DNA from: Burkholderia sp. | GTDB taxonomy: Bacteria; Pseudomonadota; Gammaproteobacteria; Burkholderiales; Burkholderiaceae | DNA: 64,000 bases | Direction of reading: 5' to 3' | Assembly: GCA_032470195.1 (NCBI GenBank) | Contig: JAVHYX010000002.1 | Coordinates: 263,625-327,624 of the forward strand | Shown here: positions 1-64,000 of the stretch, in pieces | Layout of the letters: each line of letters opens with the position of its first letter | Numbering within the stretch: position 1 is the first letter of the stretch | Position numbers and translations under genes: made by a program | The notes under the pieces: model-generated | Told to the model about the DNA's origin: nothing | Seen by the model: the letters and a program-made list of their open reading frames with translations, nothing else | Database searches by the model: none

Positions 1-1
1 A

Positions 2-3000
2 TTTAAACCATTCATCTTCAATAAGCTTGAAGATATGGGAATAGCTACGACTATTAAGGCAGCAAAAAAAGAGGTTGAGAATCAAACGCCAATCGTATGG
101 GATATCCTTGAAGATGTAATCCGACAGCATCCAGTAATGCTAAACCGTGCACCTACACTTCATCGACTCGGTATACAAGCATTCGAACCAGTTTTAATTG
201 AGGGAAAAGCAATTCAATTACATCCACTCGTCTGCGCAGCATTCAATGCTGATTTCGATGGTGACCAGATGGCTGTCCATGTTCCATTATCGATCGAAGC
301 CCAGATAGAAGCGCGAACACTTATGCTTTCATCAAATAATATACTATTCCCAGCGAGCGGTGATCCATCGATTGTTCCATCGCAGGACATTGTGCTCGGA
401 TTATACTATGCAACTCGTGAGGCAATCAACGGAAAAGGTGAAGGTTTATCATTTAGTGATGTTACAGAAGTTCTTCGTGCATACGAAAATAAAGAAGTAG
501 AATTAACGTCTCGAATTAATGTTCGTATCACTGAAATGACTTGTAATAAATCTACATCCGATGATGGTACGTCACAGTTCGTACCAAAGATCTTGCTACA
601 CACGACTACAGTCGGGCGAGCTATTTTATCAGAAATCCTACCGCCTGGCCTGCCATTCTCAGTATTAAACAAGCCACTAAAAAAGAAGGAAATATCTCGT
701 CTGATCAATGCGGTATTCCGTAAATGCGGATTGCGTGAAACCGTCATGTTTGCGGATAAGTTAATGAAATATGGTTTTCGTCTTGCTACACGTGCTGGCA
801 TCTCGATTTGTATCGATGATATGCTTGTACCTCCTCAGAAGGAGACTATCGTAGGTAACGCTGCGAAAAAGGTAAAGGAATATGATAATCAGTATATGTC
901 TGGACTTGTTACGGCGCAGGAACGTTATAACAATGTAGTAGACATCTGGTCAGCAACGTCAGAATCTGTCGGAAAAGCAATGATGGAACAGCTATCGACA
1001 GATACAGTAATTGACCGTAAAGGTAATATAACACATCAGGAATCGTTTAATTCTATCTACATGATGGCTGATTCTGGTGCTAGGGGTTCATCAGTACAGA
1101 TTCGTCAGCTCGCTGGAATGCGCGGTTTGATGGCAAAACCTGATGGTTCAATCATTGAGACACCGATTACTGCAAACTTCCGTGAAGGTTTGAATGTACT
1201 ACAGTATTTTATATCAACACACGGCGCACGTAAGGGTCTAGCAGATACAGCACTAAAAACAGCGAACTCTGGTTATCTGACACGTCGTTTAGTTGATGTC
1301 ACGCAAGATCTTGTAGTAGTTGAGGACGATTGCGGTACATCAAACGGTGTCTTGATGAAAGCGCTTATCGAAGGTGGGGAAGTTGTTGAAGCGCTGTGCG
1401 ACAGAGTTCTTGGCCGAGTTGTTGCTACAGATATCTTAAATCCTGAAACACAAGAAACACTATATGAATCTGGTACGTTACTTGACGAAGAAGCTGTTGA
1501 AGATATCGAACGTCTCGGAATAGATGAAGTACGTGTACGCACAGCACTTACCTGTGAAACGCGTTATGGTCTCTGTGCAGCTTGCTATGGAAGAGACCTA
1601 GGTCATGGCACACTGGTTAATGTTGGTGAGGCAGTTGGTGTGATAGCTGCACAATCAATTGGCGAACCAGGTACACAGCTTACCATGCGTACGTTCCACA
1701 TTGGTGGTGCAGCATCTCGGGCAGCGGTCGTTTCCTCGGTTGAGGTAAAGAGCAATGGTACTGTACATTTTACAAGTACGATGCGCTACGTTATTAATAT
1801 GAAGGGAGAGCAGATCGTTATTTCCCGTTCTGGTGAAGTACTAATTACTGATGATATTGGTCGCGAACGCGAGCGTCATAAGATCCCATACGGCGCAACT
1901 TTACTTCAAATCGATGGAGACATGATAAAAGCGGGAGAAAAACTTGCCACATGGGATCCGATGACACGTCCGATTATAGCTGAATATAGCGGTACAGTGA
2001 AATTTGAAAATATAGAAGAAGGTGTAACAGTTGCAAGGCAGATTGATGATTTAACTGGTCTATCTACTCTTGTAGTAATTGACGTGAAGAAGCGCGGTTC
2101 ACAAGCATCGAAAAGCGTACGTCCGCAAATAAAACTACTTGACTCAAATAGTAATGAAGTAAAGATCCCAGGCACTGAACATTCAGTACAGATTGGATTC
2201 CAGATCGGTGCATTAATTACCGTAAAAAATGATCAACAGATTCAGGTCGGTGATGTGCTTGCACGTATTCCAATCGAATCTCAGAAGACACGCGACATTA
2301 CAGGCGGTCTGCCACGTGTAGCAGAGCTATTTGAGGCACGCTCGCCAAAGGATGCTGGAATTCTTGGAGAAGTTACCGGTACTGTATCATTTGGGAAAGA
2401 TACAAAGGGCAAGCAGCGTCTTGTGATTACAGATCTAGATGGTGCGCAGCATGAATTCCTTATATCAAAAGAAAAACAGGTTCTTGTTCATGATGGGCAA
2501 GTCGTAAATAAAGGTGAAATGATTGTTGACGGTCCGGCAGATCCACACGATATTCTGCGTTTGCAAAGCATAGAAGCATTGTCTCGCTATATTGTAGATG
2601 AAGTACAGGACGTATACCGTCTGCAGGGCGTGAAAATTAATGATAAACATATTGAAGTAATTGTTCGCCAAATGCTACGTCGTGTACAAATCATTGATAG
2701 CGGTGATTCACGATTTATACCAGGCGAACAGGTCGAGCGTTCTGATCTATTAGATGAAAATGATAGAATAATTAACGATGGTAAACAGCCGGCTACATAC
2801 GAGAATATACTTCTTGGTATTACAAAAGCATCGCTATCGACAGATTCATTTATCTCAGCAGCATCGTTTCAGGAAACGACACGTGTACTAACAGAAGCGG
2901 CGATCATGGGCAAACGAGATGACCTTCGTGGTTTAAAGGAGAATGTAATTGTTGGTCGTCTAATTCCTGCAGGCACAGGCCTTGCCCTTCACAAAGCGTG

Positions 3001-3067
3001 CAAAATAATAGATATATCTGATCATGAATGTTTTGAGCAGAAAGCTTCTTCAGGCTTCTCCAAATAA
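2..3067 (+). CDS. rpoC: RNA polymerase beta-prime subunit (5' partial, begins upstream of window)
   Basis: Frame is open from base 2 ([13 protein letters not shown]...). Contains [12 protein letters not shown], the Zn motif [13 protein letters not shown] and the C-terminal [14 protein letters not shown]. Confidence 0.99.
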
Positions 3068-3089
3068 GAAGTTCAATTTCGTCATACCA

Positions 3090-3130
3090 TGATCGTCATC
3101 CTATTCATATCCTGAATAGGATGACGATCA
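3090..3130. terminator. Perfect 18-bp hairpin downstream of rpoC (possible terminator or processing stem)
   Basis: tgatcgtcatcctattca-tatcc-tgaataggatgacgatca, between convergent rpoC and tRNA-His. No U-tract on either strand. Confidence 0.45.
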
Positions 3131-3238
3131 GCATATTGACCTTATTAAGTAGGGATAGTCTCTACATTATATAAGATTCAAAATTTGGATATGCTCCTAC
3201 TCATATAGATAAATTTTTCTCTCAATAAATAAAAAATT

Positions 3239-3315
3239 TGGGGTGGCTGATGGGGCTCGAACCCACGACAACAGGAATCACAATCCTGGACTCTACCAAC
3301 TGAGCTACAGCCACC
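3239..3315 (-). tRNA. tRNA-His (GTG)
   Basis: Reverse complement reads GGTGGCTGTAGCTCAGTTGGTAGAG...GATTGTGATT...GGTTCGAG...GCCACCCCA, with the G-1 base and an encoded CCA. Confidence 0.98.
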
Positions 3316-4104
3316 ACTAATCTCTTATATTACTAAATATCCTTGAATAAGTGAAATTATATAACTTTTAGTCTTTATAGTTTTTTTAAAAATAAGATTT
3401 TATCGATCTAGATCGATTATTTATTATGTAATAAGTAACCTAAGACGATAAGATCTGTAAGTACTTAAAAGTACTACCATGTAAAATAGGTAAATTATAC
3501 TAAGAAATAACCCTTCTGATAAGCTTTAAAAAAAATAATAGAAATATAATTTATACTATTAACTAGATGGGTTAGAAGAAAGATAAACGATAGATAATTC
3601 ACTTCTGTAATTTATAATGAATACGATTTCCTTTGCATAAGTTAAGGCAAGCATTCATCTTTATCTAAGATCCTTTATATTTATAAAACGAAAAATTATC
3701 TTGTTACCTACTTCTATCATTAATTAGATTTTATTGTTTTTTGGATCTAGATAGGAAAAAATTTTTTCTCAATAAGGTAGATAAATTTATTTCTAAATGA
3801 TTTAGAAAGCTTAAATTCTTTTTTTAAGACTATTCAGTTTTAAGTTGAAATTTACAGAAATATTATTTCTCTTATTATGTTAATCTGGTTTTTTCTAAAA
3901 TTTTTACTGAAACCTATATACACAATGAATTTCAGTACAAAAATAGCTTTTTATCTGATTTATAATAAGACTATAACAGGAAATAATGTACCAGTTAGAA
4001 ATTAAAGTATGTGGTTTCTCTGTTTTCTCTATATAGAATTTTAGCTTAAGTAGATACTGATTAATTCCTTACTTTAAAAGATCACCATCCCTAGATGATC
4101 TATC

Positions 4105-4968
4105 ATGTTTTCTCATTTGCAATTATATCTTCGACTTATACGGCTTAATAAGCCAACAGGAATTCTACTACTCCTTTGGCCGACGCTAAATGCTTTGTGG
4201 ATTGCATCAAGAGGTTGGCCAGGTTGGTTTCTTCTTGTGATATTCTCACTTGGTACACTACTAATGCGATCGGCAGGGTGTGCAATTAATGACTATGCAG
4301 ATCGTAATTTCGATAGGCATGTAAAGCGAACTATAGACCGTCCATTGACATCTGGACAGATCCGTCCATATGAAGCTATTGCTATCGCAGTAGTGCTATC
4401 AACTTTTGCATTTCTACTAATTTTGCCGCTTAATGCCTTGACGAAGGAATTGTCTGTAATTGCAGTAGTTCTAGGAGGTACATATCCACTCATGAAGCGT
4501 TTTTTTGCGATTCCACAAGCGTATCTCGGAATCACGTTCGGCTTCGGTATTCTGATGGCATTTAGTGCTGTGCAAAATACGGTTCCACTTCTTGCCTGGT
4601 TTATGCTTATTGCAAATATCTTCTGGTCAGTTGCTTATGACACTGAATATGCGATTGTTGATCTTGATGATGATATCAAAATTGGTATTCAAACATCTGC
4701 ACTGACGTTTGGACAATTTGATATTATAGCTATCATTTTCTGCTATGTATTTATGCTCGCAATATATTTGTGGATTGGAGTAGTACTTTCATTTAATTAT
4801 CCATTCTGGATAGGTTGGTCAGCAGCTTTAATCAGCGTAATGTATCATTACTATCTCATCAGAGAGCGTGAACCTATATTATGCTTCACGGCCTTCTGTC
4901 ATAATGTTTATCTTGGTGGTGTTCTATTTTCTGGTATAGCTATGCAATATGCATTAAATAATGTCTAA
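4105..4968 (+). CDS. ubiA: 4-hydroxybenzoate octaprenyltransferase
   Basis: Motifs [29 protein letters not shown] and YDTEYAIVD; hydrophobic profile. Confidence 0.97.
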
Positions 4969-5091
4969 AATATAAGATTAATTATAGAGTCTTTTATTTT
5001 TTTAAGAAAAAACTCTATGAATACTTTTATTATTCTAATAAATTCATAGAATATACCATATTTAAATATCCAAGACGATCAGAAAAATGGA

Positions 5092-5901
5092 CTAACCAGA
5101 TTCATATCTTATATCACTCGACCGAGTATTAGCAGCGATGATCCCCTTTACAATCGCCTCACTTACTCCTTGTATAGAAAATTTATCTAGCGCAGCTGCT
5201 GTTGTACCTCCACTAGATGTTACATTCTTACGTAACATGCTTAGCGGCTCAGTTGATTGTAATGCGAGCTGTGCACCACCAACGAATGTTTCGACAACAA
5301 GTGTATGACACTGTTCGTCCGACAGGCCGAGCTGACGAGCAGCTTTCTGCAATGTTTCAATAAAATAAAATACATACGCAGGTCCACTTCCTGAGATTGC
5401 AGTTACTGCATTAAGCTTTGATTCATCATCGAACCAGATCGTCTTACCAACAGAACTAAACACATCCGATGCGAGTCTGTGTCCAGATTCATCAACAACA
5501 AAAAACGCTACAAGGCCTGTCACGCCTAGTCCAATGAGCACAGGCAAATTCGGTATTGCTCGAACAATTCGCGTATAGCCATCTAGCCAGTAGATAATAT
5601 CGGCGCAGGGGATACCTGCTGCAATACTAATTACGAGCTGGGATGTGAGGTATATAGAAAGAGTTTGAGCAACGTCCTTTATGTCCTGCGGCTTGACTGC
5701 AAGTATGATTGCATCATAGTCAGCTAGTGTTCTATCAATTAAAGCGCTAGTACGTACATCAAATTTATTTTCGATACGTTTCCGTGCTACTTCACTAACA
5801 TCTATTATATATAGATTGCTCGAGCAGAGGCCACTCTTAATTAAGCCACTAATCAGTGCGGTTCCCATATTACCACCACCACCAATAAATGCAATCTTCA
5901 T
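5092..5901 (-). CDS. proC: Pyrroline-5-carboxylate reductase
   Basis: Motifs IAFIGGGGNMG, LAVKPQ, SIAAG, SGSGPAYVF and VTSSGGTT. Confidence 0.97.
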   Translation of the reverse strand: MKIAFIGGGGNMGTALISGLIKSGLCSSNLYIIDVSEVARKRIENKFDVRTSALIDRTLADYDAIILAVKPQDIKDVAQTLSIYLTSQLVISIAAGIPCADIIYWLDGYTRIVRAIPNLPVLIGLGVTGLVAFFVVDESGHRLASDVFSSVGKTIWFDDESKLNAVTAISGSGPAYVFYFIETLQKAARQLGLSDEQCHTLVVETFVGGAQLALQSTEPLSMLRKNVTSSGGTTAAALDKFSIQGVSEAIVKGIIAANTRSSDIRYESG

Positions 5902-5949
5902 AAGATTTTAGAGAAAGAATTAGAATTTTAATAAAAAATAATTGATTAT

Positions 5950-6110
5950 ATAGAAATATTTTTTCTTCAAAACTAATGAGTGTTTTGAGATACTGTTGAT
6001 CTAAAATAGATAGATGACGTGCATATCGATAGTGTATCAGGCATCAATTCTATTTGATATAGAAAAGAAAATATTCTTTGGAGAATAATATTTATATAAA
6101 CAGCGTAAAT
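5950..6110 (-). pseudogene. yggS: Faint C-terminal remnant of a YggS/PLP-binding protein
   Basis: Minus strand reads ILQRIFSFLYQIELMPDTLSICTS; the YggS consensus is DTLSMGMS (motif at 6015-6038). Lies directly upstream of proC, the usual yggS position. Boundaries are approximate. Confidence 0.45.
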
Positions 6111-6425
6111 TATATAGTTAGTTAATCAAATAGTAGTCGGCTTTAGTACGTTAGACTATAATAAAAATTATCGAAGCAAGCTTTTCATGCTTTCGCTTAG
6201 ATATAGTATATTTATAACTCTATATTTATAGAGTTCTTTTTGTTTGTAAGATAAAATAAAAAAAGATTAACTTAAATCAACTATCTATAAGTGTACTGTT
6301 ATACAGTAAAATTAGATTTTCTTTAGTAGAATTATTTTCTCTTCTTTTTGCTTTTTAATTATTTTACTGCCTACTCATTTAGTCGCATCATCACATAGAT
6401 ATTCAATATTATCTTTCAGGATTCT

Positions 6426-7664
6426 ATGTCTTTAGTTCCACATCAGCTCGCAACACTTGTTCATCGGTATGGTACACCGCTCTGGGTATACGATGCTGAG
6501 ATAATCCGCGATCGTATTTCCCAATTACGGCAATTCGATATAGTTCGATATGCGCAGAAGGCATGTTCGAATGTACATATTCTAAAACTAATTCGAAAAG
6601 AAGGTGCACTTATCGACGCGGTATCGCTTGGTGAAATTGAGCGTAGTTTAGTTGCTGGATTTAGGGCGGATGGCGATCCAGAAGGCATTGTATTTACTGC
6701 AGATATTATTGATATGCCCTCTCTTAAAAGAGTTCTCGAATGTGGAATAACAGTTAATGCAGGTTCGATAGACATGCTTGAACGTGTTGGTCGTCATGCA
6801 TATGAACATAGAGTATGGCTAAGAATCAATCCTGGATTTGGTCATGGGCATAGTAGAAAAACTAATACTGGCGGTCCACAGAGCAAGCATGGTATTTGGA
6901 TTAGTGATTTGCCACAAGCTCTCGAGCTCATCCGTCGATATTGTCTAAAACTTGTCGGAATTCATATACATATAGGATCTGGTGTTAATTATAAGCATCT
7001 ATCTCTAGTTTGCAATTCAATGGTCGATCTTATCGTATCACTTGGATATAAGATCGACGCGATCTCTGCAGGTGGCGGACTATCAGTTCCATATTATGAT
7101 AATGAACCTCGAGTAGATATTACACACTATTTTAATTTATGGGATGCTGCTCGAAAGCGGATCGAGCAGCATCTCAGACGTGCGGTGCGGATCGAAATTG
7201 AGCCGGGTCGTTTTTTAGTTGCAGAGTCAGGCGTGCTCATCACGCAGGTGCAAGGGATAAATCATAGGCCGACTCACGATTTTATTCTTGTAGATGCAGG
7301 TTTTAATGATCTAATGCGTCCAGTGATGTACGGTAGTTATCATGGTGTGAATGTTTACTCACCAGAAGGTTTAGAGATAGTTGAACGTCCACTTGAAAAT
7401 CTCGCGATAGGAGGTCCGTTATGTGAATCTGGAGATGTATTTACACAGAATTCTAGCGGAGCTGTTACGTATCGGATTTTACCACGTCCAAAAATAGGTG
7501 ATTTACTATGTTTTTCAAACACAGGTGCCTATGGTGCTTCGATGTCGTCTAATTACAATAGTAGACCACTTGCACCAGAGGTTCTAATTGATCGCGGTAC
7601 ATTGAAATTGATCCGACGCCGTCAGACAATTAATGAACTTCTCGAGCTTGAACTAGATTTATAG
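6426..7664 (+). CDS. lysA: Diaminopimelate decarboxylase (enterobacterial-type)
   Basis: Motifs YAQKACSN (PLP lysine), GFGHGHSRKTNTGG, HIGSG, EPGRF, GPLCESGD and GAYGASMSSNYNSRP. Confidence 0.98.
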   Translation: MSLVPHQLATLVHRYGTPLWVYDAEIIRDRISQLRQFDIVRYAQKACSNVHILKLIRKEGALIDAVSLGEIERSLVAGFRADGDPEGIVFTADIIDMPSLKRVLECGITVNAGSIDMLERVGRHAYEHRVWLRINPGFGHGHSRKTNTGGPQSKHGIWISDLPQALELIRRYCLKLVGIHIHIGSGVNYKHLSLVCNSMVDLIVSLGYKIDAISAGGGLSVPYYDNEPRVDITHYFNLWDAARKRIEQHLRRAVRIEIEPGRFLVAESGVLITQVQGINHRPTHDFILVDAGFNDLMRPVMYGSYHGVNVYSPEGLEIVERPLENLAIGGPLCESGDVFTQNSSGAVTYRILPRPKIGDLLCFSNTGAYGASMSSNYNSRPLAPEVLIDRGTLKLIRRRQTINELLELELDL

Positions 7665-7742
7665 TAAGTTTAAATCAGCTAATCTAGACAACCCACACTG
7701 GACGTGCAATTTACATTTCTTAACTTGCCCAATACTTATTTA

Positions 7743-8561
7743 TTACTTGTTTTTTGACCATTTTACTTTATTATACAAATTCAGTATTCGAATAATCTGC
7801 GCATAAATTTTTGGATTTGCAGCAACTATTTCATGATAGTCCAGTAAATCCGCCTCACCAGTGTAGTTGCCAGTAAGACCGCCAGCCTCAGTAATAAGAA
7901 GGCAGCCAGCTGAGATATCCCGGATGTTTGTCTGTTGTTTAAAGAAACCATCAAGACGCCCAGCTGCAACATTAGCGAGATCAAGCGCAGTAGCACCGTT
8001 GCAGCGCAGTCCAGTATATGTCTGTTGTATTATTTCGATAAATAAATTCGTATAGGCTTTATAGTTATCTCTATTATCTTTACTAAGAAGCGGTAAACAT
8101 GTACCGATTACTGATCCTGATAGGAGGCTACACTGGCTAACTCGGATTCGTCTGTCGTTTAAATAGGCACCTCGCCCTCGTGTTGCTGTAAACAAATCGT
8201 TCTTATTTGGATCATAAATAACAGCCTGTGTAATTATGCCTTTATATACAAGCGCAATCGATACGCAGTAGTATGGGAAGCCGTGGATAAAATTAGTTAT
8301 GCCATTGATCGGATCGACTATCCATTGGAATTCTGATTTTCTATCTAACTGATATGATTTTTCTGAGGAAATTTTATGGTTTGGGTAGGCAGTTTTTAGT
8401 ATATCTGTGATTGTCTCTTCAGCCGATTTATCAATTTTAATTATGAAATCATTGTATTTTTTTCGTATTTCAATTAAATCGAAATTAAGAGGTATCCGGT
8501 TGATAATATGTCCGGCGCGCCGTGCGGCCTTAACGGCAGTTTTAATCATAGGATGATACAT
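7743..8561 (-). CDS. suhB: SuhB inositol monophosphatase family / Nus factor with altered catalytic motif
   Basis: Motifs [30 protein letters not shown] and [16 protein letters not shown]. Lies divergent from cysE as in Burkholderia. Confidence 0.95.
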
Positions 8562-8929
8562 AATCTAAGACAAGCTCGCTATATGAATAAAAACTATCAG
8601 AGTTATGAGGTATATTTAACATTCGATAAACGAATGACACAAATTAAAAGTCATACAACATATAATTTGAAAGGACAAAAGTTAAATATACTCAGATATA
8701 AAAAATTTCTGCACTAAATTTTTTTAAGAACGTATATGATGAATTCTACTGTGATATCTTTTCTATATCTGTATGGGTGTCTAGTAACAGTTAGCGAAGA
8801 TATAAACATGAAGCACCTCTGTCCCTATAGATTACTCTGTCTCTCTATAAGAGGTTAAATCTAATGTGCCTTACGTATTAATTGAACCAATATTTCTCCA
8901 TTAGATTGCTTCTTTTCTATCTATAAATT

Positions 8930-9658
8930 ATGTTCACAAGATTACTCGAAGACGTTTATACGATTTGTAATCGTGATCCAGCTGCTAGAAGTGCATTAGA
9001 AGTATTGATCTTCTATCCCGGTTTTCATGCACTTATCCTACATCGCGTCGCTCACAAATTTTGGTATGCCAAGCTATATTGGATAGCACGATTTATTGCA
9101 CATTTCTCGCGTTTTCTAACCGGAATTGAGATTCATCCTGGAGCGAATATTGGTCGGCGTGTATTTATTGATCATGGTATAGGTGTTGTAATTGGTGAAA
9201 CCGCAATTATCGGTGATGATTGTACAATTTATCAGGGAGTTACACTTGGTGGTACATCGCTGAAGCGCGGAGTAAAACGCCACCCAACGCTTGAATCTGG
9301 TGTGATTGTTGGCGCTGGTGCAAAAATACTTGGCGACCTCACTATTGGAACAGGCGCAAAGATCGGTGCGAATAGCGTTGTCATAAAATCAATACGCGCA
9401 GGAAATACAGTTGCCGGTAATCCAGCGAATATTATACTGTCAAATATAACACTGGATCAAAAGCAATCACTGCCGAAATCAGAGAGCACTACATATAGTA
9501 AAATATCGAATGATTCTGATAGAGTGATGTCACTTCCAATTAACGATATTATCAAGCATCATGAAAAAGAAATAGATCGATTAGATAAAATAGTTGAGAC
9601 GATAGGACATATCGATACGAATATCGAAATATTGCTCAATGATTTTAAAAAAACTTAG
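8930..9658 (+). CDS. cysE: Serine O-acetyltransferase
   Basis: Motifs [20 protein letters not shown] and VTLGGT..KRHPT; hexapeptide repeats. Confidence 0.97.
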
Positions 9659-9749
9659 CCTGTAATTTTCCAAGTCTATATTTACCTCTGAAAAAGATGA
9701 TAAATAAAATTCAGACTATCTATATCAATTCACTTATATTTTTTTGTAA

Positions 9750-10270
9750 AAAATATATTCATTTTTAAATCAAAATTAATATATCCGCCACATTCTATAC
9801 CAAAGTCTAGATTCTAGTCTGGTAAAACAAATCCATGCGCATGCCATTCAGTTCAGGATAGTACTCAGATCGATGAACGTGTCTGTTGGTCATTATACTT
9901 GCCTTACTTCTATTAAAAAGTTTAGCAACTTCTGAACAAGTTACATCGTATTTTATCAAGTGATGTATCACGTCTTGCACAAGAGATACGTATAAAGTCT
10001 CCGAGTAGGAAATATCTATCTCCTGATATGATATAGAGCGGTATTTCTCACTTTGCTAGAGTACTTAGTAATACCGCTATGCGAGCGACTAGTGGATCAA
10101 TATCTAATATATTGTCGCCAACCCCATCTTCAAAAAGATCGCCTAGAATAAATACCGGATCTAGTATTATATGCAGTATGTCGAATAAAATTCTCGAATT
10201 CTGATGCTGTTTTCGGTATGGCGATACTCAGATGTAGATCAGATAAAATAATAAAGAATATCTTGTCTTG
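9750..10270 (-). pseudogene. lpxH: UDP-2,3-diacylglucosamine hydrolase pseudogene (frameshifts, stops, internal deletion)
   Basis: Minus-strand fragments in the correct order: ILSDLHLSIAIPKT (SDLHLS at 10226-10243), VFILGDLFE, IPLYIISGDRYFLLG, KYDVT..VAKLF and FVLPD*NLD..GGY. Canonical position after cysE. Confidence 0.9.
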
Positions 10271-10905
10271 CTAGTTTTTTACTTATACATCGCATGTGAT
10301 CGTGAAGTTAATTCTCAGTGGTTAATTTTTATATAGCAGTATTGAATATATACTTATATAAGCCTTAAGCTACTGTACTAAATAGTGGTAATTATCAATT
10401 ATAATTAGTCTAATCTAACATGTAGAATAATAAGAAATATAAATTTTATAAAGGGGTTCTAAGGACAATAAAACTCTATTAGATAGAATAAAGTTAAGAA
10501 CAATATTTTATTGATGTTCATTTTACAGATCTTGCCTGAAATATAAGAAGCATCGGAGAAGATAAAATATTTCTAGAAACGTATTACACAGGCTATATTT
10601 AGACTTTTCCTATAACGATGCTTACACTGTAATCGTACTGAAGTGCTAGATTACTCGAATTGGCTTGTAAATATAAATAAACATAACGGGAGATAGCACA
10701 TAAAACGGTGCTTACAATCCAATTAGAACTGCAGAACGAAGCAGATTCATAGAATTGGTCATAAAAGCTTTAAATCGCATGTTATATACTTCAATTATTT
10801 AAAGTAACAATATGTATATACGTTTTTGAAAGTTATAAAGATAAATATTCTATCTCATATGTACAGTCTTCAATGTTGAATATAATCAGTTGATAGTTCA
10901 TCTTT

Positions 10906-12309
10906 ATGAAATCACTGCAGATCTACAATACGCTTTCTCGCAGTAAACAAGTTTTTATTCCGCGCCATCCGGGTGAAGTTCGGATGTATGTATGTGGAAT
11001 AACTGTCTATGATTACTGCCATATTGGCCATGCAAGGATGATCGTTATATTTAATCTTGTTCGTAGCTGGCTACGTACGCTTGGATATAAAGTTACATAT
11101 GTGCGCAATATTACAGACATTGACGATAAGATTATCAGACGGGCATCTGAAAATGGAGAGACAATTCATTCACTGACAGAAAGATTCATATCTGCTATGC
11201 ATAAAGATGTCGACGCGCTTGGTATTGAACCTCCAGACTATGAGCCACGAGCAACCGAGTTTATCACGCAGATGCTCAATATGATCGAGGTACTTGAAGT
11301 AAATGGCTACGCATATTACGCGAAGGATGGTGATATCAATTATTCGGTTCGTAAGTTTTTTGAGTATGGAAAACTTTCTGGTAAGTCTCTTAGAGATTTA
11401 CAGGCAGGTTGGCGTCTTTCTACAAATGACTCGAAAGAAGATCCGCTCGATTTCGTACTATGGAAGCGTGCTAAGCCTAGCGAGCCGGATGAATCATCTT
11501 GGCCATCTAAGTATGGATCTGGTCGACCAGGTTGGCATATAGAATGTTCAGCTATGAGCTGTGCACTGCTTGGCGATCACTTCGATATTCATGGTGGTGG
11601 ACAAGATTTACAATTTCCGCATCATGAAAACGAGATTGCGCAGAGCGAAGGTGCAACAGGGAAAACATTCTCTAATTATTGGATGCATAATGGTTTTGTA
11701 GAAATCAATAGCAAGAAGATGTCGAAATCATTCGGTAATGTTCTTACAATTCGACAAATTCTAAAAAATTATGATGCGGAGGTAATCCGTTTTTTTATTA
11801 TACGCACGCATTATCGTTCTCCTATTAACTATAGTAGTGCCCATCTCGATGAAGCACGTACATCACTGACACGACTCTATATTACATTAAAAAATGTTAA
11901 TCCGGATTCGAATAAGCTTGATTGGAATGAGCGATCAGCACAACTTTTTATGTCAGCTATGAATGATGATTTCAATACCCCGTTTGCGGTTACGCTACTA
12001 TTTCAGCTAGCAAATGATATCAATCGTACACGAAATCCAGTGCTCGCACGTCAGCTGAAGGGTCTTGCTGGATCACTTGGGCTTCTCCAGATCGAACCTA
12101 GCGCTTTTCTACATGGAATCAATAAGAATGAGGAAAGAGAAGATAAGCTCTCAGAAAACGAGATTGAATTACGAATCGCTGAGCGTAACATCGCAAAGAT
12201 GAAAAAGGATTATTTTAATGCAGACCGTATTAGATCTGAGCTTTTTAAAGCTGGCATTCTTCTTGAAGATAAGTTTGGTGGATTGACAGAATGGCGGCGT
12301 ATATATTGA
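10906..12309 (+). CDS. cysS: Cysteine-tRNA ligase
   Basis: Motifs [23 protein letters not shown] and KMSKS. Confidence 0.99.
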
Positions 12310-12558
12310 GAAAAATTTTTATTAAGCATATATGTTTACTAAAGTAGTAAATAAATAGATAAATGAAAAACTGGAAAGCGCTTTCCAAGCATAAAAATGG
12401 TATTTTAAAGTTCGAGAAATTGAAATTGAAGTAGATTAAATAATCTTCAATCTAAGAGAGTGCACTTGATAATTTAAAGAATTTTCTGTCTAACCTTTTA
12501 TAAAAGTAGAAATATAGACTATCTAGAAGATATCTATAAAAGATGTAAGTATTATAAT

Positions 12559-13545
12559 ATGAAGATCACATTCCTAGATTTTGAACGATCTATTACGAAA
12601 CTCGAAAAAAAAATAGATGAACTACGATGTATTCATGAAAAATCAGAAATCGATATTTCAGATGAAATAGAGCAGCTATCTCGGAAGAGTAGTCAGCTAA
12701 TAAAAAATCTATATAAGAATTTGACACCGTGGCAAGTTACAAAGATTGCTAGGCATCCACAGCGTCCATATATGCTCGATTACATTAGAGCATTATTTAC
12801 AGATTTTAATGAACTGCATGGGGATCGTACGTTTGCCGACGATGCATCTATTGTTGGCGGACTTGCGAGGTTTGATGGCAATCCGTGCATGGTTATTGGC
12901 CATCAAAAAGGCCGTGACACGAAAGAGCGTATAATACGAAATTTCGGTATGCCACGTCCAGAAGGTTACAGGAAGGCTAGGCGCCTGATGCAGCTCGCGG
13001 AAAAGTTTAGACTGCCAATTTTTACATTTATAGATACACCAGGCGCCTATCCAGGTATTGGTGCAGAGGAGCGTAATCAGTCAGTAGCGATTGGAGAAAA
13101 TCTATATGTGATGTCGAAATTGAAAACGCCAATTATTGCTACAGTAATCGGCGAAGGTGGATCTGGAGGTGCACTAGCAATCGCTGTTGCAGATATAGTG
13201 ATGATGTTAGAGTTCTCTATTTATTCCGTAATTTCTCCAGAAGGCTGCGCATCTATCCTGTGGAAGAGATCAGAAAAGGCGAAAGAAGCAGCTGAAGCTC
13301 TTAGGCTAACCGCAAATCATCTGAAAATGCTTAAACTGATCGATAAGATCATTAACGAGCCTATTGGAGGCGCACATCGCAATCCCAATGCCATGGCTGC
13401 GATACTACGTACGGCGCTCAATGATTCACTGCATCAGATCCAGGAAATAAAAATTGATTCGCTATGCAATCGTAGAATTGATCGTCTTATGGCACATGGT
13501 AGATTTAAGGAAATCGTGTTAGAAACTAATATAGAGGGCTCTTGA
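12559..13545 (+). CDS. accA: Acetyl-CoA carboxylase carboxyltransferase alpha subunit
   Basis: Motifs [28 protein letters not shown] and [10 protein letters not shown]. Confidence 0.99.
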
Positions 13546-13655
13546 TTTGTTCTGTATTCATGGAATTATGCCGTGATGCGTTATGACGACTTTATTTTCA
13601 AATAACTGAATATATAACTAACTGACTTATTACATAATAAGTGTTTTTATTTTAT

Positions 13656-15068
13656 ATGGATCCTTCAGAACACTATTCTGCTACTGATTATATTGTTCTC
13701 AATGCGGTACGCGCTGCCTTTATTAAGGAGCCGATAAATGGACGGATTGCGATTGCATACAGTGGTGGGCTCGATTCATCAACACTACTCGATGCAGCTG
13801 TACGTGTCGCTGGGGCTGATCGATTAATCGCACTGCACATACATCATGGACTTAGTCCGAATGCAGACATATGGGCTAATCATACAGCAGAGATTGCTGA
13901 TTCGCTCGGAATAGAATTTGATATGATGTATATCAACGTAACTCGTGATAATGGGCAAAGTATTGAGGCAAATGCACGCACGCGCCGATATCATACTCTA
14001 GATAAGATGTGTGCACGGCATCGGGCTACCGTGCTTTGGCTAGCACAACATGCTGATGATCAGGCAGAGACGATTATTCTGCAATTACTACGTGGTTCTG
14101 GAATAGCTGGGCTTGCCGCAATGGCATCACATTATCGTCCAGTTGGTATAGTTGGATTGATGGAATCAAAAGTTAAACGTGTGAGACCGGTACTACATTT
14201 ATCTCGGTTACAACTTGAATGCTATGCTAAGAATCGTGGTCTTCATTGGATTGAAGACGAATCAAATAAAGATATTCGATATATAAGAAATGCTCTTCGA
14301 AAAGACGTGATGCCTACACTTGCTGTTTATTTCCCTGGATTTCGGGATACACTCTTCCGAGCTTCTAAGCATGCAGCGGTTGCACAGAATCTACTTGATG
14401 ATCTAGGAGCTCTTGATTTTTCTGCTGTTGCGCTTGATGGCGAACGTACATTATCTCATAGTGCGTTCATCGCGCTTAATGATGCACGCGCCGCGAACTT
14501 ACTACGCTACTGGATTCGCAAGCTTGACTTACCAGGCGCATCTTCTTCTCGAATTTATAATATGATCCGTCAGCTACGTAACGTACACGATTCTCATTCA
14601 ATGTGTGTTAATCATTCTGGATACTCGTTACGGCTATATCGTGATACTCTATATTTTGATAAATTTAAAAATGATCATAGGAAATCGCGAATAGAATATC
14701 GTTGTATATGGCATGGTCAGGAAACTTGGTATTTACCAGAATGGAACGGTAAGTTTATTTTTGCCCTGACATCACCAGATGATGTATGTGCGGTATCCGA
14801 TATACAGTTGCGAGATGCGATGCTACTTGCATGCCAGAGACGAGGTGGTGAACGAATATATACCAAGAAGAATGGCAAAGCACGCACTCTAAAGAATCTA
14901 TTTCAGGAACGCGGCATACCATCTTGGCAGCGCGATGTGCCGCTCCTTTATATTGGTGATCGACTGCTTTATGTTCCAAAACTTGGAATTAATTTAGATG
15001 TATTGCCTGTAAGAGGATCTACAGAATTGGAGACTAGTACACAATGGCGAAGGATTATATGGCAGTAA
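13656..15068 (+). CDS. tilS: tRNA(Ile)-lysidine synthase
   Basis: Motifs AYSGGLDS, HHGL and HADDQAET..LLRGSG. ATG at 13656; alternative GTG at 13641. Confidence 0.96.
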   Translation: MDPSEHYSATDYIVLNAVRAAFIKEPINGRIAIAYSGGLDSSTLLDAAVRVAGADRLIALHIHHGLSPNADIWANHTAEIADSLGIEFDMMYINVTRDNGQSIEANARTRRYHTLDKMCARHRATVLWLAQHADDQAETIILQLLRGSGIAGLAAMASHYRPVGIVGLMESKVKRVRPVLHLSRLQLECYAKNRGLHWIEDESNKDIRYIRNALRKDVMPTLAVYFPGFRDTLFRASKHAAVAQNLLDDLGALDFSAVALDGERTLSHSAFIALNDARAANLLRYWIRKLDLPGASSSRIYNMIRQLRNVHDSHSMCVNHSGYSLRLYRDTLYFDKFKNDHRKSRIEYRCIWHGQETWYLPEWNGKFIFALTSPDDVCAVSDIQLRDAMLLACQRRGGERIYTKKNGKARTLKNLFQERGIPSWQRDVPLLYIGDRLLYVPKLGINLDVLPVRGSTELETSTQWRRIIWQ

Positions 15069-15211
15069 TTAGCCCTATTAATTATTTGACTAAAGTGTTT
15101 GCTTTTCAATTTGACTCTATTCGAATAAAATTAATTGTCTATATGTATTAGTTTTTTGAGTCAGCGTTAGTATAGGCATTTGGCTATCTCGCAGTTTAAA
15201 GCAGGGCGATA

Positions 15212-16468
15212 ATGTCACTCATTGTGCATAAATACGGCGGAACTTCTGTAGGCTCTGTAGAGCGTATAAAAAATGTCGCAAAACGCATTGCAAAATGGCA
15301 TAAGGCCGGTCACCAGATGGTAATCGTGCCATCGGCAATGTCTGGTGAAACAAATCGTCTTCTTGATTTAGCAAAAGAGATTACAGGGAAACCACGACCG
15401 CGAGAGCTCGATATGATCACATCGACGGGCGAGCAAGTCAGCGTAGGTTTGTTATCTATAGCATTACAAGAAATCGGTATTGAGGCTGTTAGTTATACAG
15501 GCTGGCAAGTTCCTATTAAGACTGATAGTGCCTTCACTAAGGCACGTATCCATTCGATAGATCATAAACGTGTTAAATATGCTTTAAAGTCTGGAAAGAT
15601 TGTAATCATAACTGGTTTTCAAGGCGTTGATCCGGATGGTCATATTACTACACTCGGACGAGGTGGATCGGATACGTCAGCGGTTGCAGTTGCAGCTGCG
15701 CTATCTGCTGATGAATGTCTGATCTATACAGATGTCGATGGTATATATACTACTGATCCTCGAGTTGTAGACGATGCGAGGCGTCTCGACCGTGTAACAT
15801 TCGAGGAAATGCTTGAAATGGCAAGTCTTGGATCGAAGATTCTACAAATCCGTTCAGTTGAATTTGCTGGTAAATATCGAGTAAAAACGCGCGTTCTGTC
15901 AAGTCTGACAGATCCAATGATTTCACTTGAAAAAGAAATGTGTTCAGGCACTTTGATTACTTTTGAAGAAGATATGTCCATGGAAAAAGCTGTCGTTTCT
16001 GGTATTGCATTTCAGCGTGATGAAGCGCGCATTGCAGTAGTTGGTGTACCAGATAGATTAGGTATTGCATATCAAATTCTTGGTCCAATCGCGGATGCAA
16101 ATATAGGAGTTGATATGATTATTCAAAATCAGAGCGTCGAAGGTAAGACCGACTTTACATTTACAGTCGGACGCGCCGACTATCACCGCTCAATGGAGAT
16201 TCTATCTAATCAGGTGATACAGCAGCATGTCAGTGCTAGGCAAGTGAAGGGCGATCAAAAGGTATCAAAGGTTTCAGTCGTCGGAGTAGGAATGCGGTCT
16301 AACGTTGGTGTCGCAAGTAGTATGTTCCACGCTCTATCTGAAGAAGGAATTAATATTCAGATGATCTCAACGTCAGAAATTAAGATTTCTGTTCTGATCG
16401 ATGAAAAATATATGGAACTAGCAGTTCGCGCCTTACATAAGGTATTTGAACTCGATTTAGTTCAGTAG
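15212..16468 (+). CDS. lysC: Aspartate kinase (alpha2beta2 type, two ACT domains)
   Basis: Motifs VHKYGGTSV, TLGRGGSDTSA, YTDVDG and ISTSEIKIS. Confidence 0.98.
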   Translation: MSLIVHKYGGTSVGSVERIKNVAKRIAKWHKAGHQMVIVPSAMSGETNRLLDLAKEITGKPRPRELDMITSTGEQVSVGLLSIALQEIGIEAVSYTGWQVPIKTDSAFTKARIHSIDHKRVKYALKSGKIVIITGFQGVDPDGHITTLGRGGSDTSAVAVAAALSADECLIYTDVDGIYTTDPRVVDDARRLDRVTFEEMLEMASLGSKILQIRSVEFAGKYRVKTRVLSSLTDPMISLEKEMCSGTLITFEEDMSMEKAVVSGIAFQRDEARIAVVGVPDRLGIAYQILGPIADANIGVDMIIQNQSVEGKTDFTFTVGRADYHRSMEILSNQVIQQHVSARQVKGDQKVSKVSVVGVGMRSNVGVASSMFHALSEEGINIQMISTSEIKISVLIDEKYMELAVRALHKVFELDLVQ

Positions 16469-16585
16469 ATTTTTATAATCTTTTAAATTTAAATACTTCT
16501 TTCAAATAGGAATATAACTTCTATAAGAACTATGCTAGTTTACATAAATCTATATTATTTCAATTTATTATAAAAAAAGATATTT

Positions 16586-16679
16586 GGAGACGTGGCCGAG
16601 AGGTCGAAGGCAATCCCCTGCTAAGGGATCATCTAGGTCAAAATCTGGATCGAGGGTTCGAATCCCTCCGTCTCCGCCA
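16586..16679 (+). tRNA. tRNA-Ser (GCT)
   Basis: GGAGACGTGGCCGAGAGG...ATCCC-CTGCTAA-GGGAT, long variable arm, GGTTCGAATCC, CCA end. Confidence 0.97.
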
Positions 16680-17215
16680 AGGAGTATTAGTTAGTAAGAA
16701 AAAGAATATATAGAGTCTAATTTAAATAAATTTTAAAGTCTTAGTCTGTTTAACGTATTTTTCTTTCTCTAGTTGTTTAGTTACAGCTTATTTATAGCTT
16801 CTTACCACTGTGCTAATATATAAAAACCTGACAATCATAGAGATTTCTTTCGAAATAAATATATAATTTTTAGCAATAATTATTTTCAAATAACTAAAAG
16901 GAGCTAGAGGTGATACGTTGTTATTTAAGCTTTATTAAGACTGCGAATCTAGATATATTTTTATAATCACGGATATAAAAACTAATGTAGAGTCTACAAA
17001 TTAAATTAATTAGGTAATTTAGATAAATTCATCCTTAAAATTTTCTTTCTATTTATTTACTATTTATTAAGTGTCTATTACAAATACGAGAATAGAATTA
17101 TTTCTACATAAAATATAAACAGATATGATGTATTTCTCGAAAATTTCTTCTAATACACCTAAGTGCTTGCAGGCTTAGCTGATAAGTTTTTTTATCTTAA
17201 ATCTTACGAAAAGAT

Positions 17216-17428
17216 ATGACTACAATTCTTTTAAAGGAAAATGAGCCGTTTGAAGTAGCGATACGTCGCTTTCGGCGAGCTATCGAAAAAAATGGCCTGA
17301 TCACTGAACTACGTGAGAGACAGTCTTATGAAAAACCAACTTCCGTTCGTAAACGTAAGAAAGTTGCTGCAGTGAAACGGTTACATAAACGCTTACGTAG
17401 CCAGATGCTACCGAAAAAGCTTTACTGA
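17216..17428 (+). CDS. rpsU: 30S ribosomal protein S21
   Basis: [21 protein letters not shown]...YEKPT..RKRKK. Confidence 0.98.
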
Positions 17429-17708
17429 AGACTTATATTTGATCTAAATATTTTAATATTGCGCCAAATTGATATTTGCTCATACTTCTTAGTATGTATA
17501 AAATTTTACTACTTTAGTATAATTAATAGTAATCGATAAGTCGTATATGTAATATATTACGTACCATAAAAAATATATTGACTCAAACATTGTCATATAT
17601 TTCCTCAAATTATAAATATTCTATAAGACATGAAGTCATGATGGGTCACTTTCAAAATAATTTTGACTTATAAGTTTAACTATATAAAATATATTAAGAT
17701 TTTTTATA

Positions 17709-18596
17709 TTAGATATTCGAGAGATGCTCATTCCAGTGAAGCTTCTTGCGCAGGGTCGCATAATAACTGTGATCGATTGGATGCAAGAAAGATACTGTAT
17801 GTTTTGAACGCCTCACTTCGATTGAGTCATTAATTACAAGCGATGTAAACGATTGCATATCACAATTTAAATTAACATCGCGACCGCCAACGAATTGAAT
17901 CGAAATATTTGAGTCATCTGGAAGAACAATTGGTCGATTAGAGAGCTCATGTGGTGCAATTGGTACCAATACGATACCTTGTAATTGAGGATGTAGAATC
18001 GGTCCGGATGATGATAAAGCATATGCGGTAGAGCCAGTCGGCGTTGCAACAATCAAGCCATCTGAACGCTGGTTATACATGAAGCGGCCGTCGACTGAAG
18101 TACGTAATTCAATCATTCCGGAAAATCCGCTTCTGTTTACAACTACATCATTAAGTGCAAGTGTCTCATAGATAGACTTGCCATCACGTATAATCCGTGC
18201 TTCAAGCAATCTTCGTTTCTCACGGTTAAATGTGCCTGAGAGTATGACTGGGACGATCTGTAGCATGTCTGAAGCTGCAATATCAGTAATAAATCCAAGT
18301 CGACCGTGATTAATACCAATCAATGGAATCTGATGTAATGCTAGCTGGCGACAAACATTAAGCATTGTACCGTCGCCACCAAGCACAACTACAACGTCAG
18401 CAAATGTACCAATTGCAACAGGAGTCAATACTGGATAATCAGCTATGCCATATTCGCACGCTGTGTTAGATTCGAATACAACTTGAAATCCGTTCTTTAT
18501 AATAGTTTTGGCAAGCTTAGTAAGCGGCTCAATGATTTCAGGAGTATTTGCTCGGCCAACGAGTGCAACAGTATGAAATTGATAATCGGTTTTCAT
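17709..18596 (-). CDS. nadK: NAD kinase
   Basis: Motifs [21 protein letters not shown] and [14 protein letters not shown]. Confidence 0.98.
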
Positions 18597-18923
18597 CGTG
18601 ACACACGATAGCTTAATAAAGAGAAAAATTTAGTTGTTTCATCTAGGAATATTGTAGATTTCTTAAAATCACACATCTGAGAAAATCTACTTGACTATAT
18701 TCGAATAAGCAAAATTATTAAAATGATTGATAATCATTCAGATTAAAATATAACTATTAGTGTATTATTACATAAGGTGAATATATGAAAATTTTTCTTA
18801 TACTCTATGTATAGTAGTATTCATTTAAATAAATCTAGCAAGAATAGTTACGTAATATCAATTCTTTACGAGAAGAAGAGAATTAATTTAGAATAAGCGA
18901 AGCTTTAATAATTATCTCTATCT

Positions 18924-19994
18924 ATGAGTTTCGATTTTGAGCCGACTTCAAACAAAATTACTAGCACTTACAGTGTTGCTGTTCTATTAATTAATATCGG
19001 CACACCAGATATGCCGACACGTCTAGCAGTTCGAGATTATCTTACTAAGCTTCTATCTGATCCTCGCGTTATTGAAATTCCAAAGTTAATCTGGAAAATA
19101 TTACTACATACAATAATTTTACCACTTCGCTGTCGTATAGTTTCTAGGAAATACGCAGCTATCTGGATGCCGAATGGCTCCCCTTTACGTATATATACAG
19201 AACAACAGGTTGAAGGAGTACAATACCTATTCAAATCTAGTCATGATCAGGTAATAGTTGACTACGCGATGCGTTATTGTAACAAAACTAATATTAGCAA
19301 AATTCTTACAAAGCTAAAATGTTCAGGTGTTGAGAAAGTTCTATTAATGCCAATGTATCCTCAATATTCATCATCGACGACTGGATCGGCATTTGATTCT
19401 GCATTTAAAGCACTCATGCAAATGCGTAATCAGTTAGAGATTCGTACAATTCAACAATATGGAAATCACCCGGCGTATATTAATGCGCTCGTCGAGAGGG
19501 TTCAGCAGTACTGGGCTGAATATAATACACCAGATTTCAAGGCTGGTGACAAGCTGGTTCTAAGTTTCCATGGTATGCCGAAATATAGTATTAGCCTTGG
19601 TGATCCTTATTATAATCAATGCTTATCAACAGCATCGAGAGTAATAGCTAGACTTGGACTATCGACTACTGAATGTAGCGTCACATTTCAGTCGCGTTTT
19701 GGCAAGACTGAATGGTTGCAGCCATATACAGAGTCAACATTGCGTGAACTTGGAAAGTCTGGTGTTTATCGTACAGATGTATTTTGTCCAGGCTTCACTG
19801 CAGACTGTCTTGAAACAATCTGGGAAATCGGAATAGAAGTTCGAGACGCATTTCTCTCTGCCGGTGGGCAAGTTTTCCATCGGATTCCGTGCTTGAATGC
19901 CTCGCTTCCTTGGATCCGTGCTATTAGTGAGATAGTTTCTGAAAATATAGAGGGTTGGCCGGTCAGAAAAATACATCTCGAAACATCTAATTAA
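18924..19994 (+). CDS. hemH: Ferrochelatase
   Basis: Motifs NIGTP, YPQYS.STT, SFHG, FQSRFG..WLQPYT and DCLET. Confidence 0.97.
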
Positions 19995-20117
19995 AACTAG
20001 ACTCAATAGATTAAAATATATGATTTTTACGGAGAGAATAGAAGTGTGAGAGATAACAAAGTAAAAGTATAGATATGTTTTCTAGATAGCTCTATATAAA
20101 ATAACTCAATTCAAAAT

Positions 20118-20144
20118 ATTGAAAATACATTTCTTGTACCATAC
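20118..20144 (+). promoter_or_regulatory. Degenerate sigma-32-like promoter upstream of grpE
   Basis: ATTGAA-N13-TACCAT compared with the consensus CTTGAA-N13/14-CCCCAT. Confidence 0.35.
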
Positions 20145-20247
20145 CTGTGTATATAACTTAGCTATAATTAGCAATGTTATTAGTAATTAATATTTGTGCT
20201 TGAGATTTTATTTAACTTTTCTAATCCAATTTATTTCATTCAGCAAT

Positions 20248-20817
20248 ATGAAAAATATGAAAGAAAATTCTTCGACTGAATCGATTAACGACTCTAGCTC
20301 TGATATAAATACAACACAGGATGCTCAGGATATTTCTTCTGAATCAGGTCCTGATAGAACAGAATTTGACGAAATTCAAGAAAAGATCAATGAAATGCAA
20401 GAGAACTATCTGCGAGCAAAGGCAGAGACAGAAAATATACGTCGACGATCTCAGGAAGAGATATCAAAGATAAATAAATTTGCAATTGAAAACCTTGCAA
20501 AGCAGCTTTTACCAGCTCTTGACAGTTTAGAAGCTGCAGTGAGTGATACATCTGATAACCTTGCAAAAGTTCGAGAAGGAATAGATCTGACGTTACGCCA
20601 ATTGCAGGACGTACTCCAAAAATTTTGTGTAATACAGCTAAACCCAATTGGCGAGAAATTCGATCCATATTTACATCAGGCAATTTCGACAGTAGAAGTC
20701 AATCAAAAACCTAATACTATTACTACAGTACTCCAAAAAGGATATAAGATTTCAGATCGTGTGCTTCGTCCCGCACTTGTAATTGTAGCTAAAAGTGCAG
20801 AGACTGAGAAATCATAG
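20248..20817 (+). CDS. grpE: Nucleotide exchange factor GrpE
   Basis: Motifs [22 protein letters not shown] and [19 protein letters not shown] start taken at 20248; the ORF track begins at an upstream TTG. Confidence 0.97.
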
Positions 20818-20911
20818 TAATAATGTATAGTTTAAGCAGTAAAATTAGAATTCTGTTAGGCATTTAAAGCAGATTGTTCTTAAATTGAGGTAATGCATCT
20901 ATCCGTAAGGT

Positions 20912-20939
20912 CTTGAAAATGATCTAGGAGGACTTATCT
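20912..20939 (+). promoter_or_regulatory. Degenerate sigma-32-like promoter upstream of dnaK
   Basis: Perfect -35 CTTGAAA followed by a weak -10 (ACTTATCT) at 14-nt spacing. Confidence 0.3.
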
Positions 20940-21027
20940 CTATTAAGCGTTGAACCGGCTACAAAACTATTTAAAAGATATAAACTATAGTTTTATAGAG
21001 TAAGCAGGGGTTTCTGGAGACTAAGAA

Positions 21028-22983
21028 ATGGGAAAGATCATTGGTATTGACCTCGGTACCACAAATTCATGTGTTGCGGTCATGGAAGGTAGTCAGGTTA
21101 AAGTTATTGAGAATTCAGAAGGTACTCGAACAACACCTTCAATTATTGCATATATAGACGACAACGAAGTACTTGTTGGTGCGCCAGCAAAGCGTCAGTC
21201 TGTCACAAACCCACGCAGTACGTTGTTTGCTGTCAAGCGTCTGATTGGTCGACGCTTCGAAGAGAAAGAGGTACAGAAAGATATTGGCTTAATGCCATAT
21301 AAGATTATGAAAGCCGATAACGGGGATGCATGGATTGAGGTGCGCGGTCAAAAGCTTGCACCACCTCAAATTTCTGCAAAAGTTTTACAGAAAATGAAGA
21401 AGACAGCGGAGGATTATCTTGGTGAGGTTATTACAGAAGCAGTAATTACTGTACCAGCATACTTCAATGATAGTCAGCGTCAGGCAACAAAGGACGCAGG
21501 TAGAATCGCTGGCCTAGAAGTGAAGCGAATTATTAATGAACCAACTGCCGCTGCACTCGCATTTGGTCTTGACAAGGCTGGAAAAGGTGATAGAAAAATT
21601 GCAGTCTATGATCTTGGTGGTGGCACATTTGATGTTTCTATTATCGAGATTGCAGATGTCGATGGTGAAATGCAGTTCGAAGTATTATCAACAAATGGTG
21701 ATACTTTCCTTGGCGGTGAGGACTTTGACCAACGTATAATTGACTATATTATTAACGAGTTCAAAAAAGATCAGGGAGTCGATCTTTCAAAAGATGTTCT
21801 GGCACTACAACGTCTTAAAGAAGCAGCTGAAAAGGCTAAGATTGAACTTTCATCAAGTCAGCAGACCGAAATTAATCTACCGTATATTACCGCTGATGCA
21901 TCCGGTCCTAAACATCTGAGTCTAAAGATTACTCGCGCAAAACTTGAATCTCTTGTTGAAGATCTTATTGAGCGCACAATCAGTCCATGTCAGATAGCGA
22001 TCAAGGATGCTAAAGTCAGTGTCTCAGATATAAATGACGTAATTCTTGTCGGTGGTCAGACGAGAATGCCAAAGGTTCAAGACAAAGTAAAAGAACTATT
22101 TAGTAAGGATCCGAGGCGTGATGTAAATCCGGATGAAGCTGTTGCAGTTGGTGCTGCTATACAAGGTCAGGTGTTATCTGGTGACCGAAAGGATGTACTT
22201 CTTCTTGACGTTACCCCGTTATCATTAGGTATCGAGACGCTCGGTGGCGTAATGACGAAGATGATCAATAAAAATACAACGATTCCAACGAAGCATACGC
22301 AGATATATTCAACTGCGGACGATAATCAGGGTGCTGTAACGATTAAGGTATTTCAGGGTGAACGCGAAATGGCAGCTGGAAACAAGCTGCTTGGCGAATT
22401 TAATCTTGAAGGAATTCCGCCAGCACCACGTGGCGTACCACAAATTGAAGTAACATTTGACATCGATGCGAATGGTATTTTACATGTCCGTGCGAAGGAT
22501 AAAACAACCGGAAAGGAAAATAAAATTACAATTAAGGCAAACTCTGGTTTGTCTGATGCAGAGATTGAAAATATGGTCAAGGATGCAGAAGCAAATATAG
22601 AGGAAGATCAAAAACTTCGACAACTAGCTGAAACTAGAAATCAAGGTGATGCACTTGTACATAGCACTAGGAAAGCAATAGCTCAATATGGAGATAAGCT
22701 GGAAAAAGAAGAAAAAGGAAAAATTGAGACGTTGATAAAAGATGTAGAGGAAGTTTTAAAGGATACGTCATCAGACAAAGCTGCTATTGATTTAAAGATT
22801 GAAGCACTTAACGCTGCTTCACAGAAGCTAAGTGAGAAAATGTATAATGACATACAGGCACACCAGTCTGTTAATAATGGATCGGAGGGAACAGGAGAAT
22901 CTTCTAATAGAAGGGCTGATGGAACAGAAAATCGAGCTGATGGAGTTGTTGATGCTGAGTTTAAGGAAGTAAAAAAAGACTAA
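21028..22983 (+). CDS. dnaK: Chaperone DnaK (Hsp70)
   Basis: Motifs [26 protein letters not shown] and [11 protein letters not shown]; C-terminal DAEFKEV. Confidence 0.99.
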
Positions 22984-23072
22984 AGCTACCCCTATAGGAG
23001 ACTCTATATGATTAAAATTTCCTTTTGGTCTACTCTTAAAAAGAGTAGAAAGATTTCTTAGAAAATAAATCG

Positions 23073-23111
23073 GCCTGGCGGATATAAAAGTCCCGTCAGG
23101 CGTATTTTTTT
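23073..23111 (+). terminator. Intrinsic terminator or attenuator between dnaK and dnaJ
   Basis: gcctggcgg...ccgtcaggc 9-bp stem with one G-U pair, followed by gtattttttt. Confidence 0.75.
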
Positions 23112-23198
23112 GGCCTTCTCTGGGGCCGTGTTAAGACTATAAAGCGAGAGGGGAAAGCTCGTCACGTGCATTGCATCGTGCCGGTTATATGAATTGAT

Positions 23199-24332
23199 AT
23201 GGCAAAACGGGATTACTACGAAGTTTTAGGTGTTGCAAAGAATGCGACTAATAACGAAATTAAAAAAGCATATCGCAAGTTAGCGATGAAGTATCATCCC
23301 GACAGAAATCCTGGTAAAAAGGATGTAGAAGAGAGCTTCAAAGAGGCAAAGGAAGCTTATGAAATACTATCGGATACCCAGAAACGGGCTTCGTATGATC
23401 AATATGGCCATATTGGTGTTGATCCAAATTTAGGAGAAGCAGGGGCGCAGGGTTTCAGTGGTTTTGCTGACGCGTTTGGCAATATATTTGGCGACATCTT
23501 TGGACAGAGTTCAGCAGGAGGATCTGGACGAGGAGGAAGAGGCGGATCTTATCAGGGCGCTGATTTGCGATATAGAGTTGAAATTACGCTTGAACAGGCT
23601 GCTAACGGATACGATACTCAAATCCGAGTACCAAGCTGGATTTCATGCGAAATCTGCCATTCTTCAGGTGCAAAATCTGGCACAAAGCCTGAGACGTGCC
23701 AAACTTGTAAGGGCCAGGGTTCAATACGAATGTCTCAAGGCTTTTTCAGTATCCAGCAGACCTGTCATAAGTGTCACGGAGTTGGTACATGGATTTCCGA
23801 ACCATGTACGCATTGTCATGGTACAGGTAAGATCAAAGAAACAAAGACAATTGAGGTAAAAATTCCATCTGGAATCGATGAAGGGATGCGGATTCGATTA
23901 CCAGGTAACGGCGAGCCAGGAATTAAAGGTGGACCGTCTGGTGATCTATATGTCGAGATCCATATTAAACCACATTCAGTATTCGAACGTGATGGCGACG
24001 ATTTACACTGTCGTATGCCGATTTCATTCACAACAGCTGCATTAGGTGGTGAAATACAAGTTCCAACATTAGCGGGTCGGGCTTCGTTTATAGTGCCCGA
24101 GGGCACACAGTCTGATAAGACATTTCGGCTTCGCGGTAAGGGAATAAAAGGCATTAGATCAAGTACCGCTGGCGATCTATATGTTCATGTACAGATTGAG
24201 ACACCGATTAAGTTAACTGATCCACAACGTGATCTACTGAAGCAATTTGAGAAATCACTTACAGAAGGCGGTCCACGCCACAGTCCACATGGGAAAAGTT
24301 GGTTTGATCGAGTAAAAAGCTTCTTCGAATAG
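23199..24332 (+). CDS. dnaJ: Co-chaperone DnaJ
   Basis: J domain with HPD, G/F-rich region and four CxxC Zn motifs. Confidence 0.99.
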
Positions 24333-24670
24333 AAGTATAATTTATATTATTGAGCGCAACTATTTACAAGTCTTGAAGATTTAAAAGGCATTTCATGAAA
24401 TGTGTTTCACAAATGTACTAACCTCTTAACAAGAAGATTAAGCCTGTTTATAGGGAAGCTAGCAATGAATTAGTTAAATTCAGCGCTCTATTCTAAGAAT
24501 AGTATGAAAAATTATTCCGGGTAGAGTTGTTCTTATAGATACAGTTTTATAGACGAAATATGATTACTAAGTTCTAGTAAATTGTTAATAATAAAGTTTT
24601 CTTATAAAGAAACAAAACAGTATAAGGAAATTATATTCACTCGGATAATTTTTAGGATAACTGATAAGAT

Positions 24671-26032
24671 ATGGTTACTAACATTATTGAAAATATTGGT
24701 AAACTTAATCGCCGCGTGGAAATTTCCCTATCAAAAGAAGTTATACAAAAAGAAGTTGATTTACGCATTAAAGAACTTACGAAAACTATTCGTATATCTG
24801 GCTTCCGATTAGGTAGAGCACCGATTAAGATAATTGAGAATAGATATTCTGACCAGATTAAGGAAGAAGTAATAAATAATATGATCCGTCAGGAATTTCT
24901 CAAAATTAGTTGTTCTGAAAATATACGCGTTGCTGGACAACCGAGATTTACCTTGAAGCAAGAAGTTAATGCCGATGAAAGTTATACGTTCGATGTAACA
25001 TTTGAAGTTTACCCAGATGTAAAGATTGGCAATCTAATGACAATTGAGATTGAACACTCGACTACTACGATTGATCATAAGGAAATAGATAGAACATTAG
25101 ATATACTCCGCAAGCAACGCGTGCAATATCAAGCGCGCGTCGAACAATTCAATGGCTGTACTGCTGATACGGGCGCACAAAATAAAGATCGCTTGACAGT
25201 AGATTTCGATAGAAATATTGAAGATGTTTCATTTCAGTTTAGCGCCACGAAAAATTTCGTGTTCGTTTTAGGTGAACGGGAGACGATACCTGAACTAGAA
25301 CAGGCAGCACTTGGTATGAAAGTAGGTGAAGTAACTGAATTTGATATAAAGTTACCGGATGATTATCATCATAAACATATCGCCGGTAAGATAATAAAGT
25401 TTATAATGACTATAAAGAAAATTGAATCACCGTATTTTCCGGAAATCGATGCAGACTTCGCGAAATCACTTGGTATAAAAAATGGAGATTTAATGGAGAT
25501 GCGTAGTTACATCAAAGAGGGCCTTGAATGCGAAGCAAAGCGTCGCGTGCGATCAATTCTAAAGAAAAGAGCCTTAGATGCATTGCTAAAAATCTCTGAA
25601 CTTGATGTTCCTAATATTCTAATCGAACAGGAGAAACAGCGTCTTATTGAGGTAACGCGTCAAAATCTTACGAAGCGCGGTGCGATAAACGTGAAAAATA
25701 TATCGATTCCAGTAGAAATATTTTCTGAACAAGCTGAGGGTCGAGTAAAATTAGCTATCGCAGTTGATGAATTTGTAAAATTAAATGAACTTGAAGCAAA
25801 GCCAGAGCAAATCAGAGAACAAATAAATGAACTTGCAAAAAATCATAAAGATCAGAAGAAAGCAGTTCATTTTTTCTATTCAAATCAACAACGCCTTTCC
25901 GAAATAAAAGCATTTATTATTGAGAATAATGTCGTAGACTTTATACTCAGCAAGGCTAAAGTAACTCATAAGAAAGTAAGCTTTGAGACGCTTGCAAGCG
26001 AGTCTGAGAAAATTGGATCACTATTTCAATGA
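24671..26032 (+). CDS. tig: Trigger factor
   Basis: GFR ribosome-binding loop, FEVYP motif and FKBP-like middle domain; position upstream of clpP. Confidence 0.96.
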   Translation: MVTNIIENIGKLNRRVEISLSKEVIQKEVDLRIKELTKTIRISGFRLGRAPIKIIENRYSDQIKEEVINNMIRQEFLKISCSENIRVAGQPRFTLKQEVNADESYTFDVTFEVYPDVKIGNLMTIEIEHSTTTIDHKEIDRTLDILRKQRVQYQARVEQFNGCTADTGAQNKDRLTVDFDRNIEDVSFQFSATKNFVFVLGERETIPELEQAALGMKVGEVTEFDIKLPDDYHHKHIAGKIIKFIMTIKKIESPYFPEIDADFAKSLGIKNGDLMEMRSYIKEGLECEAKRRVRSILKKRALDALLKISELDVPNILIEQEKQRLIEVTRQNLTKRGAINVKNISIPVEIFSEQAEGRVKLAIAVDEFVKLNELEAKPEQIREQINELAKNHKDQKKAVHFFYSNQQRLSEIKAFIIENNVVDFILSKAKVTHKKVSFETLASESEKIGSLFQ

Positions 26033-26137
26033 AATTCTTTATAAAACATTATGACTTTTTATAAACTAGATTTGATACTTACAAAGTAAGTAGTAAAGAA
26101 GATTATATTATAACTAGTTGTTCTAAGTTGTTTGGAC

Positions 26138-26764
26138 ATGCTTACATCAAATATACCTCTGAATTCTCAGACAGACGCGCTTGGTTTAGTTCCAGTCGTT
26201 ATTGAAACAAGCGGTCGTGGTGAGCGTTCCTATGATATTTATTCGCGTCTTTTAAAAGAACGTATTGTGTTTCTTATTGGTGATGTAAACGAGCAGACTG
26301 CTAACCTCGTAGTTGCACAGCTGCTATTTCTCGAAAGCGAGAATCCTAGTAAGGATATCAATCTTTATATTAATAGTCCTGGTGGTTCGGTATCTGCTGG
26401 ACTAGCAATTTACGACACAATGCAGTTTATTAAACCAGATGTTTCAACTCTTTGTATGGGCCTTGCCGCAAGTATGGCTGCATTTCTACTTGCTGCTGGC
26501 AAAAAAGGAAAGCGCTTCGCATTAAGAAATGCTCGAGTAATGATTCATCAGCCGATCGGCGGCGTGCGAGGGCAGGCATCAGATATTGAAATTCAAGCGC
26601 GAGAAATACTATACTTAAAAAATAATCTCAACGAACTACTCTCTTATCATACTGGACAAAATATTGAAAGAATTACATTTGATACTGATAGGGATAACTT
26701 TATGTCGACAGCCGATGCAAAAGCATATGGGTTGATCGACCATATTCTACAAGAGCGTCCGTGA
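26138..26764 (+). CDS. clpP: ATP-dependent Clp protease proteolytic subunit
   Basis: Motifs [30 protein letters not shown] and DRD. ATG at 26138; alternative TTG at 26132. Confidence 0.99.
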
Positions 26765-26970
26765 GTGTAGAATAATTTTAGTATTAGGATACTCACTCAT
26801 AAATAAAATTTATCCAATGAGAAGGAAAGTGTTCCCTTGTATGTGCAATATATTCCTATAAAGCATTCTAAGATTAAAAATTTTCATTAATAATTTATAG
26901 ATATAAATGTGGGTTCTTAACCCATAAAACATGTCTTATATTATTTATGAGTCCTGGAGACTTTATATTC

Positions 26971-28236
26971 ATGACGGATGAAAAAGACTCGAGTGCTGAA
27001 AAACTTCTATATTGCTTATTTTGCGGCAAGAACCAGAATCAAGTAAAAAAACTTATTGCTGGCCCGTCTGTCTTTATTTGCGATGAATGTATTGACCTTT
27101 GTAAAGAGATCATTAACGACGATGATATGATTTCAGACCGAGCTGAAATTACACTGTCCAAGCTTGATTTACCAAGCCCGCATGAAATTAGTAATATCCT
27201 CGATCAATATGTCATTGGGCAAGAGAATGCAAAGAAAGTTCTTGCAGTTGCCGTCTATAATCACTATAAGCGTTTGAAAAATCTCGATAAGAATACTGAT
27301 GTCGAACTTTCGAAGAGTAATGTTCTATTTATCGGGCCTACTGGCTCAGGAAAGACATTACTCGCACAGACGCTTAGTCGGCTTCTAAATGTACCATTTG
27401 CGATTGCCGATGCAACAACACTAACAGAAGCTGGTTATGTTGGTGAGGATGTTGAAAACATTATCCAGAAGCTACTGCAAAACTGCAATTATGAAGTAGA
27501 AAAGGCACAATTGGGAATCATCTATATTGATGAAATTGATAAAATTAGTCGAAAGTCAGATAATCCGTCTATTACTCGTGATGTATCAGGAGAGGGTGTG
27601 CAGCAAGCACTATTAAAATTAATCGAGGGTACAATAGCATCAGTTCCTCCTCAAGGAGGCCGTAAAAATCCAAATCAGGACTTCATTCAAGTTGATACAA
27701 CGAATATACTATTTATATGCGGCGGTGCGTTCGATGGCCTAGAGAAGATTATTATCGATCGGACTGAAAAAACTGGAATCGGTTTTGGGGCAATAGTCAA
27801 GGGACAGAAAGATCGTGATAATAGCGAGATTCTATATAAAACTGAACCGGAAGATCTGATTAAATTTGGATTAATTCCAGAGCTAATCGGCCGTTTGCCA
27901 GTTATTGCAACTCTTGGTAAACTAGATGAAGCTGCGTTAATGAAAATCCTTGTCGAACCTAAGAATGCGCTTATCAAACAGTATCATAAGTTATTCTCTA
28001 TGGAGTGCGTCGAGCTTGAAATTCGTACGGAAGCACTACGTGCAATAGCACGTAAAGCAATACGACGGAAAACTGGTGCTCGAGGCTTGCGCTCGATTAT
28101 TGAACACGCATTGCTCGATATCATGTATGAATTACCTACAATGAAAGGGGTAAGTAGGGTTATTGTCAATGGAGATGTTATCGATAATGGTGTTAAACCT
28201 CTCCTAGATTATGAAAATATAGAAAAGATGGCTTAG
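26971..28236 (+). CDS. clpX: ATP-dependent Clp protease ATP-binding subunit
   Basis: C4 Zn finger, [17 protein letters not shown] loop and TGARGLRS. Start taken at ATG 26971; upstream ATG at 26947. Confidence 0.99.
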
Positions 28237-28485
28237 CTTAAGCCAAGGAGTTTTCTCTGATTTTCTTTAAAAAAGATGAATATTTCTAATCTGGAATAGA
28301 TTTATATCTTTATCTATATTCCATTCAGATATATAGATAAAATTTTATATCTTATATATAAAACTTTTATTCAATCCTCTTCAGCGTATTTATGCTAAAT
28401 ACTTCATATATATAGATAAGCTTTCAATCTAGTTTTCCTTCCTTAACTATAGAAACAGTTAACTCCAATAATAGGGAAAAATGAG

Positions 28486-30918
28486 ATGTCAGGCATTCAG
28501 ATTCTCCCGACAGAGCGGATAACGCTCCCACTATTACCATTACGGGATGTCGTCGTTTTCCCACATATGGTAATTCCATTATTTGTCGGTCGACAAAAAT
28601 CAATTAAAGCCTTAGAGGTAGCGATGGAAGGCGATAAGAACATCATGCTTATTGCGCAAAAAACTGCTGCTAAAGATGAGCCGACTGAAAAAGATATGTA
28701 TGAAATCGGCTGTATTGGGAATATTCTCCAGATGCTAAAGTTGCCTGACGGTACTGTAAAAGTGCTAGTGGAGGGACTACAGCGCGCAAAAGCATTAATA
28801 ATAGAAGATCTAGAGTCCCAGTTTTCGTGTGAAGTGTTACCGATAGAGCCAGATCATACAGATGGCACGGAGGCGGAAGCACTACGTCGCACAATAGTGG
28901 CGCAGTTCGATCAATATGTAAAATTAGACAAAAAGATTCTTCCAGAAGTCTTAACATCGCTATCTGGAATTGATAAAGCAGGGCGTCTCGCTGATACGAT
29001 AGCTGCACATTTGCCGCTAAGATTAGACCAGAAGCAGAATATTCTTAATACGTTCAATGTCATAGAGCGACTTGAACATTTGCTTACTCAGCTTGAAGCA
29101 GAGATGGATATTCTTCAGGTTGAAAAGCGGATACGAAGTCGTGTAAAGCGTCAGATGGAGAAGAGTCAGCGTGAATATTATCTAAATGAGCAAGTAAAGG
29201 CGATCCAGAAGGAGCTTGGAGAAGGAGAGGAAGGTACTGATCTCGATGAATTTGAGAAGCGTATTAACGCTGCCCATATGACAAAGGAGGCAAAGAAAAA
29301 GGCCGATTCTGAGCTAAAAAAACTAAAACTAATGTCACCAATGTCAGCTGAAGCAACAGTTGTCCGTAACTATGTCGATACCCTAATTAGTCTCCCATGG
29401 CGTAAAAAGAGCAAGATTAACGGTAATCTAGAGAATGCTGAGCTTGTACTAGACCAGGATCATTACGGCCTTGAAAAAGTTAAAGAACGCATTCTCGAAT
29501 ATCTCGCAGTACAGCAGAGAGTAAATAAAGTAAAGGCCCCAATATTATGCCTCGTTGGGCCTCCTGGCGTTGGTAAGACATCGCTTGGAAAATCGATAGC
29601 ACGTGCAACTAATCGCAAGTTTGTTAGGATGGCTCTTGGAGGTGTGCGTGATGAAGCTGAAATTCGCGGTCACAGACGAACTTATATCGGATCGGTGCCT
29701 GGTAAAATTTTACAAAGTTTAACTAAGGTCGGCGTTCGAAATCCACTATTCTTACTTGATGAAGTTGATAAGATGGGCATGGATTTTCGTGGCGATCCAT
29801 CTTCAGCATTGCTTGAAGTACTGGATCCGGAGCAAAATCATACATTTGCTGATCACTATATTGAAGTCGATTTCGATTTGTCTGATGTAATGTTCGTCGC
29901 GACGTCAAATTCATTAAACATTCCACCTCCACTTCTTGATAGAATGGAAATAATCCGTCTCTCTGGTTATACAGAAGACGAGAAGGTTGGCATTGCGAGT
30001 CGTTATCTACTACCGAAGCAAAAGAATAATAATGGTCTAAATGATCGTGAGATCGAGTTAGATGAGCATGTAGTACGAGACATTATTCGTTACTATACAC
30101 GTGAGGCAGGTGTTCGTTCTCTTGAACGTGAAATAGCAAAAATCTGTCGCAAGGTAGTAAAAATTCTTTTTATAAAGAAGATATTATCAAGCACTATTAA
30201 AGTAGAAAGAGATAACCTCGATAGGTTTCTCGGAGTACGAAAGTATGATTTCGGTTTAGCCGCGAAGAATAATCAAGTTGGTCAGGTTACAGGTTTAGCA
30301 TGGACGGAAGTTGGTGGTGATCTGCTAACTATTGAAGCAGCTGTGATGCCTGGTAAGGGCAATATTATTCGAACTGGTTCACTTGGTGATGTAATGAAAG
30401 AATCAGTTGAAGCCGCGCGTTCAGTTGTACGCTCGCGTTCGCGACGACTCGGAATCAAAGACGAAGCATTTGAGAAATATGATATACACATCCATGTTCC
30501 GGAAGGTGCAACGCCAAAGGATGGACCATCTGCAGGTGGAGCCATGACAACTGCATTAGTATCAGCATTAACCCGTATACCTGTTCGTGCAGACGTTGCG
30601 ATGACAGGTGAAATTACTCTACGTGGAGAAATTCTACCGATTGGTGGGCTTAAAGAAAAGCTTTTAGCAGCACATCGAGGCGGAATCAAACTTGTATTAA
30701 TCCCGGAAGAGAATATAAAAGATCTAGCAGATATTCCTGAAAATGTAAAGAACGGAATCGAGATTGTATTGGTTCGCTGGATCGATAAGGTACTTGAGCT
30801 CGCACTTGAAAATTTACCTACTCCTTTATCATTAGGAGAGAATCCAACTGAAGTTGTAGTAGCTCCTATAGCCGATGGTGTAGCGTCAAGTACAGAGGAA
30901 ATCGTTATTAAACACTGA
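28486..30918 (+). CDS. lon: Lon protease
   Basis: Motifs LPLRDVVVFP, GPPGVGKTS, LDEVDK, DGPSAG (catalytic Ser) and GGLKEK. Confidence 0.99.
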   Translation: MSGIQILPTERITLPLLPLRDVVVFPHMVIPLFVGRQKSIKALEVAMEGDKNIMLIAQKTAAKDEPTEKDMYEIGCIGNILQMLKLPDGTVKVLVEGLQRAKALIIEDLESQFSCEVLPIEPDHTDGTEAEALRRTIVAQFDQYVKLDKKILPEVLTSLSGIDKAGRLADTIAAHLPLRLDQKQNILNTFNVIERLEHLLTQLEAEMDILQVEKRIRSRVKRQMEKSQREYYLNEQVKAIQKELGEGEEGTDLDEFEKRINAAHMTKEAKKKADSELKKLKLMSPMSAEATVVRNYVDTLISLPWRKKSKINGNLENAELVLDQDHYGLEKVKERILEYLAVQQRVNKVKAPILCLVGPPGVGKTSLGKSIARATNRKFVRMALGGVRDEAEIRGHRRTYIGSVPGKILQSLTKVGVRNPLFLLDEVDKMGMDFRGDPSSALLEVLDPEQNHTFADHYIEVDFDLSDVMFVATSNSLNIPPPLLDRMEIIRLSGYTEDEKVGIASRYLLPKQKNNNGLNDREIELDEHVVRDIIRYYTREAGVRSLEREIAKICRKVVKILFIKKILSSTIKVERDNLDRFLGVRKYDFGLAAKNNQVGQVTGLAWTEVGGDLLTIEAAVMPGKGNIIRTGSLGDVMKESVEAARSVVRSRSRRLGIKDEAFEKYDIHIHVPEGATPKDGPSAGGAMTTALVSALTRIPVRADVAMTGEITLRGEILPIGGLKEKLLAAHRGGIKLVLIPEENIKDLADIPENVKNGIEIVLVRWIDKVLELALENLPTPLSLGENPTEVVVAPIADGVASSTEEIVIKH

Positions 30919-31118
30919 GTTTTCACATAAAAAAACCTATTAGCTATAATTTTAGGAAGAAATTTGCGATAAAAAAATTATGTCTTATTTATATTTCTCC
31001 ATTTTCATAGGAGATTCTGCTCGATATTCTAGTTAAGAAAATAAATTTATATTATAATGTAGAGCTGTTTTCCATTATTGTTTCCATATAAAATTATCTT
31101 ATCTTCTTTCTATAGGCC

Positions 31119-31194
31119 GGGTGCTTAGCTCAGTTGGTAGAGCGACGCCCTTACAAGGCGTAGGTCGGGGGTTCAAATCCCTCAGCACCCACCA
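31119..31194 (+). tRNA. tRNA-Val (TAC)
   Basis: GGGTGCTTAGCTCAGTTGGTAGAGC...CGCCC-TTACAA-GGCG...GGTTCAAATCC...GCACCCACCA. Confidence 0.98.
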
Positions 31195-31374
31195 ATGTTA
31201 GACATTAACATGTATCGTACAAGGAAATGTAGAAAATTCTTATTTCTCGTCAAGATTTGCTTATTTACGTCTCCATAGATTTTTTATTAGGTTTGTGTAA
31301 ATTTAATGCATATTATTTTGCATAATGAGTCATTCGATTTACAACGATTTAACGAAAATTAAACGAACAAGAAA

Positions 31375-32265
31375 ATGTATAAACTAAGACAAACTAAAAA
31401 AATATGGAGATGGCTAGCAATCGATATACTAACCATCCTTACCGGATGTAGCGATTTACATGTTCTTGAACCGAAAGGAGCAATAGGTATAGCAGAAAAA
31501 GAACTAATTGTAAAAGCAACATTAGCAATGTTATTCATTGTTGTGCCAGTAATCTTACTTGTACTATTTTTTGTATGGAGATATAGGGCATCTAAGCGGT
31601 CAACCTATGCACCAGATTGGTCACATTCGATGCCAATAGAAATTGCAATCTGGATTGCACCGACGATAATTGTTATCTATCTTAGTATCCTAGCATGGCG
31701 AACATCGCATGAGCTAGATCCGTACAAGCAAATTACATCACGAACTCAACAAATTGATGTTGAAGTTGTCGCACTTGACTGGAAATGGCTTTTCATCTAT
31801 CCAAAGCTAGGCATTGCATCCTTGAATGAGCTTGCAATTCCAATCAGTACTCCAGTGAATTTTCGTATCACATCAGATTCCGTAATGAATTCATTTTTTA
31901 TTGCAGAACTTGGAAGTCAAGTCTATGCAATGGCTGGTATGCAGACCCGCCTACATTTAATTGCCGACAAGCCTGGTGATTACATGGGTATATCTGCAAA
32001 TTATAGTGGCCGAGGATTTTCAGACATGAAATTTCACACGCTTGCTAAGTCACGTCAAGAGTTTGACGTATGGGTAAAAAAAGTAAAAGCGTCATCCGAT
32101 AATCTTGATATGTCTGTATATCATAATATTGCACAGCCGAGTGAAATGGTCCCTATACGTTATTTCTCATCGGTCGAATCGCGACTATTCAACAAAATTA
32201 TTACAAAATATAATAATGGTCACGCTCTTAATATGGATATAAAGACAGAGCCCGTAAAAAGATAA
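31375..32265 (+). CDS. cyoA: Cytochrome bo3 ubiquinol oxidase subunit II
   Basis: Lipobox LTGC; motifs LEPKG.I, DWKWLFIYP, SDSVMNSF and GISANYSG.GFSDM. Confidence 0.97.
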   Translation: MYKLRQTKKIWRWLAIDILTILTGCSDLHVLEPKGAIGIAEKELIVKATLAMLFIVVPVILLVLFFVWRYRASKRSTYAPDWSHSMPIEIAIWIAPTIIVIYLSILAWRTSHELDPYKQITSRTQQIDVEVVALDWKWLFIYPKLGIASLNELAIPISTPVNFRITSDSVMNSFFIAELGSQVYAMAGMQTRLHLIADKPGDYMGISANYSGRGFSDMKFHTLAKSRQEFDVWVKKVKASSDNLDMSVYHNIAQPSEMVPIRYFSSVESRLFNKIITKYNNGHALNMDIKTEPVKR

Positions 32266-32292
32266 AGAAGACAACAATACAAAGGGGTATAC

Positions 32293-34278
32293 ATGTTCGG
32301 AAAATTAACATTTTCGGCTATCCCGTTCGACCAGCCTATTATCATGGGTGCAGGCGCGTTCATGATGTTTATTGTCATTGGGGTCGCCGTTGTATTGACG
32401 CTTAAAGATCGCTGGCGATGGATATGGAGCCAATGGATTACATCAGTAGATCATAAGAAGATTGGTATAATGTACCTTATAGTTGCTGTACTTATGCTTT
32501 TGCGCGGCTTTGCTGATGCAGTGATGATGCGTCTCCAACTTGCACTTGCGTTTAATAGTCAAGGTTATTTGACCCCACATCATTACGATCAAATTTTTAC
32601 TGCCCACGGCGTCATTATGATATTTTTTATGGCAATGGCACTGCTTGTGGGTTTATTTAATCTAATTATTCCATTACAGATTGGCGCGCGCGATGTCGCT
32701 TTTCCATTCTTAAATTCATTAAGCTTTTGGTTGACAGCTTTCGCTGCTATTCTAATTAATATATCACTTGTAGTTGGTGAATTCGCACAGACAGGTTGGC
32801 TTGCCTATCCTCCGCTATCTGAACTACAGTTCAGTCCAGGGGTAGGCGTCGACTATTATATATGGGCGTTGCAGATATCAGGTATTGGTACATTGATTAC
32901 CGCAATTAATTTCTTTGTGACGATAGTAAAGATGCGTGCACCTGGTATGACATTTATGAAGCTACCTGTTTTTACATGGACTGCACTGTGCTCAAATGTG
33001 ATGATTATGGCAGCATTTCCAATTTTAACAGTCGCGCTTGGATTAATTGGATTGGACCGCTATCTCGGTATGCATTTCTTTACAAACGAAGCTGGCGGAA
33101 ACGCTATGCTATATCTAAATCTAATTTGGGCATGGGGTCATCCAGAGGTATATATACTTGTACTACCTGCGTTTGGAATTTATTCAGAAGTAATTGCAAC
33201 ATTCGCTAAGAAGCCATTATTTGGCTACAAAACAATGGTATATGCTTCATGCGCTATTATGGTTTTATCTTTTGTGGTCTGGCTACATCACTTCTTTACA
33301 ATGGGTTCTGGTGCAGACGTCAATGCATTCTTTGGGATTATGACGATGGTTATCGCAATTCCAACTGGTGTAAAGATATTCAATTGGTTATTCACAATAT
33401 ATCGTGGTCGAATTGAATTTACTGCACCTGTATTATGGACAATTGGTTTTATGATAACGTTTACGCTCGGTGGAATGAGTGGTGTAATGATGTCGATTCC
33501 TGGAGCGGACTTCGTGCTGCACAATAGTCTATTTCTAATCGCTCATTTTCATAATACAATTATTGGCGGTGTTGTATTTGGTTATTTTGCTGGACTACAT
33601 TACTGGTTCTCAAAGATATTCGGCTTTAAGCTTGATGAAAAGCTCGCAAAATGGGCATGCTGGTTATGGTTTATTGGATTTTATGTATCATTCATGCCAC
33701 TTTATGTACTTGGTTTTATGGGAATGACACGCCGTCTAAATCATTACGATAATCCCGCATGGCATCCATGGTTAATTATTTCAGCATGCGGAGTTGTATT
33801 AATCGCTCTTGGTATACTGTGTCAGATTATGTCAGCGTGGATCGGTTGGCGAAATCGCTATCAGCCTGCTTACCGAGATATAACAGGTGATCCATGGGAT
33901 GGTCGTACTCTTGAATGGGCAACAAGCTCGCCACCAGCTGTCTACAATTTTGCAGTAATTCCAATTGTACATGAACTAGATGAAATAGCTTATCGTAAGG
34001 CAAATGGAATTTGTATAAGATCAAGAGAATCATATGAGGGCATTCATATGCCTTCAAATACAAGTGCTGGCTTTTTTATCGGTCTATTTAGCTTAATGCT
34101 TGGGTTTGCCTTAGTCTGGTACATCTGGTGGTTAGTAATAGTCGCTCTAACTGGGATCGTTTCTACTGTGATTTTATATAGTACATTGAATAATGACGGT
34201 TACTTTATTCCAGCGAGTACTATCAGAGAGATTGAAAGTCAACGTGATAACATCACGAACTTAAATACGATATCGTAG
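32293..34278 (+). CDS. cyoB: Cytochrome bo3 ubiquinol oxidase subunit I
   Basis: Motifs RGFADA (quinol site), TAHGVIM, WGHPEVY, WLHHF and AHFH. Confidence 0.99.
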
Positions 34279-34307
34279 ACAGTTCATAAAATGGAGAGCA
34301 ACTAAAT

Positions 34308-34913
34308 ATGTTGAGTTCATCCTTTTCTAACAGTGTATCGTATGATCACAAGAATGAATCTTCACATTCAATTTTTGGTTTTTGGTTATACTTGATGACA
34401 GATTGCATGATTTTTTCCTCTCTGTTCGCTGTTTTCGCGATATTAGGAAACCAGTCAGCAGGTGGTCCAACAGCAAAAAACCTATTTGATATTCCAAGAG
34501 TCGCTTTCGAAACTTTAGTTCTATTAACATCAAGTGTTAGTTATGGTTTTGCGATGATTTGCGCACAACGTCGCCGTAAAAGTATAATGTTTATATGGCT
34601 TATACTGACATTTATTCTCGGCAGTTTATTTATTATGATTGAGCTGAACGAATTTTTATCTCTTATTTCTAATGGCGCTTCACCATCAAGGAGTGCATTC
34701 TTATCTTCATTTTTTACTTTAGTTGGCACGCATGGATTACACGTAGCTGTTGGATTGTTATGGATGATCACACTTTTCGTTCAAGCTATTAGGAGGACGG
34801 AATTAACTGATCGAGATATACGTCGACTAACATGCCTAGGATTATTCTGGCATTTTCTTGATATTGTGTGGATTTGCGTATTTTCTTTTGTCTATCTTGC
34901 AAGCATAATATAA
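34308..34913 (+). CDS. cyoC: Cytochrome bo3 ubiquinol oxidase subunit III
   Basis: Motifs FGFWLYLMTDC, FFTLVGTHGLHV and FWHFLDIVWICVF. Confidence 0.98.
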   Translation: MLSSSFSNSVSYDHKNESSHSIFGFWLYLMTDCMIFSSLFAVFAILGNQSAGGPTAKNLFDIPRVAFETLVLLTSSVSYGFAMICAQRRRKSIMFIWLILTFILGSLFIMIELNEFLSLISNGASPSRSAFLSSFFTLVGTHGLHVAVGLLWMITLFVQAIRRTELTDRDIRRLTCLGLFWHFLDIVWICVFSFVYLASII

Positions 34914-35240
34914 ATGGTTCATTCACATTCATCTAAATTTGAAGCTAAATCTGATAGTATTAGCACATATATTTCTGGATTTATAATCTCTGTCGTTCTT
35001 ACATCTGCATCTTTTAGCATAGTACTTTGCAGTTTATTCTCAGCAGTAACATCTTTAATAGCACTATCTGTTCTTGCACTCATACAGATCATAATACATT
35101 TAGTATATTTCCTGCATATAAATAGATCTTCAGATCGTGGATGGAATTTAATAGCATTTGTCTATATACTTCTTACCGGTCTAATTCTAATATTAGGGAC
35201 GACATGGATCATGTACAATGCTAAAATACAGATGATGTAG
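34914..35240 (+). CDS. cyoD: Cytochrome bo3 ubiquinol oxidase subunit IV
   Basis: Motifs YISGFIISVVLT, QIIIHLVYFLH and GTTWIMYN; abuts the cyoC stop codon. Confidence 0.96.
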   Translation: MVHSHSSKFEAKSDSISTYISGFIISVVLTSASFSIVLCSLFSAVTSLIALSVLALIQIIIHLVYFLHINRSSDRGWNLIAFVYILLTGLILILGTTWIMYNAKIQMM

Positions 35241-35325
35241 TAACAGAGCACTCAGAATTAGATTAATTAGACAATGAGATTTATTTTGAAATAAATATAG
35301 TGAAAAATCTATATAGATTTTCTTA

Positions 35326-35402
<77 letters not shown>

Positions 35403-35535
35403 CTAACAAAAAATTATATTCGTAAATCAAAATTTACACAAGTATTATTTAATATAATAATCAGAAATCTATGATTTATTATCATAGAATGATTATTCTA
35501 GAAGTAGAGAAAATACATATTTTTACATAATTTTC

Positions 35536-36639
35536 TTAAAAAAGACGGGTTTCACGTGCGGCTCTGAGAAACGTATCAAGTAACGGTGTGCAGTCGAGTA
35601 GTTCTGGTGCACCTACACGATGAAATTCAGGATGCCACTGTACTCCTACAACAAATGGAGCTCGTTTATAACGTATACTTTCAATAATTCCGTCGCTGGC
35701 TGATACCGCTTCAATACTAAGATCACGTCCTAGATCACGAATCGCTTGATGATGAATTGAGTTAACGATTGCTTCTCTACGATCAGGAAACATACTTAAG
35801 AATGTTGATCCGTCAGGAAATCGGATAGCATGGCGATGCTGGTCATAATGTTCACTTACGTGAGGCTGTGCTGTTGGAACATCTGTTGATATATCTTGAT
35901 AAAGTGAACCACCGAATGCAATATTAATTAACTGACAACCTCGACAAATACCAAGAACTGGCTTACCAGACTCAACGAATTCGTGAAATAGTTCTAATTC
36001 ATACGTATCACGAGCGCGGTCGCCAGGCCATTCTTTATATGAATCTGATGATGCTGCATATGTTTGTGGTGATACGTCTGCGCCACCTTGTAATAACAGA
36101 CCATCGAGATATTTTGCATAATCCCTTAATCGAATGTTGCTCGGGTGAAGCATTCCATGATTTGCTACAGCTGGAATCATAAATACGAGAACATCACGTG
36201 ACATTACCCAGTGCGCTACTGATTCCTCTAAATATTGTAGCGTCTTATTGTATAGTCCAGATGCCCCAAGCTCTGGATAAAAAATACGTGCAGATACCCC
36301 AATACGTAGTGTACGCTGTATAATTCTCTGACCAATCCGATTTGATAACCTACGTGCATGTGCTACGATTATTCGGCCGAATACTGATAAAGGCGTATCA
36401 GTCTTCTTTAGATATGCTGGCGGTGGCAGCGACTTACTGTCAGTAGATTGTAGTCTCGAAACTTCAAGATTAAGAGGTGCATCAAATCTAGGCAACTTTG
36501 AGTTAATTTCATTATTCTTAGTAACATCATAGGATATCAGTTTAATATCAGCCGATATATTAGTGTTCTTCGTATCGTTTTGTATGATAAGGTCGGTAGA
36601 AGACATGTTTCGTTTCATAAAAATATTATTTTGAGGCAC
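35536..36639 (-). CDS. Class I glutamine amidotransferase, peptidase C26 / PuuD-like family
   Basis: Motifs DGLLLQGGADV, GICRGCQ (catalytic Cys), VNSIHHQ and GVQWHPE (His-Glu). Low-complexity N-terminus; start uncertain. Confidence 0.9.
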   Translation of the reverse strand: MPQNNIFMKRNMSSTDLIIQNDTKNTNISADIKLISYDVTKNNEINSKLPRFDAPLNLEVSRLQSTDSKSLPPPAYLKKTDTPLSVFGRIIVAHARRLSNRIGQRIIQRTLRIGVSARIFYPELGASGLYNKTLQYLEESVAHWVMSRDVLVFMIPAVANHGMLHPSNIRLRDYAKYLDGLLLQGGADVSPQTYAASSDSYKEWPGDRARDTYELELFHEFVESGKPVLGICRGCQLINIAFGGSLYQDISTDVPTAQPHVSEHYDQHRHAIRFPDGSTFLSMFPDRREAIVNSIHHQAIRDLGRDLSIEAVSASDGIIESIRYKRAPFVVGVQWHPEFHRVGAPELLDCTPLLDTFLRAARETRLF

Positions 36640-36858
36640 TGTTTACATGATCAACTTAAAAGATCTAGCATTTACTATGCTATGTACTCAGTTTATAGCT
36701 GCAAATTAAAATGTATTAAATCAAAATATGATTTGTTAAATTAGATAATTAGTTAATGCAATATCGAATATAAAATTCATAGTTAATATTATGTAGTACG
36801 TATAGGTTGTACATGTTGCAGTGAACTAGTTTTACTTCTCTTCTCAACTTTCTTTTCT

Positions 36859-37395
36859 ATGAGCCTTTCAACGACAATGAGCAACTTCCCTCTTTCCCTG
36901 CGCTGCGAGCGCCGTTTTCTAAGCCTGATTGGTTTTTTTTGTATACTACTTCTAGTAAGTGCACTTTATTTACAATATGTTCAACATGAGGATCCATGTC
37001 CACTCTGTATTCTACAGCGCTATTTCTTTGCATTGATTGCTATCTTTTCCTTTATTGCAACAGGAATGCAGCGCTGGAGGTGGGTCCTATTACTCGAATC
37101 ACTAATTGCACTCTCAGCGATCGCTGGCGGCGGAATTGCAGCCCATCATTTAATAATACAGCTTAATCCAGGATTTAGCTGTAACTTCGATGCTATGGAA
37201 GCACTGGTTGAGCGTCTACCGTTTACCAAATTTTTTCCATGGATATTTGAAGTTAAAGGCGAGGTCGGTTGTGATATGGTCTATCCAGCAATTATTGGAA
37301 TTCCACTTCCAGGCTGGGCGCTGCTTAGCTTTATATTGATCCTAATTACAGTCTTTATTAGTATCTTTCGTCATCGCGGGCAATTTTATAAATAA
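36859..37395 (+). CDS. dsbB: Disulfide bond formation protein B
   Basis: PCPLCILQR motif, second Cys pair (FSCNF...GCD) and four hydrophobic segments. The start may be ATG 36877. Confidence 0.95.
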   Translation: MSLSTTMSNFPLSLRCERRFLSLIGFFCILLLVSALYLQYVQHEDPCPLCILQRYFFALIAIFSFIATGMQRWRWVLLLESLIALSAIAGGGIAAHHLIIQLNPGFSCNFDAMEALVERLPFTKFFPWIFEVKGEVGCDMVYPAIIGIPLPGWALLSFILILITVFISIFRHRGQFYK

Positions 37396-37409
37396 GAGTA
37401 AACGTAAAC

Positions 37410-37434
37410 AGCTCACCCACTAAGGGTGAGCTTT
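37410..37434 (+). terminator. Intrinsic terminator after dsbB
   Basis: agctcaccc-actaa-gggtgagct perfect 9-bp stem followed by tt and an AT-rich tail. Confidence 0.75.
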
Positions 37435-37751
37435 AAAAATTTTGTTCTTTAAGAAAAGATTTAAATTTATCTAAAAAGTATTAAATGTGTATGAATTGCT
37501 TATTCTCTCTATTTGAAAGTTATATATTTCAATATTATATAATTATATCTTATGTTTAAGTTTCTTAAAAACTTAATATAGCTAGTCTCAATTCTATAAT
37601 ATTGAAATATATAGTAGAATATAGTCTATTTATTTATCTAAATTCTCAAGAGCATACCCTCTTTTATACACTTAATCATCCATGATAATTAAGTGTATAA
37701 ATTATAATATATAAGATAATTTAATTTTATTGAGTAACTAATTTAGTTATT

Positions 37752-38537
37752 TTACCAAAATATAAGTTGCGAACCAACTACGATAAGTGTAACTGCTAGC
37801 ACGTTGCATAGTAGATACTCTGGCGTATGTGATGATAGATGACTACCAATTGTAATGCCAGGTAAGGAGCCGACTAGTAGAGAGGTTAACATCGACCAGT
37901 CGATCGAATTAAAAATCCAGTAACCAATTCCAGGTATTAATGTTAATGGTACTGCATGCGCAATGTCTGATCCGATAACTCGCGCCACCCCAATATTTGG
38001 ATAGAGTAAAAGCAATACACTGACGCCGAGACCTCCGGATCCAACAGACGTTATTGAGACGAGTACACCTAATACTATTCCTGTTAGCACGGTTGATAGA
38101 AATATTTTGTCTCTATTAAGAGTAAAACGATTTTGAGTTATAAATGCAGCGAGCTTCTGTCGGAATATTAGCGTGATTGATGTAAGAAGGAGTGCGATAC
38201 CGAGTGTAGTCCTAATCAAGTCTACAATTTTTTGGGAATTCATACCATAAGTATGAAGAAATAATAGAGTGAATATAGAGGAAGGAATGCTACCTGTTGC
38301 AAGTCGGCCAGTAATTCGCCAATCTATGGATCTCTTAAGATTATAGATAAGCATTCCAACTGTCTTTGTCGCTGCTGCATATAATAGATCAGCACCGACC
38401 GCAGTCGGTGGATGAACGTGAAATAACAGTACTAAGATTGGCGTCATTAGCGAACCACCACCTACGCCGGTTAGTCCAACTATGAATCCGACCAATAAGC
38501 CAGATAGAGAATACAGCAGATCGATATGAGGAAACAT
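37752..38537 (-). CDS. Sulfite exporter TauE/SafE family membrane protein
   Basis: Motifs GLTGVGGGSLMTP, AVGADL, TSVGSGG and IGSDIAHAVPL; hydrophobic throughout. Confidence 0.92.
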   Translation of the reverse strand: MFPHIDLLYSLSGLLVGFIVGLTGVGGGSLMTPILVLLFHVHPPTAVGADLLYAAATKTVGMLIYNLKRSIDWRITGRLATGSIPSSIFTLLFLHTYGMNSQKIVDLIRTTLGIALLLTSITLIFRQKLAAFITQNRFTLNRDKIFLSTVLTGIVLGVLVSITSVGSGGLGVSVLLLLYPNIGVARVIGSDIAHAVPLTLIPGIGYWIFNSIDWSMLTSLLVGSLPGITIGSHLSSHTPEYLLCNVLAVTLIVVGSQLIFW

Positions 38538-38931
38538 GATCTAATAGCATTAGCAGTTTTAGTTTTAATAACATCGGTTATTAAATATACTAAATTAGAA
38601 GGCATTGTTCTCAACAATTAAGAATTATACTTGAAATTTCATATTATATCCAAATTAACGTCGTCGATATGAACAGAAAAATAGAATATTAAGCATCTAT
38701 ATCACATAAACTATTTTTCATAGTTAGCAATTGATTAGAATGTATATTCTATGTTTCAGCATAAGAGATTATATAATTGAAATGCATTGCTAGCGATCTT
38801 ATTCTATATAAATTCTGGTTTGTTCTAGTTTAACTAAGGATAAATTCTCTAATTTAGATAATACCTATCGGGTTATATAATATTAGAAATACTATAACTA
38901 GTTTCATACTTATTCTAATTAAGACAGCTAT

Positions 38932-40233
38932 TCATTCTACATTTGTCCACTCAATATTTGCTCCTAGAGAACATAAATTTTCGACGAAATGCGGATGCGC
39001 ACGGCGGATTGGTAGTGCATTTATGATTTCTGAACGGCCTTTAATGCTAGCAGCAACCATCAACAGCGCAATTGCAACACGGATAATATATGGACTTTCA
39101 ACGCGTGCAGGTGATAGCTCTAATCCGCCAAATGTGATAAGCCTGTGGGGGTCAGACAGAAAAATATGTGCACCAAACTTCGATAGCTCACCTGTCCATC
39201 CGAGAGCGCCATCGTACACTTTGTTCCAGAACATTGCATTACCTTCTGCTTGTATGCCAAGCGCTATGAAGATAGGTAGGAGGTCAACTGGCACGTACGG
39301 CCAGGGCGCAGCTTCGACCTTCATCAAAATATTTTGAGTAAACGGCTGTCGAACACGTAGTGGACCGTCACGTTCAATATACGACCAGCCATTATTATGA
39401 ACGACATGCACGTTGAATTTTTCAAATGTGCGGTCGATCAATGGGAAATATTCTGGAAATGAATTGCGAACTGCGATAGAGCCACCTGTAATTGCACCAA
39501 GCGCGAGGAATGTTGATATCTCATGAAAATCTTCACAAAAACGAAATTTTCCGCCACCTAGCTTACATCCTCCCGTTATACGGATACGTGATGTACCAAG
39601 ACCTTCAATTATTACACCAAGCATCATGAGGAACTGGCCGAATTCCTGTACATGTGGTTCAGATGCTCCATTAGTTAGCACCGACGTTCCATCTGCGATT
39701 GTCGCACAAAGTATGAAATTCTCAGTTGTCGTTACCGATGCATAGTCCAACCAATGATCATTTGCCTTTAGCAGATTATCTATGCGAATAATAATGGAAT
39801 CTGTCGTGCGTTCTATATCTGCCCCAAAGCGCTTGAATACTTCGATATGTGGATCGACTTCGCGAACGCCTAGTGTGCAGCCTTTTACGTTGCTCTCAAG
39901 ATGAGCAACGCCAAATCTTGCGAGTAGCGCAGGGATCAGCATGATCGAGGAGCGCATTGTTTCTGGTAGCTTATGTATAGCTGGGTTAAACTGTATATTA
40001 ATATGATGTAATTCAAGAATACCGGTATTAAAATTAATTAATACTTCGCTACCAAGCGTACGGAAAATATCAAGTATTTTACTAACATCTGTAATATCTG
40101 GTACACCGATAAGTCGAAGTGGCTGATCAGTTAGAAGAGTCGCGCAAAGAATTGGCAGAACAGCATTCTTATTAGCAGATGGTTGGATGTTGCCGAGAAG
40201 TGGCGTACCACCGTGAACGATGAGATTCGACAC
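38932..40233 (-). CDS. murA: UDP-N-acetylglucosamine 1-carboxyvinyltransferase, divergent MurA paralog
   Basis: Motifs SANKNAVLP, MRSS, KGCTLGVRE.DPH, ASVTTTEN and ASEPHV; GTG start. Confidence 0.9.
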   Translation of the reverse strand: MSNLIVHGGTPLLGNIQPSANKNAVLPILCATLLTDQPLRLIGVPDITDVSKILDIFRTLGSEVLINFNTGILELHHINIQFNPAIHKLPETMRSSIMLIPALLARFGVAHLESNVKGCTLGVREVDPHIEVFKRFGADIERTTDSIIIRIDNLLKANDHWLDYASVTTTENFILCATIADGTSVLTNGASEPHVQEFGQFLMMLGVIIEGLGTSRIRITGGCKLGGGKFRFCEDFHEISTFLALGAITGGSIAVRNSFPEYFPLIDRTFEKFNVHVVHNNGWSYIERDGPLRVRQPFTQNILMKVEAAPWPYVPVDLLPIFIALGIQAEGNAMFWNKVYDGALGWTGELSKFGAHIFLSDPHRLITFGGLELSPARVESPYIIRVAIALLMVAASIKGRSEIINALPIRRAHPHFVENLCSLGANIEWTNVE

Positions 40234-40487
40234 AGAATGAATATATCGTTAGGCTGATATAAATGGTATATAACACCATCATATAAGAAAAGTTAGCTAA
40301 ATTACTATAGCTATTTTATATATCGATCATTATATCGACTAGAATTAGTTTTATTAATAAATATATTATGCAAAATAAGTATAACAACTTTGTTGTTATC
40401 AGATATTTCCTTATTAAAGAAATCCTAAATAAATTATGCTATAATAGCATTATTCTTTGCTTAATTTAATCACAAATTGGATCTACT

Positions 40488-42074
40488 TTGCTTTCTACTG
40501 TCAACATAACAATGCAATTCGGACCTAAGCCCTTATTCGAGAATATTTCTGTTAAGTTTACTAGAGGTAATCGATATGGATTGATTGGTGCGAATGGTTG
40601 CGGCAAGTCAACATTTATGAAAATCATTGGTGGTGATCTCGAGCCTAGCTCTGGTAGCGTTTCGATCGAATCGAATATCCGTCTCGGAAAGCTACGTCAA
40701 GACCAATTCGCATATGAAGATATATGCGTGTTGAACGTCGTTTTAATGGGCCACACTGAAATGTGGGACGTGCTTACTAAACGAGATAAAATCTATTCGA
40801 GTCAAGATTCAACTGATGAAGACTACATACACGCGGCAGAACTCGAAGAAAAGTTCGCTGAATATAGCGGCTACGATGCAGAAGCACGCGCATCCGCTAT
40901 TCTGACTGGGATTGGCATCAAGGAAAAATTCCATAATGGTCCAATGAGTGAAATTTCACCAGGCTGGAAACTTCGCGTTTTGCTTGCGCAAGCTCTATTT
41001 TCAAAGCCAGATGTGTTGCTACTAGATGAACCGACAAATAACCTTGATATTAATTCTGTTAGGTGGCTAGAAGATACATTAAATCAATACAATTCAACGA
41101 TGATTATCATTTCGCACGATCGTCACTTCTTGAATTCTGTATGTACACATATAGCTGATATAGATTACAGTACACTAAAGATTTGGCCAGGAAATTATGA
41201 CGACTATATGCTTGCGTCATCACAGGTGAGAGAGCGTCAGGCTGCTACAAATTTGCGTGCAAAAGAACGAGTAGCCGAGTTGCAGGATTTTATTCGTCGT
41301 TTCTCTGCCAACAAATCTAAAGCACGTCAGGCGACAAGTCGAATAAAGCAGATTGATAAAATTAAGATTGATGAATTTAAGCCATCGTCACGACAGAATC
41401 CATTTATTCGCTTTGAGCCTGAGAACAAACTTTATAATATTGTTGTCGTAGCAGATGCTATTACAAAAAAGTATGAGAGAACAATTTTTTCAAATTTCAG
41501 TATGACAGTGCAGCCAGGTGAAAAAATTGCGATCATTGGTGAGAATGGTGCTGGAAAAACAACATTGCTTCGCGCACTGCTCGGTACTATTTCACTTGAA
41601 GATGGAAATATTAAGTGGGCAGAAAATGCAAATATTGGATATATGCCACAAGACATGTATGAGGAATTTCAGAACGAAATCACGCTAATTGATTGGATGA
41701 ATCAGTATAGAAATGATGGCGATGATGAAACAATGATTCGTAGAACGCTCGGTCGTCTTTTATTCAAGGCGAATGATACAAAAAAATCTGTAAAAGTATT
41801 ATCAGGTGGCGAGAAAGGGCGAATGATTTTGGGAAAACTGATGCTCGGGCGCCATAACGTGTTACTAATGGATGAACCAACTAACCATATGGATATGGAA
41901 TCTATTGAGTCGTTGCAGATAGCACTAGAAAAATTTGATGGAACATTGATTTTCGTATCGCACGACCGAGAATTTGTAAGCAGCCTTGCAAATCGAATAA
42001 TTGAAGTAAAAATAGATAGTACAATTCTTGATTTTAGTGGAAATTATGATGATTTCTTAGCAAGTCAAATGTAA
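40488..42074 (+). CDS. ybiT: ABC-F family ATPase (YbiT-like)
   Basis: Two ATPase cassettes ([16 protein letters not shown] and [21 protein letters not shown]) with no membrane domain; TTG start. Confidence 0.9.
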
Positions 42075-42189
42075 TCTTGATTGTCTATTATTCTTGAAAA
42101 GGAAAAATATAAATAGATAGTATAGCTGGAAACAGAGATGTCTCTTTTAAATATCTTATTAAATTCTCAATTTATTAGAACGAAATCAT

Positions 42190-42600
42190 ATTTCTTCTGA
42201 CAAGAATTAGAGTTGACCTGTAACGAAGTTGTATTTCCAATGAAATTTATGAAATTATTAAGATAATATGACTTCTCATCGAGAGAGTAGATCAATCACA
42301 TTCTTCAATATTCATGTGAGTCCGATCATATGATTATACATTCTTTAGTTCAGATAATACGTGATTCACGATAGTCAATATTATATCTTATCAATAGAAT
42401 TGACGATAACCTTGTAAACAATGTTACGTATTTTCAGTTGTCAAGCTAGATCCACATGTATCGCGCTTCGTATTTATCTCAAAAATTATGATGTTACAAG
42501 TTGTATATAACTGATATACCTAAATGTGTTTTATCAAATGTTATCCATCGCTTACGTCTTATCTATCATTAAATAGCTATCATGTTTTAGATCAATTCTT
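42190..42600 (+). pseudogene. Very faint DEAD-box RNA helicase remnant
   Basis: ESDHMI (42318-42335) resembles EADRML; later KQCYVF...KL and VIHR fragments appear in shifting frames. Matches the recalled helicase-gluQ-rhodanese-dnaE order. Confidence 0.3.
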
Positions 42601-42659
42601 CGAGATAGTACATTTTTATTTTTATTGATAGATTTGACCTTCAAAAATAATATTTTGAT

Positions 42660-42848
42660 CTTAGAATGAGATCTATTATAGACAGCGCGTTGACAAATTT
42701 GGATGCTATATGTTCGTTAATATATAGGAAATACCGCATGCCGGAAACCGATATCAATAAACGCAGATTTAATACTATGCAGTACGAGAACTATTTTCTA
42801 AAGACATAAATCTTATCAATACCACTGCAAAATAGATCTCATTCTAAG
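42660..42848. repeat. 18-bp perfect inverted repeat pair bounding 189 bp
   Basis: cttagaatgagatctatt at 42660-42677 and its exact reverse complement aatagatctcattctaag at 42831-42848. Confidence 0.9.
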
Positions 42849-42960
42849 TGAAGCTCTTTGAGTTTTTATCCATCTTATTGGATAAGTGCGACTCGCGTTT
42901 CCTATTTCATAATGTTGATCAGGATTTTTCATGGTGAACTTCGTAGAAGTTGATATAGAG
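42730..42960 (+). pseudogene. gluQ: Remnant of glutamyl-Q tRNA(Asp) synthetase
   Basis: NLINTTAK*ISF* (42809-42847) aligns to DLLDSTARQIYLQ, mostly by single-base changes; RYQ and AVR upstream and a HGE fragment downstream. Confidence 0.5.
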
Positions 42961-43139
42961 GTAGCAATGCTTTATATAGCAAACTTTGCTATATCAACAT
43001 GATAATTTTTGATGAATTTAATTTATAAACTAAATGCTATTTTTATGATTACTACTATATTGAGCTTAAGATTTATTCAAGTATTTTTCTCCTTTGAAAA
43101 TTGAATTCTACTAAGTTGAAGTAAACGTAATATACTAGT

Positions 43140-43240
43140 TAATGATGATAATAGCTGACATATAAATGAGAATGAAATGGAAGAAATTAACTTTATTTAT
43201 CTATCAAATCGGGACAGCATTTTCAATTTCAATTATAAAT
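43140..43240 (+). pseudogene. Faint remnant of rhodanese-domain tRNA hydroxylase (TrhO-like)
   Basis: MEEIN...YQI.DSIFN resembles MKEIG...VYQLEGGILKY; immediately upstream of dnaE. Confidence 0.35.
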
Positions 43241-43414
43241 TAGATTTAATTATCTCTTATTAGATATTCGTTTTTATATCAAACAAAGAAAGAGAAGTGG
43301 GCTTTATTCAAAATTAAATTGTAAGGTCGTGACAGAGTTATGTACTAGAAAATTATATACGATAAAAAGTCTTAATAAGACCAGATCGTATCTTGACATA
43401 CTTTAACTAAACTT

Positions 43415-46400
43415 ATGCCAGATCCTCGTTTTATTCACCTTCGTACTCACTCTGAATTTTCGATTGCTGATGGAATTGTACGTCTTGACGACATCATCAA
43501 GACGGCGGGTGAAGATAATCAAGTTGCGCTTGCGCTTACTGATCTTAGTAATGTATTTGGTCTTGTTCGATTCTATACTAAAGCTTGCCTCAGCGGTATT
43601 AAGCCAATTGCTGGTTGTGACGTCTGGATAAAAAATTCTGACGATCGAAATAGGCCATCACGTTTGCTTCTACTTGTTAAGGATAAAATTGGCTACCTAA
43701 ATCTCTGCAAACTACTTTCAAAGGCTTGGCTCACTAATCAGTATTGTGGTCGTGCAGAGCTTAATAGTCAGTGGCTCGAAACTGAACTAGCTGAAGGATT
43801 AATCGCGCTGTCTGGCGCACAGTATGGTGACATCGGCCTTGCGTTCTCTGATGGAAATGAAGAGGGTGCATATAAACACGCTCGACGTTGGTCTGCCTGT
43901 TTCCCTGGAAGGTTTTATATAGAATTACAGCGTTACGGTCAGTCTGGTGCAGAAGTATATATCCAACATGCATTGTCGCTTGCTATGTCGCTAAGACTAC
44001 CTGTAGTTGCTACACATCCAACGCAATTCATGAATAAGGAAGACTTTACTGCGCATGAGGTACGAGTATGTATTTCGGAAGGCGATATACTTGCGAATCC
44101 AAAGCGTCAGAATAATTTTACGACTAACCAGTTCTTTCACACACAGGAGCAGATGGTTTCCTTATTTATCGATCTACCATCAGCTATTGCTAATACGATT
44201 GAAATAGCGAAACGATGCAACCTAATTCTCGAACTTGGTAAGCCAAGGTTGCCAATATTCCCAACTCCAGATGGAGTATCGCTTGAAGATTATTTAGTCA
44301 AGTTATCGAAAGATGGCCTCGATAAACGACTCGAACAACTTTATTTAGATAAAACTGAGCGAAATATAAAGCGCAGCACCTACTATAAGCGCCTTGATTT
44401 TGAGTGTAAAACCATTACAAACATGGGCTTTCCTAGCTATTTTCTGATTGTCGGTGACTTTATCAATTGGGCAAAAAAAAATAATATTCCGGTTGGTCCT
44501 GGTCGTGGATCAGGAGCAGGATCTCTCGTTGCGTTTGCGCTTGGTATTACAGACCTAGACCCTTTACGCTATAACCTGCTTTTCGAACGTTTCCTTAATC
44601 CAGAACGTGTATCAATGCCAGATTTTGATATCGATTTCTGTCAGAATGGACGAGACCGTGTTATTCAGTATGTAAAAGAAAAATACGGCGCATCTTCAGT
44701 ATCACAGATTGTGACGTTTGGTACAATGGCTGCGAAAGCTTCAGTACGTGACGTTGGCCGCGTTCTTGATCTAGGCTATATGTTTACAGATAGTCTTGCA
44801 AAGCTAATCCCATTTAAACCGGGAAAGCATATAACGATTGCCGAAGCAATGAAGGAAGAGCCTCTTCTTCAAGAGCGATACAATAATGAGGATGAAGTTC
44901 GTCAGTTGCTCGATCTTGCACAACGTGTTGAGGGGCTAGCACGTAATGTTGGAATGCATGCAGGAGGTATGCTGATTGCACCTGGTAAGTTAACTGATTT
45001 TTGTCCGTTATATGTTCAGGGTGATAATAGTGCTGTTGTTAGTCAGTATGATAAAAATGATGTTGAGGCAGTTGGACTTGTGAAGTTTGACTTTCTTGGA
45101 CTGACTACATTAACAATTCTTAATTTAACGAAACACTACATCAGTATGCTTGATTCTGAGAAGAAAGATTGGTCTCTAGAACACGTTCCACTTAACGATC
45201 AAACATCATTTAATCTTCTAAAAAAAGCAAATACTGTCGCAGTATTTCAACTTGAAAGTCGTGGAATGAAAGAAATGTTGAAAGACGCAAAGCCTGATCG
45301 ATTTGAAGATATCATAGCACTTGTATCATTATATCGTCCTGGTCCGATAGACCTTATTCCAACTTTCTGTGCACGAAAGCATGGACGTGAAAAAATTGAT
45401 TATCCCGATCCGCGTGTAGAATCAGTATTAAAAGAAACTTATGGAATTATGGTCTATCAGGAACAAGTTATGCAGATGGCGCAGATTATTGCTGGATACT
45501 CACTCGGTAGCGCTGATTTACTACGTCGAGCTATGGGCAAGAAGAAGCCTGAAGAGATGGCAAAGCACCGTGAATTTTTCCGAGATGGAGCAGCGAAGAA
45601 CGGGCTAACATCGGATAAAGCTAATGAAATTTTTGATTTAATGGAGAAGTTTGCAGGTTATGGATTTAACAAATCACATGCAACTGCATACGCCATGCTT
45701 GCATACTATACGGCATGGATGAAAGCTAATTATCTAGCTGAATTTATGGCCGCCAACATGACTCTAGCAATTAGCGACACCGACAAAATTAAAATCCTAT
45801 TTAATGACTGTATAGAAAATGGTTTAACAGTTTTACAGCCAGATATTAATGAGTCACATTATGGTTTCTTACCAGTCGCACAGGAAGATACAAAACGCTC
45901 GAATACGATTCGATATGGTCTCGGTGCGTTGAAGGGAAGTGGTCAGAATGCTATAGAAGAAATTATACGTGCGCGCAATGAAAAACTGTTTTCAGATATG
46001 TTTGATTTCTGTAGGCGAATCGATCGCCGCATTGTAAACCGACGGATGGTTGAAGTGCTAGTTCGCGCAGGTGCATTCGATTCAGTATGTACAAACCGAG
46101 CAAGATTACTTGAAACAGTACCACTGGCTATACGAGCAGCTGATCAGGCAGAAATAAACTCTATGCAAGCACTTCTATTCGACGATAGTACGGAATTCGA
46201 ACATAAACAAGAATCCGTCACTTATGAAACAGTATGGGACGAGAAGAAACGTTTGCGTGAAGAAAAGGGTGCACTCGGGTTTTATCTATCTCGTCACTTA
46301 TTTGATACATACAGAATGGAAGTTCGTCGTTTTGCTAGTGAGTCTCTCAGCGAACTAAAAGAAGGAAAGGACAAACTTATTGCTGGTGTGATTACATCAA

Positions 46401-46972
46401 TGCGTACAAAGATGACTCAACGCGGTAAGATGCTCATCGCCTTACTCGATGATGGAACAGGTCAGTGCGAAATTTCTGTATTCAATGAACAGTTTGAAGC
46501 AAACAGGGCGCTTTTCAAAGAGGATGAACTGCTCATTATAAAAGGATATGGACGCAGAGATCCATTTAATAACCGTCTTCGTTTTACAGCTGATTTTGTA
46601 ATGGATCTCGAGCGTGCGCGTAGCTTCTATGCACGGGCGGTACAGCTAACTATTAATACAAATACTGCAGATACAGAAAAATTGCGATGTGTACTTAAGT
46701 CACACCTAGCTAAGAATATACAACAGATAGAAGTGGTAGATAAAGGTACAACTACTATTGACCTGAGAACAAAAAACCGTATCCCATACAAAAGCCAACG
46801 ACGTATATCATCCTTAACCCAAATTGGGCTAAGCGTACAAATTCTATACAGAACTCAACATGTACAGGCCCAAATACATCTTGGTGATGCTTGGCGAGTT
46901 AATCCAAGTGATATGTTTCTACAAGAGTTACGAACTACGTTCAAAGGAAGCATAGTTGAAATTGAATATTGA
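43415..46972 (+). CDS. dnaE: DNA polymerase III alpha subunit
   Basis: PHP domain HLRTHSEFS; motifs GPGRGSGAGS, PDFDIDF, KFDFLGL and GFNKSHA; OB fold. Confidence 0.99.
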   Translation: MPDPRFIHLRTHSEFSIADGIVRLDDIIKTAGEDNQVALALTDLSNVFGLVRFYTKACLSGIKPIAGCDVWIKNSDDRNRPSRLLLLVKDKIGYLNLCKLLSKAWLTNQYCGRAELNSQWLETELAEGLIALSGAQYGDIGLAFSDGNEEGAYKHARRWSACFPGRFYIELQRYGQSGAEVYIQHALSLAMSLRLPVVATHPTQFMNKEDFTAHEVRVCISEGDILANPKRQNNFTTNQFFHTQEQMVSLFIDLPSAIANTIEIAKRCNLILELGKPRLPIFPTPDGVSLEDYLVKLSKDGLDKRLEQLYLDKTERNIKRSTYYKRLDFECKTITNMGFPSYFLIVGDFINWAKKNNIPVGPGRGSGAGSLVAFALGITDLDPLRYNLLFERFLNPERVSMPDFDIDFCQNGRDRVIQYVKEKYGASSVSQIVTFGTMAAKASVRDVGRVLDLGYMFTDSLAKLIPFKPGKHITIAEAMKEEPLLQERYNNEDEVRQLLDLAQRVEGLARNVGMHAGGMLIAPGKLTDFCPLYVQGDNSAVVSQYDKNDVEAVGLVKFDFLGLTTLTILNLTKHYISMLDSEKKDWSLEHVPLNDQTSFNLLKKANTVAVFQLESRGMKEMLKDAKPDRFEDIIALVSLYRPGPIDLIPTFCARKHGREKIDYPDPRVESVLKETYGIMVYQEQVMQMAQIIAGYSLGSADLLRRAMGKKKPEEMAKHREFFRDGAAKNGLTSDKANEIFDLMEKFAGYGFNKSHATAYAMLAYYTAWMKANYLAEFMAANMTLAISDTDKIKILFNDCIENGLTVLQPDINESHYGFLPVAQEDTKRSNTIRYGLGALKGSGQNAIEEIIRARNEKLFSDMFDFCRRIDRRIVNRRMVEVLVRAGAFDSVCTNRARLLETVPLAIRAADQAEINSMQALLFDDSTEFEHKQESVTYETVWDEKKRLREEKGALGFYLSRHLFDTYRMEVRRFASESLSELKEGKDKLIAGVITSMRTKMTQRGKMLIALLDDGTGQCEISVFNEQFEANRALFKEDELLIIKGYGRRDPFNNRLRFTADFVMDLERARSFYARAVQLTINTNTADTEKLRCVLKSHLAKNIQQIEVVDKGTTTIDLRTKNRIPYKSQRRISSLTQIGLSVQILYRTQHVQAQIHLGDAWRVNPSDMFLQELRTTFKGSIVEIEY

Positions 46973-47449
46973 TTATTTAATTATATTGGCCCGACTAATA
47001 ATAACGTTGGATTATAATCTATAAATTGTTTGCTAGTGAGTTAGTATTAACTAGGCATATAATCGAAATCGATTTAACTTTAAGAGTAAAATAAGAATAT
47101 CTTCGTCGAAGACGATCTTCAGAGAATAGAGAGTTTTCAAGGTTACTATTTATAATACGTTCGAAAACGATAATATAGTCTACATATGATAAGCTTAAGA
47201 TATGACAACCTGCTCAAGGTTGGAATGATAATGAAAAACATTGTAATACAAGTATATAGTATTAGGACTTGAGGGTCGAAATTACAAAATTACAAATATG
47301 TATAAAAAATACTAATATCTGATATAGATCATCGTATTTTTATCATTATTTTTCAAAAAGTTATTAGAAGTAAAGGCAAGAATATACAACACATCATTAG
47401 TATCTACTACTCTATACATAATAGATCTTTTATTTCTGCACGAATTAAC

Positions 47450-48420
47450 TCAAGAATTAATAGTGTATCTTCTATCAAGATAAGTCTTACATCTAAGAAA
47501 GATCTGCTTTGGAAATTAAGGGTATACCCTCTATAACAGTATAAGTACGCTATATTCAAAAATTCTTAATCCTTTACTGGACTATGTAGACTTATTTTAG
47601 TAGATAGCTATTAAGTAAAAGTATATTTTATTCTTTGTGATAGTCTTTAGCTCGTATCGAATTATTTACTAAACTACATATATAAACTAGCTTTTATTTC
47701 AGTTAGGCTTAGAATGTTTAATTGGGATAATTTATGCTTGCTCATCATTTTTCCATCGAATAAATATAAGTACACTATCAATTCAATATTATATTTGAGA
47801 TCGGTCAGATTCTATCTAACTTGACTGATACAATATTTATATTCCTTTTGTGATTTATTAGCTCGCTATTATAGCTTTCCCCTCTACCTGTTCTATTTGA
47901 ACTAGTATATAGAATTTATTGTCTTGATGATTATATATGTTACTATATATTGGTCCTTAATCATTAGTAAGATTAATCATCTACTACGCGATATAAGCGG
48001 TGATTACTAGGTATTAAAGAATAGGTTTATTATCCTGTCGTTGAAAAAGATAGTTAGCAACCATAACGTATGACATTAGACTCTTCATGGAGATAATTAA
48101 AAATCTATGTAGATACACGATTCAGAATCGTATTTAGTCTGGGCTCTTACATAGCCTAACTTATATATTCTTACTTCGATAGTACTCGAGATTGTAATCA
48201 CAGACACTGTCCTAGAATCTCTAAAAGACAAAAACTACGATGATTAATAGCCTTGTGATGTTTATCATACGTCAGTTGATATTTATAATTTCACCGATCA
48301 AACATCTAATTGATATGAATCAGATATTATAATGTTCGACGGTTAGCTGATAAAAATAATTTTTAGACTGATCGCGTTCGACAAAGCCAATCGAGTAAAA
48401 AGAAATGTCATAGATTAGTT
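47450..48420 (+). pseudogene. msbA: Lipid A flippase MsbA pseudogene (membrane domain decayed, ATPase domain not found)
   Basis: Ordered fragments across frames: ILNPLLD, RLRMFN, FFHR, INSI.FEIGQILSNLT, YLFYLN* (47885-47905), SKINHLLR and ISPIKHLIDMNQ (from 48288). Located downstream of dnaE as recalled for Burkholderia. Confidence 0.88.
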
Positions 48421-48560
48421 TTAAGAGCATCGTACACATATATATTTATATAAAACAAGATTATTAGATCGAAGTTCGATTACGGAACTTCATATTCAAT
48501 TGTATGAATATTTAATCCTCTTTTAAACTTCATATATTTTTAATCGCTAATTAACTAATG

Positions 48561-49817
48561 TCAGATTTGTTTTTTCATTTTAGTTTCCGGCATTGCAAAC
48601 CACACAAGTAGTGTCCCACATATACCAATTATCCCAAGTCCCAAAAAACTAATTGATATATCGAAGCGTTCAGCAACAAAGCCTGCTATCGCTGTGCTGA
48701 GCATCGCGCCGATACCAGATGAAAGTCCGAATAGGCCTATACACAGGTTGTAACGACCTTTTCTGCCAGTGACATCTGCAGCGACTAATGGAAGCATAAC
48801 ACTTAATACGACAGTGCTAATTCCATCAAGCGCTTGAATTAGAACAAGAAAATATGGACTACTTACTTTCGAAAATAGTAATGCACGCACTGGAAGCGCG
48901 AAGAAGCCAAGTATCAATATTGGCCGGCGACCCCAGCGTCGTGCAGAGTACCCAACCCACGTCGATAACAACGCGACAACAGCTTGTGGCACAGCGACGC
49001 ATGCAGCAATCACAAGCTGTATGTTTTCGCTCATTTTGTCTGTCACTTCACCAGCTATAAGATTGAGCATTGCTGTATTTGAAAAGTGAAATAACATAAT
49101 ACATCCAGAGAAGGTCAGAATCCGCTTATCAACTATTAGTTCCAGCAGAGTTTCTTTATTTTTTTTATCTTCGCTTCTCAAATCAGAGCAGTAGAATATA
49201 TCATATATTCTTGTAGAAGCGGGCGCTATTGTATATGTTGGTTGAATTATAGATAACGCCACTAATGCAGGCAGCGCGAGCGAGGCAATCAGCCAGAATA
49301 CAGCACGAATAGAGAAATATTCACCGCATAAACCTATCAAACCTGAAGCAATAACGCTCCCGATTGATGCCCAGCGTGCGTTTTGGCTAAGTCGTTCACC
49401 AAGTTGGGTATAACCAACAAGAGAAAATGAGAGTGTAGATATTGCTGGCAATAGCATGCAACTTGCAAATCCATAGAATATTTCGGCTATAATTATAAAT
49501 ACAGTCTTCTGACTCAAAGAAAATAGAAGAACAGATAGAATAATTGTAGAAATTGCGCAGGCAGCAGCACTTTTCTTATTTTTTATTGAATCAAGTATAG
49601 CCCCGCCTGGGAGCTGGATTATCATCGCGCTGATTGTGCCTATCGATAGTACTATGCCTATCTCACCCTGTGTCCACTTGTATGTAGCGAGATATGATGT
49701 AATAAACGGGGTTAAACCGGTTTGGAAATTTGCGATGAAAAAATTGAGCCAGTCGAGAGCTTTGAGACTACGCTTACTGACAGGCTGCATAGTCATAGCG
49801 TGGTTCTTATCGACCAT
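48561..49817 (-). CDS. Major facilitator superfamily transporter
   Basis: About 12 hydrophobic segments; motifs LDWLNFFIAN.QTG, GYSARRWGRRP (motif-A-like) and VAADVTGRKGRYN. Confidence 0.92.
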   Translation of the reverse strand: MVDKNHAMTMQPVSKRSLKALDWLNFFIANFQTGLTPFITSYLATYKWTQGEIGIVLSIGTISAMIIQLPGGAILDSIKNKKSAAACAISTIILSVLLFSLSQKTVFIIIAEIFYGFASCMLLPAISTLSFSLVGYTQLGERLSQNARWASIGSVIASGLIGLCGEYFSIRAVFWLIASLALPALVALSIIQPTYTIAPASTRIYDIFYCSDLRSEDKKNKETLLELIVDKRILTFSGCIMLFHFSNTAMLNLIAGEVTDKMSENIQLVIAACVAVPQAVVALLSTWVGYSARRWGRRPILILGFFALPVRALLFSKVSSPYFLVLIQALDGISTVVLSVMLPLVAADVTGRKGRYNLCIGLFGLSSGIGAMLSTAIAGFVAERFDISISFLGLGIIGICGTLLVWFAMPETKMKKQI

Positions 49818-50874
49818 ACAGTAAGTAGGAGTAGTAGAAATAGGATCCTTAATAGGACGGGATATAGAAGGTATAGCGCGATAGACAAGTAAGGAAAAGG
49901 AAATTCAATCCGTCTGCATTGTCTTAATAAGCCGTGAAGAAGTATTAAGTTTCTCTATTCCTTTGCGTTAAACTACTGCGCAGATCTAATAAGACAGTAT
50001 GTCAACGAAGGATATATTTTCATATTGTTGTTCTCAACAGCTCTATCACACGTAGAAATAATAACGTTAAATACTACGTATCAGACAATTCAGATAATAA
50101 TAAAAACTTTAGTCGATCAGCAGTCGACATATCTTTGATCTAAAAATCAATAATTTTTTGTTAATCCCCTCCTAGAGGTAGGAGGTTTGAAATATAGATA
50201 GACGTCTGAAGTACTATTATGATACAGACAGAGATAATTCTTTTTTTCTAATAGGGTCAAATATTTTAAGTAAAATTTAGAGAAATCATCGATTTGTTTG
50301 ATATTTTCTCCTTATAGTTAATATAAGATGGAACATCCATCATGAAAAATTTTACAATACATCTATTTATAATAAGGTAAGGAAAAGCAACTAAATCAGA
50401 AGATGAACTGTATAAAATTTACGAGTAATGAAACTAGAACTAGAATTTGGTATTCCAAGAGTGTATTATACACTATAATATAACTCAACTTTTCTGTTGT
50501 TATAATAAGAGGCTATACGAAGACGAAGAAATTGAGAATTCCGTATCAGGAATTAGTTATTATATTAATAATTAATAAAATAATTGATTTCTTAGATTAG
50601 AGTAATATACTCCAAGTAGCTCAATGTTATGAGTTAAAAAATTTTTTAAAAAAAATTTATATAAGTAATTGTGTTTATATTATTCTCGTTACTTTAAAAT
50701 ATTCTTTTATTTAAAAAGGCTGAGTTAAAGGGGAATCATAAATTTAATTTTCCTATCATATAATTGATGATAATTCTCTGAATATAGATGATAAGTTCGT
50801 TGAACTATTCCGAATAGTTTCATCATTAAAACAAGATCATAAAGATCTTCCTCTTTTTCGAAGGAAATCCTTAA

Positions 50875-51966
50875 ATGAATAAAACTATTATCCTTGCAGC
50901 TGCTGCAGCAGCATTTACTACTGCAGCTTATGCACAAGATATGCAAAATGCAAAAAGCAGTCTTGCCTTATATGGAATTCTCGATACTGCTGTTACTTAC
51001 AGAACCAATATCAATAATAATCAGGAATGGGTGATCCGTAGTGGTATTACCCAGAGTAATTTTGGATTACGCGGCGTAGAAAATATAGGCAATGGCTTAA
51101 AGGCAATATTTCTCTTGGAAAGCGGATTAAATATTTCTAATGGGAAGGTTGATGATACTAATCACTCCTCATTTAATCGTGAAGCATATGTTGGTTTATC
51201 AAGCAATGCTGGAACATTATTAGTAGGTCGTCAGCACGGTTCAATACAAGATTATCTATCGCCTATTTCATCAACAGGAAGCTGGGGTGGAATGCACTTT
51301 TCACATATAAAAAATAGAGATTTTCTTTTTAAGAGCGCTAGCATCTTATTAGATAACACTGTAAAATTTACAAGTCGTGATTATAGTGGATTGAGATTCG
51401 GCGCTACATATTCTTTCCCTAATAGAGAATCTGAGAAAAAAACTTCATACAGTGCCGGCGTTTCTTACCAATGTCAAGATCTACGTCTTGCCGCTTCATA
51501 TATAAAACTAGATAGAAAAGAAGATAAAGATAATAGTGCTCTTAATGGTTACATCTATGGTGTAGGTACAACCTATAATCTGGGCATAGGAAGGATCGGT
51601 GCTTTATGGACACAATCTTTTAAAGACTTACCTAACAATTCTCTAGGATATAAACGTTTAGATACCTATGAAGTTAATGCACGGTATAATCTGTCTCCAG
51701 ATCTTGCTGTCAGTGCGAGTTATAGCTATATGCATTTGACGAGAGAAAAAGGTAATAATCCTTCATCTTGGAACCAAGTTGGTGTACAAACTGATTATAT
51801 GCTGTCTAAACGTACTGGATTATACGCTCAGGTACAGTACCAGAATTTAAATAAAGAATCAAAAAGTACATCTTTCATTTACGAAGACTATGATGGTTTA
51901 TCAAAAATTGAAGGAATGAATAAGAATAATTTCTTAGCAGCATTTGGTATACGTCATAGTTTTTAA
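50875..51966 (+). CDS. Gram-negative trimeric porin (Burkholderia OpcP/Omp38-like)
   Basis: Signal peptide MNKTIILAAAAAAFTTAAYA; motifs LYGILD, FGLRGVE, FNREAYVGL and DYMLSKRT; C-terminal GIRHSF. Confidence 0.93.
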   Translation: MNKTIILAAAAAAFTTAAYAQDMQNAKSSLALYGILDTAVTYRTNINNNQEWVIRSGITQSNFGLRGVENIGNGLKAIFLLESGLNISNGKVDDTNHSSFNREAYVGLSSNAGTLLVGRQHGSIQDYLSPISSTGSWGGMHFSHIKNRDFLFKSASILLDNTVKFTSRDYSGLRFGATYSFPNRESEKKTSYSAGVSYQCQDLRLAASYIKLDRKEDKDNSALNGYIYGVGTTYNLGIGRIGALWTQSFKDLPNNSLGYKRLDTYEVNARYNLSPDLAVSASYSYMHLTREKGNNPSSWNQVGVQTDYMLSKRTGLYAQVQYQNLNKESKSTSFIYEDYDGLSKIEGMNKNNFLAAFGIRHSF

Positions 51967-52224
51967 GAGATTTTTATTTGGTTCGTTTACATGAGGATTA
52001 AGCTACCAGTTAACCCATATTAACCTCCTTTAAACATGCTAAAAGTTTGTATGGTCGGTTGCTTTTTCCTCTATCAATGATTTTTCTATTGAGTAGTAAT
52101 AGGATATTATGAATATATAGCGGAAATTAATTAGCCTTCAACGATAATTAGTTTGTCGGCATAAGATACAATCATCGACCAGTTAGGTCGCGTCCATTTA
52201 CTTAATTTTTTGTTTGGTTTTATA

Positions 52225-52869
52225 ATGTCTTCGCGCTTTCGATTGCTGCACGCAGACGCAGACACAATCCCAGTTGACAAGTCTGTTGCATTTGTTGCAA
52301 CAGCAAATCTACCTACGCGATACGGACAATTTTCTTCTCATGCATTTCGCATGTCTAATAATAATGAAGAACATCTTGCTCTTGTTATCGGTGATGTGAC
52401 TGGTGGGTCTCCTGTGCTTACACGCCTGCATTCTGAATGTCTTACAGGTGATGTATTTGGTTCTTATAGATGTGATTGTGGCGAGCAGCTTGATCTTGCT
52501 CTACGTTATATTTCGAAAGAAAAACGTGGTATACTTCTATATCTTCGCGGTCATGAGGGTCGTGGAATCGGGCTAACTAATAAGATTTCAGCTTATGCAT
52601 TTCAGGAACAGGGACGTGATACTGTTGAAGCAAATCTTGATCTTGGTTTACCTGACGATGCACGTGAATACAGTTCAGCTGCCTTAATACTGAAACAGCT
52701 TGGTGTAACATCTGTTCGGCTAATGAGTAATAATCCTAAAAAGTTTGATGCTCTTGAGCAGTATGGTATTTCAGTGTCTGAACGAGTTACATTATCCGTA
52801 CCAGTCAGGGAGGAAAATAAGCGATATATTAAGACCAAACAGCTGAAATTTGGTCATTATGATGTTTAA
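52225..52869 (+). CDS. ribA: GTP cyclohydrolase II
   Basis: Motifs [23 protein letters not shown] (Zn ligands), EGRGIGL and [12 protein letters not shown] at 52225. Confidence 0.97.
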
Positions 52870-52900
52870 AAAATTAGAAAGAAAATTTAACTAAATTAGA

Positions 52901-53686
52901 TTAGTTTAGATTTCGATTTAATGATAAACCATAAGCTATACCAGATAAGATTGAAATCCAAAAACTTGTAGGCCAGTCTGTATAATATGCGAGAGTAATT
53001 CCTGTCCATGCTTCACCTAACGCAAGTAGTGCAGAAAAAGTTATTCCTGTTGATATTATCTTTGTAATGTTCTGTGCGGCTGCGGCAGGGCCAACAAGCA
53101 ATGTAAATACGAGTAATATGCCTACGATATGCGCGCTTGCAGTAACTGCAAGCGCGCATATCGAAAGGAATATTATAGAAGTTACACGTAATGATATTCC
53201 TTTAGCCTCTGCTACCTCTGGTTGTAATGAGACAAAGAGCAGTGGGCGTGCTATTGCAGCAAGCGCGATAGTACTAACTGCGCTGATTATCGCAAGTATG
53301 CTAAGCGTTTCTCGACTGACTGCAAGTATATTACCGAATAGTAATGTCGCAATTTGTGTTGCAAATGACATATGAAAATGCAAAAAAAGCAATCCAATAC
53401 CAAGCGAAATAGATAGAATAAGACCAATTGCAACGTCACGCCCAGTAAATTTTTCGCCAAGTATACCTATCTCAATCCCAGCCAAGAGTGTGAAGGTAAC
53501 CATTCCCCAAATTGGTGATATACCGAATAATGCTGCACCTGTAGCGCCTGTGAATCCAACGTGAGATAGTGCATGACCTGCAAATGTTTGTTCACGTAAT
53601 ACAAGAAAATAACCAACAATACCAGCAAGAACTGAAACGATTGCTGATGCTATAAAAGCATTGATCATGAATTCATATTTAAACAT
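52901..53686 (-). CDS. Zn/Mn ABC transporter permease (ZnuB-like)
   Basis: Motifs FAGHALSHVGFTG, LLFGNIL and VGILLVFTLLVGP. Confidence 0.93.
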   Translation of the reverse strand: MFKYEFMINAFIASAIVSVLAGIVGYFLVLREQTFAGHALSHVGFTGATGAALFGISPIWGMVTFTLLAGIEIGILGEKFTGRDVAIGLILSISLGIGLLFLHFHMSFATQIATLLFGNILAVSRETLSILAIISAVSTIALAAIARPLLFVSLQPEVAEAKGISLRVTSIIFLSICALAVTASAHIVGILLVFTLLVGPAAAAQNITKIISTGITFSALLALGEAWTGITLAYYTDWPTSFWISILSGIAYGLSLNRNLN

Positions 53687-53746
53687 TACTTTACGCCTGT
53701 TGTTATTATAGGAGGTTTGAGAAAAAGCATTGAGGCTTAAAGAGAT

Positions 53747-54592
53747 TCAATGTTTATTGAAACTTGTATCACAACTATCTTCGTGTCTGTGATCACGCTT
53801 TTCAAGCTCAACATTTCCTGACATTACAAAAACCCTACCGTTTACACGTATAACATCAATAGGCGTTCCATATAGCTTGGAAAGAATTTTATTTGTAATA
53901 ACTTCGTCAACAGTACCTAGTACTGCAGTACCGTTTCCAAGATATAAAATACGGTCAAGCACATTTAGAAGTGGATTTAGTTCATGTGCAGAGAATAGAA
54001 CAGTAATTGAAAGTTCACGTTGTAGTCGTCGTATGAGGTCAATAATGATACACTGATAGCTTGGATCAAGACTGATTAAAGGTTCATCAAGTAATAATAT
54101 ACTTGGTTCTCCGAGCAGACATTGTGCAAGTAATAGACGTTGACTTTCTCCGCCAGAAAGTTCTGATAATGATCGATGTGCAAGCTGTGTAGCGCCAACG
54201 AGGTTAAGTACTCGATCTATATCAGTACGCGTTTCTATGCCATTATATGGCGGCCCCCATCTATTTCCATTAGCTGCTATTGCAATGAAGTCATATCCAC
54301 ATATACGACGAGCTGCAATCGTATTTCGGATTTGAGGCATATAACCAATAGACGGATTTCCACGAGCAACATGCTTGCCTAAGACTTGTAATGTCCCAGA
54401 TGATATTGGAACGAGTCCCAGGATAGCTCGCATCAATGTTGTCTTACCCGATCCGTTTGGTCCGAGTACACCAACGAATTCACCTGGCTCTATTTCAAAT
54501 GTAGCATCACGTAGGATTGTTCGATTGCTAAGTTCAAGAGTAACGAGATCAAGTTTAATAACTGGAGGCAATTTATATATTGTTGAGTTCAT
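53747..54592 (-). CDS. Zn/Mn ABC transporter ATP-binding protein (ZnuC-like)
   Basis: Motifs GPNGSGKT, IGYMPQ, LSGGE, LLDEP and SAHEL. Confidence 0.94.
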   Translation of the reverse strand: MNSTIYKLPPVIKLDLVTLELSNRTILRDATFEIEPGEFVGVLGPNGSGKTTLMRAILGLVPISSGTLQVLGKHVARGNPSIGYMPQIRNTIAARRICGYDFIAIAANGNRWGPPYNGIETRTDIDRVLNLVGATQLAHRSLSELSGGESQRLLLAQCLLGEPSILLLDEPLISLDPSYQCIIIDLIRRLQRELSITVLFSAHELNPLLNVLDRILYLGNGTAVLGTVDEVITNKILSKLYGTPIDVIRVNGRVFVMSGNVELEKRDHRHEDSCDTSFNKH

Positions 54593-54630
54593 AAGTTTTA
54601 GCTCTTAATCTATTGTACTGACAACAGTCT

Positions 54631-55617
54631 TTAGTTAGACGAATTATCAAGAGCGCGCTCAATAGCTTCAAGTTGTGATAATTGCCATTGTTGAAATGTC
54701 TTATCCGATGGCTGCGTCTCAGTGACACCAATTATTGGTATATGTGCATCGCGAGCAATATTTAACATCTGCTTTGTCATTGGCTCTTCAGTTTGTCTAT
54801 TATAGATTAGAGCTCGTACCTGATGATTTCGCAGATTATTTTCAAAAGCAGCAATATCAGCTGCACTAGCTTCAGCACTATTCATAGTAGCAATTTGAAA
54901 GTGCTTGTTATGCATTTCAAGGCAGAGCGCATCGACTAAGTAACCGGCTATAGGCTCAGTAGCGGTTATCGGCTGACCATGATATTTTGCACGTATCGCA
55001 GAGATTTTTTCTAAGAATGGTTTTAATGATTCAATGAATTGCATAAGATTCGCATCGAATTCTACCTTATGCGCTGGATCTATACGGCTAAGTTCTGAAT
55101 TGAACGCACGAGCAATAATTGGCATTGTTTCTGGTTTATACCATAGATGTGGATTGTCTCCTATTTTTTTGCCGACAAGATTAGCAACAACAAGTACTGT
55201 ACGCTTTGGTTGCTTTGATGCTGATAATAAACGTGATATCCACGGATCGTAGTTGGCGCCATTATAAATGACAATCTGTGCATCATGTAATATTCTGGCG
55301 ATCTTTGGGCTTGCTTCGAATAAATGCGGATCCTGACTTGGATTATTAATAATACTTGTAACTGCAATATGTTTACCACCAATTTGCTTTGCTAAGTCAC
55401 CATAGAAATTCTCGGCTGCAACGATATTAACTGGCATAGAAAATGTATGCCAGGAAAATAATAGAAAGGTTAAATGAATAAATATTCTAATCCATAAAAG
55501 AATGGATGAGTAAGACGATAAACGATGTAGCCATATTTTATTACAGAAAATAAATTTATAGCTGGATTTGGAAAAAATTCTGTTATATAGAGAAAGTTGA
55601 GATAGACCAATAGGCAT
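54631..55617 (-). CDS. Zn/Mn ABC transporter substrate-binding protein (ZnuA/TroA-like)
   Basis: Motifs AAENFYG, QDPHLFE, YNGANYD and DNPHLWY. The N-terminus is long and the start is uncertain. Confidence 0.93.
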   Translation of the reverse strand: MPIGLSQLSLYNRIFSKSSYKFIFCNKIWLHRLSSYSSILLWIRIFIHLTFLLFSWHTFSMPVNIVAAENFYGDLAKQIGGKHIAVTSIINNPSQDPHLFEASPKIARILHDAQIVIYNGANYDPWISRLLSASKQPKRTVLVVANLVGKKIGDNPHLWYKPETMPIIARAFNSELSRIDPAHKVEFDANLMQFIESLKPFLEKISAIRAKYHGQPITATEPIAGYLVDALCLEMHNKHFQIATMNSAEASAADIAAFENNLRNHQVRALIYNRQTEEPMTKQMLNIARDAHIPIIGVTETQPSDKTFQQWQLSQLEAIERALDNSSN

Positions 55618-55752
55618 AGATATTCTCTATATGATCATTTTTATAAAAAATGATAATAGCAAAAGTGGTTTACAATGTTTTTCTAAACTATTCTTATAAC
55701 ATATCATCGATATGTATTCTAAATAGAATCGATCAAATAAAAATGTTGTTGA

Positions 55753-58008
55753 CTAGTATGGTATTTCAATCACACTTATATACTTTCGAATAAGTAAAGA
55801 TGATGAAAGCATTTGTTTACATTGGTAAGCAATCTCCTTTATATCAGATATAAGAATTGTCATACTATCTGCTTCCGATTCTGACTCAACTACCATCATC
55901 TCGAGGTCACGGATAAGTATTTTTGTTATCTCGAGATGATCGGTAGATGGCGGCTCTCTTATCTCTGCCTTTTTAAGATTTTCAAGTACTGCTTCAAGTA
56001 CTCGCTGTAATGCATTAGGTTGTTGATCTTGATAATATAAACTTCGAATCAATGGTGCGATAGCTGTAATCTGTGAACTAAGAAGATGAGCCTGTATAAG
56101 TAAATTATTGAGTTCTGCAACATATCGCTGGTGTACCTTCGGCTCGAGCATCATACGCTGGAAAGCTTGTCCAAGATTTGCAAATGTAATATGTACTTTC
56201 CTTCGTGCAAGACGATACTGATAATCACTTCTGATTAGTGGGCGTCCTATTGCGATAAAGAGAGAGTTTGATTTAGAGTTATCATGTATAGTGTGCGAAC
56301 AAGCTATAGTTTCAAAATATTTACGCATAGCAGTGAGCATATTAGTAATATGTTTGCCAATCATCCTATACTCCCACAAGTATGGAAGTAACCGGCTTGC
56401 TACAATTGAAATAATACAACCAATAATGGTATCGATTGCACGCTCACCAATGAAACGTAGATTTCCTGGTGCGAGAAGATAAAACATTAGTAATACATAT
56501 GACGAAGTGAAAACAACACTAACTCCATAACTAAAAAGAAGTAAGCTATAACTCATCACCATCGATGCAAACATAATTGCAATTAGCATATATGTATTTT
56601 TGATCATATAAATTAATACTGTACTAATTACACAACCAAGTAGCGTACCAATAATTCGCTGTGTATTGCGTTGTTTTGTTAATGAGTAGTTTGGTTTTAG
56701 TATGACTATGCTTGTTATTACTATCCAATAGGCATTTGTGAGTGGAAGCAAGTACCCAAACCAGAAACCAACAGCAACCGAGATTGTCACGCGTAATGCA
56801 TGACGGAAACTCGGTGAGTCCACGTTTAGATTAGAGAAAATTAGAAATGGTGATATATTTCGATGTTGCAGGAAGCGTCCAAGCATTTTATCTATTTTTG
56901 GATCTATTTTAGGATCTAGCGTTCTGTTTCCAGCTAGATTTTGGTGTATTCTTTCGATTAGTCGTATTGCACTCCACATCCGACGGAATGTCGAAAGTAC
57001 AGATGCATATGCTTCAAAATGAATTTTCTGAAAGTTTTTCTTACGCATTAATTCTATTTCATATTCAATAGCTCGTAATTCAGCTTTCATACCTACTGCC
57101 TGATTTGGTATACGGTTCTCAAGAACAGCAAGGCCAGTTTCTTCAAGATCAATTGCAGCTTTACGAAGGAGATCTCGATAGAAGATCATCAAATCCGAGT
57201 TACCAAATGTGTCACGAAGAAGGGCATAATTAATATGCATACTGAAGAAAAGGTCATGCAAATCAACGGTGTTAGTAAATAGATTAAATATTGCTTTTCG
57301 ATCTGAATTAAGCTTACCATTACGAAGTTTTGGTAGGTTGCGTAATATAATATCGCGAGCGGCCTCTTGTGTTTCTACTGCCTTAATTTGTTTTGCAATG
57401 AGATTACGATAGCACTCATCAATCTCTAAATCAGAATCATAAAATGCCGCACGTGAACATAAATAATTAGCGCATGAGAATAAGCTTTCTGCAAGTGTTT
57501 GCTTTTCAATCCGATACGCTTTCCAACGTACTACTATAGTGGCCCAGTATGTATACCAGAGCCCACCAGAGAGCATCCATAATGCATTGACAAGCGCTTT
57601 TATCGGGGTTAGCTTTTCTTCAAGCGTCATCGTCATCATGAAAAGCGCTGCAAAACTGATCTGTGTCCAATGGTTACCGTAGACTACAATTAGTGAAAGC
57701 ATAAACGTAACTGGAACAATCGTTAGCCACAGTACAAACATTTTCGATGTCGCTAGCCCAGTTACTAAAACTGCCAAAAAACCTATTATACTGCACGAAA
57801 GCATTTCGTTATGCTTATGTTTAATTGGTCCTGGCATATCAACAGCACATGCCCCTAGTGCCCCTGTAGAGATTGTGAACCCAAGATCTCTATCGTGTAA
57901 GACAATTAGGCTTAATATCGCCGGAAGCGATACACCAACTGCAATACGTAGTCCGCCAAAAAAGTATTGGCCATAAAGAAATTTCCTTATTTCAATGAAA
58001 TAGCTCAT
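55753..58008 (-). CDS. YccS/YhfK (FUSC-like) integral membrane protein
   Basis: N-terminal membrane block, helical linker and a second block with FRHALR, YWIVITSIVILKP and QRIIGTLLG. Confidence 0.9.
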   Translation of the reverse strand: MSYFIEIRKFLYGQYFFGGLRIAVGVSLPAILSLIVLHDRDLGFTISTGALGACAVDMPGPIKHKHNEMLSCSIIGFLAVLVTGLATSKMFVLWLTIVPVTFMLSLIVVYGNHWTQISFAALFMMTMTLEEKLTPIKALVNALWMLSGGLWYTYWATIVVRWKAYRIEKQTLAESLFSCANYLCSRAAFYDSDLEIDECYRNLIAKQIKAVETQEAARDIILRNLPKLRNGKLNSDRKAIFNLFTNTVDLHDLFFSMHINYALLRDTFGNSDLMIFYRDLLRKAAIDLEETGLAVLENRIPNQAVGMKAELRAIEYEIELMRKKNFQKIHFEAYASVLSTFRRMWSAIRLIERIHQNLAGNRTLDPKIDPKIDKMLGRFLQHRNISPFLIFSNLNVDSPSFRHALRVTISVAVGFWFGYLLPLTNAYWIVITSIVILKPNYSLTKQRNTQRIIGTLLGCVISTVLIYMIKNTYMLIAIMFASMVMSYSLLLFSYGVSVVFTSSYVLLMFYLLAPGNLRFIGERAIDTIIGCIISIVASRLLPYLWEYRMIGKHITNMLTAMRKYFETIACSHTIHDNSKSNSLFIAIGRPLIRSDYQYRLARRKVHITFANLGQAFQRMMLEPKVHQRYVAELNNLLIQAHLLSSQITAIAPLIRSLYYQDQQPNALQRVLEAVLENLKKAEIREPPSTDHLEITKILIRDLEMMVVESESEADSMTILISDIKEIAYQCKQMLSSSLLIRKYISVIEIPY

Positions 58009-58187
58009 TAACAGACTAAATGTGAAATTGTGTGTGAAGTTATACTCATTTTACATAAATAAATGTTCTGATAATCATAGAAATGAATCTATCCTATTTC
58101 GCATAGATTACGCTTTATTTTAAAAAGATTTTTCTATTTTCTTGCCATTTAGATGTTGATAACACACATTACTCTCTAACTATATTT

Positions 58188-61100
58188 ATGCTTCATCTCT
58201 TTCAATCGAACCATTACGAAACACTTACAGAGGCGCTGCTTGATGATATTGAAACTTCTCAAGAGAAAGATGAATTATGGATTCCATGGCAGATTATTGT
58301 ACCCAATAGCGCGGTACGGAGACGGCTCGAACTTGATCTCGCTTCTCGACACGATATATGTATTAATATCGAGTTCGCATATCTTGAGCAGTGGCTATGG
58401 AATCAGATCAATCGTATATACAAAGATGTGCCTCAATATTCGCCATTCACGCCGGATCGGCTTGTCTGGCGCTGTTATCGTTTACTATGCGATGCAGTAG
58501 ATTTTAATGACATAAAGCATAAAAAATGTAACTTACAAAGTAATACTCCTTGGTTTGCCTCACCACGTCTTACTAAATATCTGTTGTCGTCTAATGACAC
58601 GATGCGCTACGAACTTGCACGCCGTATCGCAAACGTTATGAATCATTACTTAAATTATCGTCCGGAATGGCTTTCCACATGGCAGACTGGGGAGTCTATT
58701 TTAAGAAACGATATAACAAAAATATTAGAGTCAGTATTCGATGATGAAAAGTGGCAGTCTTCGCTATGGCGAGCTATTACAGGAGAAGTTGTTGGAGAAA
58801 AGATGCTACCTGTACATAATTTTCTCCTTGGAGGTTATGACTCTAGTTTAGAAACTATAGCACGCATGTGTTTGCCGACATCGGTTAGCATATTCACGCT
58901 ACCCATTATTACTCCACTGCATGCTTCATTACTACACAAGCTTTCGATTTGGATTGATGTTCGAATTTACTCGCTAAATCCATGCAAAAAATTATGGTTT
59001 TATGTCAAGAATGAAGAAATTCAAGTAGAAATTCAGAGAATCTATCAGCATCCTTTTCTTACTGAATGGGGCAAACAGATAGGGGCAAGGTTACATGTGT
59101 TAAATAAACTAACACAAAGTGTTTCATCAAGTAAGACAGCGAATTTTGTTGAGAATAACCTGTCTACATATCTTGCGTACATCCAGAATACGATTCTTAA
59201 TCCACAATATAAACTAATTTTTAGCGGTGAGACTCTAAATACTCATGGAATTGAAGTACACGTATGTCATAGCCTTACTCGACAACTTGAAGTACTACAT
59301 AATAGGCTACTTAAATTGTTAAACGAAGATAATAGTCTGAAACTATCAGACGTTCTTATCGTGATTCCAAATATTTCAATAGCAGAACCGTTGATTAATT
59401 CGGTATTCGGTATGTCCGATTTAGAAAGGACTGTTCATATTCCGTATAAAATCACCGGTTTGAGGGCGTCACATACAAATTTAATTATACGTGTTATTCT
59501 CGATTGGCTTACGCTTCCAGATAGACAGATTAGTGCATTAGAGCTCATAGAATGGTTACGCATCGACGAGATAGCTACCTGCTATAAAATTGATGAAGTT
59601 GATCTTAAAGTTATTGAGAGATGGCTTTCAAAGGCTGGAGGAAAACGAGGTCTATCAAATAGATGTCATAGTAATACAGACGTTAATAATATACCGCGTC
59701 ATACATTTTCTGATGCTCTTAAAAGGCTTTTTCTTGGTTATGCTATGCAAGATGGCACAGGACCAATCGGTATTTATCTGCCAATCAATACATTTGAAGG
59801 AAGCGAATCCGAGCTACTTGGGCGGCTTACCTGTTTCATAGACAATCTCGATAGTTTTTCATGCCTAATTGCACAAGATCACACGCCAAAGGAATGGAAT
59901 AATATACTTTCTAATATGCTTTCCTGTTTCTTTAATTTTAGTTCAGCATATTCAGATACACTGAATAATATACGCGATACTTTAAGCGCTATGTTCGACG
60001 CGATGATTGAATCAGCAGCTGATAAATCAATTTCTGCTCCTGTTGTTCGGGCTGGGTTGATCTCTGAATTTGATAGGTCTATACCAGGAGGTGTGCCACA
60101 CGGCTGTGTTACGTTTTCATCTATGGCAAGCTTACGTGGTTTAGCGTATCGAGTAATTTGTCTTCTAGACATGGATGATGGTGCGTTATCATGCTATTTT
60201 AAACGAATGGATGAATTTGATTTAATTACTATACTGCCAAAGTTAGGCGATAGCCAGCGTCAAGATGATTCACGAAGTCTATTTCTTGATTTTCTACTTG
60301 CCGCACGTGATAGCCTGTTTATTTTCTATACTGGTCGTAGTATTAATGACAATTCACCGTTGCCGCCGTCCATAGTTGTAGAAGAACTACTAGACTATCT
60401 CGCAGACATTTCGGCCGGTCTTAATGCATCAGGAGATATGCTTAATACAGCGCGGCGTTCATTCATTATTGAGCATCCATTGCAGTCTTTTTCGCCATCA
60501 TATTTCGAAGAGACTGACCAACTTTTTTCTTACAATACCGAGCATGCGTCGATTGCGACACTGCTAATCAGTAATGAAGAGTCAGATTGTACAAGTAATG
60601 ACATTACACCGTTTTTCTCGCAGCCGTTACCTCGTGAGTCTGTAGAGCCAATTTCATTTATCGATTTTGACCTGTTCTGGCGATATCCTACCCGCGCATT
60701 ACTACGCGATCGACTCGGTATTGTTCTAGCTGATATGCAGTCAAAGCAACTTGACAACGAACCGTTTGAACTTGACTATGCGGGAAGCTATGTTCTTGCT
60801 GATCGTATTCTCCCAATTCTAATTAAATCTGGCGAAACATCGGCAATCAATCATGCGCGTCGTATTATAAACGCGAGCCATGAATTACCGGCAGGTGCTA
60901 CGGGTAAGGCATGGCGTGATCGGGTGTTCTGTACACTAATGCAACTTGCTGAAAAAGTACGGCATGCGCTATCTGATGGTGAGGTATGCTTGCCATTTGA
61001 GTTAGAAATATTTACAAAATGGCCACATGTCAGCTGTCCACTATTCTGCAGTGATAACACAGTACTTGCTCGCGATGCGACAGCCGAACCGCTTTTATTA

Positions 61101-61565
61101 TACGGTACGATAAACCGATTAACGCCGTCTGGGCAGGTTATCTATCGCTACGCACGACCAGGAGCTCGGGACTATATATCAGCTTGGCTTATACATCTTG
61201 TTTATTGTGCAATATTACCAGACGGACCACGCCGTACATTATGGTTCGGTAGCAATAATAGTGCATTTGAGTTTATAGAAGTTGAGTCACCATTACGATA
61301 TCTATCATCACTTACTGCGTTGTTCAGAGCAGGCCGACGTATGCCACTACCTTTTTTCCCTCATAGCGCATGGTCTTGGATTAAAAGTAGTAAAACTAGA
61401 TCAGCTAATTTTTTAATTAACGACCGACTTGCTAGTGAATCAAGAGATCCGGAATTCGAGACCGCTTGGCGTGGTATAGACTTGTCATCGCTTAACGAGT
61501 CATTTTATGCTCTTGCGCGAGTCATGTTCGATCCGATTATTGAACATCTATTAGAAGTAAAATAA
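58188..61565 (+). CDS. recC: Exodeoxyribonuclease V gamma subunit
   Basis: Motifs LFQSNHYETL, HVCHSLTRQLEVLH, LRGLAYRVICLL, LLAARDSL and HPLQSF. Confidence 0.96.
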   Translation: MLHLFQSNHYETLTEALLDDIETSQEKDELWIPWQIIVPNSAVRRRLELDLASRHDICINIEFAYLEQWLWNQINRIYKDVPQYSPFTPDRLVWRCYRLLCDAVDFNDIKHKKCNLQSNTPWFASPRLTKYLLSSNDTMRYELARRIANVMNHYLNYRPEWLSTWQTGESILRNDITKILESVFDDEKWQSSLWRAITGEVVGEKMLPVHNFLLGGYDSSLETIARMCLPTSVSIFTLPIITPLHASLLHKLSIWIDVRIYSLNPCKKLWFYVKNEEIQVEIQRIYQHPFLTEWGKQIGARLHVLNKLTQSVSSSKTANFVENNLSTYLAYIQNTILNPQYKLIFSGETLNTHGIEVHVCHSLTRQLEVLHNRLLKLLNEDNSLKLSDVLIVIPNISIAEPLINSVFGMSDLERTVHIPYKITGLRASHTNLIIRVILDWLTLPDRQISALELIEWLRIDEIATCYKIDEVDLKVIERWLSKAGGKRGLSNRCHSNTDVNNIPRHTFSDALKRLFLGYAMQDGTGPIGIYLPINTFEGSESELLGRLTCFIDNLDSFSCLIAQDHTPKEWNNILSNMLSCFFNFSSAYSDTLNNIRDTLSAMFDAMIESAADKSISAPVVRAGLISEFDRSIPGGVPHGCVTFSSMASLRGLAYRVICLLDMDDGALSCYFKRMDEFDLITILPKLGDSQRQDDSRSLFLDFLLAARDSLFIFYTGRSINDNSPLPPSIVVEELLDYLADISAGLNASGDMLNTARRSFIIEHPLQSFSPSYFEETDQLFSYNTEHASIATLLISNEESDCTSNDITPFFSQPLPRESVEPISFIDFDLFWRYPTRALLRDRLGIVLADMQSKQLDNEPFELDYAGSYVLADRILPILIKSGETSAINHARRIINASHELPAGATGKAWRDRVFCTLMQLAEKVRHALSDGEVCLPFELEIFTKWPHVSCPLFCSDNTVLARDATAEPLLLYGTINRLTPSGQVIYRYARPGARDYISAWLIHLVYCAILPDGPRRTLWFGSNNSAFEFIEVESPLRYLSSLTALFRAGRRMPLPFFPHSAWSWIKSSKTRSANFLINDRLASESRDPEFETAWRGIDLSSLNESFYALARVMFDPIIEHLLEVK

Positions 61566-61577
61566 TACTCTCATATC

Positions 61578-64000
61578 ATGGCATTACAATCCTTTGCTGA
61601 GCTAGATGTATTTCGATGCGCGCTAGACGGTATAGGTCATATCGAGGCATCAGCAGGAACTGGTAAGACATGGAGCATCTGCGCGCTATATATTCGATTT
61701 CTACTGGAGAAAGATCTTTCCACTGATAAAATTTTAGTTGTAACATTCACAAAAGCAGCTGCATCTGAATTATACAATCGGATTCGTGAAAAACTCGTAC
61801 AGCTTGAACACACGTTTAAAGCTCGAGATACCGCGAGTGATCCATTTATTATATACCTGCTCAATATAATCCTTGATCCAACCTCTAAAATCAGTTTAGA
61901 GATGGCGAAGAAGCGAATTAATCGTGCGCTACGGACATTCGATCATGCACAGATTTACACGATCCATACATTTTGTCATCGCACATTACAACATGCTCCA
62001 TTCTCTTCTGGAGCACCTTTCTCTTTTAATATAGTAAATAACGATTCAACACTGAGATTTGATTTAGCATCTGATTTCTGGCATAGGCGTGTTGAGCCTG
62101 TGGCAAATCAAGAGCCTGAATTTGCCACGTGGCTTATTAAGTCTGGTATAGGACCATCTACGCTTGATGAGCAACTTACACGTTGGCTTAAAACCCAGTT
62201 ATCTTCTATACCTTACCGATTAAGTGAAATTTCTAAGATAGATAATAATGAAGAAATGATAGTGACGCGATGTTTCGTTGTTGCGGCACAGCTCTGGTCG
62301 ATCGAATATAATAATATTGAGACACTTTTAAAAAGCATACAACCTATACTGAATCATCGCTCACATAATCCAGAAGCTATATTCGATGCGCTATCCGCAT
62401 GGAACTCGTATTTTGCACGATCTAATATAGATATAAAAGAACTGCCAAAGGCTGCATTGAAATTGACACGAACAGCACTTGTGAAAGCAACAAAGAAAGG
62501 TAGTTTTGTACCAAAACACCCATTCTTCGATCTAGCTGAATCGCTAGAGGTAGCGCTTATAAATGCAGAAGTTACACAGCGTAAGCGTTGGATCATTCTT
62601 GTCACTGAATGGCTCAATGAAGCACCGAATATGCTCGCGTTACGGAAGCGTACACAGGGTTTATTGACATTCGATGATCTACTTATACATCTTTATGATG
62701 TACTGCAAAAGCAATCATCTCTCAGAGAGATACTACGCACACGTTATCGTGCTACGTTAATTGATGAATTTCAAGATATTGATTCTCTACAATTTAAGAT
62801 TTTCGATCAGATTTTTATACAAGCTGGTGGGCCGCTTTTTTTTGTTGGAGATCCGAAGCAAGCAATATATAGTTTTCGTGGAGCAGATTTACATCCTTAT
62901 TTTGCATTCTATTCACGTGCAAGTGCTTGCTACAAGCTTTCGATAAACTACCGTTCTATTCCGACAATTGCTGAGGCATGTAATCGATTCTTTGGATCAA
63001 ATACTCAAGCATTCGTATTAGATAAACTTCACTATCACCATATACGTGCTAGCTGTCATAAACATCGACAGCTTATCGATGAAACTGATGATACTTCGCA
63101 TACAGGAGATTTTAGAATCTGGATGCTACCTGACGGTGACAGGACACTATATAAGCGAGATGCTCAGTGGTACGCTGCACAGGCCTGTGCATCAGAGATA
63201 AAAAGATTAATTCAAGGAGCCCACGATGGTCGTGTGCGACTTGGCGAGACAAAGTTATTGCCGAAAGATATTGTTGTACTCGTGCAGACTCATCGTCAAG
63301 GTCGTCTTATGAAGAGAGCGCTCACCATGTGGAGAATTAGCAGCACTGAGTTTACACAGGCATCTGTATTCTCAACAATAGATGCACAGAATTTCGAGCG
63401 TGTCCTCGCTGCTATTGACTCACCTAACGATTTATTACGTCTTCGATCAGCACTTTCAATTGATTGGCTTAATCTCAATGCTGCAAATCTATGGCAGATT
63501 AATCAGAGTGTTGGAAAAGAGCAAGATATCTTATTATCTGGAAGAATATTATCATCAGATACAATGAGCATCTGGATTAAACGTTTTTCGCATTATCAGT
63601 TACTATGGAAAAAGATCGGGTTTTCAGCTATGTGGCACAGACTTTTTAACGAACTAAAAATAGCCGAATGCCTAATAAACATAGGGATAGATAGCGAACG
63701 CCGAATTACAGATATAAATCATCTCGCTGAGCTCATACAAATCCGTGCCTCTGAGCAACCAGGTATCTTATCGACGATCTGCTGGCTTACTGCACGGCGC
63801 ATGGATGGAGGAGGCGATGATGCTTATTTGAGACTTGCGTCCGATCGTAATTTAGTACAGATATTGACTATACATAAATCGAAGGGACTTGAATATGCAA
63901 TTATATTCTGTCCATTTCTAAGCGATGGAATGTTACGTGAACAGCATTCTACTTCTTTACTACAAGATATCTATACTCAAGATATTGTAAAACACACATC
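61578..64000 (+). CDS. recB: Exodeoxyribonuclease V beta subunit (3' partial, runs off window)
   Basis: Absent from the ORF track because it has no stop in the window. Motifs EASAGTGKT, VTFTKAA, IDEFQD, GDPKQAIYSFRGAD, NYRS and TIHKSKGLEY; the motifs checked are in frame with ATG 61578. Confidence 0.97.
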   Translation, partial: MALQSFAELDVFRCALDGIGHIEASAGTGKTWSICALYIRFLLEKDLSTDKILVVTFTKAAASELYNRIREKLVQLEHTFKARDTASDPFIIYLLNIILDPTSKISLEMAKKRINRALRTFDHAQIYTIHTFCHRTLQHAPFSSGAPFSFNIVNNDSTLRFDLASDFWHRRVEPVANQEPEFATWLIKSGIGPSTLDEQLTRWLKTQLSSIPYRLSEISKIDNNEEMIVTRCFVVAAQLWSIEYNNIETLLKSIQPILNHRSHNPEAIFDALSAWNSYFARSNIDIKELPKAALKLTRTALVKATKKGSFVPKHPFFDLAESLEVALINAEVTQRKRWIILVTEWLNEAPNMLALRKRTQGLLTFDDLLIHLYDVLQKQSSLREILRTRYRATLIDEFQDIDSLQFKIFDQIFIQAGGPLFFVGDPKQAIYSFRGADLHPYFAFYSRASACYKLSINYRSIPTIAEACNRFFGSNTQAFVLDKLHYHHIRASCHKHRQLIDETDDTSHTGDFRIWMLPDGDRTLYKRDAQWYAAQACASEIKRLIQGAHDGRVRLGETKLLPKDIVVLVQTHRQGRLMKRALTMWRISSTEFTQASVFSTIDAQNFERVLAAIDSPNDLLRLRSALSIDWLNLNAANLWQINQSVGKEQDILLSGRILSSDTMSIWIKRFSHYQLLWKKIGFSAMWHRLFNELKIAECLINIGIDSERRITDINHLAELIQIRASEQPGILSTICWLTARRMDGGGDDAYLRLASDRNLVQILTIHKSKGLEYAIIFCPFLSDGMLREQHSTSLLQDIYTQDIVKHT

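Follow-up and report, generated by a model that had tools for sequence, protein, structure and literature searches.

A full-length SuhB with a widely replaced active site, probably retained as a non-catalytic scaffold, in a genome-eroded Burkholderia symbiont

Introduction

The nearest relatives of solved structure for the protein described here are the SuhB proteins of Pseudomonas aeruginosa (E ~1e-61) and Escherichia coli (E ~1e-58). Both are active Mg-dependent inositol monophosphatases (IMPases), in which E67/D84/D87/T89/D212 and the substrate cleft are intact (structures 2QFL, 6IB7/6IB8, 6TQN/6TQO and 8WDQ). E. coli has no inositol lipids, and this was earlier part of the argument that SuhB catalysis is dispensable, beside a few engineered alleles. 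Chen and Roberts are said to have found in 2000 that the D87N change abolishes IMPase activity and still complements, and Wang et al. reportedly observed in 2007 that R184I abolished complementation in E. coli. Such laboratory alleles of E. coli were single engineered changes tested over days.

IMPase-defective E. coli suhB mutants still support growth, and the IMPase activity is dispensable for the function that matters to growth (PMC4807359). SuhB belongs to the complex for antitermination of rRNA transcription (rrnTAC) and binds NusA-AR2 as a dimer (PMC6614801). It joins the complex last and stabilises it as a whole; the complex then speeds elongation and RNase III processing. In the work of Singh et al., the connection between the rRNA role of SuhB and its IMPase activity was left open. 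Dispensability of the enzymatic activity was therefore already known from laboratory alleles. What appears to be new, according to the sequence comparisons below, is a natural, long-maintained and multiply substituted SuhB common to two symbiont lineages, with hints of recurrence elsewhere. A literature search found no paper describing natural loss of the catalytic site in SuhB.

Identity and sequence reliability of the suhB gene

The window, i.e., the whole stretch of Burkholderia sp. DNA that was analysed (64,000 nucleotides), contains the following gene:

7743-8561, minus strand: suhB open reading frame (ORF), ATG start, no interruption, 272 aa

A sequence-only reading of the window had described a full-length ORF at this place with the motif DPINGITNF, EK in place of EE, RD in place of WD, and RC in place of an RR pair. 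All of these were found exactly where they had been located: the minus strand reads GAT-CCG-ATC-AAT-GGC-ATA-ACT-AAT-TTT, the two altered pairs are E67-K68 (K codon 8360-8358) and R214-D215 (R codon 7922-7920), and the third is R186-C187 (C codon 8003-8001). The proposed correspondence to known residues also held when the protein was aligned with the SuhB of E. coli and of P. aeruginosa, N86 being E. coli D87 and I88 being T89; C187 likewise aligns with R184.

According to the profile search, the window protein matches Pfam PF00459 with an E value of 6.5e-55 and 187 bits (cut-off 27). The SuhB equivalog NF008027 was its top-scoring NCBIfam family at 214 bits, a score below the 332-bit cut-off of this model; the shortfall is attributed to a model built on enterobacterial-type SuhB and to the active-site losses, which lower the score. 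Identification as HisN or CysQ was rejected, since their NCBIfam scores were far lower (130 and 65 bits, respectively) and the gene order matches that around suhB. Apart from a single much closer match of 80% (80.5%) identity in ‘Burkholderia sp. isolate AACE’, the closest proteins are SuhB of Burkholderia (64–67% identity). On its best hits and its conserved gene neighbourhood, the gene is identified as a suhB orthologue.

The Logan contig of the source run was identical to the window over positions 7600-8700, with no differences and a word depth of ~630, so the unusual residues are not assembly noise. A sequencing or assembly artefact was rejected on the grounds of this identical independent assembly and because the sister genome carries the same substitutions. 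The suhB sequence was found in two DNA metagenome runs only and in zero RNA runs.

Source lineage and gene neighbourhood

The window has a G+C content of ~37% and carries a compact array of housekeeping genes including rpoC, ubiA, proC, lysA, suhB, cysE, cysS, accA, tilS, lysC, nadK, hemH, grpE-dnaKJ, tig-clpPX-lon, cyoABC, dnaE and others. These features match the Burkholderia symbionts that live in two eriococcid scale insects, Gossyparia spuria and Acanthococcus aceris, and it is by this match that the window is assigned to them; the symbiont genomes are eroded, smaller than 900 kb and of ~38% GC (PMC10689751). The paper describing them makes no mention of suhB or inositol. Isolate AACE is the A. 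aceris symbiont (L001, hereafter the sister), and it is collinear with the window, the order rpoC-ubiA-proC-lysA-suhB-cysS-tilS-lysC-nadK being common to both.

As for free-living Burkholderia, the SuhB proteins of B. diffusa (L002), B. ubonensis (P0003) and B. pseudomallei (P0005) are orthologues at the 64–67% identity given above. They share with the window a suhB divergent from cysE and followed by cysS and accA, as well as the N- and C-terminal helices of the protein; unlike the window protein, they have the canonical DPLDGTTNF, EE, WD, RR and GFPFR motifs. The order suhB-(trmJ)-cysE-cysS-accA is common to the window and B. diffusa, except that trmJ, which lies between suhB and cysE in the latter, is deleted in the window. 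In the sister, cysE and accA are genuine pseudogenes with broken frames and 44–47% identity to the intact window genes. Pseudogene remnants were also seen in the window itself at positions 9763-10255, a few hundred bases from suhB.

A conserved non-coding block was noted 5' of suhB:

8679-8752, minus strand: probable promoter/leader, ~90% identity between the two symbionts (by eye)

The spacer flanking this block of ~75 nt has ~50–60% identity between the symbionts, also by eye. The conservation is consistent with conserved expression signals; a promoter scan gave nothing above the shuffle expectation. The leader of B. diffusa, unlike that of the window, contains a boxA-like TGCTCTTTGTCAA. No boxA match within three mismatches was found upstream of the window suhB, and boxA matches over the whole window were at chance level (30 versus 34 expected). 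A weak similarity, TATTTAAC, was seen where the Burkholderia boxA-like element lies and was not considered significant. Within the 64-kb window, there are no nusA, nusB, nusG or rpsJ genes and no rrn boxA.

Replacements in the active site

The list of active-site residues was taken from crystal structures of P. aeruginosa SuhB/IMPase and comprises E67, D86, L88, D89, G90, T91, F161, R162, R188, G190, A191, A192, E209, L212, D216, D38 and the D44/T91 dyad (bioRxiv 10.64898/2026.04.06.716684). According to the alignment, the window gene has the following replacements, all on the minus strand:

8358-8360, minus strand: Lys codon (E68K) where the EE motif has its second Glu; Glu67, the metal ligand, is kept
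8304-8306, minus strand: AAT (Asn) at the metal ligand that is D87 in E. coli, D89 in P. aeruginosa and D93 in the human enzyme
8298-8300, minus strand: ATA (Ile) at the water-activating Thr that is T89 in E. coli, T91 in P. aeruginosa and T95 in the human enzyme
8085-8090, minus strand: Leu-Leu where the substrate-cleft loop GFPFR has Phe-Arg (F159/R160 in E. coli, F161/R162 in P. aeruginosa)
8001-8003, minus strand: Cys codon at the Arg that is R184 in E. coli and R188 in P. aeruginosa
7989-7991, minus strand: Thr codon at the active-site Ala that is A188 in E. coli and A192 in P. aeruginosa
7938-7940, minus strand: Lys codon at the inositol-binding Glu that is E205 in E. coli and E209 in P. 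aeruginosa
7920-7922, minus strand: Arg codon for Trp of the WD motif; the following metal-ligand Asp215 is kept

The comparison set consisted of 120 sequences: E. coli and P. aeruginosa SuhB, which were included manually, and the 118 nearest homologues from the database. Five of the listed positions, E68, D87, T89, R184 and E205, show the residue so named in 120/120 of these sequences and K, N, I, C and K, respectively, in both symbionts. Trp211 is likewise W in 120/120 and is replaced by R in the window and by H in the sister. Where the catalytic motif is D-P-[IL]-D-G-T, the window protein reads D-P-I-N-G-I.

The replacements common to both symbionts are L86I, D87N, T89I, F159L, R160L, R184C, A188T and E205K (E. 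coli numbering), and the substrate-cleft residues F161, R162, R188, A192 and E209 of P. aeruginosa correspond to L, L, C, T and K in both. Neighbouring invariant residues are replaced as well (T41I, E68K, G70Y/C, F157L, W211R/H and A214S). The dismantling reaches well past DPLDGT, into F159L, R160L, A188T and E205K and the second-shell E68K, G70Y, T41I and W211R. The sister alone has the additional losses D38N, D44N and D84S. By type (D to N, T to I, E to K) the replacements examined are mostly of the G/C-to-A/T kind, as judged from the codon table and from AAT and ATA in the window rather than from a comparison with Burkholderia codons.

Other metal ligands and partners are kept in the window protein (E67, D215 and D44). 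Together with D83 (E. coli D84) and the position of the Ile85 carbonyl, E67 and D215 mean that metal site 1 could in principle form, and the window protein may have some residual or altered hydrolytic activity. Two- or three-metal hydrolysis of phosphomonoesters has very probably been lost, judging by the residues replaced.

Conservation statistics

Sixteen active-site columns were scored, each with a conservation of 95% or more across the comparison set of 120. These sequences deviate at none (101 sequences), one (15) or two (4) of the columns, the window protein at eight and the sister at eleven. Replaced positions are enriched in the active site relative to the other 96 conserved columns, 13–22 of which have changed (odds ratio 6.4–7.4, Fisher p 5e-4 to 2e-3). 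Since the split of the two symbionts, the sister has lost 3/8 of its remaining active-site residues versus 4/83 of the other conserved columns (p = 0.014). Other reduced symbionts in the comparison set (Ca. Vallotia, Ca. Pandoraea novymonadis and Mycoavidus) retain DPLDGTTNF, so symbiosis alone does not explain the changes.

Purifying selection on suhB

The dN/dS ratio (omega) was calculated from codon alignments of the window and sister genes. For suhB, dN was 0.117, dS 0.715 and omega 0.163, with a codon bootstrap range of 0.105–0.244 and a maximum of 0.27. Eight neighbouring genes gave omega values from 0.075 (rpoC) to 0.21 (proC, tilS) at similar dS, and the amino acid identity of suhB (80.5%) lies in the middle of their range (72–89%). 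In a neutral simulation with half of the dS assigned to each lineage, a copy acquired ~10.7 premature stops, and the ORF stayed open in 0/20,000 replicates. Neither a broken frame nor an omega near 1, by which a pseudogene would be recognised, was found for suhB. If a pseudoenzyme is defined by the loss of residues needed for catalysis in a gene under purifying selection, suhB qualifies, with 8/16 active-site columns replaced, omega 0.163 and an ORF intact in two lineages.

Within suhB, omega was 0.32 at the active-site residues with two residues on either side and 0.13 elsewhere; relaxed constraint is confined to the old active site. The eight active-site substitutions common to both symbionts predate their split, and suhB has thus been maintained by selection after these residues were lost.

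Fold and NusA-facing surface

An AlphaFold2 model of the window protein was built from 40 homologues (mean pLDDT 79, pTM 0.83). Low confidence was noted in the mobile catalytic loop (26-33), segment 70-72, the altered LPLL loop (157-160), segment 235-242 and the C-terminal tail (266-272). The model predicts the alpha-beta-alpha-beta-alpha sandwich of the IMPase family. All of the top 50 Foldseek matches belong to this family, P. aeruginosa and E. coli SuhB being ranked first with TM 0.83–0.89; among the top structures are SuhB chains from the rrn antitermination complex 6TQN and from the SuhB–NusA-AR2 complex 6IB8.

The putative NusA-AR2-facing residues are either retained (P. aeruginosa R131, R140 and K252; E. 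coli K108) or at the state of free-living Burkholderia. Binding of AR2 in E. coli is abolished by mutating SuhB K251 or L254 (PMC6614801); these positions are A/I in essentially all Burkholderia, free-living ones included, and the sequence is uninformative on the AR2 interface there. The E. coli and P. aeruginosa proteins (~40–48% identity) resemble the window protein in fold, in length and in basic residues on the putative NusA-facing side, and differ from it in D87N, T89I, F159L, R160L, R184C, A188T and E205K and in the A/I pair at K251/L254.

Probable role of the protein and alternative explanations

That this suhB is a real, selected and catalytically crippled gene is concluded with high confidence. 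The most probable reading (about 0.65) is that SuhB has been retained as a non-catalytic scaffold, most likely for its Nus/rrn role; by analogy with the E. coli system, confidence in a retained role in the Nus complex is moderate. The proposal of the sequence-only reading that evolution removed catalysis and kept the scaffold gains support from the omega values, from the substitutions that predate the split and from the concentration of replacements in the active site.

Such a history could have begun in the common ancestor of the two symbionts, where selection on the phosphatase chemistry would have ceased. Mutations of the D-to-N, T-to-I and E-to-K type would then have eroded the pocket until roughly half of the IMPase active site had changed, with D87N at the second-site metal ligand, T89I at the water-activating Thr, F159L, R160L, R184C, A188T and E205K in the substrate cleft and E68K, G70Y/C, T41I and W211R/H in the second shell. 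Changes of the G/C-to-A/T kind would pile up once the site was unselected. Selection on the scaffold would have continued, keeping the alpha/beta sandwich fold and the basic NusA-AR2-facing residues, and the ordinary purifying selection on the rest of the protein suggests that SuhB was kept as a non-catalytic subunit. The SuhB dimer would bind last, locking NusA, NusB/E-boxA, NusG and S4 onto RNA polymerase at the rRNA operons, and the locked complex would promote the folding of rRNA, its processing by RNase III and the assembly of 30S subunits.

General decay, in which suhB would be a young pseudogene that has yet to acquire a stop or frameshift and the active-site changes would be its first visible damage, might be expected in an eroding genome with pseudogene remnants nearby (9763-10255; cysE and accA in the sister) and a deleted trmJ next to suhB, the more so as 13–22/96 conserved columns outside the active site have changed too. 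This explanation is essentially excluded by the omega of 0.16 with its bootstrap maximum of 0.27, by a full-length ORF in both lineages at dS ~0.7, where ~10 stops would be expected under neutrality, by an identity of 80%, like that of functional neighbours and unlike the 44–47% of true pseudogenes, and by the conserved non-coding block 5' of suhB. The RC pair had been put forward earlier as a possible sign of such decay; as R184 (P. aeruginosa R188) is itself a listed substrate-cleft residue, its replacement fits the same active-site loss better. A dN/dS near 1, which the sequence-only reading had named among the observations that would refute it, was not observed, omega being within the range of neighbouring housekeeping genes. 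The R184C change may nevertheless affect the behaviour of the dimer or of RNA polymerase, and by analogy with E. coli alleles it could touch the non-enzymatic role too.

It is also improbable, if less decidedly so, that the protein is still an enzyme with a remodelled pocket (N86, I88, L158, L159, C187, T191 and K208 in window numbering), perhaps performing single-metal hydrolysis or binding on another substrate (neofunctionalisation). The window protein still has E67, D83 and D215, eight substitutions are fixed in both lineages with some constraint around the old site (omega 0.32), and the IMPase family acts on varied phosphomonoesters (HisN, CysQ and the riboflavin-pathway phosphatase). However, no family member is known to function without the DPxDGT aspartates and Thr, the changes examined are of the mutation-bias type, and the sister has further lost D38, D44 and D84, the last of which is a ligand in both metal sites; this continued loss is what drift would do to a site out of use and does not suit one that has been newly optimised. 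A non-catalytic role outside Nus/rrn, such as another interaction linked to RNA polymerase, the ribosome or RNase III, or a Burkholderia-specific partner, is unlikely but deserves consideration: SuhB phenotypes are pleiotropic in P. aeruginosa and B. cenocepacia, Burkholderia lacks the AR2 contacts K251/L254 of E. coli, and the window has no boxA 5' of suhB. Against it, rrn antitermination is the only non-enzymatic function of SuhB that is defined both biochemically and structurally, and a genome of <900 kb should retain chiefly core functions in information processing.

Taken as a retained scaffold, the symbiont SuhB would be independent evolutionary evidence, from a genome of <900 kb, that the scaffold is what selection keeps. 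In E. coli, the laboratory separation-of-function allele reportedly changes the same position (D87 to N); in the symbionts, ~8–11 active-site residues have been replaced naturally and the gene was then selected over dS ~0.7, and R184, where some laboratory substitutions lost complementation, is changed as well. The symbiont proteins would thus be natural separation-of-function proteins for biochemistry, and conservation of their surface could map the parts needed for the non-enzymatic role. In symbiont annotations and metabolic reconstructions, suhB should not be counted as inositol-monophosphatase activity.

Degenerate SuhB-like proteins in other lineages

In an exhaustive search of 50%-identity cluster representatives, at least two of seven core catalytic residues were replaced in 19 of the 128 full-length representatives nearest the query (~15%), a fraction to be read with the ranking by similarity to an already degenerate query; in most of the 19, four to seven residues were replaced. 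They include Ca. Profftella armatura (P0131: E67K, T89I, D212N, D38N and D44N), the Arsenophonus symbiont of the louse fly Ornithomya chloropus (P0249: E67A, D84N, D87N and T89I) and the representative P0125. Like the window protein, these and others are full-length IMPase-fold proteins; 4–7/7 of their core residues are replaced, often T to I and D to N. The combinations of lost residues differ among the Profftella, Arsenophonus and window lineages, which points to independent events. On balance, these comparisons lean slightly towards active-site loss in SuhB being recurrent and convergent across independent bacterial lineages. Conchiformibius steedae, considered as a free-living case of a dead SuhB, was set aside because its gene adjoins ribBA and may be a paralogue.

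If the degenerate proteins are selected suhB orthologues, evolution would have run the separation-of-function experiment repeatedly, the universally conserved, fitness-relevant function of SuhB would be the non-enzymatic one, and a panel of natural catalytically dead SuhB proteins would be at hand for dissecting the rrn antitermination complex. The 19 degenerate representatives have on average a more AT-biased amino acid composition and come mostly from AT-biased reduced genomes.

Degenerate SuhB-Like Proteins in Other Lineages

Full-length SuhB-like proteins in which four to seven of the seven core catalytic residues are replaced were found in several lineages. In addition to the four proteins listed below, they include about 15 representatives.

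Degenerate SuhB-like proteins
P0131 (locus L066, 5001-5792), Ca. Profftella armatura
P0249, Arsenophonus symbiont of Ornithomya
P0125 (locus L064, 6001-6792)
P0214 (locus L065, 5001-5774)

Carriers of such proteins include Conchiformibius steedae and several reduced genomes; the C. steedae gene adjoins ribBA, and its product is possibly a paralogue. The occurrence of degenerate full-length proteins in several lineages points to a natural and repeated loss of IMPase catalysis, as judged from the replaced residues.

As for the run from which the window genome derives (X1), it contained an extra 151-nt contig at a depth of 2, with 17 differences from window positions 8251-8400 (~89% identity). 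It appears to come from a second suhB, related and present in traces, whose source would be a different strain, carry-over between samples or contamination.

Gene Content and Upstream Region of suhB

In free-living B. diffusa, trmJ (L002, 8900-9724) separates suhB from cysE. No trmJ remnant was detectable between suhB and cysE in either the window (8562-8929) or the sister symbiont (L001, 9647-10000), and trmJ has been deleted from both; the 368 bp suhB–cysE spacer of the window (8562-8929) lies at its former place. Differential gene loss between these two very similar symbionts was noted for cysE and accA, and the L001 pseudogenes, with a residual identity of 44–47%, were used as a neutral-decay control.

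Genes lost differentially
cysE: window 8930-9658, intact; L001 8897-9646, broken pseudogene (longest ORF 87 aa)
accA: window 12559-13545, intact; L001 5761-6129, broken pseudogene

Upstream of suhB, a conserved block stands out from the flanking spacer; its identity and that of the spacer (~50–60% between the symbionts) were estimated by eye.

Window 8679-8752, minus strand: non-coding block 5' of suhB, ~75 nt, ~90% identity between the symbionts

This block, probably a promoter or leader, includes TATATTTAAC, which is positioned like the boxA-like element of B. diffusa; its similarity to boxA is not significant, and no boxA-like element as in B. diffusa was recognisable upstream of the window suhB. 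The B. diffusa element, TGCTCTTTGTCAA (L002, 9897-9909), precedes the start of suhB by ~90 nt and has two mismatches to TGCTCTTTAACAA, with 0.06 matches expected in the locus. Autoregulation of suhB by Nus factors was described in Enterobacteriaceae (PMC5725501), and the B. diffusa element suggests that it may extend to Burkholderia.

A Pseudogene Remnant and Probably Eroded Stretches

A further remnant was identified between cysE and cysS.

Window 9763-10255, minus strand: pseudogene remnant, in which pieces of a Burkholderia ORF of 266 aa (L002, 6975-7775) are out of frame

Its counterpart in the sister symbiont (L001, 8102-8654) likewise lies between cysE and cysS. Four window stretches of more than 1 kb (16469-17708, 42075-43414, 46973-48560 and 49818-50874) contain no ORF of at least 110 aa and are probably eroded pseudogene remnants; the first includes a tRNA (16586-16676). 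These stretches contrast with the rest of the genome, which is dense in housekeeping genes.

Follow-up and report, generated by a model that had tools for sequence, protein, structure and literature searches.

An intact porin gene lies at positions 50875-51966 (+) of the window, by which we mean the whole 64,000-nucleotide stretch of DNA analysed here (C2:263625-327624 of its assembly). The gene starts with ATG and encodes 363 amino acids ending in ...GIRHSF. A Shine-Dalgarno-like AAGGA at 50861-50865 (+), 9 nt 5' of the ATG, is kept in the sister symbiont introduced below. Further upstream, a block at 50717-50771 (+) is conserved in both symbionts and carries TATAAT at 50759-50764. This block is a putative promoter; when the DNA 5' of the porin was scanned for sigma-70 promoters, it scored no better than shuffled sequence. 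The first 20 residues (50875-50934, +) are predicted to form a Sec-like signal peptide, MNKTIILAAAAAAFTTAAYA followed by Q, and the predicted cleavage between AYA and Q aligns with that between AHA and Q in 59 homologues. Directly 3' of the porin gene stands ribA (GTP cyclohydrolase II; 52210-52869, +).

The protein matched the Pfam family Porin_4 (PF13609) at 6.6e-44 and 151.4 bits (cut-off 27) over profile positions 2-308 of 310, and Porin_1 at 2.9e-13. Its closest solved structure is Burkholderia pseudomallei Omp38 (PDB 8WV0/8JTO, E 1.7e-76), and its best named matches are Omp38 and a B. mayonis porin, both at 44% identity. The AlphaFold2 model (61 homologues; pLDDT 85.6, pTM 0.83) had 16 strands and a long loop L3, and in a Foldseek search its best matches were BpsOmp38 (8WV0, TM 0.83/0.91) and Omp32. 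An inward-folded L3 within a 16-stranded barrel is thus predicted. According to the secondary structure of the model, this constriction loop spans residues 121-158 (51235-51348, +) and includes a conserved DYLSP..GSWGG stretch. BpsOmp38 and the symbiont porin are 43-44% identical along the entire mature chain, and they are alike in the predicted barrel, the L3 sequence and the C-terminal ...GLRH.F. In the alignment, the signal peptide, the conserved strand sequences and the terminal Phe, a recognition signal for BAM, are all intact. The description of an intact porin in the earlier note is therefore borne out by the reading frame, the Porin_4 match and the alignment. The ribA gene also adjoins the porin at the locus of its best free-living match, in B. 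seminalis, and this microsynteny supports orthology. Judged from sequence, the gene is best assigned as the orthologue of Omp38, in preference to the other Burkholderia paralogues (roughly 44 in all).

The assembly that contains the window has 874,232 bp in three scaffolds, with 37.4% GC and 4,000 N included. Since its length without the N, its GC content and its scaffold count equal those given for the symbiont of Gossyparia spuria (870,232 bp, 37.4% GC, three scaffolds; PMC10689751), the source matches 'Ca. Burkholderia endosymbiotica', the intracellular Burkholderia symbiont of this eriococcid scale insect (Michalik et al. 2023, PMC10689751). Electron microscopy in that paper showed two bacterial membranes and a symbiosome membrane; its account covers nutrition and mentions neither LPS nor porins nor the envelope. 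The sister genome is that of the Acanthococcus aceris symbiont (GCA_032470235.1), which is gapless and totals 866,825 bp in three contigs, as PMC10689751 gives, and a free-living Burkholderia of 6.5 Mb served as the positive control. Where the assembly of the G. spuria symbiont has its four gaps, the sister genome has only 68-970 bp, so no gene cluster is concealed in them. Across 620 orthologue pairs between the two symbionts, the medians were 80.6% amino acid identity, dN 0.111, dS 0.754 and omega 0.146.

For the porin, the same comparison gave 63.7% identity, dN 0.236, dS 0.696 and omega 0.34, which ranked it 11th of the 620 pairs by dN and 13th by omega. It evolves fast, under a constraint that is weaker than in most genes, yet clearly present. 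We partitioned omega along strand and loop borders taken from the predicted model, each value being a pairwise estimate from two taxa. Strands and periplasmic turns had an omega of 0.25 (bootstrap 95% CI 0.16-0.39), and the constriction loop L3 had the lowest of any major part, 0.15 (CI 0.06-0.48). The seven other, surface loops had an omega of 1.02 (CI 0.50-2.14) and were 37% identical between the symbionts; these outer loops differed from the remainder of the porin with a Fisher p of 3.6e-5. Purifying selection acts on the barrel and on L3, and the surface loops drift neutrally. The contrast between loops and strands, which the earlier note had suggested examining by dN/dS, is real, and with two taxa only it points to relaxed constraint, not positive selection.

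As had been claimed, the loops are rich in Lys, Asn, Glu and Asp: the four residues make up 36% of the predicted loops, versus 16% of the strands and 25% of the loops of B. pseudomallei Omp38. Lys accounts for 10.8% in the symbiont porin and 1.8% in Omp38, and Glu for 6.3% and 0.9%, respectively; both residues, with Asp, set the symbiont loops apart from those of BpsOmp38. On the other hand, Gly, Ala, Arg and Pro, with their GC-rich codons, fell from 33% to 16%, so that much of the loop change tracks the AT bias of the genome. In the alignment with Omp38, L1 was shortened from about 9 to 2 residues and L5 by about 24 residues. The earlier claim of remodelled loops is therefore not supported in that form: L1 and L5 are shortened, and the rest is neutral drift under AT bias, with no sign of adaptation. 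A third difference from BpsOmp38 is the six-residue DMQNAK at the mature N-terminus (residues 22-27; 50938-50955, +), which follows the conserved AQ of the cleavage site. The extra residues noticed earlier are a true insertion specific to the symbiont clade, found in the two symbionts only (DLQNAK in the sister, 5 of 6 residues identical) and missing in the other 59 of the 61 aligned homologues. Its omega between the symbionts was 0.10, a value from 6 codons only.

The high ranks by dN and omega, an identity of 63.7% against a median of 80.6%, and an outer-loop omega near 1 would also fit a porin that is decaying under relaxed selection, a leftover whose frame is intact for lack of time, like lpxA in this genome (see below). 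Nevertheless, the porin is intact in both symbionts after a dS of about 0.7, and omega in the barrel (0.25) and in L3 (0.15) is far under 1. The signal peptide, the C-terminal Phe and the Shine-Dalgarno sequence are conserved as well. The gene is also the sole survivor of some 44 paralogues and stands at a level like that of dnaK in the RNA-type runs described next. This reading is largely refuted, and we regard it as very improbable.

The Porin_4 profile had 44 matches in the free-living Burkholderia versus 1 in each symbiont. Among the conserved ORF pairs of the two symbionts (n=623), only BamA and the porin combine a signal peptide, a terminal Phe and a barrel family. The symbiont also encodes a secreted OmpA-family protein (C3:73556-74422, +) with a C-terminal peptidoglycan-binding domain and an N-terminal half of proline-rich DLESPVEASPPP repeats; a barrel domain was not detected in it, and a clean reciprocal match was missing among the sister ORFs.

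Four sequencing runs from 2019, probably RNA, contained contigs that match this genome with 99% identity or more. Over the roughly 35 kb compared, nearly all contigs lay on the porin, on the adjoining ribA/znuB edge or on the grpE-dnaK region, and ribA appeared together with the porin. The patchy contig cover is a pattern of transcripts, unlike that of genomic DNA. Word depth for the porin was about that for dnaK, with the reservation that the RNA status of the runs is a guess from the index and that contig depth is a poor gauge of expression. The fabZ-lpxA-lpxB locus had zero contigs in these four probable RNA runs. Together with the ORF at 20194-20817 and dnaK (window 20194-23075), the porin was the most visible symbiont transcript in the window, and most other genes had no contig. 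The visibility of the porin in the RNA-type runs agrees with Buchnera, in which OmpF is among the most abundant proteins (PMC3246468). Purifying selection on the barrel and L3, the retention of only one of about 44 paralogues and the presence in probable RNA runs all argue for a functional porin, as the earlier note had assumed.

We took inventory of the LPS genes with E. coli K-12 reference proteins, which were used to find Burkholderia orthologues in the free-living control; both sets were then searched against both symbionts, and profile models that read through stop codons were run on both symbiont genomes. The E. coli queries missed LptC, LptE and LolB even in the free-living control, and LptC, rerun with the Burkholderia protein, was negative. 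For lpxC there were zero profile matches, and a C-terminal remnant of 40 amino acids lay beside ftsZ. The gene lpxD was left as fragments in three frames with seven stops, lpxB as four fragments and lpxK as a 55-residue remnant. Within the window, the lpxH remnant (9769-10255, -) consisted of four fragments in several frames at its ancestral place beside cysS. The msbA remnant (47628-48329, +) kept only part of the membrane domain (residues 114-348), was broken by stops and a frameshift, and had no ATPase domain; it was found by tblastn of Burkholderia MsbA against a local 1.7-kb stretch (E 6.7e-12) and missed both by E. coli MsbA and by whole-genome tblastn. The report that lpxH and msbA are dead was thus correct. 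There was no match in this genome to waaA, waaC, kdsB/C/D or lptA/B/C/D/F/G, each of which was found in the free-living control, and the usual site of lptE, between leuS and holA, measured only 387 bp, which leaves no room for the gene.

The sister symbiont had lost the same LPS genes. In addition, its lpxA (C2:230087-230803) was a pseudogene with four stops, even the fragments of lpxD had disappeared, and a 34-residue trace of lptD remained upstream of surA. By gene content, the lipid A (Raetz) pathway is therefore non-functional, and Kdo synthesis and transfer and LPS export through MsbA and Lpt are dead or deleted. The loss predates the split of the two symbiont lineages and is still under way. 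Judged from this gene content, the outer membrane would be free of LPS. The inference of an LPS-free envelope in the earlier note is in this sense upheld by the genome-wide inventory, the sister genome and the free-living positive control, and a complete alternative LPS pathway elsewhere in the genome, which would have spoken against it, was not found in that inventory.

Two retained genes poorly fit a fully dead pathway, which does not account for their retention. The gene lpxA is intact in the G. spuria symbiont, outside the window (C2:235586-236377, +; 316 bits, cut-off 231), and the ten residues that we checked as catalytically important in LpxA are all conserved. The gene kdsA is kept in both symbionts under purifying selection (omega 0.18). 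In both, pyrG and kdsA share one open frame, which runs to 838 amino acids with no stop between them (C1:105504-108020, -; sister C1:101997-104507). A role for KdsA as a stand-in for DAHP synthase was ruled out, as an aroF/G-type gene is present. The state of the two genes would suit a symbiont that still makes a lipid A-like or Kdo glycolipid, with host-encoded or non-homologous enzymes completing the route. By contrast, the gene for the committed step (lpxC) and those for five others are fragmentary or absent in two genomes, the flippase MsbA and, as far as tested, the Lpt bridge are lost in both symbionts, and lpxA is a pseudogene in the sister. Moreover, kdsA is left without KdsD, the source of its substrate, and without KdsB and WaaA, which would consume its product. 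We therefore consider a surviving glycolipid of this kind improbable.

The outer membrane and the machinery that inserts proteins into it persist in the symbiont. Genes for BamA, BamD and BamE, Skp, SurA, DegP, SecA, LolCDE, a LolA-like protein, Lnt and a BON-domain lipoprotein are intact, as is the peptidoglycan set (mur/fts/mrd/mre). Tol-Pal, rseP and rpoN are gone from the symbiont genome. An inventory of lpx, kds, lpt, bam, lol and mla genes had been proposed earlier, and it separates eroded LPS sets from BamA/D/E, lolCDE and mla, which are kept. Three window genes said to be alive are indeed intact: dsbB (36859-37395, +; Pfam DsbB 5.1e-33, omega 0.14 against the sister), accA (12559-13545, +) and a gene for a MurA-type enolpyruvyl transferase (38932-40233, -; omega 0.115), which is the sole murA-like gene besides aroA.

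We also examined how the membranes could be supplied with lipid. Profiles for PlsB/PlsC-type acyltransferases (PF01553), PlsY (PF02660) and the phosphatidylserine decarboxylase Psd (PF02666) were negative in both symbionts and positive in the free-living control, and plsX was absent beside fabH. Type II fatty-acid synthesis, cdsA and pgsA are kept in the G. spuria symbiont. In the sister, pgsA (C2:80975-81561) is split by a frameshift into two halves of 73-81% identity, which may mean that the gene was inactivated recently, that slippage occurs at this site or that the sequence is wrong there. Neither symbiont had a functional TamB, AsmA or YhdP by profile, the control being positive, and a TamB remnant with three stops was seen in the sister. 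The squalene-hopene cyclase gene (shc; C1:61363-62344, -) has decayed to fragments with numerous stops in the G. spuria symbiont and is intact in the sister as a 649-residue frame (436 bits, C1:59036-60007), so only the A. aceris symbiont may be able to make hopanoids.

Because PlsB/C/X/Y and Psd are missing, the symbiont membranes probably consist largely of host lipid and not of lipid that the symbiont makes itself; as these are HMM and BLAST negatives, non-homologous replacements or host-encoded enzymes are compatible with them too. Host lipid supply has been proposed for more reduced symbionts (PMC11020763). The phospholipid-only envelope described in the earlier note is consequently doubtful as something of the bacterium's own making. 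What our analysis adds to that note is the absence of PlsB/C/X/Y, Psd, TamB, AsmA and YhdP while Mla is conserved. The mla operon is complete (C1:152872-156950), with mlaF, E, D, C, mlaA and an STAS-type frame for MlaB, and omega ranges from 0.11 to 0.24 across its genes and from 0.11 to 0.15 for MlaF/E/D. Of the lipid conduits searched for, only Mla can still be recognised.

The conservation of Mla raises a further account of the porin, namely that it is kept mainly as the outer-membrane partner of MlaA, with host phospholipid moving from the outer to the inner membrane. In enterobacteria, MlaA sits on trimers of the OmpF/OmpC type, and the TGD system of chloroplasts is a homologue of Mla that imports lipid. 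All components (MlaF/E/D/C, MlaA and the MlaB-like STAS frame) are kept, and MlaF/E/D are under the strong constraint given above. The other lipid routes searched (TamB, AsmA, YhdP and Lpt) and PlsB/C/X/Y and Psd are gone, CdsA and PgsA, the users of phosphatidic acid, remain, and PDB 5NUP was among the Foldseek matches of the porin model. Nevertheless, contact between MlaA and a porin of the Burkholderia type is purely hypothetical. The strongest constraint in the porin acts on L3 (omega 0.15), as would suit a channel, and the channel and MlaA roles are compatible. We regard such a TGD-like partnership as the main reason for retention as possible, though rather unlikely. Equally tentative is a broader proposal, of a diderm without LPS, glycerophospholipids of its own or AsmA-like bridges, in which Mla, possibly docked on the porin, would be the main conduit importing host lipid, as TGD does in chloroplasts. 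If it were true, it would mark an early stage of organelle-like integration, in a symbiosis so recent that its pseudogenes can still be seen.

Overall, the best explanation, and in our judgement a likely one, is that the symbiont of G. spuria has kept a sole general-diffusion porin in an outer membrane that lacks LPS. The porin would be a 16-stranded barrel, presumably trimeric, and is predicted to act as a non-specific channel. It would be exported by Sec, chaperoned by SurA, Skp and DegP, and inserted by BamA/D/E into an outer membrane without LPS. Purifying selection on the barrel and L3 fits a porin through which, as we infer, amino acids, vitamins and precursors have their sole passive way across the outer membrane. 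Its surface loops would no longer meet LPS, phages or the extracellular environment, and would therefore have shrunk (L1 and L5) and drifted neutrally under AT bias. The symbiont membranes are probably built largely from host lipid, the symbiont's own enzymes for phosphatidic acid and phosphatidylethanolamine, its hopanoids, TamB, AsmA and YhdP being missing.

Several known systems bear on this explanation. BpsOmp38, the closest structural relative, differs from the symbiont porin in the sequence features given above and in that the symbiont porin would reside in a membrane without LPS. LPS-null lpxA mutants of Neisseria meningitidis, a betaproteobacterium, assemble porins of the Porin_4 family in an outer membrane without lipid A. 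These are laboratory mutants, derived from a free-living pathogen with phospholipid synthesis of its own, whereas the loss in the symbionts is natural and fixed in two species. Buchnera aphidicola has an incomplete LPS pathway and no LptD/E, keeps BamA, and has an OmpF-like general porin as its sole, very abundant outer-membrane channel (Charles et al. 2011, PMC3246468). This bears out the statement that LPS loss has precedent in insect symbionts. Like Buchnera, the Burkholderia symbiont is an obligate intracellular insect symbiont with a single porin, whose transcripts are readily seen, and with BamA kept. The two differ in bacterial class and in porin family, the enterobacterial Porin_1 versus Porin_4 here. 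The Burkholderia association is also much younger, with pseudogene fragments visible and with peptidoglycan synthesis, Mla and Lol still complete. Candidatus Vallotia and Profftia of adelgids are likewise reduced (about 1.1 Mb, about 37% GC), Burkholderiaceae-related insect endosymbionts (PMC8692619); most LPS genes are kept there, and they are lost in the eriococcid Burkholderia.

The pattern of the Buchnera type is thus known already, and ours is an independent, younger case and the first to be documented in Burkholderia. It adds a gene-level account of envelope erosion to a genome paper devoted to nutrition only (PMC10689751), and an end state without LPS, with one porin and with BAM kept has been reached independently while the pseudogenes are still readable. 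The leftovers differ between the sisters, lpxA being found in the G. spuria symbiont and the hopanoid cyclase in the A. aceris symbiont. With the Pls enzymes and the AsmA-like proteins searched for missing and Mla conserved, the pair is a natural system in which to ask which way Mla moves lipid and whether it suffices, and how young endosymbionts come to depend on lipids of the host. As a protein, the porin is unremarkable; it is a candidate for the one gate through which every nutrient exchanged with the host would pass.

The earlier note had further suggested that loss of LPS could help the symbiont to avoid host immune detection. Among bacterial signals, insects sense mainly peptidoglycan, and the symbiont keeps the full peptidoglycan pathway, so that immune evasion through LPS loss is weak a priori. 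Within the retained pathway, the MurA-like protein encoded at 38932-40233 (-) shares only 32% identity with E. coli MurA despite its strong conservation between the two symbionts.
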